64,000 bases of DNA from Octopus sinensis. Its lineage: Eukaryota. The stretch is taken from NCBI RefSeq assembly GCF_006345805.1, contig NC_043000.1:39494001-39558000 (forward strand), given 5' to 3'. Position numbers and translations under genes: made by a program. The notes under the pieces are model-generated. The model did no database searches. It was not told where the DNA came from and saw nothing but the letters and a program-made list of their open reading frames with translations. This document shows positions 1-64,000 of the stretch, in pieces. The first letter of the stretch is position 1. The number at the start of each line of letters is the position of its first letter.

Positions 1-188
1 ATATATATATATATAATTTTATTTAATTTATATTAAAATTGTTTTATGTATTGGATTAAGTCTTTCTTTGTTTGATTTGCAAAATAGTGGTTTTGTCTCT
101 AATTAATATTATATAATATTTTACTATAAAATTGGATTCAATCCTAAATCTGATTTTCCCTGTAAATTTGGATTTATTCCCTAATATT

Positions 189-240
<52 letters not shown>

Positions 241-269
241 ATTATATGTATATATATATATGCCATTTA

Positions 270-1340
270 GGAGTTTGTTTATTCCGGTAACATAAAATTC
301 TGAAGTACTGAATTTGATGAACTCTTTGAACGAACTTTCAGCATCGGTTTGATTTTTAAACTCCGTCTCTCGCAGAAAACCACCAAGGTGCTTGAAAATG
401 TGCTAGTTTGTAGGAGAAAGGCCAGGGGAATAAGCCGGGTGAGGAAGAACTTCATAGACAAATTCCCTCAACTTCTGGAGAGTTATTACTGAAACGTGTG
501 GTCGAACATTGTCATGAAGCATGATTAGCCCTCTTGTGTTGACCAGTCTGGGACGGAGGAGTAGTAGATTTTTGTTCATTCTACCAATGTCAATGTTTTT
601 GCAGCAATGTTTTTTCCAGTTTTAAATAAGTTATAGTGGTTGAGTCCAGTAGTACACCAACAAAAAATCACCATAACCTTCTTTTTAAAGAACTTAGGTT
701 TAGGGAAGTTTTTCGATGCTTCATTTTGGTGCGAAGTTCGTTCTTTTTATTATTAGTGTACACAATCCACTTTTCATCGCAGGATACAATACGGTCGAGA
801 AATGCATCGGTCTAGTTACGGAGAAGAAGCGATGAACAAATTTTCTGATTTCAATTGAAATCGTAGGGTACCCATTTGTCGAAATGTTTTGAATTTCCGA
901 TCGCTGGCAGTTTGCTGGCAAACTTGAAATTTATTTACCAGTTCTCGAATGATTTTATGTGGATCTTCCTCAATGACGGGTTTTAATTAAACGTCATCGA
1001 TGATACATGGGCGTCCACTACACTCATGTTCTATAGGTCTCAGGGCTTCACTGCGAAATCGTTAAAACCAATTTCGAGATGACCACTCACTGATCATTTC
1101 TTCACCAAACATTTCGTTGATATCGCGAGCAGTTTCAGCTGATATACATCCATTTTTGAATTTGAATAGTAAAATTGTTCGAATATCGCGCTTTGACATT
1201 TCCATTTCAGATGATTGCAACAGCGGTGAAAAAATATTGATATTAATCTATCGATGCATCTGGGAAAGCCTAAGTCTGTATCATCAGACAATTGCCAAAA
1301 CTTGTTTTAATAAATCAAAAAACCTACAAAATAATGCTTA
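270..1340 (-). mobile_element. Degenerate mariner-type DNA transposon
   Basis: Minus-strand frames give mariner-like transposase pieces (LLHDNVRPHV; LPHPAYSPGLSPT, a YSPDL-like motif) with stops and frameshifts; flanked by TA tracts. Confidence 0.7.
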
Positions 1341-1372
1341 CTTTATAATGCATATATATATATATATCTGTA

Positions 1373-2951
1373 CAGTGGCCAGAATGAGTTTAAGACCGAT
1401 GAAGACAGATCTATTCCTTAATTTATTTTCAACAAAACTGTATAAAATTATTTTACTTTTTACAGCTTATGTAGGATTTCTTTCTCTTTCCAATGATATA
1501 GACGTTATAAATCTTTCTACAATGAACTAATTTTAATACGCAATTAATTCAAATGATTAAAAATTGTTAGCAAAATAAATTTATGACCGTATCAACATTA
1601 TTTTGTGTAAATTGAAAATTTACAGCACAAATGATCAATGAACAACAACTTAGTAGTATCTAGTTCCACAGCCATTATTTTCAATTACTGCCTCACAACG
1701 GCGGGCCATGGAGTTCGACAAGTGAGTATAAAAATCACTCGGAATGTTCTGCTATATTTCTTCAAGAAAATTATATAATTGGGACAAATTTGTTGGTGTT
1801 TTTCGCAAAAACTCTAAGAAACATTAGTTCTATAAACTTTCTATCGGATTCAAATCTAGGCTCTGCGCAGGCCACTCAATAACTTCCATATTATTGCTGT
1901 CGAAATATTGCAAAATGTTCTTAACGGGGCAATTTTCCTGCTGGAAATTCGATCCAGGTGGCATCTTATTATTTGAATATTGCAGCAACTTTCCATTTAC
2001 TAACTGCAGATAGGTTACACTGTTCAGTCTGACATCAATTTTATCAAATAGAACAATACCTAGCTGCTGAACGCGGCCAACACCATTACCACCCATCTCT
2101 TGCTTGCGCCGTTTTCTTGACACAGAATGGAATTCTTCAGTTAGACGGTGACTAACCTAAATCTTTTCGCGTGGTCAAATGATGCGGGATTCGCTGCTCG
2201 AAAGAGCTTTTGACTAGTCTCCGGTCATCCATTCAATATGGATTTTAGCAAACCTGTTCTGCTTCCGCCGTTTCGTCTCTGAAATTATCGAAAAGTCCAA
2301 ATTCTTTTAGGTGGTTTCTGACAGTTTGTGGTGTGAAGCTTATGTCAGTTTCATCAGATAACCGCTTGCAGATGCCCATTGCTGTTAGTATTCTGTTACC
2401 TTAAGAGAGCCTCTGGATTTGCCGATCCATCTGTACGGTTGCTTTTCTCGGAACGCCCATTCTTTGCCGATCTTTGTATTGGACGGTGGCTTGGTCACGC
2501 TTCCATACTTGAACACAAGCCGTTTTGCTGCACCCAATGGCTTGCTACTTTTTGTGAAGGACACGTTTTGTTGATGAAGCAACGCGATTTTGATCTGGTA
2601 ACTGGTCTGATACTATGACACTTTCCCAAAGCGAAGTAAACTGTAACGATGCTCGATTCTTAAACAAAACAGTAAAATACGACCGGCCATATGACCAACC
2701 ATTCAGTTTGTTAATTTGCATAATCTTGGTACGGTCTTAAACTTTTTATGCCGACCATTTCTAATCATTTGAATCAATTGCTCATTAAAATTATTCGAAT
2801 TGTACAAAGATATATAACGCCTGAATTATTCGAAAGAGAAAACTATTCGACTTAAACTGTAAAATGTAAAATAATTTTATACAGTTTTGCTAAAAATCAA
2901 TTAATGAAGGAATAGAACTGTTATCATCGGCCTTAAACTTGTATTGGCCAG
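1373..2951 (-). mobile_element. Degenerate Tc1-family DNA transposon with long TIRs
   Basis: Left end TA|CAGTGGCC...AAAACTGTATAAAATTATTTTAC is mirrored at about 2860-2951. ORF 1830-2123 ends in IEWPAQSLDLNPIE; an N-terminal HTH remnant lies at 2385-2582. Confidence 0.85.
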
Positions 2952-3496
2952 TATATATATACACGCACTCATTGTTAGTTTCTATAAATCAAACAATCGT
3001 TCACTTTTTAATAGAAATGACCTAATAAGTTTACCGTTCATTCCGTGAAGTATCTACGTACTATTACGCATTTCTAGAAATAACAGTTAAAACCTCTCCT
3101 CGCCACAATAAGGCACATATCTTAAGACTGACAAGGAAGGCAAGGTTCCTCTAGCATCCGGGGTTTAGACAAATCACCAGTGTTTTCTCATTTCATTAAT
3201 GTTCATCAATGGTTCTTACTCGGCTGCCTAGTGTTAAGATGGCTCAGTTTGACAGTATATAAGAATTAGAGGAGAAATCGCTAACTGATTTCATAAATGC
3301 AAAAGGTGAAAATTATAAATAATAAATGTGGCTTATTCACAATTTACAACCTAGAGAGAACTATAGATGCCACTCAAGTGATTAAGGCTACTAGTTAGCA
3401 CTACTATTGCTAGAAATAGCAGTCAAAACAACACTTATTCACGGTAAAGTACATATCTATCTATCTCTAACTCTCTCTCTCTTTCAGTGAGTACAG

Positions 3497-3542
<46 letters not shown>

Positions 3543-3571
3543 GACGAGAGATTTAGAAATTCAATATTTCT

Positions 3572-3628
<57 letters not shown>

Positions 3629-3664
3629 GGGGAATATTGTATTGCATCAATATGTTTCTGTGTC

Positions 3665-4640
3665 AGACAAAATGCTTAACGGCATTTCATTCATCTACAC
3701 TCTGGTTTCAAATGCTACAAGGTCGACATTGCTTTTCATCGTTTCGGGGTCAATAAAATAAATATTATTAAGAAAACACTTAAGTGAATATAATTGACTT
3801 GGCCCCTCCCCTGTACTTTCTGGACTTGTGCCAAAATATGAAACCAATTTACACTTAAACCACTTGTCCGTAGAGAAAGAAAGAAAGAATGAGATATCAA
3901 TCATATAAAAGAAAATAAGAAAATTAAAATACCTGTTCCATCTTGGGGACGTTCCATTTCTTTTATCAACTTTTTGGACAGAAACCAAACAAATATGATA
4001 ATTCCATTGCATATAACATAAGACACAACCAGAAGAACAACAGGATTCATTTGACTTTCGTTCAGGCAAAGCACCAAGGATGTAATTGCGAATACCTCAG
4101 TGCGTAGAGCAAGAAATACACTCTTGGGATTGAAGGAGAAATACTTTCTTAGGAGAGAAACGTCTGGAAAAGATCATGAAAGAGTATTATAAGATTTTAG
4201 ATATTATGATGGAGAATTATCAGATGAGAAGACAATGCGTTGTTAGAATCGGTAAGAGACCGGATAAAATGCTCAGTGACATTTCATCCGTCTTTATGTT
4301 CTTTGTTTAAATTCTAGAGTGATAAAATAAATAACACTTGTGTACTGGGGTCGACGTAAACGATTTGCCCCTGCCCCATTTCTGCTGGCCTTCAAAAATA
4401 ATTTTAAAATCTATATTTAGCTTTAGTAAGGCGGTAAGTTGGTAGAATCGGAAGCACACCGGACAAAATAATTACTAGCATTTGGTCCATCATTAATTTC
4501 TGAGTTCCAGTTCCACCGAGATCGACTTCGCCTTTTAGAATTTCGGGGTCATTAATATAAGTACAAGCTAAGCAATGGGGTTGATGTAATCGACTCAGCT
4601 CCTCTCCGGAAATTGCTGACCTTGTGTGTAAATATGAAAC
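3665..4640 (+). repeat. Three degenerate copies of one SINE family (about 3665-3845, 4245-4400, 4428-4640)
   Basis: Shared consensus AAATGCTTAGCGG...AATTCCGCCGAGGTCGACTTTGCCTTTCATCCTTTCGGGGTCGA; further copies at about 9845-10040, 15420-15793(-), 44000-44220 and 57710-58380(-). Confidence 0.75.
3933..4163 (-). CDS. Host exon (231 bp, phase 1-1) with two hydrophobic segments
   Basis: ttttccAG|AC GTT...ACA G|GTATTT; open frame DVSLLRKYFSFNPKSVFLALRTEVFAITSLVLCLNESQMNPVVLLVVSYVICNGIIIFVWFLSKKLIKEMERPQDGT. Confidence 0.7.
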
Positions 4641-4741
4641 TAATTAACACTTAAACCAACGGTAGATACCCAAAGCAAGTACTAATCGGGTACGAAGCAC
4701 CTAAAACAAATATTTTAAATAAATGTCTAAAATCAAAATAC

Positions 4742-4864
4742 CTCTTTTATATTTGCGAGTTTTCATTATAATCCAGGGCAGAAAACATCCAAGAATGAAC
4801 AGAAGTGGAAATAAAACCACGAAGACTATGATCACAGTATAACTTATTGGCGTAGGATTTTTAC
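4742..4864 (-). CDS. Host exon (123 bp, phase 1-1), transmembrane helix plus basic stop-transfer
   Basis: tttttcAG|GT...AGA G|GTATTT; KNPTPISYTVIIVFVVLFPLLFILGCFLPWIIMKTRKYKR. Confidence 0.75.
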
Positions 4865-5057
4865 CTGAAAAAAAATCACGAAAGAATATTTCAATATGCT
4901 AAGCCTTATAATACAATACCGTACAAAAATCTTCGGTCACTTAAAACTATTGTAAACTTGTAAACTTCTACTAATTGTCAAATTATAAGTGGACATTTTG
5001 CATTGCATTTTTTACAGAATAAATGTTGGCCCTGTTGGAGTTAATTCCATATCTAAC

Positions 5058-5183
5058 CATTATATTTTGTAGTAGCGGTTCTGAATTAGAAGGGAAGATG
5101 CGAAACGATCACCAAAAATGGCCCTGCAAAAGTTTTCGGCCACCTCACATAGACCCAATAAGTGATTTAAAACAGAAACATGT
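5058..5183 (-). pseudogene. Candidate exon (126 bp, phase 1-1) with two in-frame stops
   Basis: cattatAG|AC...AAT G|GTTAG; DMFLF*ITYWVYVRWPKTFAGPFLVIVSHLPF*FRTATTKYN. Confidence 0.4.
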
Positions 5184-5305
5184 CTATAATGAAAAATTGT
5201 TACATTTCAAGATGTTACAGTAAATTTTTAATATTCCGTGTGGCTTCCCTTAGCTTGAATAATTACTTCCATGTGCCTGGTTAGAAATGCATACAAAACC
5301 TTTAC

Positions 5306-5469
5306 CATCGTCAATGGTCTGAGATGCCATTCTCTGCGGCTGAGCTCCCACAACTCTTCAGAACTGCACGGATTCTTCTAATAAATTATTCGTCCTAATA
5401 ATGCATAAATCGCTGCATACAATTAATGCGATGGAAACAAGTGTTGGACTATTAATATATATAAAGCAA
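5306..5469 (-). pseudogene. Candidate hydrophobic exon (164 bp, frameshifted)
   Basis: tttacAG|TT GCT...GAT G|GTAAAG; ALYILI-/PTLVSIALIV reads as a TM segment only if an indel is allowed. Confidence 0.35.
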
Positions 5470-5529
5470 CTGTAAATATATATAACATTTGGATATTCAA
5501 ATTCTCTCCATTCTCCTTAATATAAATTA

Positions 5530-5907
<378 letters not shown>

Positions 5908-7518
5908 TAAAGAGAACCTTTCCTTCGCTGTAGAGTTGTTAATAACGTTGAAGTGGATTGCTTTGAAAGTGCCCCGTGCAGGTGACACATAAAGGGCAAA
6001 CTTATGGGGCCAGGTAAAACACCTGTTTTGATACATTGTAGAATGCACTCAGTACATTTTGTTAAGTGGTTGGCGTTAGGAAGGGTGTAGGAACCAAGCA
6101 AAGTCAGATTTTGACTGGGTGCAGTTCTGGTTTCCAGCTCTGATCAAATTGTCCAAACCATGTCAGCTAGAGAGACAGTCCGTCAATTCAGATGTATGTG
6201 ATTAGACACACGCACACACACACATATGTAGCCATCTAAAAAGCAGTAATGTATGTGCCACGCAGAGAGCACTCGGGTATAAAGTACTCCTGTCAGCGTT
6301 GCCTTGAAATCCCTCATTCCAGTGCCATGTAGAGAGTACTATTACCACATGTACAACAACTGTACCGGCTTCAGAGATTCTCTCTCAAACTCTATTTGTA
6401 TAAACATATTACAATAAGAAGTTCGCACCATCTGCAGGAAATTAGGGACAAAATATTTAATTAAAAAGTAATGCAAGAAGGAGATAAAAATGATTTATTT
6501 CGATAATAATAGAAAAATTCAACTGCAAATTCATTGAGTGTTCTATTGGCCTCCATCTATTGTTATACCATTATAGTGCTTGCTGACTTCCATGCCATGC
6601 TGCCTCAACGAAATCATAAAGCATGGCTTAGACGCTTCAGGTTTCACTTCCCAGTTCGATCTAGCGGGCCTAGACCAAGGGGACGGTAAATAGCTTGACG
6701 GTATAACAGTTTTCCAGTTTGCAGTCGGTAGAGCCTTTATATGGGAGGACAAATGCTGTGTCACCTTATACTTCGGCGGCTTGGTGTGGTTAGCTACCAG
6801 CCCACATAAAAGAAACCCTTGCTGGTGACACGTAAAGAGCACCCATATCGGTGACCCATAAAAGGCATCTGTACCGCTGACGCTTAAGGGAAACTCTGTA
6901 CCCTCTTTGGATTGGTTAGCGTTACGAAGGGCATTCAGTCATAGAAACCAAACCAAAACAAACGACTGGGGCCAGCAGCAGTTCTCCTCCTTACTAGTTC
7001 CAGGTAAACTGTTTAAAGCATGCTAGTATGGAAGACGGACATTAAAGGATGATGATGATGATGATGATGATGAAGAGGAGGAGGAAGCGGAGGAGAAGGC
7101 GGGAGGGAGAGTAAATTGAAAACAACTTTCAAATGAATTCTATTAGAATTCTTCACTTACATTGGTTTTCCATAATTGTGATAACATTGCATGTCACATT
7201 TCAGAATAATTCGATAAAAGTAATGTCATGATGTTTCTGAAAGTTCTTTCGTCAGAAGAGTTGCTCTTACGGACATTGGTAAATTCCAAAAGTTTCTGAG
7301 AAAGGAAAATATGACGAATTATACAGGCGCAAGAGTATCTGTGCGGTAAGAAGCTGCGTAACCACATGCTTCCAGGTTCAGTTCCACTGAGTGGTAACTT
7401 GGGCAAGCGTTCTCTACTATACTCTTATGCTGACCAATGACTTGTGAGTGATTTAATAGATGGAAACTAAAAGAAGCCCAGCGGTGTGTGTATATGTTTA
7501 TAAGGTACTTGTCAACTG

Positions 7519-8126
7519 TAGAAATGTTGCTTTTCTAATTGAAACCATTTTTCTCCAATCTCCATTTGAAAGTCCATCATGTCTCTTGAGCCATATCAAA
7601 ATGAACAACTTTGAATTACGCGGCGGCGGTGGTGGTGGTGGTGGTGTGTGAGGTTCTAATTTTTTTTCTGATTTCTCTTTGCCCCCTCTTTATCTCAGTT
7701 GTTCATTCCGCTAATATTTAGAAAAATTTTCGCGCCCAATTTTTGTTGTGGCTGGAAAAGGTGAACGATTTAAAATAAATATATCTTAATTGTAGTGTGA
7801 GAAAGTATATATTCTGATGACAAAATATTTATCTTTCAAAACATCCCAAATTTATAGACTATATCGTGTAGGTTAAGAAATGGTTCATTATATATATATA
7901 TATATACATATATAGCAGAGAATGAGACATCTTTCATTCTCCCCCCCACCACACCTCCTTCTAGGAGGGCAAAGAGAGATCAGAAAAAAAAATAGAACCT
8001 CACACCACCACCACCACCGCCGCCGCGTAATTCAAAGTTGTTCATTTTGATATGGCTCAAGAGACATGATGGACTTTCAAATGGAGATTGAGAAAAATGG
8101 TTTCAATTAGAAAAGCAACATTTCTA
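7519..8126. repeat. Inverted repeat pair (arms about 7519-7686 and 7964-8126)
   Basis: TAGAAATGTTGC...CGCGGCGGCGGTGGTGG...GAGGTTCTA is reverse-complemented about 280 bp downstream. Confidence 0.9.
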
Positions 8127-8364
8127 GAAAATAGTAAATTGAAGTGTGAACACAGCACCTTACAGAGTATAAGTATATGACATTTATTTTTAAAATTTAA
8201 CTTCATTTATTTTATATTCTAAATAATTTGCAATTTCAAAAAATATATTAATTTTGCGTTTTTTAATTTGATAAATTCTACGGAATAATTTTGCGCGTTT
8301 TTGATAAATTCTACGGAAAGAATTTAGTGCGAAACAATGTATACATTTATACACAAAGACCTGT

Positions 8365-8771
8365 TGAGGCAAGCGAAGTTGATATCGAACCTCATCCGAC
8401 GACAGGCACCCATGCCAACCCCCTTTGCTTGCGAAGACATGTTGGGGCAAGTGTGGCACCCGGCAGATGCCAGGACCCTAGACTGGTGGTACGTAAAAAG
8501 CACTATCCGAATCGTGGCCGATACCAGAGCCGCCTCGACTGGCACCAATCTGACCGTGGCCGTTGCCAGCCTCGCCTGGCACCTGTGCGGGTGGCATGTA
8601 AAAAGCACCCACTACACTCTCGGAGTGGTTGGCGTTAGGAAGGGCATCCAGCTGTAGAAACATTGCCAGATAACTGGAGTCTGGTGCAGCCTTCTGGCTT
8701 CCCAGATCCCCGGTCGAACCGTCCAACCCATGCTGGCATGAAGAACGGACGTTAAACGATGATGATGATGA
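8365..8771 (+). repeat. SINE-like repeat ending in CGGACGTTAAACGATGATGATG
   Basis: Same family at about 6000-6190, 6820-7070 and 22726-23135(-); the last has internal ~46-bp tandem repeats. Confidence 0.8.
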
Positions 8772-10469
8772 GAAGAAATTAATTCATTAAGTTTACCAAA
8801 TTATATACGTCTGTAAAAAAAAAAAAGTTTCACAAATTATATACGTTCGCGTTTGTGTAAAAAAAATATTTACTTTGTTCAAAAAATATTATTAATATTA
8901 ATTAATTTTCAAGAATTATTTAATTTATATAATTAATTCATTAATTTTATTCTGTAAAATAGTAATTAATTCATTTATCTGTAAATCCGCGAGGAAGCGA
9001 CTATGTAATTTTTTTGTGTAAAATTGAAAATGTTATATATACACACACACACAACACACACACACACATATTATTTTTAGTGAAATCCAACACCTTTTGT
9101 CTTAAAAAGCAGAAAGGTATCTAAAAAGATCCTGGGGGGGGGGTTAACGCGCATGCGCGAATAGCGCATGCGCGAATCGCGCACTGCGCATGCGCAAGTC
9201 ACTTCGTAGGATCTCAAGTATCGAGTACCTACGTCTGGCGCGCGCGCGCGCGAATTCGCGTGTGCGAAACCGGGACCACTACAGTTGACAAGTATCTGTT
9301 TATAATATTAAATAAATACAGCTGAAGCATGATAAGTATTATTAACTGCGTGTACTTAAGGTAAATGCTTCGTGCATTTTCCAGGAGCTGCAATAGCGTG
9401 GCGGAGTCTAGCATTCACACACGGTAGTGTGTGAATAATATTTTTAAAGTGATCATACTCATTCGTGATCAGTTCTAGGCTTTGTCACTAACTCAGTTTT
9501 CAGCTATGATGTTTAAACGATGTTTACATTTTTAGATTGGTCACATCCTAAGCTATATTTTCTCCTGCGAAGTTGAAAATTGGTTCATTGGAAAATAAGT
9601 TTGAGTGAATATGTCCGGTCAAAACGGATGAGTAACGCTTGACATCGACCATGAGTACAAATATATTTTATGATTTTGTGTAAAGCTTTTGGTTTTGATT
9701 GACGCATATGATAGAACTCATGAAGACGAGTGTCGTAATGCTAATCTTTTCAAAAAAATATTCAAAATTAATAAGTTATTATATAAGCTAAATGTGCCAA
9801 AATTACATAAAACAATTTTCAAATATTATTTTTACTTATTACTACGGCAGAGTCGTTAACACACAGGCTGAAAGCTTCGCGGCATTTCGCCTGTCTCTGA
9901 GTTCAAATTCCTCCGATATCACCTTTGCTTTTTTTTATCTCATTTTGGGACTCGATAAGATGATTATCAGCTGAGCACTGAGGCCTATATAATCAACTTT
10001 CCTTTCTTCTGGATCTGATGGCCTTCTGCTGGAAACTAATATTGCAAAGTGTTTGTTTCAATTCAGTATTTAGGTATCTTGCAATGGTCTACCTCATATT
10101 CATAGAATACACTGTATTCTAATATATATATATATGTGTGTGTCTTATCACCGAAAAGGTAATTATTTTTCCACGCTTCCTGATATTGTTTTTGTGTCTC
10201 TCTTTTTGTCTCAAAGCCGTAGGGCGCCTGTGTCATCCATGTTTTTAACCGTTACTGTCTCCAAAAAGATTTTTCGTTTCATGTTCGTCTCTGTTGCGTT
10301 GCATTCTTTCCTTCTGTGGCTGGCTGATTCAGAGGGGATCTCAGAATTAAACAGCCGAAATCTGCGATGAGGGATCAGTTTCTGACTGAAGAATGAAGGC
10401 TTTGAATGACCCGTTTGTCTTTTTGTTCGTCCCTTCGTGTATTTCATGTTATTTATTTATGTAAAGGTT

Positions 10470-10505
<36 letters not shown>

Positions 10506-10853
10506 TAATACATACCATTCATACACAGTAGTATGTGAATAATATACTTAGGATCAACATTTAATCACTCGCGACCTCTTCTAGGCTTTGTCACTAATTC
10601 AGCTTTTTACCAAACTTGATTTTGTTTATACATTTTCAGATTGGTCTCCCCCTAAGCTATATTTTCTATATTTTGGGCTACAAAATTTGAAATTTGGTTC
10701 TGTAGAGAAACATAGTTGAGATTTCAAATAGGTGATGTCAAAAAGGGGAGAATAACACCTGAAGTCGACTTTAGGGATAAACACTTGACGCTGCATACAT
10801 ACATTCGTTCACATATACACACACACACGCACATGCGCGCGCGCACACACACA

Positions 10854-10885
<32 letters not shown>

Positions 10886-10981
10886 CACAAACACGCACAA
10901 ACACACATACAAAATGCACACGCACACACACATTCACATACATATGAAGGGAAGCAAAGGTGACTGTAACGAACACCTTAC

Positions 10982-11051
10982 GCAAATTTAAATTTCTCAA
11001 TCTTCCAAAATATTTCTGAAGTAAGTGAATCAAATTCAGTGCAAAGAATTC
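10982..11051 (-). CDS. Candidate short host exon (phase 0-1)
   Basis: Donor C|GTAAGG at 10982; two in-frame acceptors (11051 or 11015); EFFALNLIHLLQKYFGRLRNLNL. Its phases fit the neighbouring exons. Confidence 0.35.
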
Positions 11052-11166
11052 CTACAATATACTAAATTTGAAAATACTCACTTAATTTTCAAAATTCAAA
11101 AATTGTGAACAAGACAGAAATTATGTGCCATATAGAAATAAATAAAACGATATTCCATTGACTTAC

Positions 11167-11264
11167 ATTTCTATCGAAACACTCGATTGATGTCAGAGGA
11201 CTGGAATCCCTCGCCGTCATCTCGTATTCGCAGTTTCTGTTTGTGATCTCAATTTTTGGTTTCA
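11167..11264 (-). CDS. Host exon (98 bp, phase 1-0), paralogous to exon 28085-28182
   Basis: tttacAG|TG AAA CCA...AAT|GTAAGT; KPKIEITNRNCEYEMTARDSSPLTSIECFDRN. Confidence 0.75.
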
Positions 11265-11553
11265 CTGTAAAATATGTTACAAACATGTTTATGAACTGTA
11301 AAGAGAGTTGATACCGTTTACAAGTAATGTCGTCTTTACATTCGGTGTATTGTACTTTTTTTACTGTTATTTATGGTTTTTTAATTGATTCAGTCATTAA
11401 ACTGCGGCCATACTGGAGCATTTGAGAAAGTCTAGCTGAATGAATAAAATACAATCCTATGTACATATACATGTATGTATGTATGTACGTATGTATGTAT
11501 ATGCGTGTATACATGTATACGTATATACTTATATATATATATATATATATATA

Positions 11554-11585
<32 letters not shown>

Positions 11586-11999
11586 CATTATTTAAAAGAG
11601 GATTGACGTAACTCTTCACAAAGGTAAACAGTCAAGACGAAGAGCGCGATTCGATAGTAAGATATTTTATTAGTTGAACGATATTTCAACAGTACGTCTG
11701 TCTCTGTGAAGTTTAAAATAAGAAGTGATAAAAATTCAAAATTACAGAAATTTAAACGTAAAGTATGAACGAGAGCAACCTGCGTCCACACGTTAATGGG
11801 ATGACATCATCAGTTTTTAAGCTACAACTTTATAACAGGCGAAAAGAAAAAGACAGAAAAAAAACAGAAAAAAGAAGGACAGGAATAAAGGAAAGAAAAA
11901 GGGAGATAACTGCGTGGAAAACAACAACAGGGACAACAACACCACCTCCATCAACAACAACAACAACAACAACTTCAGCATTAGCAGCCATAAGAACAC

Positions 12000-13460
12000 A
12001 ATGAACCTGAGCGAAGCTAAATCCTTTTGTAAAACCATTAGCAATTGGACTACAAGATTGACATTATAAAATCCGGTATCATGTCTTAATGAAGAGGAGA
12101 ACAAAATCTCCCGAAATACGAACAATTGTTTGTAAATGTGCTTCTCCCAAGGAGAGGAAACTTAAATTTCTTAATCTGGCAGAGACTGAAAAATGCTACG
12201 GATACAGAAAGGAAAACAATATGGGATGGTCGCTGCTATATGCAGCAGTGAGCAAAAAACCAGAATAATGGCCACTATAAATTGCTCATCTCAGACTTTT
12301 GTAATGATTCCCCATTAAATGGGTAAAATGTTTTGATCATTCTGGAGGAGCATGGGGAGGTTCTGGAGGTGACGTCCACCCCATAACTCATCAGGACTGG
12401 AATTCTTATGGAATTACAGATACTATTTTTTCCAGTGGAAATAAAACGCATTCCCGATTTTTTCTGCTTCGGGGAATGCGACAGATGCTATTTTATATAG
12501 GAGGTAAAAAACATAAGTGTTTTGTGTATGTAAATTTGAACCACCTTAAAGCCTTTTGCCCCGCGATGCAGAAAGCACGAAGCTCTCCACCGTTAATTTC
12601 AACTTCTCAAGTTGGGGCCAAAAGTATTACCTCGCATGACTCAGGCCTCGCAAAGGCAAAGTCCTTATTCACATCTAACCAAAACACCTTTCTCGGAGAT
12701 AAGAGACAAACGGAATAAGAAACAAATATGAAACAGAACATCCTAAATAGAAGGCCCTAAGGTAAAAAATCAAAATCCGTCACAACAAAAATTAAAGACA
12801 AATCAACATCAACACCTTAATCACAAGACAACTGATTTTTACAAACAAATACATAAGCCACAAAAAGTCAAGAAAACAATTTGGAACACACGAAAAACAA
12901 AATGTCAAACACACACACACTCTTGGGTACATACTTTCTTCATCAATTTCACTGTTGTTCGGAAGAGCTACATAGAATCGATTTAAGAAGTAATTAATAA
13001 CCAAAACATTACAAGTGGAGAAGATTTTGCGGGACTCCTCTCGAAATCTCCATCGGGTAGTATGTTAATCCAAACAGATACGGATACGTAACTTGATTTT
13101 AAACAGAAATCCCCCCAGCACATTGGAAGGTTTAGCAAGTTTCCCCGCAAAAACTTCCTAGAAAAACACTTCCCCACTCCCCATTCGAACAAAAAGAAGA
13201 CTGCCAGCAGGCATCTCTCGGCACAAAGGTACGTAGTTCCATTTTATTTTCTATAAATTAAATGGCTATACTTAGAGTTGGCTGTGTAAATGTACAGCGC
13301 TTCGCTTCGGGTTGGAAGCAGGGCCACCAGCTCAATGATCTCTGGTCCCTTAACTTAGATACGACTGCAATTAATGATACAATAATTTTCGAGGACTACA
13401 AGGTATTCTTGACTTCTGGTCACTCAACAGATTCAATTGCCGGAAAAGAAAATAAACATC
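12000..13460 (+). mobile_element. Decayed LINE 5' region (ORF1 remnant + start of APE endonuclease, L1/Tx1-like)
   Basis: ORF at 13262, MAILRVGCVNVQ...LNDLWSLNLD, resembles an APE N-terminus; the upstream sequence is degraded coding-like DNA. Confidence 0.45.
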
Positions 13461-13469
13461 CTAACATCG

Positions 13470-13795
13470 GGCTACAACACGTTCCCTTAGATGCCAAGAA
13501 CCCTCCTTAGTATCATAGTTGTTATTGATAAAACTGTTTTTGGCAGCTGTACTAAACTGGGTTTTATATCTATTTCCGCTATCTATCTGTTCAAATCTTT
13601 AGGGATAGTTCCTAATACACCTATAACTACTAGGATACATTTTAACCGCTCTTCCCATAGTCTCTGTAATTCAATGGCTCGGGCCTGGTACTTTTCTATT
13701 TTTTCTATACTTCTCATATTAATTTTTTCATCATTTGGGATTGTAGGGTCAATTCCCTGTAGGGTCAATTCTCTGGCACTTTCTACTCACTTTAT

Positions 13796-13847
<52 letters not shown>

Positions 13848-14340
13848 CACCACCAAATCTAGCCTTTTAGCTTTTATTACTCTGCCAGTCTAAATGTTAA
13901 AGTCCCACGACATCTTGTATTTCTTACTTTCTAATATTTTACTAGGTTCATATTCATACCATTTATCAATATGTTCAAATCCTACCATTCTACAAAGCCC
14001 TCAGTGTATTACTCTCTCTAGATTGTCATGTCTTTTCTTGTATTCTTTCTGTGCCAGCATGCTACATTCATTTCCTATGTGAGTAATGCTTTCCTATTTT
14101 TTGATTTGCATAACCTACATTGGAATCTACTTGGTTTTTATCCATTTTGGTTTTTATCCAATTAGTTCTTAATGCTTGAGCTTATGCAGCAACTAAAATA
14201 CTTACTGTCTCCCTCTTCAGCTTTCATTTCTTAAGCCATGACTATTTGCTGAAACTATCATTAGGAATCTACCCTGCAACACCTTCTCCTGACAGTCAGA
14301 TCATTTCTGTTCTTTTTTCTAGTTTTTAAGTTTGTTTGGT
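13470..14340 (-). mobile_element. Dong/R4-type (RLE) LINE 3' fragments
   Basis: EKIEKYQARAIELQRLWEERLKCILVVIGVLGTIPKDL is a typical RLE C-terminus. Confidence 0.7.
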
Positions 14341-14369
14341 GTTTTGTTTTCCCTATGTCTTAATTAAAG

Positions 14370-15330
14370 GAATTAAGAAAGCGGTTAACATCAGAGTTAT
14401 CATTAATTCATTTCGACCCAAACCTGAAAATAATTGTGGTATCGGATGTCAGTGAATACGGTATAGGAGCTGTGATATTGTATAAATTTAATGATGGTAA
14501 ATTCAAAGCTATTGCACATGCATCGAGAGTTCTATTACCAGCGGAAAGAAACTACAACCAGATTGAAAAAGAGGCGTTATCATTAATTTCCGCAGTAAAA
14601 TAATTCCATAAATTCTTACTTGGGAGGAAGTTTACACTGCAAACGGATCACCGACTGCTACTGTCTATTTTCAGTTCGAAAAAGGGTATCCCCACGCACT
14701 CAGCGAACCGCCAAATGGCTTGAAGTGTGCAAATGTTCAAGGCCTACCACAAGTGTGACAATTGACTTCTTGGAAGAAAAAATTTCTCTCGTTATGGGGT
14801 GCCAGATACGATCGCGTCAGATAATGGTACACAATTCACGGCGAAGGAGTTCGAAAGATTCTGTAAGTCGGTTCAAATGAAGCATATGTTAACTCCGCAT
14901 ACCATCCAAGGTCAAATGGATTAGCGGAAACATTCGTCGACACATTCAAGAGAGCTTTAAGAAAGACCAGACGGGAAACCCTTGAAGATACAAATATGAC
15001 AAAGTTTTTGCAGGTGTATAGAATAACACCGAATCCAAATGCAGAGTCGGGTAGGACACCCGCAGGTTTGATGTTTTGCAGAAAAATTTGTTCTATTTTT
15101 GATAAATTGTTGCCAAAACAGAAAATAGAAAATTCGGGAAGAAGAACGAAATTTTTTAACACGGGTGACGAAGTGTATTTTAAAATACATAGAAACAGGA
15201 CTGGGAACAAGGATATATAACTGGACGTCTGGGTAACGTGATGAACATGGTAAAAGGTCCAAAATATGAACACAGAAGGCATATAAACCAATTTAAAAAA
15301 AGATATACCAAAAACCTACTGAATTAAAGA
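14370..15330 (+). mobile_element. Gypsy LTR retrotransposon pol remnant (RNase H + integrase)
   Basis: HFDPNLKIIVVSDVSEYGIGAVI...AERNYNQIEKEAL...TDHR; SDNGTQFTAKEF; SNGLAETFVDTFKRAL. Confidence 0.85.
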
Positions 15331-15800
15331 AGGTGGCTCCTATACGAAAAAGATATTAAGATTCTGTGGGAGGTACATGTGTAAAACGGAGATTTGGTGT
15401 AAAAATAATAATAAAAATTTCAAATTTTTGCCACAATCGCAGCTTGGGGAAGGGATTAAGTCGGTTACATGGACACTAGTGCGTAACTGGTACATATTTA
15501 ATTGACCCTGAAAGGATGAAAGGCATGGTCGACCTCGGCGGCATTTGAACTCAGAACGTAGCAGCAGATGAAATACCTATTTCTTTACTACCTACAAGGG
15601 GCTAAACACAGAGGGGACAACAAGGACGGACCCACGGATTAAGTCGATTACATTGACCCCAGTGCGTAACTGGTACTTAATTTATCGCCCCGAAAGGATG
15701 AAGGCGGAATTTGAACTCGGAACGTAACGGCAGATGAAATACCGCTAGGCATTTCACCCAGCGTGCTAACGATTCTGCCAGTTTTCCACCTTATGTATTA

Positions 15801-15833
<33 letters not shown>

Positions 15834-16205
15834 TAACAATAATAATATTAATAATAATAATATATCCACTTCCAACGGGAGTCAATCTCAAAAAGGGGAG
15901 ATGTTATGGTGATAGATATTAACATTCCTGTGTGGTAAAAAATGTGAACTTGTGGAAGTCATATAAAAAGGAACGTGTCTCACAGAGAAAGAAAAAGAAG
16001 GCGCCGGAGTCTCGCGTCGCGTTTTGGTAGTCGGAGGCGACGTCTGTGAATACGTTGCTTTACCACATCTACTTTTTAATCATGTACTCGCAATGAAGGA
16101 TATAATACTAAGTGATCCTGCTGCTGATGATGATGAGGAGGGGGAGGATGAAGATGTAACAAGATGCAAACACCTTTCAAAAGAATTATGAAATTCGTCA
16201 CTTAC

Positions 16206-16365
16206 TTCCAAACTTCAACAACCGATCTTCCACGAATATTTTTCCAATAGTAAACCAGCAGGTCACGTTTCCACAAAGCCCCGGATAACTTAATATTCCG
16301 ATGTTGCTAAATGTTCTCCCATCAGGACATTTACTCAGACTTTCACGGGTAAATAGCAAAGGTTT
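16206..16365 (-). CDS. Host exon (160 bp, phase 0-1), Cys-containing second half of an Ig-like module
   Basis: ttttttAG|AAA CCT...GGA A|GTAAGT; KPLLFTRESLSKCPDGRTFSNIGILSYPGLCGNVTCWFTIGKIFVEDRLLKFG. Confidence 0.8.
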
Positions 16366-16525
16366 CTAAAAAAAAGTCAAAAGAAAAGAATGAATTACAT
16401 AGACTCAGGCGAGGCTGTGAGTGAAGAAGCTTGATTTGCAACCATATGCTTCCATGTTCAATCTCAGTGCGAGACATCCTGGACTAGAGTCTTCAAATAG
16501 TGACTAAGACTTAACAACGCCTAAG

Positions 16526-16579
<54 letters not shown>

Positions 16580-16582
<3 letters not shown>

Positions 16583-16990
16583 CTTAGGAGTGGGTGTGTG
16601 GTAAGTAGCTTGCTTACGAACCACATGGTTCCGGGTACAGTCCTACTGCGTGGCAACTTGGGCAAGTGTCTTCTACTATAGCCTCGGGCCGACCAAAGCC
16701 TTGTGAGTAGATTTGGTAGACGGAAACTGAAAGAAACCCGTCTTATTTATATATATATGCATATATATATATGTGTGTGTGTGCATGTGTTTGTGTGTCT
16801 GTGTTTGTCCACCCAACATCGCTTGACAACCGATGCTGGTGTGTTCACGTCCCCGTAACTTAGCGGGTTGGCAAAAAGAGACCGATGGAATAAGTACTAG
16901 GCTTTCAAAGAATAAGTCCTGGGGTCGATTTGCTCGACTAAAGGCTGTGCTCCATCATGGCAACAGTCAAATGACTGAAACAAATAAAAG
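16580..16990 (+). repeat. tRNA-derived SINE
   Basis: A-box/B-box-like head (TGGGTGTGTGG...GGTACAGTCC) plus conserved body; other copies at about 7325, 16405, 28270-28640(-), 40645, 51960-52120(-) and 55465-55580(-). Confidence 0.8.
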
Positions 16991-16992
16991 AG

Positions 16993-17033
<41 letters not shown>

Positions 17034-17296
17034 GTGTATATATTCGTATATATATATACATACATACATTTATATATATATATATATATACATATATATA
17101 TACATACAGATATATATATATATATGTATATATATATACATATATATGTATATATATATATATATGTATATATATAAATGTATGTATATATATAAATATA
17201 TGTATGTATATATATGTATATATATGGATATATATATATATGTATATATATACATAAATATATATATATACATATATATGTATATATATATATATG

Positions 17297-17339
<43 letters not shown>

Positions 17340-17420
17340 GTATATATATATTCTTACATATACATACATATATATATATATATACATATATATATACATA
17401 CAAATATATATATATATATA

Positions 17421-17594
17421 GGGGGGCAAAGGAAAGTGATTGCGTCTCTCATAGCCTCTCCTCTCCAGGTGTAATGATCGCTGCAGAACTTGGCTGCGCC
17501 TTGTGGAAAGGTCTTGCTTATGGCCTCTCCTGCACTACTGTGTCCACAGCAGCACCTTCACGCGGTACCCCCTGTTCTCACTGAGCCTGCTGTG
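17421..17594 (+). ncRNA. HDV/CPEB3-like self-cleaving ribozyme at the RTE 5' end
   Basis: P1 GGGGGGC(17421)/ACCCCCT(17567-73); P2 CACAGCAG(17545-52)/CTGCTGTG(17587-94); P3 ACC/GGT; L3 TTCACGC; J4/2 CTGA at 17581; P4 essentially absent. Confidence 0.75.
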
Positions 17595-18158
17595 TGGCGC
17601 GACCGGGTGCTTGGTGGCATAACCAGGTGGGCAGACTTGGCTCGTTAGCCTTGGTTGGCAGCCAGTCTAGGAGAAGGAAAACTCTGACTCCAAACCCTCG
17701 CTCCGCTGCCTTGCGGATGCTCTTGTGAGAGGGAAAGGCTATGGGAGTAAACCCAGACAGAAAATCCGGAGTGGAGCCCCGAAGGCGGTAGGGTGTCGAA
17801 TCTCGACCCCTTTCCGGCAACTCCTGCAGCCAACCAGACTCCAAACGTACTGCACAGCATTCCTTTGGATTATGTCTGGGGGGCCGAGAGGGAGATTCTG
17901 GTGTCTGGGCAGCCCAGCGTCTTCGTTTCTACCGCCCAGGCTTGCGCCATGGAGAAACTACTCCATCGATGGAACAAGCTGAGATGGCAGTTACGAGTTT
18001 TAAGCCAGGGTGAATTGGCGTAATCCCGGGCGCTACGGGCCGTCTCTAACGGTGGGAGGAATCATTGAAGTCCCACTGGTCAGCTACCGCCCGCCTTAAG
18101 CTGGGCAGCCCCCGGCCAATAATGGTGCTGACCCGCCACAGACTGCCCGCTTCAATGG

Positions 18159-21100
18159 GTGCTTGGAGCTAGGACAAAATCTGAAAAGCAGACTGAAAAC
18201 CCTGCACCAGCAAACAAAGGTAAAACAAATACCCAGTCACCAGTCTTGCGACTGGCCACCTGGAATGTCAGGACCATGTGCCCTGGCATCATTGACGATC
18301 TACAACAGATGAACGACAGTAGGAAGACAGCAGTCATCAACACCGAATTGAAAAGGCTGAACATTGATATAGCGGCGCTGCAAGAGACCAGGCTCGCCGC
18401 AGACGGCATGCTACGGGAGAAGGACTACACCTTCTACTGGCAGGGGAGACCCGTCGAGGAGGCCCGCCAGCATGGCGTGGGGTTTGCCGTGAGGAACAGC
18501 TTGCTCCCCATGGCGATCCCTCCTTCAAATGGCTCAGAGCGCATCCTCACTCTTAACCTTGCAACATCAACGGGGAAGGCAAACATAATTAGTGCTTATG
18601 CCCCAACACTCCACTCTCCTCAGGAAATAAAAGACCGGTTCTATGAGGAGCTCGACGCCACCATCAGCCAGATACCAGGGTCGGAGCCCATCTTCCTTCT
18701 GGGCGACTTCAACGCAAGGGTGGGATCCGATCATGGGGCATGGCCAGATTGCCTTGGACGCTTTGGCGTGGGAAAGGTGAATGAGAATGGCCAGAGACTG
18801 TTGGAGCTTTGCTCTTACCGGAAACTCTGCATTTCCAACACATTCTTCATGACTAAGCCGCATCACCAGGTCTCATGGAGGCACCCAAGGTCCGGACACT
18901 GGCACCAACTGGACATGGTCATCACCCGGCGAGCCCACCTCGGCAGTGTGCTTCTCACACTCAGCTACCATGGTGCTGACTGTGATACAGACCACTCTTT
19001 GGTGTGCAGCAGGGTCCGATTGGCCCCAAAGAAAATCAACCGTCCCGTAGGGAAAAGCCGCCCACGCATCAACACCGCCAGGACAACCAACCCCGACCTC
19101 CGCTCGGAATTCACCAACCGCATGGAGGAGGCCCTTAAAGATCACGCAGCCACGTCCATCGAGGAGAGATGGCAAATTATTCGCGACACCACTTGCAGAA
19201 TAGCCATGTCATCCCTAGGAAAGAGGGAGCGGAGAAATCAAGACTGGTTTGAAGCTCACCTGCCTGAGATGGAGCCTTTCATTGCTGCCAAGAGGGAAGC
19301 ACTGGTCAACTATAAGCGCGACCCATCAGAAAAGAACCTGGCTACACTGAGAACAGCCAGAAGCGACGCCCAGAGGACGGCCAGACGTTGCGCCAACATC
19401 TACTGGCAGAACTTATGCCAGAACATCCAGTGCTGTGCTGACAGTGGTAACGTGAAAGGGATGTACGAGGGGATGAAGAAAGCATTCGGGCCCACTGTCA
19501 GAAAGTTTGCTCCACTGAAGTCCAGAGATGGCGAGGTCATCAAGGACCAAGCGAAGCAGATGGAGAGGTGGGTCGAGCATTACCAGAACCTCTACTCCAC
19601 TGAGAATGTGGTCACCAGGTCTGCCCTCGCCGGCATTCCCGCTCTGCCTGTCATGGAGGAGCTTGACCTGCCTCCAACAAAGGAAGAACTGAGCAAAGCA
19701 ATTGACTCAATCGCTCGGGGCAAGGCACCAGGGCAAGACGGCATCCCCGCAGAAGTCATCCAGTGCGGGAAGCCAGCCCTTCTGGGCCATCTCCACGAGC
19801 TGCTTTGTCAGTGCTGGGAGGAGGGCTCTGTCCCTAAGGATATGCGTGACGCAAACATCATCACACTGTATAAAAACAAAGGGGACAGAAGCGACTGCAA
19901 TAATTACAGGGGCATATCGCTGCTCAGCACTGTCGGTAAGGCATTTGCCAGGGTGGTCCTGAAGAGGTTGCAAATACTTGCAGAGCGTGTGTACCCCGAG
20001 TCTCAGTCTGGCTTTAGGGCAGAGAGGTCTACAATCGACATGATCTTCTCACTCAGGCAGCTTCAAGAAAAGAGTCGAGAACAGAGACATCCCCTATACG
20101 TGGCCTTCATCGACCTGGCTAAGGCGTTCGACTCAGTCAGCAGGGAGGGGCTGTTTGCGCTCCTGGGTAGGATAGGTTGCCCTCCCAGACTGCTGAAACT
20201 CATCACCTCCTTTCACGACGGCATGCAGGGAACAGTGCAGTTTGACGGATCGCCCTCGGAGTCGTTCCCCATCCAGAGTGGAGTGAAACAGGGTTGCGTT
20301 CTGGCGCCGACGCTCTTCGGAATTTTCTTCTCCCTTGTCCTGTCCTATGCCTTCAGAACGTCCGACGACGGAGTGTTCCTCCACACCAGGGCTGATGGTG
20401 GATTGTTCAATCTTGCGCACCTCAGAGCTAAGACCAAAGTCTGTCAGGTGCTGATCAGAGAGATCCTCTTTGCTGACGATGCCGCCCTAACATCACACAA
20501 CCAGCCGGGTCTCCAGAGGCTGGTCAGCTCCCTGGCGGATGCCTGCCAAGAGTTCGGCCTTACCATCAGCCTGAAAAAGACAGAGATCATGGGCCAGAAC
20601 GTCGGAGGGGTCCCCAGCATCAGTGTCGGCGACCACAGCTTGCAGGTGATGAACGAGTTCACTTACCTGGGATCGACGGTCTCCAGCAGCCTGTCCCTCG
20701 AGCCGGAGCTGAACAGACGGATTGGGAAGGCTGCTGCTGCCATGGCTAAGCTCTCCAGGAGAGTGTGGGAAAACAACATGATCACAATAACCACCAAGAT
20801 CGCAGTGTACCGAGCCTGCGTGCTGAGCACCCTACTCTACGGCAGCGAGAGCTGGACAACATACACCCGGCAGGAATGCCGCCACAGCGGCTTCCACATG
20901 CGGTGTCTTCGACGGATCCTTGGCATCTCCTGGAAGGACCGAGTACCAAACGGAGTCATCCTAGAACAGACTAATATGCCAAGCATGCATGCCCTCCTTG
21001 TGCGGAGACGACTGCGCTGGCTCGGACACGTCTGCCGCATGTAGAACGGTCGCATGCCTAAAGACATCCTGTACAGCGAACTCACCACGGGATCCCGACC

Positions 21101-21410
21101 CAAGGGACGTCCACAGCTACGATACAGGGATGTGTGCAAGCGCGACCTGAGGACTGCCAACATCTGTGTGGACACGTGGGAGGAAACAGCTGCTGACCGC
21201 TCTGCCTGGCGTCGGACGGTGAGGAAAGGCGTTTCCATGGCTGAGGAAAGGAGAGCACAATTGTGGTTGGACAGGCGGGACAGGAGGAGGACAACTGCAG
21301 CAACACCCTACACGTACCCATCGATGTTCGTGTGCAGCAACTGTACCAAGGACTGCCACTCTAGAATTGGACTGTTCAGTCACAGCAGACGCTGCTCATC
21401 ATCAAAGTAG
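18159..21410 (+). CDS. RTE endonuclease/reverse transcriptase, interrupted by a single TAG at 21042-21044
   Basis: APE motifs (TWNVRT, LQETR, GDFNA, DTDH) and RT motifs (QSGFR, GVKQG, LFADD, YLGS). ORF 21054-21410 continues in the same frame to a terminal C2H2-like motif. Confidence 0.95.
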
Positions 21411-21986
21411 GCCCCACCCTTGGCGCAACCCATTGTCTATCAAGACAGACGGGGAAGAGAGATATATATATACATACATATACATGCATATACAATCACA
21501 CACACACAAATATGTATGCAAAAAGGGAGTGGCACAGAAAGAATGAGATAGAGAGAGAGTGAGAGAGAGTTAACTGACTCTCAACATGGAAAACACATTG
21601 TAGCACTCAAATGATTAAACTTTACGTCTGGATATTTTGCGGAGGACGAAATCATGAAGATACAGTTTGGCTATCAGGGGTATCCAAATCAGCAGATAAG
21701 ATAAACACGGTTCAGATACACAGACAGAATCGAGTTTTGGTGTTTATCTATCAACCCTTACCTATCCCTTACCTTCACCCTGATGAAGGAGGCTTTGGAT
21801 TTTACCAACGATTATTTTATTCCATTACTGGTTGTAGATTTTTGTTGGATACAATCTCCCAACGTTATGCAGTTACTCCGAGTATCCAGAGGGTTCTGTC
21901 AGAACTGTAGCACCATTTCCTCACTAATTCATTTTCTTTGTGTAATCCGAGTTTGTTTTAGCAGATATACATACATACAGACATAT

Positions 21987-22053
<67 letters not shown>

Positions 22054-22077
22054 TGTGTGTATATATATGTGTATATG

Positions 22078-22148
<71 letters not shown>

Positions 22149-22169
22149 ATATATTATATATATATATTT

Positions 22170-25100
22170 GAGTAATTGAATGATTATCTTATTAAGGATA
22201 ATTCGAAGGATAACCAATACCTGGGTAGCAAATTCACATCAGAAAGAACACGGTTGAAGCTACGTCGCTAGGGCATAGACTACGTGTCTTCGTGCGGAAA
22301 TTTTTATGTTTATTTTAAAATTATAAGTATATGAAAGAATGGAGTTGAACGACTAGTTAACAAATATCCTTATTCTCGACATATGTTTCGAAGGCTGCAT
22401 ATTCCTAATTCCGAAGAAATAAGGAGTACATTATGCAGATTTCTCTCAGGAAAATCAAGGAAACTTATGTCGACATCAAAATGCACAAAAAACCTTTAGC
22501 TGACCGCTCTCAATGAGCCCATGGCGATAATGAGTGTCTCTTTATAATGAGTGACGTCAGAGTGGCTGAATGTAGAAGAATCTAGAAGTTTCTAAAGGTT
22601 CAAGAGTTCAAACGAAGTAGGAGGAGGGAGGCATAAAAATAGTAAGGTGAGAGAGTGCAGGTCAAAAGAATGGTGGGTTTAAATGATTTCTTTTGTGAAT
22701 GAGTGCCTGTGTGTGTGACTGTATATCATCATCATCATCATCATCGTTTAGCGTCCGTTTTCCATGCTAGCATGGGTTGGACGGGTCAACTGGGGTCTGT
22801 GAAGCTGGAAGCTTCGTCAGGCCCAGTCAGATCTGGCAGTGTTTCTACGGCTGGATGCCCTTCCTAACGCCAAACACTCCGCGAGTGTAGTGGGTGTTTT
22901 TTACGTGCCACCTGCACAGGTGCCAGACAGAGCTGGCGAACGGCCACGAACGGATGGTGCTTTTACGTGTCACCGGCACGGGGCCAGGCGATGCTGGCAA
23001 CGGACACGAACGGATGGTGCTTTTACGTGTCACCGGCACGGGGGCCAGCCGAGGCTGGCAACGGACACGGACGGATGGTGCTTTTACGTGCCACCGACAC
23101 GGGCCAGACAGAGCTGGCAAACGGCCACGAACGGATAACTGTCTTAATGTGTGTATGTGTGTGTCTGAATGCGTGATTGTGTTTGTGGATTGGTAGAAGT
23201 CAGAAAACTGACAGCTGTGAGTTGGAAGGTCTGTATCTGGTGTTCGATTATGTTTACTGTAGGGAAAGGAAAGTAGATAGCGAAAGGGAGAAAGAATCGA
23301 GCGAGGTGAGAGGCAACGCAAGAATGGATAGTAGTAATTGGAATATAAGAAAATCTTTTTTGACTATTGGGGTGAAATATAGCAAAAAAAATTGGGGGAA
23401 TTCGAGGGGTTATCTATATTAGTCACTATTTATATGAATGAAAGGTGTGTTCTTTCCAGTGTAAGCACCTGTAGGATCTTTCGACGATTGTGTTTATTAA
23501 AGGGCCTTTGGCGAACAAAATATGAAAAAGTTCGGAATTACAGATGCCACAAAATTTTCTGCCTTTATCAAACGGGAAGGACACCGACAAAATGGACCAT
23601 TCGAGCTTGAACGTAGTGTTATTGTTCTTCAGACGCCAGACTAATTTGCTTAGCCCCGTGCTGTGTTGCTTTCTCTTCTCTGAAAGTGGAATAATGGTTG
23701 AAGACTCTTTGGGCTAATTTAGAAGAGGTTGCGCCAATATAGAAGTAGACATCGGTCCAGAAGAGATTTTGCATTGGTAAGTGGTGTTTCTAATTTTGGA
23801 ATTTTTGGATAAGAACTTTAATCTGTTGGGGTTGGTTTCCGATACTAAGACAGAGTTTTTATTGTTGTGATAGGGTAAAAATTGTTGCTGGTTTTGGCTA
23901 CGATACTATTCCTCTTATTATCATTACTATTAGTTATAATATCGTCGGCAAATTCCCTGGCTATAGGATTGCTGCGATTGTTATCATCAATAATATAACT
24001 GTTATTAGAATGCTGGTACTATTACCACTAACACCACCACTGTTAATAATCTGGCTAATGTTATTATCATTATTACTATTGCTAACGCTAATGCTGCTAT
24101 GAATGTTGCTAATATCCATACTACTTCTATTATTATTATTATTGTATGTTACGTGGAAGGGTAAGGGCGGTGTCGCTACTCATGGGTGGAGAGACCCATT
24201 TTAGCAGCTTATTATTGTGGGAAGCTATTATCTGCGAAAGATTTTTAGTATTTGAGAATGCTATTCTAACTTTATGCGAATTTATAGTGGAGTAGTATCT
24301 AGAATTCATAGGAAAATTCTTAGTAACGGCTTCACGGAATTGTAAAGGGAGATTAGACCTGATTTGTCTCCCGAAAGGAATCACAAACCAGATATAGTTT
24401 TTTTTGTTCTTGGAATGGCTGAGAGTGTTGACATTTACATTAAAGGGTATATTTCTGTGTTGTAGAATGGGTTTTGTTTACGCTGGTTTACCCTAGTCCG
24501 TAAGTATTATTGGTAAAAATATATTTGTGTCGACGTTTCTAGAGCTGAAATCACTATTTATGTTATTTATATTATTATTAGAAGTTATCTTATCTTGATG
24601 GGCAGATATTAGTTTAGGATGGGCCGGATCGATATATGATACCTTATCCCTATAACCGGCTTTTGACAAAGCGGCATTATAAAATTCTGCTTTCTGTTTA
24701 AAAATGTCGACATTTGCTGATAACTGAGATAGTCTTAAGGATATATTTTTAACCAAATTATCGGTGATAGTTTTTGCATGGTTACTGAAAATACTGACAT
24801 ATTTTAGGTTCGTAGACGGCTTATGGTAAGGGAAGTAAGAATTATTATGCAAATTTAGGGTAACATCTAAGAAATTGGCCTTAGTTAGTTCGTTGTCAAA
24901 AATTATGCTCATGCCCATCCTGCTGAAAAATCTAACTAATCTATTTTTAGTCTTCTGTATCCTACTGTTAGGGGCATTATGTAGGTAAAAAAGACAATCG
25001 TCTCGATACAGACCGCCGCATATGTCCGGGAATTAGTCGGCTAATTCATATAGAATATAGATTCCGACCAAATCGGCCACCTGGGCGCTATCTGAGCTTC

Positions 25101-25244
25101 CCATTGGCACATCGAACGCGTTGGGAGTATCCTTACGGACCCATAACTTTTCATTCAACAAAAGAGTAGACCAATCTACTACGGTTTCGTACTGAACTCG
25201 TAAGCATGTGAGTGGGCAGTAAGCTTCTACCACACACCCACGCT

Positions 25245-25245
<1 letters not shown>
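22170..25245 (-). mobile_element. Penelope-like element, 5'-truncated and degraded (RT + C-terminal GIY-YIG), interrupted by a SINE
   Basis: FDVPMGSSDSAQVADLVG, GGLYRDD and NFLDVTLNL...YHKP at about 24490-25170; VYFYIGATSSKLAQRVFNH...CGICNSE at about 23440-23760. Confidence 0.85.
22372..22455 (-). ncRNA. Type I hammerhead ribozyme in the PLE 3' region (core lacks N7)
   Basis: attttc CTGA-GA gaaatctgcata...tatgcagccttc GAAA catatg TC gagaat. Confidence 0.65.
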
Positions 25246-25276
<31 letters not shown>

Positions 25277-25291
25277 TTATATATGTATATG

Positions 25292-25348
<57 letters not shown>

Positions 25349-25696
25349 GTATGTATATATACTAGCATATACACCAGGCTCGAGATTAAAATAGCATAGA
25401 CTTTTATTATTCTACTGCTTTGTCATTTGACTGCGGCCATGCTGGTGCACCGACTTTAGTCGAATAATGCGATCACAGGATTTATTATTTCTAAACCTAG
25501 TGCGTATTCTATCAGTGTAGTTTGGCAAACCGCTATGTTACGGAGTCGTAAACACCGCAACAACGGTTGTCAAGGGACGGTGGGAAGCACGAACACAGAA
25601 ATACACCTACACACAAATATACTCATATATGCGACAGTGTAGTTTCCGTTCCTGCGTACGTAATCCATTCACAAGGATTTGGTCGGCTTGAGGCTA

Positions 25697-25740
<44 letters not shown>

Positions 25741-26055
25741 GTGAAACCATTAAAAGTGAAGCAAACATATAAAAGTTTAGCTATTTATAACTGTTACTCC
25801 GTCAATGGTTTCACTTTTATTCTTTGTGTATTGAGACGCAATAGGGAACCAGTGCCAATGCTGCATTGTTTCAATCCCCAAAAGTACATGGTAAAACTCC
25901 TGGTATTCCCATGTAAAATTTGATCTTATTTCGTCGAAACTTTTGAGAAGGCATTGGAAACAGTGATAGAAAAGATTTTATATATTTATGTTTATATATA
26001 TAATATATATATATATATATGTGTGTGTGTATATATATATATATGTGTGTGTGTG

Positions 26056-26106
<51 letters not shown>

Positions 26107-26112
<6 letters not shown>

Positions 26113-26901
26113 TGAGGGAGATAAATTAATATTAATTTTAATATCAATTTAAAACCAGTAGTCTAGCATACAAAAAATCTGAGAAATCAGAGAAAATTCT
26201 AATATATGTGTATATTGGCAGGGCAAGACTGCTAGGTAGTCGGCCGTATGCTAGAAATAGATCATCAACGATCAAACTACAAAGAAAGTTCTCTAGAGGA
26301 AAAATTCAGCGAACACCAGAACCAAATTTTGCGGGCAGGACAGATGAAAATTTATATAAAAAACAGAATTAATTGCATACCTCGGTTTCGGCCTTTAACA
26401 AAAGAATTACTTACATAATTCAAATGTCCGTGGCCTCATCAGTACAATCGTTCAGTGTAAATACAATTTGAAAAACTAACCCCAGCTTTCTGTGCCAAGA
26501 CAGAACGTGCTTAGTTTTACCGATTACATTAGGGATAAAATTTCAAATGTCTTAGTTCCGGCGCGCTAAAAAATTCCTGAAGCGAAGAACTGCAGTAAAT
26601 AATTCACTGCGGTTAGTGCTTGCTACTAGAGAACGTATTTATTTCAGTATTTAAATAATGAGGGAGATAAATTAATATTAATTTTAATATCAATTTAAAA
26701 CCAGTAGTCCAGCACACAAAAATCTGAGGAGTCAGAGAAAATTCTAATATATGTGTATATTGGCAGGGCAAGACTGCTAGGTAGTCGGCGTATGCTAGAA
26801 ATAGATCATCAACGATTTAACTACAAAGAAAGTTCTCTAGAGGAGATCATTGATGATCTATTTCTAGCATACGGCCGACTACCTAGCAGTCTTGCCCTGC
26901 A

Positions 26902-26905
<4 letters not shown>
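26107..26905 (-). mobile_element. Non-autonomous PLE/retrozyme-like module: 546-bp-period direct repeat plus terminal inversion
   Basis: 26107-26300 is repeated at 26653-26845; 26845-26905 inverts about 26755-26815; HHR inside; (TA)n flanks. Confidence 0.75.
26372..26448 (-). ncRNA. Type I hammerhead ribozyme
   Basis: attgta CTGATGA ggcc...ggcc GAAA cc ga gg TA tgcaat; full core and all three stems present. Confidence 0.85.
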
Positions 26906-26939
<34 letters not shown>

Positions 26940-26954
26940 ATTAATATATATATA

Positions 26955-27039
<85 letters not shown>

Positions 27040-27423
27040 CAGTCTTATTGTTACGTCTTGTTTGTGTTCGTACTCATTTTGCCCCGCTGCTTGGAATTTT
27101 ATTTTAATTCTCTCGCAGGAAGGCCTATTGGATTAGTGTTCTGTTATGCCTTCGAAACATACCTGACTCCTCTAGCGACAGCTGATGACGGGGGTTTTGT
27201 CATTGTGTAGCTCGTCCTGTATTTGTTTTTCGTTTTCTTGTTTTTCGTTTTCCGTTTTCTTGTTTTTTGTTTTTTGGCTTTTTCCGTTTCTACGTCTTAT
27301 TGTGATGTCCTGTACTCCCGTATAATTATTTATATATGCATGTATATATACATGTAGATGTAGGTACGTACATATATGTTTGTATGTATGCATATATATA
27401 TATATATATATATATATAGATAT

Positions 27424-27516
<93 letters not shown>

Positions 27517-27530
27517 CATACATAGACAAT

Positions 27531-27760
27531 TGTGGAGGATAGCCAGCGGTTAGAGCAGCGGACTCGCGTCGATGGATTGCCGGTTCGAATCTCAGCCCGG
27601 GCGATGAGAGTGTTATGAGTGAAAAACCTAAGTTCCAAGCGACTGCAGCAGAAGGTAACTGCGAACTTCTGCTGAATGTTTCGCCACAACTTACCCTTAC
27701 TCTTTCCTCCTACATCTAGTAGTTCACTTATACTTGATGGCATATCATCTGCAACCTTAA
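27531..27760 (+). repeat. tRNA-headed SINE-like element
   Basis: GGATAGCCAGCGGTTAGAGCAGCGG...GGTTCGAATCTC (A and B boxes) without a complete cloverleaf. Confidence 0.55.
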
Positions 27761-28084
27761 GTCAGCTTTCTCTGTTTGTATGTTTATCTGTATATATATT
27801 TTGCACATTAAAACCGATTGATTTATCTGTTAACTTAATCGCTTTTAAACCCTCTCTCAGCACACACAGGCACACACTTAAGATGTTATCACACACAGCT
27901 ATCCAGCAGAAAATACTGGCTTCCAGCTTCTGTTTCCTGATTGGTTAAAAATAATCACTTTAACCTTTCTAAACTTTTTCTAATTGTGAAAATTTTCACT
28001 AAATTTCAAAATTTGAAAAGTTGTGGACCCAAAAATCTATCATCCGCCAGATGGGTTCAAAGACACAATATTCAGTTGACTTAC

Positions 28085-28182
28085 CTGTCCATAGTAACAT
28101 CTGATTGTTGTCCTAGGATGTGAACATTTGGCCATTACTATGTGTTCGGTGCTGGTGGATTTGGTTTCAATTTTCGGTCTCA
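28085..28182 (-). CDS. Host exon (98 bp, phase 1-0)
   Basis: ttatAG|TG AGA CCG...CAG|GTAAG; VRPKIETKSTSTEHIVMAKCSHPRTTIRCYYGQ. Confidence 0.8.
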
Positions 28183-28643
28183 CTATAAATATGTACGAAC
28201 ACTATATTAATTGTTAAAGGATTAATAAACTTTAAACATAATTTCGTATTTCTTTTCATTTCTTTCGATTTACTTGTTTCAGTCATAAGACTGTGACCAT
28301 GCTGGGGCACTGCCTGGGGCATTTGTAATCGAAATAATCGGCGCCAATAATTATCTGATTTGTAAGGTACTTATTGAATCGTTTTCTTATGCCGGACAGC
28401 TAAGTTTACGGAGGCCTAAACAAATCTACAACAGTGGCCAAGTGATGATGGGGACAATCACACGCACACACATATATATATGTACGACGGGCTTCTTTCA
28501 GTTTCCGCCAACTGAATCCACTCACAAAGATTTGGTCATTCCGAGACTTTATTAGAAAACATTTGCCTAACGTGTCATGCAATGAGAATGAACTCGGAAC
28601 CATGTGGTTTGGAATCAAGCTTCTTACCAGACAACCATGCGAG

Positions 28644-28710
<67 letters not shown>

Positions 28711-28806
28711 AAATTAGAGACAAAACCACTATTATGCAAATCAAACAAAGAAAGACTTAAGCCAATACATAAAATATAAGTTTATAACTCGCTAAGAAGG
28801 TTTAGA

Positions 28807-28858
28807 AACCACCTGAAGAATGTCTAAGATGTGCTGACACGAAACGATCGTAGTGGTT
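28807..28858 (+). ncRNA. Minimal type I hammerhead ribozyme between inverted repeats
   Basis: aaccac CTGAAGA atgtc...gacac GAAA cgatcg TA gtggtt. Confidence 0.85.
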
Positions 28859-29447
28859 ATTCATTTGTTAAATTTTAATTTATATAAATTATTTTATATT
28901 TTATGTATTGACTTAAGTCTTTCTTTGTTTGAGTTGCATAATAGTGGTTTTGTCTCTAATTTATTATAATATAATATTTTATTATAAAATTGGATTCAAT
29001 CTTAAATCTGATTTTTCCTTGTAAATTTGGATTTATTCCCTAATATTTATTATTATATATATATATATACATATATATATATCAATAATACAGTGATTGT
29101 TTCTTATCAGGAACAAAATGTTTAATAGGACTGCTATAGAAGTGCTCAATTAAATGGTTTCTTATTTAAGAAGTCATGCTTAAATAAGCATGAAAGAATT
29201 AAAGCAGTAAAAAAAAAGTTTTAAAAAAACGTTAAAAAAACAGTTAAAATTTTTTTTTAATTTAAAAAACAACATTAATGGGTGTATTAAATTAAATTCA
29301 ACCTCGATGGTTTCAATTTTTTACTGCTTTAGTTCTTTCATTTGGGCTGGTCTAAGCATGACTTCTTAAATAAGAAACCACGCAATATTATGTTAGGTCT
29401 GGTTAAGGAGGTCTCGCTCTGGTACGTGATGTCTGTCTCTCTATTTT

Positions 29448-29529
29448 TTCCCCTGACGAAGGAGTAATCATTGTGATGCACCCTCGTGCATTAAATACAG
29501 TGATGTACCCCTGAAATGGCCATAGGGAA
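29448..29529 (+). ncRNA. Type I hammerhead ribozyme with long stem II
   Basis: ttccc CTGACGA aggagtaatcattgt...acagtgatgtacccct GAAA tggcca TA gggaa. Confidence 0.85.
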
Positions 29530-30000
29530 TGTAAATATGGTTTCTTCTTTTTTGCTTCAACATTGTCTTTTAACTATCTGAAAAGTTATTTTTAATGAAA
29601 ATAATTGCTAAACGATGAACTTATATCTTACCTTATATATTATATATTACTTATTTGTATGCTTCCTATATATATGTATTTTTAAATATATTTTTTATAT
29701 ATCTATATATTTATATATTACTTTATATTTTTACGTATTTATTATTCTAGGTGTTGTAATGTTTTTAAAAAATATATATTTCTTAATCGCTAAAGTATTA
29801 ACTTTTAACAGTGATGAACTGTATTCACACTTTTTTCTTGCATTTTCTTATATGCTTGTACTGATGAGTTATGTTTCATCTTCCGTGATGTTATACATGT
29901 ATATTCTAAGTGAAAGAAAAAGCATTTTGTGATTAAATGTTCGAGATATGAAATGTTACGTGGATGACCTTGTATTTGTTTGTTCTACAACCATTGTTTA

Positions 30001-30063
<63 letters not shown>

Positions 30064-30268
30064 ATATATATATACAGGTGGTGGTATTAAGTTAGACATG
30101 GCCTGGGCCAATAATGGCCGAAACCTATCAAAGTATCAAAGTATACATACATATATATGTATGTATGTATGTGTGTGTTTGTGTGTGTGTATATATATAA
30201 TATATTATATATGTATATATATATATGTATATATATATGTATATATATATATATTATATATATATATG

Positions 30269-30313
<45 letters not shown>

Positions 30314-30366
30314 GTATATATATAATGTATATATATATATGTATATATATAATGTATATATATATA

Positions 30367-30423
<57 letters not shown>

Positions 30424-30460
30424 GTATATATATATATATGTATATATTATATATATATAT

Positions 30461-32220
30461 ATAGATAATAAAGTTTGTTTGTGAAAGCACGTGAGTGAAT
30501 ATATAAGAAAATAGTAAAAAGTGAAAAAACGACAGAAGGTTTAAATGTTAAAGAATATATATATTTGCGTCAATATGTCTGGAGAATATTGACATATTGA
30601 CGCAAATATATATATTCTTTAACATTTAAACCTTCTGTCGTTTTTTCACTTTTTACTATTTTCTTATATATTCACCCACGTGCTTTCACAAACAAACTTT
30701 CTTATCTATATATTAAACACGTGAGACCGAAAATGCCACAGAAGTCAAACACCTCGGATAAAACCTTAAATGAGGACATACTCAAAGAACTGAAAAATAT
30801 TAATTCACAGCTTCTTAACCTGAACAACAAAATCGAGGAATCAAACTTACTCGCCCGGGAAAGTAAAAGTAATGAAGATGCAACTCGCTACACTGACCAG
30901 GTGAGTAAGGATTTACAACTGTTATATACAACACTAAACTCAATTTTCATCAACAAATCCGAAAATAATACACAGGTACCTAATGAAACACAACAGGACA
31001 CCATACGCACCCAAATCAACCCAGCAAAAAGAAAAATAGGAAACGTTTGGAATACAAACCTGCACAACAGAAAACTCACCTTCTGGAACATGATAAAAAA
31101 TTCCAACAAAGCAGATATTTACGAGGGATGGATAAACTCAACACCAATTATCCTCCCACGCAAATTCCAGATAAAATTAATTCCTAACGAGCCTGACGGA
31201 CAGAGATCTATTAGAGAAAAGTCAGCTCTGTTCAATTTTAAATCAGAAATAGAGCTTCTAAGACTCAGGGCCTCCACAAATGAAGAAAAACTTAAAAGCA
31301 TAGACGAGGAGATGCACAATCTAATACTAAAACATACCGAGGGACAACCCCTCGAAAATACATTGGATCATTGGAAGGATACCTGTGAGAGAGAGAGAGA
31401 GAAATTCTCTCCTACGCTGGGAGAAAAACATGGACTTCTTCCAAAAATATAGTGAAACTTTCAAAAATGAATTGGGTACGAATAATCCCTCCTAAGAAAA
31501 TTACAATAAATAAAAAGAAAAACCAAACAACCCACGAACAACCCCCAACTATCCTCCATACACTAAAAACAGAAATCACCCACAACCAACCTTTGCAAAC
31601 CACGCAAGACCTAACAGGGAACTAGCTGACAGAGGACGCGTCTATGAAAGAAATTACACCAAAAACAGAACACACCAACAACATCCTAATACCAGACCCA
31701 ACCACCATACAGCACAATACGACACTAGAATAAGAAATACACCACACACAAATCGCTACTACCCCATGAACCAAAATTACTGGTCCCCACTAAACACAAG
31801 ACAAACGCAAAAAAACACTATGTCAAGCAACATCCCACATACAAGCAGTTCGAAACAAAAATATTTCCCATACAGAAATTTTACACACACCACAAACAAA
31901 AACCATAGATTCCCACACACACACAACGATCGGAGGCAACAATACCACCACTCCCCCAACCAAATACCACACAACCTCACAGACAACTCATACAAACAAA
32001 ATTACACCCAACATTTTTTAGCCAGGGACCAGGGACACCAGGACACAGGCTGGAACCTAGTAATAAGGAAAAACCGAACATAATCAATCTTTCAAACAAA
32101 CCTCTTTCTAACATAAAAATTGACATCCTCGCAAAAGGGCTCAAATTTACACCAACTCCACGCAGAGCCAACCTAAATGAACTCAAGGATAATATAACAG
32201 AATTTTGCAGAAAATTATCA
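30461..32220 (+). mobile_element. Penelope-like element 5' portion preceded by a fold-back hairpin
   Basis: ORF 30721-31452, then a low-complexity region, then NIINLSNKPLSNIKIDILAKGLKFTPTPRR at about 32075-32220, the conserved pre-RT motif of PLEs; truncated by a LINE. Confidence 0.7.
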
Positions 32221-34808
32221 TTTTTTCATTTTATCTAGTTTCAGCTCACGAGCTGGCCATGCTGGGGCACCACCATTCGGTGTTGCTACATGATTTTACT
32301 TCACGAATGCTTTTTAGCATGACATTTGGTGTATGAGATAGTTTGATGCAGCTGCCCTCATCTGCACCTCTTACTTTGAAGTTGGTTCATCTGGGACACC
32401 TGACAAGAAGACATCCAGTTTTATTCGGGAGGATATTGAAGAGCTGTGGACCTCTGAAGCCCAGGCTATCACAGTATTTTGTCCTACATCTTGATGGCAA
32501 ATTTGGAGTTCTTGGCACTATGCAGTGGCGCCCAGATCTAGTATTTGTGTAACTCTCTGTGCCAAAGTTTGGGACAAGTCCTTCTAGGATCTTCCAGATG
32601 TATATTATGGCATATCTTTCTCGCATACGCTCTAAGAAATAGAGTCTTAATCTCTTGAGTCTTTCCCAGTGGCTTATATGCTGCACAGAGGCTATCTTCT
32701 TCGTGTGGCTTCGTTGGATCGCCTCAAGTTCTGTGATTAACTTGACACTGGATGGTGACCATAGCTGAGAGCAATAGTCAAAGTGGCTTAGGACAAGTGT
32801 CCTCCAGAGGACCATCATGGTTTCCTGGTCTCTTGTTTAAAGGTTCTAAGAATCCATCCGGTCAGCCGCCTACATTTCATTGCCGATTTAGCAAAATGCA
32901 CATGGAAGGTTGCATCATCATTCATATGTAAATACCCAGGTCTCGCACTGATTGTGCCTCTGGGATTGCAATCCCTCCAGGTCCAGTGTATTTATTGGGT
33001 ATTGCATTTAGTTTTGCATGCTGATAGCATAAAGCTTGAAACTTTTCAGCATTGAACTGCATGCTATTCTTTTCAGCCCACTTGTATATTTTGTCCAGGT
33101 CACATTGCAAGTGCTTAGTGTCTTCAGGGATCTGTATTGCCTGTGAAATTTTGTATCATCTGCATAACTTGTGATCGTGGCTGTCTGCGTGGCTGAGGGC
33201 ATGTCTGAGAGGGCCATTATGAACAGCAGTGGTCCCAAAACAGTGCCTTGCGGAACAACGCTCACTATTTGCGTGTTATTGGAGGTGGCCCCATTGGCTA
33301 CTACCACCTGACCTCTATCCTTCAGAAAGTCATGAAGCCATTCTCCCAATTTTCCAACTATGCCAAGATCACGCAGTTGTGACATATCATTCCATGATCG
33401 ACTTTATCAAAGGCCTTTGCAAAGTCGAGATATATGACTTCCACATTTGAGTGGTTGATCAGTCGTGAAGCACCAAGTCATAGTCTTGTAGGATCTGAGT
33501 TAGGCAGCTTCTTCCTGGTCGGAAACCATGTTGGGTGTCAGCAGCAAGTTATTTTCTTCAAGGAAGGCGATTAGTTTCCTTCTGACTATTCGTTCCATGA
33601 CCTTGCTGAGTGTGAGGTCAGATAGATAGGTCTGTAGTTCTTGGCCTCCGCTCTGCTACCTCCTTTATGAATAGGGCATATTTTACCCTCCTTCAGTTTT
33701 CTTGGAAGTTTGCCAGTTGCAAGGAAGCTTTGAAAGAGGGACTGCAGTGGTCTTGCTAGGACTCTTTTACATACTTTTAGAAGGATTGCTGGGAATCCAT
33801 CGGGGCCGGTAGGTGAGTTGGGTTCATTTCATCCATAGCCCTTATTACATCGTCTTCCTTTATATCGATGTAATCAATCATCGTTGCCTCTGATTTTATA
33901 TCTGCAGTGGTAAAGAAGTCAGTTGGATTGCTGACTTGAAAATGCCCTAGGGGTGGAGTGAAAATACTTTTGAATTGCTCATTTAGTATTTCACTTATCC
34001 TCATTGGATTTCCTGTGGGCGTTCATCTTTTTCAAGGAGTGGCCCTATCCTACAGTGGACCGTAGCTGTTTCTTTAGCAAACTTGTAGAAAGCTCTGGGG
34101 TTAGATTTTATGTTGTCTATAGCCCAGGCTTCTTTGTCTGCTCTTTCTTTTTCATGGGAGAGTTGCAGACATTTTTCAATTTCCAACAGTTTTATTTTCA
34201 GGCGGGACTTTTCACTGCTTTCAATTTGTTTGTTTAGGCGATTTGAAACTTTTGTACGCCGTCTCATAAGAATTTTCCTCTCTCTGGGGATTTTGTTCTT
34301 GTGTACAGTGGCCTTTCTCTCAGGGACACATTTGTAGCATATGGCTTGAATTGTTGAAGTTTCACGTCGATGTCCGGCGAGGAGAGACATTTAGGCTAGT
34401 TTTGTTTGAGGATCTCTTTCTCAATTTGTTTCCAGTTTGCCTAATGTAAGTTCAAGCTGGAAAGATTCTGAGAGGGTCTTGTAGGCTACATGTCCATGCT
34501 TTCCTTTGGCCCGTACATGGTCAACTCTACCATGTTGTGATCCGAGAGAAGTGTCGGTGTGACTTTCACATTATGGATGTGATCCATATTATTTGTGAAG
34601 CAGATATCCAGTATGTTACCTGGTTGGTTGGAGTATTATTTGCTCCATGTACAGAGTGTTGGTGAGGTTCAGGAGGGACCTCGCCTGTCCTCGTTCGCAT
34701 CTTGTCATTCCTGGGAGAGAAAGGCCCTCAGGCCATCTTACATTGGGCAGATTGAAGTCTCCCATAAGAAGTACACTTATGTGTTGTTCTAATGTGACTA
34801 GAACTTCT

Positions 34809-34811
<3 letters not shown>
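32221..34811 (-). mobile_element. CR1-group LINE, APE + RT, degraded
   Basis: MGDFNLPNVRW, SDHNM, VPQGTVLGPLLF, YADDTK, VRDLG, LSHFDYCSQLWSP; many frameshifts. Confidence 0.9.
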
Positions 34812-34888
<77 letters not shown>

Positions 34889-36514
34889 CAGTTCCGGTCA
34901 AAATGTTCCGAACGGCATTGTTTTCGTCAGAAAAGTAGATATACGTTTTTATCAAAGTTGTTTTGTATTCTATAATTTTCACAGACAATAAATACAATAT
35001 TATTTGTTATTGTCTGAGATTTTGGTGTAATTTGAGAAGATAATAAAAAAGTTATGGATGATTTAGTGATTTACTGCAAAACCCTTGGCGGCCAAAATGA
35101 TCAGAACGGTTGCTTTTATTCCATGTTTTAGTATATTTAACCGTCGAACTCTAATGTTTTGAATTTGTTTACGTGACAGTTCATTTACTAAACATTAGTA
35201 AGAATATCTGCAGTGTACTTTGTTAATATAATGCCACTTACTCCGTTACCAATTCGTCAGCAGATTATTAAGCTTCGAAAGAAGGATAATTTAAGTATTA
35301 GGTCTATTGCAAAGATTGTTAACAAGTCAAAAAGTGTTGTTCACGGTATTCTTAAGGTCTACGATGATTGTGGTTCGTGTGAAGCAAGAAAGTCAACAGG
35401 TAGGCCAAGAAAAACGACCAAGAGAGAAGATCGTGCTATGGTAAAGTTGGTTAAAAAGGACAGATTTAAAACTGCTGCTGCTGTTTTTCGGGAAATGAGC
35501 ATTGTACTGAAGAAAACTTTATCTCGAAAAACTGTCTCGTCCTTTAGTTGAACATGACCTACAAGCAAGAGCACCTGCAGTGAAGCCACTGGTCAGCTCT
35601 AAGAATAAAAAGTGTCGTCTTACCTTTGCAACCGAACATGTGTTGTGGTCTCAAGAAAAATGGCAAATGGTGCATTTCAGTGATGAATCTAAGTCTATGT
35701 TATTTGGCTCAGATGGGAAAAAGTACGTTCGTCGAAAAGCAGGTGAAAAATTGTCACCTAAATGCCTTAAGACTAGTGTTAAATTCGGTGGAGGAAGTGT
35801 CATGGTTTGGGGGATGATATCTGGAGATGTTGTGGGCCCTTTGCTGCGATTACATGGAAAGGTAAATGCAGGAATTTATAAACAACTTGTAAAAGATCAT
35901 GTCTTGCCTGTGCTGAGAAATTCAACTAAGCGACCACCCATATTCATGCAGGACAATGCCCCATGTCACAAGGCTAAAGTGGTCATGAACTTCCTCAAGG
36001 ATGAAAAGGTTATTGTTATGGAATGGCCTGCTCAAAGCCCAGACCTCAATCCTATTGAAAATGTGTGGAATATTCTAGGAGAACGTTTGAAAGCCAGAAA
36101 TCCTAAAACAACCGAGCAATTATGGAATGCCCTTCAGGTGAATGGAATAAGATCACCCAGCAAGAAATTGAAAATTTAATTTCCCCATGCAGTCAAAAAT
36201 GTCAAACTTTGATTGAAGCTAAAGGGCTTCACACTAAATATGAATTAATTCCAGCATTCTCTGTCACTTTTTGATTATTTGTTATTTTTTCAACCGTTCT
36301 GATCATTTTGGCCACCATGGGTTTTGCAGTAAATCACTATATCATCCATAACTTTTGTATTATCCACTCAAATTACACCAAAATCTCGGACAATACCAAT
36401 TAATATCGTATTTATTGTCTGTGAAAATCATAGAATATAAAACAACTTTAATAAAGACTTATATCTACTTTTCTGACGAAAACACTGCCGTTCTGAACAT
36501 TTTGGCCGCAACTG
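34889..36514 (+). mobile_element. Tc1-family transposon with ~225-bp IR-DR type TIRs; frameshifted transposase at about 35231-36242
   Basis: TA|CAGTT...AACTG|TA ends; FSDESK, FMQDNAPCH, WPAQSPDLNPIENVW (DD34E); GRPRKTT. Confidence 0.95.
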
Positions 36515-36544
36515 TATATATATATATATATGTGTGTTTATGTA

Positions 36545-36614
<70 letters not shown>

Positions 36615-36895
36615 CAATTGAGGGTAAAATTAATTAATTAATTAATCAATTTCACCAAGTATTCAGTATGCAAAGGACCATTTAAGGCGAATTCAAATTA
36701 TTACATTATATAAAAGGGCTTAGTAAAATAAATTACTTTGCCGCATACTGAACTCGTTAGAAATAGCAGCTAAAAAAACTTTTTATAAAACTATTTCTAA
36801 CACTTAAAGAAAACTTCTCTCATATAGTGTTTGCTCAATTCAACTCAAGAAAGTATGGGGGTAGAGACATTAAAAAATCAAATGCAAAGGTTATT

Positions 36896-36948
36896 TGAGT
36901 ACGTACGTTTCAAGATTAGTCAAAATCGACCCTTCTCTCATCAGCTCA
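36896..36948 (-). ncRNA. Hammerhead ribozyme (inverted copy)
   Basis: Reverse complement of the array HHR. Confidence 0.85.
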
Positions 36949-37530
36949 GAATGCCCTTGTTTGAATTTGAAAACACTGAAAATGGGAGCATACCCTTTCG
37001 GCTTGTTATCGCTTCTGAAGATCTGTTCCAAACTAACAGTGCCAACAAACTCAAATATGCATACTTTCTTGAGTTGAATTGAGCAAACACTATATGAGAG
37101 AGGTTTTCTTTAAGTGTTAGAAATAGTTTTATAAAAAGTTTTTTTAGCTGCTATTTCTAACGAGTTCAGTATGCGGCAAAGTAATTTATTTTACTAAGCC
37201 CTTTTATATAATGTAATAATTTGAATTCGCCTTAAATGGTCCCTTTGCATACTGAATACTTGGTGAAATTGATTAATTATTAATTAATTTTACCCTCAAT
37301 TGTTGAAATTATAATTCATCTCTCTCTACTTAATGTCTCGGATTTTACCGAAAAAAGCATAGTGTTTGCTGATTTTAACCCACGCTGGTGGAAAGGGGAG
37401 AGCAGAAATTCTTCGCTTGCATATTTGAGTTTGTTGGCACTGTTAGTTTGGAACAGATCTTCAGAAGCGATAACAGGCCGAAAGGGTATGCTCCCATTTT
37501 CAGTGTTTTGAAATTCAAACAAGGGCATTC

Positions 37531-37583
37531 TGAGCTGATGAGAGAAGGGTCGATTTTGACTAATCTTGAAACGTACGTACTCA
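37531..37583 (+). ncRNA. Hammerhead ribozyme, array copy 1
   Basis: tgag CTGATGA gagaagggtc gatttt gactaatctt GAAA cgtacg TA ctca; predicted cut after 37579. Confidence 0.85.
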
Positions 37584-38090
37584 ATAACCTTTGCATTTGA
37601 TTTTTTAATGTCTCTACCCCCATACTTTCTTGAGTGAATTGAGCAAACACTATATGAGAGAGGTTTTCTTTAAGTGTTAGAAATAGTTTTATAAAAAGTT
37701 TTTTTAGCTGCTATTTCTAACGAGTTCAGTATGCGGCAAAGTAATTTATTTTACTAAGCCCTTTTATATAATGTAATAATTGATTCGCTTCGCCTAAATG
37801 TCCCTTTGCATACTGAATACTTGGTGAAATTGATTAATTAATTAATTAATTTTACCCTCAATTGTTGAAATTATAATTCATCTCTCTCTACTTAATGTCT
37901 CGGATTTTACCGACAAAAGCATAGTGTTTGCTGATTTTAACCCACGCTGGTGGAAAGGGGAGAGCAGAAATTCTTCGCTTGCATATTTGAGTTTGTTGGC
38001 ACTGTTAGTTTGGAACAGATCTTCAGAAGCGATAACAAGCCGAAAGGGTATGCTCCCATTTTCAGGTTTTCAATTCAAACAAGGGCATTC

Positions 38091-38143
38091 TGAGCTGATG
38101 AGAGAAGGGTCGATTTTGACTAATCTTGAAACGTACGTACTCA
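38091..38143 (+). ncRNA. Hammerhead ribozyme, array copy 2
   Basis: Identical motif. Confidence 0.85.
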
Positions 38144-38646
38144 AATAACCTTTGCATTTGATTTTTTAATGTCTCTACCCCCATACATTCTTGAGTTGAA
38201 TTGAGCAAACACTATATGAGAGAGGTTTTCTTAAGTGTTAGAAATAGTTTTATAAAAAGTTTTTTTAGCTGCTATTTCTAACGAGTTCAGTATGCGGCAA
38301 AGTAATTATTTTACTAAGCCCTTTTATATAATGTAATAATTTGAATTCGCCTTAAATGGTCCCTTTGCATACTGAATACTGGTGAAATTGATTAATTAAT
38401 TAATATTTTACCCTCAATTGTTGAAATTATAATTCATCTCTCTCTACTTAATGTCTCGGATTTTACCGAAAAAAGCATAGTGTTTGCTGATTTTAACCCA
38501 CGCTGGTGGAAAGGGGAGAGCAGAAATTCTTCGCTTGCATATTTGAGTTTGTTGGCACTGTTAGTTTGGAACAGATCTTCAGAAGCGATAACAAGCCGAA
38601 AGGGTATGCTCCCATTTTCTGTTTTCAAATTCAAACAAGGGCATTC

Positions 38647-38699
38647 TGAGCTGATGAGAGAAGGGTCGATTTTGACTAATCTTGAAACGTACGTACTCA
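38647..38699 (+). ncRNA. Hammerhead ribozyme, array copy 3
   Basis: Identical motif. Confidence 0.85.
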
Positions 38700-38890
38700 A
38701 TAACCTTTGCATTTGATTTTTTAATGTCTCTACCCCCATACTTTCTTGAGTTGAATTGAGCAAACACTATATGAGAGAGGTTTTCTTTAAGTGTTAGAAA
38801 TAGTTTTATAAAAAGTTTTTTTAGCTGCTATTTCTAACGAGTTCAGTATGCGGCAAAGTATTTTATTTACTAAGCCCTTTTATATAATGT

Positions 38891-38971
<81 letters not shown>

Positions 38972-38983
38972 ATATATATATAT

Positions 38984-39017
<34 letters not shown>

Positions 39018-39104
39018 ATAGTGTGTGTGTGGTGTATATATATATATAATATATATATAATATATATATACTTACATAAGGCCAAAGAGGGTACGGACGT
39101 CGCT

Positions 39105-39352
39105 ATATATATTATATGTAGAAAAATACAAACTGGGACAAGAACGTAAAACATTAGAAGACGATACAAAAAACACGGACGGGACATTCGAAGCCTTCAA
39201 TCTTCAGTCAAAAACCGGATCATCCTAGCAATTTCGGCTGATTAATCTAGACTGAAGATTGAAGGCTTCGGATGTCCCGTCCATGTTTTTTGTATCGTCT
39301 TCTAAATGTTTTACGTTCTTGTCCCAGTTTGTATATTTCTACATATAATATA
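39105..39352. repeat. Inverted repeat (~104-bp arms, ~40-nt spacer)
   Basis: 39105-39209 versus 39250-39352. Confidence 0.9.
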
Positions 39353-39415
39353 CATATATTACGGAGATGTACTCACATAGCAAGTAATTTGATCTGAGAT
39401 CGTGTGCTGAAACGA

Positions 39416-39605
39416 AAACAATTGCAGCGTGGAAGGTGTTTATAAGCCATTTAAGAAACAGACAAAAGCCGTTCGATTCACTTCAACATTTAAGTTTAAT
39501 TTGTCAAAATATTTTGACAAATTAAACTTAAATGTTGAAGTGAATCGAACGGCTTTTGTCTGTTTCTTAAATGGCTTATAAACACCTTCCACGCTGCAAT
39601 TGTTT
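39416..39605. repeat. Spacerless palindrome, 95-bp arms
   Basis: Centre TTGTCAAAAT|ATTTTGACAA at 39510/39511. Confidence 0.95.
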
Positions 39606-39652
39606 AATATACATATATATATATATATATACATACACACACGCACACACAC

Positions 39653-39687
<35 letters not shown>

Positions 39688-39732
39688 GAAAGAGAGAGAA
39701 AGAGAGAGAAAGAGAGAAAAAGAGAGAGAGAT

Positions 39733-39765
<33 letters not shown>

Positions 39766-54799: not shown

Positions 54800-54910
54800 C
54801 TGACGAAGCTCCATGTACCAGATCGGATGTACTATAAAGATGACGAATATTATTTTCGGAATTCTTTCTGACTACCGACTGACATTGGTAGGTGAAACGG
54901 CCGTAAGCAA
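54800..54910 (+). ncRNA. Degenerate hammerhead ribozyme
   Basis: CTGACGA at 54800 ... GAAA cggccg TA at 54894-54905; stems I and II partly broken. Confidence 0.5.
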
Positions 54911-55383
54911 TGTTAAGGTCTTATATTAAAATTAATTAGACGATGTTGGTCCGTTTGTTTGTTTGTTGATCAAAGGTTTCTCCATTTTCTGCTTATTATA
55001 TATATATGTGTTTGTGTGTGTGTGTGTGTGTGTGTTGTGTGTGTGTGTGTTGGTGTAAATATACGTATGTATGTATGGATATATATGTGTGTGTGGATAT
55101 ACGTATGTATGTATGTGTGTATATATATATGTGTATGTGTGTGTAGACATACGTATATATGTAAGGATATATATATGTGTGTGTGTGTGTGTGTGTATGT
55201 GTGTGTGTGTGTTGGTGTAAATATACGTATGTATGTGTATATATGTGTGTGTGGATATACGTATGTATGTATGTGTGTATATATATATGTGTATGTGTGT
55301 GTAGACATACGTATATATGTAAGGATATATATATGTGTGTGTCTGTGTGGATGTATGTATGCGTGGATATACGTATGTATGTG

Positions 55384-55416
<33 letters not shown>

Positions 55417-55659
55417 ATGTGTGTGTGTGTGTGTGTATGTGTGTGTGTGTGTGTGTGTACGTTATGCTTCTATCAGTTTCCCTCTCCGAAATTTACTAAC
55501 AAGTGTGTGGTTGGCCCGATGTTACCACGCATCGGGACTGAACCCGCAACTATGTGGTTAGGACCCAACCTTGTCAATACAAGACTAGGAATTCACCTGT
55601 TTTCTGAAGAGTAGTATTGTGGGGTGTAAAAATGAGTGGGCATAGTATGAAAAATGCTT

Positions 55660-58600
55660 CGGCGCTCTGGGCATCAGAACAGGGATTGTGCAAGGCGATA
55701 ACCTATCTTCTTTGCTTTTTGTTCTCTACATCATCCCGCTGACCTCGGTTCTTAGGAAAATGAACCTAGGATATCAGCTAAAGGGGAAATCGCAATCAAT
55801 TAGCCACATCCACTACATGGATAATTTGAAACTGTATGGCAAAGTGGAAGCACAAGTGAGTTCTTTGGTGAAAACAGTTCACTGTTTCTGTTATGGTATT
55901 AGAATTGAAGTGTGTTATAATGTTCCTGAAAAGAGGGAAGGTACGGATCCTAAGAGGGATAGAATTACTTAATAGAGAACTGATTAAACTAATTGAAAGC
56001 TGATACTTTCCATCATACCCAGCAAAAGAAGCTGAGAGTGGAAATCACAGCCTGCAAAGAGCAAAGACGTGGCATTTGCAAATACCACAACGGGTCACCG
56101 AGAAGGAAAACTGCAGAATCTTGTGGGATAAAATGTTCCAGTGCGATAACCTGTCCAGACATCGTAAATCGGACATTCTTGTGGTGAGTAAAAAGCGAAG
56201 AAAAGCCTGCATGATAATCGACAGATGACATGCTCCGATGACAACAGGGTCAATGGGAAACAAGAGGAGAAAACTAAACAACTTTGACGAAAAAGCATGG
56301 TGCAAGTGTGAAGGTAGAACATCTAAAAACGTCAGCATTGTTTAGAACTGCTAGATTTCTTCGCAAGGTTCTTGAAAGATGGCCAGTAAATACGCGTCAC
56401 CTTAATCTGCTGGCTCCGGGCAGCTGACACTTTCCGTCATACCCAGCTATACCGGGCTTCCCATTCAAAAACAAATCTAATCTAATAACATCGATAGAAT
56501 TGGATAAAGGAACCCGTGGAAGACTTGCAGGAAGCGGTTTTTTAATGAAAAAATTTTTTCAAAAAACCCAAATTTTACTGCCATACAAAGCACAGTTTCT
56601 CCTACGCACGGTGTCTCAATGAAACATGTGCGAAACACACGTGCGATATCAACACCGGAAAGTTTACAAATTATAAAATAGAATGGAACAAAATAGTACT
56701 CCATAAATTGTGTAATTACGCATACACTGGAATGTCTACTCAATCATATATACATTTTGATACCCATAGGACTACACATATATCTCAATGTTTACACAAC
56801 TACGGGAAATTTACAGGACAAACATTCACGCATATGAAAACCTGTGTCACAAACGAGACAACAACAATTTTTTTTCAAACTAACACAGAGTGAACAAGTC
56901 ATAAGTTTAAAAACACCACAAAAAAAACTATGCTCGGATATAAATGTATCAACAAAAAGAATACAGACGAATACAGATCTATTAGCCTTAAGAAACTACG
57001 CTACTAGCAATGTTTGTATGCAGAGAGCTCAGTTTGTATGCAGAAAATTTCGACAAAGGAAATTGGAAAGAATTCGATATGAATTGTGAATTTCCCCAAG
57101 AGTAGGAGGAGAAAGATTAGGATCACCCAGGGAAGAATGTGACAGAGGGTTAATATCAGTAGAAGAATGTGTGGAATTTGCTAGATTAGATATAGACTCT
57201 TATTTAGAAACTAGTGGAAAATATTTCATTAGAAACTGTTAGTTTAATAGTAGGAGGTAGAGAAACCAAAATCCAAAGGAAATTAAAAACCAGAGAAAGA
57301 AGGAACTTGCAAGAGAAGGCATTGCATGACAGATTCCCAAAGAGGGTTGCAAGAAATAGTAGCAGTGAGATATGGTTATGATTGCAGATATGAAGGCTGA
57401 GACAGAAAGTTTGTTCGTAGCAGCACAAAATTAAGCATTGAGGACTAATTGAATAAAAGTACTGGGTCAATTCATTAAATTAGAAGATTTTGAAAGCGTT
57501 GCCAAAACCTGACCGCGGTCGAATGTATGAAACAAGTAAAAGGGGAAAATGAAACGAATATAATGTTGGGAGAATAATTAAAGAATACTAACTTACACAG
57601 GTGTATCATCAAAAACAGGGTTACTGCAAACTTTTCCATTATCTGAAAATTAAAGAATTGTCAGCAGTTCAGAAATGAAAATATCTCAGTTAAAACATGA
57701 CATACGATGGTTTCAAATTGTGGCACAAGGCATGTAGTTTGCATGGAGGGGCTAAGTCGTTTAGATCGATCCCATTTTCACCTAGTACCTATTTTTAAAC
57801 ACCGAACAAATGAGAGGCAGAGTCGCCCTCAGCAGAATGTGAACTCAGGACATAAAGACGGATGAAATGACGTTGAGTATTTTGACCGGCGTGGTAACGA
57901 TTCTGGTTTCAAATATTAGCACAAGGCCCGTAGTTTATGGGAGGACAAAAGACGGTTAGACCGACCCAAATGATTCAATGGTATTTATCTTATTCACTTC
58001 AAAATGCGTTAACATCTCGAGGTAAGGAGACACGTCAGAGGGGAGAGGAAGAGGCCTGACAGAATGACAATTTTCCCGTGCTCTGACAGAACCCTCATAT
58101 GGGATGCCACATGCTGTGACAGCTTCTTAGCATAATGCCGCTAAGTATTTTGCCCGGCGTTCTTACGATTCTGCCATATAAAATATCAATAATAATGCTA
58201 ATAATAAAAATGGTTCCGAATTTTGGTAAAAGGCAAGCAGTTACTAGTGAGGGTATAAGTTCATTATATCTATCCTAGTGTTCATGTGGTGCTTATTTTA
58301 TCGGCGTCGAAATGATGGAAGGCAAATTCAACGTCGGTAAAATTTGAACTCAGAAAGTGAAGACAGACGAATGTCGCTAACATTAGTGATAACATTCCTA
58401 CTCCCTCCTACGGACGACACAAAACCCCCAAAAACCACTGGGCTATCTCTTGTTTCATGACCATGTTCATAATACTTGCATCTCTCCTAAGAGAACGTAT
58501 CAATTTCTCTATGAAAACAACATTGTTCCTCTTGAACAAAAATGGTGCAAAAGAAACGCATTCGGCTGCAAAGACCAGCTATAAATAAACTGCATGATAC

Positions 58601-60000
58601 TCGAAAATTGCTCTTCCGAAAAACGAATTCGTAGCACAGTGTGGATTGACTATCATAAGGTTTCTGACAGCACTAGATATCTACAAGGCCTCTCCTTTCT
58701 GAAAAGGTTTTCTGCAGTACAGTGTGCGACTGAGAACACAAAATTATTTCTCAACCAAGAAAGAGGCTTGTATGTCTCAGAGAAAATCAAGTGATCATGG
58801 AATATTCCAGAGTGATTCACTCACACTTGTTCTCTTCTGTCTTTCACTCACTCCATTGTCCGACGAGCTGAATAGAACAATCTACGATGTAAAATGTTGG
58901 ACAAGATCATCTCACACTTATATGAAATTATACGCGAAAGATGACAGGGATCTGAAAGGGCCACGAGTACCTGTGAGAAAATTCAGTGATGACATCAATA
59001 TGGAATCTGGCATTGACAAGTGTGCAAAAGCGTCGATCAAACGTGGCAAACTGACTGCAAATACCGCCACACAAATTGATCGTGCTACAGCTATCAAGGA
59101 GCTGGAACAAGACGGCTCCTATAAGTATCTTGGGATACACGAAGAGAAAGGGGTTCAATGAAAGAGAACATCAGGAAAGAGTGTTATAGACGTATCAATA
59201 TGGTTCTGAATAGAGAACTGAATTCTCAGAATTGATTTGCGTTTACAAACTCCCTGACGGTATCAGTTGTCCATTAATGTCATCAAATGGAAGCTGAGTG
59301 AACTCGAGCGTATAGACATAAAGACTAGGAAACTGCTGATATCAAACAGGACGGACCACCCAAAATCCGACGTCCGACGGCTCTATCTCCCACGAAAAGA
59401 AATTGGCAGAGACCTAGTCCAACTTAAAATATCCTATAAGACGACCAAGATAGCAGTTGAAGTGTACATCCAAGGTAACACCGACTGGATGACACAGCTG
59501 GAAAATAAAAACAACACGAACTGATCAAGGAACTGCATTCAATCTCAAAGAAGGCGTATAAATGCAGACGAGAGCTGACCCTCCCTGATAATGATCTTGA
59601 GAAGGAGGTTACAGATCCCATAAAGACAAGAGCCAAATAGGAATGCTTGTATGAAATATCAAGACGGAAAGAAAAGCGAACGTCAAGCACAATGAAGTAG
59701 ACACAAAGTATAAACTCTACAGTGACATACTTGGCTCAGTCCTTGCCCCAACAGAATATAAAACCAGGGATGACCGAGTTGGCCAATACTTACACTGGAA
59801 CGAATGCCGTCACAATGGTGTCGCACACCCTAAGAGCTCAGAGAGAGAATGTCACCGTCTTATGGGATTATGGGATACATAAATACATGCACACAAATGC
59901 CAACAGACACACATCGCCATCACAAACCAAAGCCAAAAGACATGCCTGTTGATGGAGATGACAGTGTCTAGTGATATAAACATCACAGCAAAGTTTAGTT
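55660..60000 (+). mobile_element. Several decayed Dong/R4-type LINE fragments (about 55660-56420, 56980-57470, 58400-60000)
   Basis: QGDNLSSLLF...HYMDNLKLY; GIFQSDSLTLVLFCLSL, GIDKCA, YKYLG, RLYLPRKEIGR. Confidence 0.75.
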
Positions 60001-60706
60001 ACTAGGAATTCATGCAATATCTTAAATGTTAACATCCTGTATATATACCCTGTGTGTCTCTATGTCTATGTACACAAATTTGTGTGTGTGAGTGTATATA
60101 TATTGTCTTGGCTTAACAGACCTCATCGTTTTGTTTTTACTGTTTTGTTCTCATTGTTCTGTCTTTTACTGTTTTTACTTTTTTATTGTTTTTACTGTTT
60201 TGTTCTCGCTGTCCTGTTCTTGTTACCTCTTTCACCCTCCGCAAAAAATCCCAAACTTTATTTAATTTGCTTTGCGGGAAGGATGTTTCAACGAAGCCGC
60301 GTCTTGTCCTTACATTCGTAACGCGGAGTAGACGAAACAGGGACAACTGAAGAAGGGGAATATTCCTTGTGTTGTATGTCTTATTTCTCTGTTTTTTTCG
60401 TTGTTTGAAAAAAATTAGCTTCTATGCTTTTGTTTTTATGTTTTCGTTTCTCATTGTGTTCAACGTTTTTCTTTGGTGTCCTGTACCCATATATACATGT
60501 ATATATACATATATATCTGGGTATGTACATATATATATATGTATATATCTATATATCTATATATAATTTATATCATTGTATATTTATAAATATATATATG
60601 TATATATATATATATGTATATATATGCATATATCTATTTATATATATTTATATAAATATGCATATATACATGCATATATGTATATATATATACTTATATA
60701 TATATG

Positions 60707-60818
<112 letters not shown>

Positions 60819-61327
60819 ACATACTTATATATATATGCATATATCTATTTATATATATATATGTATATATAGTGTTATGTATATCTATATCAGTGCAAAT
60901 GAGAAAATATAATGAAGGGAGAGAACTTAGAATGCTTTCTGACTGAAGCTTCAAAATCTGGTTGAAGGGAGATAATTGTTTTGTGATGAGAGTTGAAATG
61001 ACGTTGCCGTGACAACTGTTCTCTTTTTAACGGATTGGCGTTTAACGGATAGAAAAGAGGAAGAGAAAAAGAAAGCTGAACAGGGATCGGACCGTTTACA
61101 CCATATCTTTGAACAATCAAGTACTGGACATTAAATTCTTTGGATATTTATCTATTTGCAAATGGATCGCTAAGTTATCAATTATATTTTTTAATTGACT
61201 TATATAAAATACGTTTTTGTTACAATTTCATTCTTGATTGTTAATCCACTGATTTTACAATTTGGTCGTTGCGTTCAGAAGTTCACTTTTTTTTATACCT
61301 AAAAATTTGCCTGATCGTGAGAATACT

Positions 61328-61407
<80 letters not shown>

Positions 61408-62034
61408 TGAGTTGTGGGGTATCGCACGAGTGGGATTATATAAGAAAAAAGGTTTGATATTTATATTATGTATGTATGTGTGCGTGTGTGTTGTGTGTGT
61501 GGTGTGTGTGTGTGGTGTGTGTGTGTGTTGTGTGTGTATGTGTGTTATATATGTGTGTATATTATATATAAACACATGTTATATTTGTGTGCTGTGTGTA
61601 TATATTATATATGTGGGTGCGTTGTGTATGTGTGTGTGTGTGTTCTGTGTGTGTGTGTGTGCTGTGTGTATGTGGTGTGTGTTTGTATACTATGTGTGTG
61701 TGTGTATGTGTGTTGTTGTGTGTGTGTGTGTGTTTATATATATGTGTGTGACAAACAGACGCTATCTGACCAGCAGGCAAGGACACATCTATTCACACCC
61801 ACATACTAACCTCCTGATAACCCCCAAACCATTGATGCTTGAAGGGGAAGTATACACCACACTGGGTACATATCTTTTTTTCTCTCAATTCAACCTTTCT
61901 GCTTAAACAAACAGGTCAGTAAAAACGTATTCTCGCCTTCAACTTAAAATATTCTGAGATGTATAAAAAATCCATTTTAATTTTTGCTGGCAAAAGACTG
62001 TATATATATATACCAAAGACTGTATATATATACA

Positions 62035-62320
62035 TGTAATGTGACAATTTGCGACAACCAATAATTAACGCAACCAAATTTCCAATAATATATTTGTTTT
62101 ATCCTTTTCTGCCAATTTTTCCAAATATTCTCATCACACTATTGAACTTCTCTGTTACCAAACACTATATTTATACATGTAATGTGACAATTATGTATAA
62201 AAAAACATTTTTGAATTCATAATATCCAATGTGACAATTATGTAAAAAACTTTTTTGAATGCATAATATTCAATGTGACAATTATGTAAAAAACTTTTTT
62301 GAACCCATATTATTCAATGT
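62035..62320 (+). repeat. Short degenerate tandem repeat (AATGTGACAATTATGTAAAAAACTTTTTTGAA)
   Basis: Recurs about 4-5 times. Confidence 0.75.
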
Positions 62321-62413
62321 TACTTTTAATGTTACTTTTGACAATCTTTTACCAAAGAGTGAAACCGGTTAAGTAAATAAACATCGTTTAAATTGCATTT
62401 TCAAACCTTTTTT

Positions 62414-62455
<42 letters not shown>

Positions 62456-62460
62456 TATAT

Positions 62461-64000
62461 GCTATGCTAAGAGCATGGACGATTGCTAGTGGCGATCCGC
62501 CGAACAACATCATCACTGCCGCGCTTAAGAACAATGGATTTCATAGAACCATTGACCAAATAGAACGAAAAAAAGGTGAATTTATCCCGTCTTACATGCT
62601 TATAAGACCACACATCAAAACATTGGATAACATAATTGAAAATTATTGAGGCAAGGCTGATGAGGATGAAGAGGACGAAAAAGAGAAGGAATCAGGAAGT
62701 CTCTGTGATCCAGGGGTTCCTCAGGAAAATGGATCTCCTACCCCGGTGAACGACCAGGTAGTGAAGGATAGGGGAGCCAAGGGAGAAGAAACCGGAAGCC
62801 CCCCTGTACCAGTGGTCCTACAAAGAAATGAGAAATTAGAAAAACAGAAGAAAAAAGGAAGGACCGAAAACAAAAATAAGGAGGGAAAGGGAAGAAAAGG
62901 CAAACAATCAAAGCTGAAACCCCAACCCACCACACAAACAGCAGAGAACCCCATGGAGGATCCGATGCCACCCAGTACACTTCAGGAAAGAAGAAATCTG
63001 GAAGGCACCGAAGAACCTGTAAATTCTACCTGCGGGGCAAATGTTGGCATGGGGAGGACGGCAAAAACTGCCGGTTCGCCCACCCGACACCCCGCCAGAA
63101 CTTCAGGGGACTCAAAGAGAAGAGCTTTACTGAGGGAAGACAAGAAATGTCTCTCAGGAAAACTTTCAGAAAAGAAGCGTGCTCCTCAGATGTTCTGCGC
63201 AACGCAGCAGCTGAGCAAGAGTCTTTTTTATGCATGGCGCAAAGAATTGTCCGGCAGCTAACCTGGCTACACCAAGCACAGAGAAGCAACCCTACCCACC
63301 ACTATGCAAGACCACCCCAGTCAACAGATACGGGATGGCCTCCCCTAATGCCTGCACAGCCGTCACCCCATTACTTTTACTAAATATTGGGGGCCTGTTG
63401 CATCAACATAGAAACAAAATTTCATTCCTGAGAGATCTTACTGCATGCACTCAAGCCCTATGCATAGAACTCAGAAATTCACCTCAGCCCTCATATAGAG
63501 GATGCAGAAGTACACATACCAAACTATGCCATACTGCAAACAGACAGAAGGGAAAGGAGCCATGGTGGAGTTGCTGTATACATCCGAGATGACCTCACAC
63601 TCCAGGTCCGAATGACACTCAAATTCGGTATGTGACACTTTAATTGTATACATAAGACAACATAATATAGTCATATGCAATACATATTGCCCACCGGATG
63701 CTCCACACCACATAGGCAAGTTTGAAGATTGCCTCACAAGAATTAAAGAAATCCTCATGAATCTGGAACACCAAGTGACCATATTTCTTGTGGGTGATTT
63801 CAACTTCTCCGTGGTCAAATGGCCCGAAGGTCTCATACTCTCAGGAATGAATCAATCCAAGCAAGTACAGGTGGAGTCCCCGCTCAACCTCACCAACGCC
63901 TTATTCGTGGAGCAAGTTGTACTCAAACCAACTAGGGCGAATAACATTCTGGATCTCTGCTGCTTCACGAACAATATGGACATCATTCATGATGTGAAAG
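62461..64000 (+). mobile_element. CR1-group LINE 5' part (ORF1 remnant + APE), running off the window
   Basis: LLLNIGGL...HGGVAVYIR...VGDFNFSVVKWP...PTRANNILDL; homologous to 34560-34810(-). Confidence 0.8.

Follow-up and report, generated by a model that had tools for sequence, protein, structure and literature searches.

The first 174 nt of an RTE-type LINE in the octopus genome are predicted to form an HDV-like ribozyme with a long J1/2 and no P4, and our analysis suggests that RNA of this element, transcribed from upstream of it or from just before it, probably cuts itself at 17420/17421 and keeps the ribozyme. Positions are those of the window, the whole stretch of 64,000 nucleotides of Octopus sinensis DNA analysed here, and feature coordinates are collected in Table 1. 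An earlier note on this DNA had drawn the ribozyme and placed it at the 5' end of the element; its claims are taken up where the results bear on them.

Host element and its 5' end

Judged by its architecture, the element is a LINE of RTE type, as the earlier note had it. It forms a 4.04-kb island of 55% GC between TA repeats, and has the layout of the RTE clade: a single ORF with endonuclease (PF03372) and then reverse transcriptase (PF00078) domains, no ORF1, a short 3' UTR with a hairpin and a simple-repeat tail, and 5'-truncated copies. A premature TAG at 21042-21044 in the window copy is CAG in all eight other copies that match the anchor. Homologues of the ORF number 708 proteins (57–74% identity among the 120 listed), with named cluster members from corals, lancelet, snail and starfish; the name 'craniofacial development protein 2-like', which we take to be typical of RTE endonucleases, is borne by some of them. 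An in-frame AUG before the first endonuclease motif (18132-18278 in the window) is absent from 19 of 19 copies, and the ORF likely has a non-standard translation start. A five-codon ORF lies out of frame at 18155-18172.

Elsewhere in the window, a near-identical duplicated block (44234-46522 and 46735-49027) with a retrotransposon-like ORF flanks a run of Ns and is possibly an assembly duplication. There is also an ORF at 35511-36179, which presumably resembles a Tc1/mariner transposase, and a tandem array of about four copies of a 61-nt GC-rich unit at 22899-23136.

G17421 directly follows the TA tract, as had been noted, and TA-rich flanks surround most family copies in the 2.72-Gb genome that was searched. 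A 5' probe gave 130 candidates (40 scored, 30 fetched). Leaving aside the window copy, 24 of 29 have base 1 as their first base, and their flanks are not shared. A second probe, placed downstream of the ribozyme, gave 134 candidates (40 scored, 30 fetched, the window copy included); among these 30 copies, 18 have their start at base 1, 21 have it somewhere in bases 1-3, one starts at base 7, eight are 5'-truncated, and none extends the family upstream of base 1. With a probe that lies outside the ribozyme, these 18 starts bear out the claim that the ribozyme sits at the exact 5' end of the element. When all distinct copies are pooled, base 1 is the start of 33 of 57, and base 1 or 2 that of 39. 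The base at -1 is not conserved among 44 copies (A in 16, T in 14, G in 9, C in 5), so the first base of the family is G17421 and not A17420. With G at -1 in 9 of 44 copies, the 5' end is exact to within a variable G run, the extra 5' Gs numbering 1 to 5 per copy.

Predicted ribozyme fold

The stretch 17421..17594 follows the HDV-like order P1, P2, P3, L3, P1', P1.1, J4/2, P2', and reading of the sequence located every pairing of the nested double pseudoknot where the earlier note had drawn it. P1 (17421-17427 with 17567-17573) consists, as drawn, of a G.U pair, five G-C pairs and one C x A mismatch; six pairs with the mismatch at the top, where it is tolerated, fall within the 6-7 bp from the cleavage base that characterize an HDV-like P1 (PMC3774820). 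The length of about 117 nt given for J1/2 is that of the window copy, and in 28 of 29 other aligned copies J1/2 has 123 nt; a 6-nt block is present in all 29 other copies and absent from the window copy. J1/2 has no unusually stable fold (z 0.31). The eight base pairs proposed for P2 were borne out, but P2 is better drawn with nine and a bulged C (-10.6 vs -10.0 kcal/mol): C17553 can pair with G17585, upon which P2 stacks directly on P3 and J4/2 is left with four bases. P3 is ACC/GGU (17554-56/17564-66), L3 is UUCACGC, and P1.1 is the single pair C17559-G17574, all as proposed; a 3-bp P3, a 7-nt L3 and a P1.1 in the published range of 1-2 bp (PMC3185411) are HDV-like. The description of P4 as almost absent was also accurate, since six unpaired nucleotides, 17575-17580, take its place. 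The P4 stem of HDV-like ribozymes is thus missing here; it is dispensable in known members and is absent from minimal HDV-like ribozymes. The catalytic-C context CUGA is present in J4/2, where C17581, the predicted catalytic base, aligns to the C of the Rfam CPEB3 model and the conserved A is found. A17420, at -1, is unable to extend P1 against G17574.

Table 1. Features of the octopus RTE element and its predicted 5' ribozyme (window coordinates)
Feature	Coordinates	Strand	Remarks
(TA)n-rich tract, insertion target	16993..17420	.	A at -1
P1 5' strand	17421..17427	+	G17421 = predicted first base after cleavage and family 5' end
J1/2, 117 nt	17428..17544	+	lacks 6-nt block found in other copies
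P2 5' strand	17545..17553	+	
P3 (3 bp) and L3	17554..17566	+	C17559 is the P1.1 partner
P1 3' strand (17567-73) and G17574 of 1-bp P1.1	17567..17574	+	
Six nt in place of P4	17575..17580	+	5 nt in Rfam alignment vs 18 in model
J4/2, predicted catalytic C17581	17581..17584	+	C in 43/44 copies
P2 3' strand, one bulged C	17585..17594	+	
Structured UTR domain	17595..17700	+	part common to other repeats and distant RTE-type locus L262
5' UTR body	17700..18242	+	homologous to second RTE family and L061
Internal hairpin	17947..17973	+	UTR-only copies end after it, 17967-17975
Single ORF	18132..21410	+	APE endonuclease, reverse transcriptase, C-terminal CCHH motif
3' hairpin and short GA-rich tail, then TA repeats	21429..21462	+	

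An HDV-like descriptor, written from general rules after the candidate was known, had a single match on both strands of the window, at 17421. When the 4,040-nt element was shuffled 1,500 times with its dinucleotides preserved, five shuffles gave any descriptor match, none gave a P2 of at least 8 bp and none gave a match starting in the first 3 nt. Rfam reported no ribozyme family on 16500-19000 or 17421-18200, a miss on these longer stretches that is likely caused by the long J1/2. On the 56-nt core (17545-17600), RF00622, the CPEB3 ribozyme, was the only family reported among 4,227, with a 5'-truncated alignment of 11 bits (E 0.91) against a cut-off of 35. The likeness to CPEB3 that had been proposed therefore stands for the core, which is similar, and fails at the family cut-off, so that we call the motif CPEB3-like and not a member of the CPEB3 family. 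By manual count, 30 of the 43 displayed model positions are identical to the core, and at three visible pairs, two in P3 and the one at the top of P2, both partners differ from the CPEB3 consensus. Exact matches to a 25-nt core sequence number 34 in the genome, against 0 for the reversed control, and looser core patterns found the element family and isolated other matches only.

Similarity among the copies of the family is about 96%. Per-cell variation amounts to 0.0165 for the core, against 0.0205 for J1/2 and 0.0143 for the sequence downstream, so conservation of the core does not exceed that of the other UTR parts, and its sole common variant is a CpG change in L3. All pairs and key bases are intact in 23 of 44 copies, the others having breaks or clipped 5' ends, and every fold element is intact in the commonest letters of this young family. 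No compensatory pair was seen among the 44 near-identical copies, whose youth makes covariation unreadable; the pattern is one of neutral decay after insertion, which neither supports nor refutes selection.

Competing folds cast real doubt on how efficient the predicted ribozyme would be. In the models used, which are unable to score a pseudoknot, a 4-bp hairpin at 17574-17586 that would bury C17581 is 3.5 kcal/mol better in the nested model, and in the free fold the G run is paired inside J1/2. In a prefix that ends at G17574, G1-G5 of the G run have a probability of 0.91-0.99 of being paired to the C run; the correct P1 register has a probability of 0.31-0.37 in this nascent prefix and of 0.02 when the upstream flank from the window is included. 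The nested folding z-score is 1.11.

Short copies that end in the 5' UTR

Among the 57 pooled copies, a sample biased toward those that keep the 5' part, 42 are bounded in the fetched DNA; 27 of these are 5'-UTR only, with ends inside the first 660 nt, 13 extend to the true 3' end and two end elsewhere. The ends of 18 of the 42 fall at nt 547-555, just after an internal hairpin (UTR-only loci near this position are L112, L145, L149, L151, L152, L158, L161, L167, L181, L188 and L189). With the downstream probe, 11 of 30 copies end at 550-555, four of them being also 5'-truncated. Two copies that end at 608 have a common junction and may be one insertion. L112 and L145 lie in non-repeat flanks with 11-bp target duplications, which are unreadable in most other short copies because these are sited in TA repeats. 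Three short-copy junctions recur in contigs of other runs, among which the source sample may be included. The second RTE family of the genome, described below, lacks such a pile-up (1 of 30 copies ends in the UTR), and its homologous segment differs. Three bipartite copies (L159, L173, L182) were also seen, in which the 5' UTR up to nt 579-649 is joined to the last 170 nt.

Our preferred reading of the UTR-only copies is internal priming by the element's reverse transcriptase, which would often start at the internal hairpin near nt 550 and not at the 3' tail; such priming on element RNA would give short, ribozyme-headed copies. The internal hairpin has a layout like that of the 3' hairpin in topology only, and in local alignment their likeness ties with other UTR windows and is not significant. 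We give a lesser but appreciable chance to an origin from RNAs whose own end lies at about nt 550-580, through termination, processing or polyadenylation, or from a distinct short master. In favour of this origin, a poly(A) run is found at nt 547 in one copy, and the first T4 run, at 17998, is directly preceded by the ends of two copies; yet the T4 run is present in only 15 of 28 copies, some short copies pass beyond it, and most ends lie 25-30 nt upstream of it. Against a single short master, short and long copies are interleaved on the copy tree (14 label changes vs 14.7-14.9 in shuffles), a tree that is poorly resolved, with 2 of 40 branches strongly supported, and so leaves room for such a master.

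A SINE-like repeat occupies 16582-16990 on the + strand, 430-840 nt upstream of the ribozyme, and three more are present in the window; no run of four Ts occurs between this repeat and 17998. Polymerase III read-through from the repeat was considered and rejected, as no enrichment was found (the repeat was present in 7 of 33 flanks and in either orientation).

Related families and CPEB3-scoring repeats

A second RTE family in the genome (L055-L060, L305-L334) is larger and has an endonuclease of 68% identity. The UTR is common to our element, this family and the metagenome locus L061 from about 17700 on, but the first 280 nt are not. The second family has a different 5' module with a fixed 5' region, and the HDV-like fold was not found in it. 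Many of its copies have the same 25-nt upstream flank, which suggests a specific target or a longer 5' end. A genome pattern for sister families with the downstream UTR motif found none. Scans of sequence collections gave 4 metagenome, 0 viral and 17 prokaryote RTE-related loci; the latter (L258-L274) are in contigs filed as bacterial genomes and are probably eukaryotic contamination. A relaxed scan, which had no intact positive control and which also missed 15 decayed CPEB3-scoring repeats, detected no HDV-like fold upstream of 17 of the 21 loci (all 4 and 13 of the 17, four short contigs having no upstream part), of which many are short or decayed. None of 45 viral pattern matches had a full HDV-like fold. 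As the fold was found neither in the second family nor at these 17 loci, the ribozyme module looks lineage-specific, gained or swapped.

Against the octopus genome, RF00622 gave 28 matches among 59 scored candidates, two of them over the cut-off, which none of 14 control genomes passed; the window core is not among the 28. The 15 matches that were fetched (L095-L109; for example G000:C17:12617897-12617975 and G000:C10:21805898-21805971) are decayed repeats of at least two kinds, with a short J1/2 and a full P4. Across 14 of these old repeats the full HDV structure pairs in 77% of cells, compared with 35-49% when slid, and the covariation score was reached by 5 of 500 shuffles, a result that relatedness inflates. 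L099 and L100 run into a decayed endonuclease-like frame whose look we take to be Vingi/Ingi-like; Pfam recognised nothing in the frame after L099. A direct graft from these repeats onto our element was rejected as unsupported, since a profile of 12 of them did not detect the window core. The letters shared in the P2 scaffold would favour descent as the source of the CPEB3 likeness; convergence on active-site sequence has been discussed for R2 (PMC3774820).

Discussion

As predicted here, transcription would start upstream of the element or just before it, P1 would form as nt 147-153 emerge, and P2 would then close the pseudoknot. C17581, acting as in other HDV-like ribozymes, would cut between A17420 and G17421, giving an RNA 5' end at the base where most genomic copies begin. 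The cut RNA would keep the ribozyme, so that each full-length insertion would again be self-trimming. The order of folding, the catalysis and the source of transcription are inferred from published relatives. [quoted passage not shown]

An internal promoter that sets the 5' end at G17421, with the fold a module passed down in a weak or dead state, or else subordinate to the promoter, is unlikely, but is the most credible alternative to self-cleavage. A fixed 5' end would be expected from a promoter as well as from self-processing out of read-through transcripts, which the earlier note proposed; the competing folds count in favour of a promoter, and so does the sister family, which has a fixed 5' region without an HDV-like fold. 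Cap copying is known for L1, and it could account for the extra G at -1 in 9 of 44 copies; extra Gs numbering 1 to 5, however, fit slippage in the G run better than a cap. In L1Tc, both functions reside in the same 77 nt (PMC3185411). Against the promoter are the fold, which is intact in the commonest letters, and P1, which begins with its G.U pair exactly at base 1. A pseudoknot without catalytic function, kept to shield an uncapped 5' end or to aid the start of translation, is improbable. The ORF does lack an in-frame AUG before the first endonuclease motif, P4 is absent, and R2 ribozyme folds have been described as cap-like protection (PMC13708176); a purely structural role, however, would need none of the catalytic C, the J4/2 A, the L3 G and the G1.U pair, all of which are present. 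An accidental origin of the pairings, in a UTR rich in GC, is very improbable, for although the descriptor was composed after the candidate was known, the Rfam score is far under its cut-off and the nested z-score is 1.11, none of the shuffles matched its P2 or its starting position, and CPEB3 is the sole Rfam family for the core, with changes on both sides of pairs.

The predicted P4-less fold has close parallels. The published RTE HDV-like ribozymes (2011; cited through PMC3774820 and PMC5786205) have the same RTE-type host, nested double pseudoknot and predicted cut at the first base of the element; relative to them, the octopus motif lacks a whole-motif Rfam match and has 6 nt in place of P4. 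Silkmoth R2 ribozymes, which also have a long J1/2 and no P4, are active, that of B. mori weakly (PMC3774820), and the abalone HDV-like ribozyme cited in the same paper has 5 nt in place of P4. R2, in contrast, is an RLE-type element in 28S rDNA whose P1 5' strand is derived from the target, whereas the P1 5' strand in the octopus is encoded by the element and J1/2 is 117-123 nt, against 216-498 nt in R2 (PMC3774820). The mammalian CPEB3 ribozyme (RF00622) has the same start of L3, 1-bp P1.1 and P2 core, and A17567 corresponds, by our numbering, to its position 30, at which G30A is a natural variant (PMC8233481). The octopus motif differs from it in its 117-nt J1/2, absent P4 and different P3, and in being the end of a multi-copy retrotransposon, with at least 34 dispersed copies on a LINE, and not a single intronic locus. 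L1TcRz/Pr77 of L1Tc and NARTc is likewise a 5'-terminal HDV-like ribozyme of an APE-type LINE that is also carried by short non-autonomous copies; it differs in being compact (77 nt), in having P4 and in its shown promoter activity, and NARTc-type derivatives keep the 3' end, which the octopus short copies lack (PMC3185411). In Perere-3, an RTE 5' end is again defined by a ribozyme, but one of another class, twister, with part of P1 supplied by the target duplication (PMC8501958).

Pieces of RTE 5' UTRs are known parts of SINEs, and bipartite non-autonomous RTE derivatives have been described (PMC5786205), of which the octopus family also has examples. The commonest octopus short form differs from these in being 5'-UTR only with a fixed internal 3' end; a similar case, MARE3, was interpreted as a truncated consensus (PMC5786205). 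A thin literature search found no description of a 5'-only class of RTE derivatives. We found no published report of an octopus HDV-like ribozyme, and the supplements of ribozyme surveys could list this family; a literature search for self-cleaving RTE ribozymes in molluscs gave one review only. The available text of PMC9115989 and of PMC13282606 does not contain the word ribozyme, and that of a 2026 preprint on ribozyme discovery names neither octopus nor RTE.

Taken together with the old repeats, these copies point, tentatively and with less expectation than we attach to the other origin of the short copies, to a broader scenario in which a CPEB3-type ribozyme was grafted onto an RTE 5' end, the internal hairpin came to be used as a 3' end by the element's own reverse transcriptase to give UTR-only mini-elements, and the mammalian CPEB3 ribozyme is a domesticated LINE 5' end. 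The portions of the literature available to us do not raise such an origin: in PMC8233481 a retrotransposon origin of the CPEB3 ribozyme is not mentioned, and in PMC10919898 none is proposed. If the scenario is true, one autonomous LINE repeatedly sheds mini-elements, and RTE 5' UTRs would thereby have a direct way of becoming SINE bodies.

The predicted ribozyme would extend the published RTE mechanism to a young RTE family of a cephalopod genome, and cephalopod RTE elements draw attention for their expression in the brain (PMC9115989). Its activity, if confirmed, would account for the way in which such elements acquire a defined 5' end from transcription by the host. It is also a natural P4-less, long-J1/2 variant with a CPEB3-like core that is available for assay. 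The UTR-only copies and the CPEB3-scoring repeats may be worth more than the ribozyme itself. The UTR-only copies make internal priming by an RTE protein testable, with bearing on the origin of SINE bodies and on the design of templates for RTE-based gene insertion tools, and the old CPEB3-scoring repeats are a lead on where the mammalian ribozyme originated.

Follow-up and report, generated by a model that had tools for sequence, protein, structure and literature searches.

The locus at 26107-26905 raises the question of what kind of element carries a single hammerhead ribozyme in a unit that is followed by a partial copy of itself and by an inverted piece, and of how such an arrangement came to lie within a (TA)n microsatellite. 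The locus is part of a window of 64,000 nucleotides, the whole stretch of Octopus sinensis DNA analyzed here. In the first-pass annotation it was described as a unit of period 546 with a partial direct repeat, ending in a ~60-bp inversion within (TA)n, and this layout was borne out, with the inversion measuring 59 bp. The minus-strand hammerhead placed at 26372-26448 was also confirmed, as a type I hammerhead at 26371-26449, by descriptor, conservation and covariation. With the minus strand taken as the RNA, the fixed 3' end lies on the left and the variable, inverted 5' end on the right, and the features are as follows.

26107-26652, minus strand (RNA sense): complete 546-bp non-coding unit, with no ORF or PLE-like frame seen
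26653-26844, minus strand: second copy, 5'-truncated (unit positions 1-194), a pseudo-LTR-like partial tandem without the hammerhead
26845-26903, plus strand: inverted second arm, unit positions ~107-167, its outer end being site B
25979-26106: (TA)n/(TG)n microsatellite forming the left side of the target
26904-27036: (TA)n microsatellite, right part of the target
26107-26115, minus strand: start site A at unit position 1, where the long arm has its fixed outer end
26202-26216, minus strand: start site B, a TA-like motif, ATATATGTGTATATT, at unit positions 96-110, AC/AU-rich as RNA
26107-26213, minus strand: the ~100-nt 'tail' between sites A and B
26371-26449, minus strand: type I hammerhead, from descriptor scan, MFE fold and conservation

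The partial repeat comprises 192 bp that are 96% identical to unit positions 1-194, and the start-to-start spacing is 546, then 545 and 544 past two one-base gaps. The inverted arm matches 26212-26273 at 97% over 62 nt, continues into (TA)n, and meets the long arm with zero overlap. Site A sits within the join of TATTT and AAATA in the tandem unit. The locus thus consists of an A arm of 1.35 units and a 59-nt B arm, and TA/TG microsatellite flanks it on both sides (25979-26111 and 26902-27036), where the (TA)n masks any target-site duplication. Because the partial repeat ends before the ribozyme, the locus contains a single hammerhead. The 546-bp unit showed no notable coding frame, and since it holds no ORF for RT plus GIY-YIG, the element is considered non-autonomous.

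The same insertion, with the same flanks, is found on contig C2 (L002; 95-99% over 2.8 kb), and because the flanks are shared it is not an independent event. Parts of the window recur on C2, a contig of chromosome size, at 8.83-8.98 Mb (L002, L102, L103, L358) with 95-100% identity, as a segmental duplication or an assembly duplicate. Additionally, a run of N within 44333-49239 is flanked on either side by copies, 99.9% identical, of one 2.4-kb stretch, which probably reflects overlapping assembly at the gap.

Searches of the genome established that the locus is one of hundreds of dispersed copies of a protein-free hammerhead element. A DNA search with the unit returned 1859 candidates, of which 40 were scored, at 93-100% identity, and three exact patterns gave 79, 356 (a 24-mer) and 69 matches, against 0 control matches. 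In three sets, 167 non-redundant insertions were mapped, 89 of them single-armed and 78 two-armed; 9 loci of set 1 and 14 of set 2 were left out for sharing the place or flanks of another locus, and the C2 twin of the window copy was amongst the dropped loci. As judged from the flanks of the mapped sets, the target is a (TA)n microsatellite. The family is characterized by a non-coding, low-GC unit, a type I hammerhead, tandem occurrence and no long terminal repeats. It is a real new family of a kind already known, the animal non-LTR retrozyme, and its identity as a non-autonomous hammerhead element of the Penelope-like element (PLE) type is very probable.

The hammerhead has helix I AUUGUA/UGCAAU and the core CUGAUGA followed by GAAA, in type I order and with an NUH at the core. 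Helix II (GGCC/GGCC) closes a 38-nt structured loop, helix III (ACCGAGGU) is short and near-palindromic, and the predicted cut falls between 26378 and 26377, which corresponds to unit position 271. A descriptor scan of the 64 kb returned 7 hammerhead candidates, namely this one, four in the array at 36.6-38.9 kb and two weak ones. None of the 126 matches from an Rfam cmscan of the whole window at E<=1 was a hammerhead, the output being microsatellite-driven miRNA noise only; this miss is probably due to the long insert in helix II. The hammerhead call consequently relies on the descriptor, conservation and covariation, and the local fold is modestly better than that of shuffles (z -1.9).

Conservation of the ribozyme amongst genomic copies of the unit was the point on which the first-pass annotation had staked its reading, and in a set chosen by a pattern outside the ribozyme, intact cores were found in 50 of 53 copies, core mismatches numbering 4 over 583 positions. 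Full-length units in the same set are 84-92% identical to the window copy. Helix I shows one compensatory change (U-A to A-U) and one consistent change (U-G to C-G) between subfamilies, and in sister family 4 helices I and II are re-paired using other letters, so that the stem covariation amounts to few independent events. In a monomer, helix III closes a 2-nt loop, and its pairing with a second copy has a value of -6.6 kcal/mol, which fits the dimer-type design described for PLE hammerheads in PMC4209133. At least two same-strand hammerheads occur in only 12 of the 167 insertions. The locus copy, having a single ribozyme, cannot itself release a 546-nt circle such as the one that the first-pass annotation proposed to look for.

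The outer ends of the copies fall on sites A and B, which are ~100 nt apart and both TA-like. With arm ends taken as BLAST limits, which are blurred in AT-rich sequence, single-armed copies start at A in 56 of 89 cases and at B in 28, and one arm of the two-armed copies starts at A in 76 of 78. The arms pair A with B in 66 of these 78 (36/41 in set 1, 22/26 and 8/11 in the later sets, found with other patterns); 7 combine A with a site at 123-131, just past B, and 5 are of other types. Independent choice at the single-arm frequencies would give A/B in 44% of cases. B/B pairs are absent (0/78), and there is at most one A/A-like pair (L089, starts 1 and 21). The 30 loci of family 4, chosen for having an A arm, contain 14 inverted arms, every one of which begins at a B-like site. 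Of the 8 two-armed loci of an intact autonomous PLE, 7 are A/B and one (L231) is A/A, and one Hydra-like PLE locus is also A/B. The one-sided tail of PLE insertions is already part of the published descriptions (in the text available from PMC8557442 and PMC3846280); in the open-access main texts of the PLE literature, neither counts of A/B pairing nor a proposal of twin priming for PLEs was found.

The sequences of these insertions suggest that the element is likely copied in trans by a Penelope-like RT/GIY-YIG enzyme, with two cDNAs made on one RNA in a nicked (TA)n target, and we regard two-site priming on one RNA as probable. A multi-unit transcript of a tandem source copy, or a circle, would be bound through the conserved ~100-nt tail. 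Both strands of the (TA)n target would then be cut, and each 3' end would anneal to a TA-like motif of the RNA, with two enzyme subunits acting, one per start site; the products show different fixed starts and the same variant. As seen in the products, the arms end at variable points and their inner ends are joined with little or no overlap, and an arm can run past the unit boundary, giving a partial tandem such as that at 26653-26844. The hammerhead is predicted to cut as a dimer in multi-unit RNA, which would make unit position 271 the 5' end of a minority of templates. What had been called a fold-back at this locus is best read as the second priming event.

The nature of the template is a separate matter. 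In the retrozyme model, a 546-nt circular RNA would be formed when two hammerheads cleave and the product is ligated, and the partial tandems would result from its rolling-circle reverse transcription; we consider such a template rather doubtful. Contigs from four sequencing runs that are not on record as RNA showed cover of the element, which speaks neither for nor against its expression as linear or circular RNA. In favor of a circle, circles have been shown for coral and other animal retrozymes (in the available text of PMC7229834), the unit folds well (z -5.2), arms cross the cut site freely, and the tandem units of one insertion mostly share a variant, differing in 32 of 582 polymorphic-site comparisons where random pairs differ in 30%. 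However, several tandem pairs mix variants (L045 7/33, L083 6/18, the window copy 2/20), so that a single template is not universal, and monomer release would be possible in only the 12 insertions with at least two ribozymes, the locus copy not being one of them. Additionally, a PLE used uncut RNA in vitro, as reported in PMC11167929, and the products are also accounted for by linear RNA transcribed from a homogeneous array. The question of a circle bears on the template alone and does not conflict with two-site priming.

Whether the ribozyme acts on these templates was approached through the arm ends near the cut. In first-pass arms, from sets picked downstream of the cut and with L273 excluded because its start is cut by the locus edge, ends fell at unit positions 242-271 at 1.2 per 100 nt at risk (18 ends), compared with 0.17-0.24 beyond. 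A further set excluding the earlier loci gave 0.79 (11 ends) against 0.18-0.38 (p 0.004), with the interval fixed on the earlier set. Set 1, which was selected to span the ribozyme, showed no excess of ends at the cut site (6/132), and neither did the later passes (3 ends in 845 nt). The pile-up is confounded by the composition of positions 242-271, which are 87% AT with two palindromes and a TA run, and an end exactly at 271 occurs only in L329. The accumulation just short of the predicted cut is no more than suggestive of cleavage, and we place predicted cleavage in vivo slightly below an even chance.

The two start sites also differ in what adjoins them, with a TG run of at least 8 nt at 16 of 79 B ends versus 1 of 115 A ends. 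These runs may come from slippage of the enzyme on the ACAC of site B, or from later microsatellite growth seeded by TGTG. A combined reading, in which a dimeric enzyme loaded on one RNA has to start one strand at A and its partner strand at B, in which cleavage by the hammerhead takes place in vivo and fixes how far 5' some templates reach, and in which telomerase-like slippage adds the (TG)n, is unlikely to hold in all its parts.

As a mechanism, fold-back would have a cDNA or antisense RNA prime itself at a palindrome and copy back as far as a TA-like motif that can pair with the target. Such self-priming, with an antisense template, has been proposed for PLE inverted repeats (in the text available from PMC3846280), and palindromic junctions occur in a few copies (L039, L251, L298). 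It would also produce arms with shared variants, as are found here: inverted arms differ from their own forward arm in 17 of 446 polymorphic-site comparisons, and a rank test for arms sharing a variant gave 34/38. Yet junction overlap is 0-3 nt in 35 of 67 junctions, and neither arm is contained in the other in 11 insertions, 4 of which share no unit position at all. Moreover, long arms that start at B and lack the tail still receive an inverted arm from A (L040, L051, L073, L075), and self-priming gives no reason for the lack of A/A and B/B pairs. The shared variants, taken together with the non-overlapping pairs and the short junction overlaps, favor two primings of a single RNA or source over fold-back. 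The A/B pairing further disfavors fold-back as a mechanism, and we consider it improbable. Most arms overlap in sequence and traverse both B and the cut site, and because this differs from simple single-pass twin priming, strand displacement or repeated template use must be assumed for two-site priming.

An enzyme acting in trans implies an autonomous partner, and the genome holds young (TA)n-targeted PLEs with intact frames and two 3' ends each. Protein searches and 70 PLE stretches yielded several Neptune-like and Hydra-like families, none with extended similarity to families 1, 2 or 4. A profile of the tail matched none of the PLEs' own tails in the 150 loci sampled (794 kb), which cover part of the PLE families. 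Pairwise tail comparisons gave one strong result in 27, to one Hydra-like subfamily (z 4.8), and the family 4 tail compared with a Neptune-like tail gave z 3.1.

The two-frame PLEs, which we take to be Neptune-like from their motifs, combine RVT_1 with GIY-YIG and have atypical hammerhead-like cores as read by eye. Several young PLE families (L182, L184, L212, L221, L227, L388) carry a frame of 440-500 aa upstream of, and overlapping, an RT/GIY-YIG frame of 775-840 aa; the altered cores read CCGAAGA and UUGAAAA by eye, and canonical PLEs are described with one ORF. A junction in L309 was considered as a Neptune-type hammerhead and dropped, being a 55-nt piece without a BLAST match to PLE loci. 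The single-frame Hydra-like PLEs (~900 aa) have DKT, an RW motif, CxxC, and CxH near the end, together with a canonical long-helix-II hammerhead and a palindromic helix III. DKT, RW, CxxC and CxH are given as motifs of the Hydra clade in the available text of PMC8557442. The CxCX5C linker was not seen in the one Hydra-like protein examined for it, and Pfam returned no family for the Hydra-like proteins. On ribozyme design, a Hydra-like partner is weakly favored.

PLE remnants also occur in the window itself. At ~22167-25244 on the minus strand lies a 5'-truncated Hydra-like PLE with a broken frame and an asparagine-rich insert between RT and endonuclease; a further repeat, made of 61-bp tandem units, is inserted in its 3' UTR, and its hammerhead core is one base short. 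At 30457-32220 a two-frame Neptune-like PLE is represented by its 5' part, the 5' end being palindromic; Pfam matched nothing in its first frame, of which near-identical copies occur across the genome. The window fragments 24493-25029 and 31514-32080 were assigned to no Pfam family. An intact-looking 970-aa LINE frame with APE endonuclease plus RT is present at 18132-21044.

The copies could alternatively be 3' stubs of an autonomous PLE yet to be found and not a separately propagating family. The stubs of 5'-truncated PLEs have the same ends, and the sample of loci is partial. However, where a copy continues beyond unit position 546, it resumes at position 1 and does not enter an ORF, arrays reach 4-5 units (L028, L273), and no common PLE-coding continuation stood out amongst 32 single-armed junctions into non-TA sequence, which makes this explanation very improbable. 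A satellite or MITE-like repeat acting at the DNA level, in which the resemblance to a hammerhead is accidental, and for which the Rfam miss and the local fold z of only -1.9 could be cited, is practically dismissed by the fixed 3' starts, the variable 5' truncation, the conserved core and the stems that covary across families.

The array at 36.6-38.9 kb had been regarded as the same type of element but as an independent family without visible similarity. The first part of this assessment is supported and the second is not, because the two elements share a layout and a homologous 3' tail of ~110 nt. The first ~110-150 nt of both units align with a score of 81 versus 47+-6 for shuffles (0/500), and a repeat of the test gave z 5.1 (0/300 shuffles), where the aligned segment was picked after the likeness had been seen and both sequences are AT-rich, so that geometry weighs as much as score. 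In that geometry, B lies ~90-105 nt from A and the cut 271 versus 286 nt from A. The remainder of the two units showed no alignment above chance (51/200 shuffles). The ~100-nt tail is homologous to those of the array family and of sister family 4, the latter with 252 exact matches in the genome. As far as their aligned sequences indicate, the 546-bp family and the array are separate families of one lineage sharing a 3' module.

Several observations were made on these relatives. In the array (36610-38896), the inverted arm has site A at its outer end, and the tandem arm, which holds three hammerheads, ends at the array's site B; helix III is a perfect palindrome and, unlike the 546-bp locus, the array could release monomers. 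A two-armed family 4 insert (A arm 76 nt, B arm 67 nt) lies at 52373-52514 inside a larger repeat with 1410 first-look candidates; a look-alike at 52372 was accordingly rejected as a parent, being this insert carried in the larger repeat. Single arms of family 4 that stop exactly at B, as tail-only inserts, occur in L129, L130, L135, L139, L140 and L148, and family 1 arms often end at B of the second unit (13 ends). Near-perfect palindromic inserts adjoining (TA)n at 39104-39356, 39416-39605, 28695-28977 and 52067-52365 may be two-armed products of other families.

Amongst known systems, the animal non-LTR retrozymes (PMC7229834; bioRxiv 10.64898/2026.07.22.740005) resemble the 546-bp element in their non-coding AT-rich unit, type I hammerhead and occurrence as monomers, partial tandems and arrays, and the same papers, in their available text, propose them as non-autonomous PLE derivatives. 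A unit of 546 bp lies above the 150-450 bp range given in PMC7229834 and inside the 51-972 bp given in the bioRxiv paper. The present family, known here from sequence, is mostly dispersed, 5'-truncated and two-armed rather than in long arrays. By the 'active' criterion of Li et al. (two or more adjoining units that carry a complete hammerhead), the locus copy does not qualify and 12 of the 167 insertions do. Start sites, inverted arms and TA targeting are described in neither retrozyme paper, as far as the available text of the two extends.

The insertions of EN+ PLEs offer a further parallel, since they too combine a partial tandem with an inverted, 5'-truncated copy, carry a tail at only one end and a hammerhead in the repeat, and target microsatellites (PMC3846280, PMC8557442, in the text available). 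The 546-bp family differs from them in lacking an ORF and in its ~100-nt tail, compared with 30-40 nt, and a tail on one arm, called 'optional' in EN+ PLEs, is nearly obligate here (66-73/78). Like the element, the Hydra-like PLE of this genome targets (TA)n, has two 3' ends and carries a hammerhead whose helix II is long and whose helix III is palindromic; its tail of ~155 nt is weakly similar (1 of 3 subfamilies, z 4.8), with the clade set by motifs and not by a tree.

In L1 twin priming, the two 3' ends of the target prime one RNA and give a head-to-head inversion, with an opportunistic second site and non-overlapping arms. The 546-bp family differs in that the second site is fixed and the arms usually overlap.

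For Poseidon PAc of Anolis, two RT start sites and the cleavage and extension of both strands were reported in vitro in the available text of PMC11167929. As in the 546-bp element, two internal starts downstream of the hammerhead bound a tail, with an AC-rich site, an AT-rich target and a predicted dimer. The PAc starts are not homologous to the target and no difference between strands is reported in that text, whereas both sites of the 546-bp family are TA-like and its arms use different ones. The origin of the tandem and inverted repeats of PLEs and of their one-sided tail is named as an open question in PMC8557442 and PMC11167929, in the text available. The joint reading with a dimeric enzyme would, if true, explain head-to-head repeats and the one-sided tail without antisense self-priming. 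Near-obligate A/B pairing on a shared template predicts that the strands of one in vitro PLE integration product start at different sites. Families that have otherwise diverged keep the ~100-nt tail, a candidate for the minimal cis element in mobilization in trans. The element itself is ordinary, and its value lies in providing a clean, young and countable set of Penelope-type insertion products.
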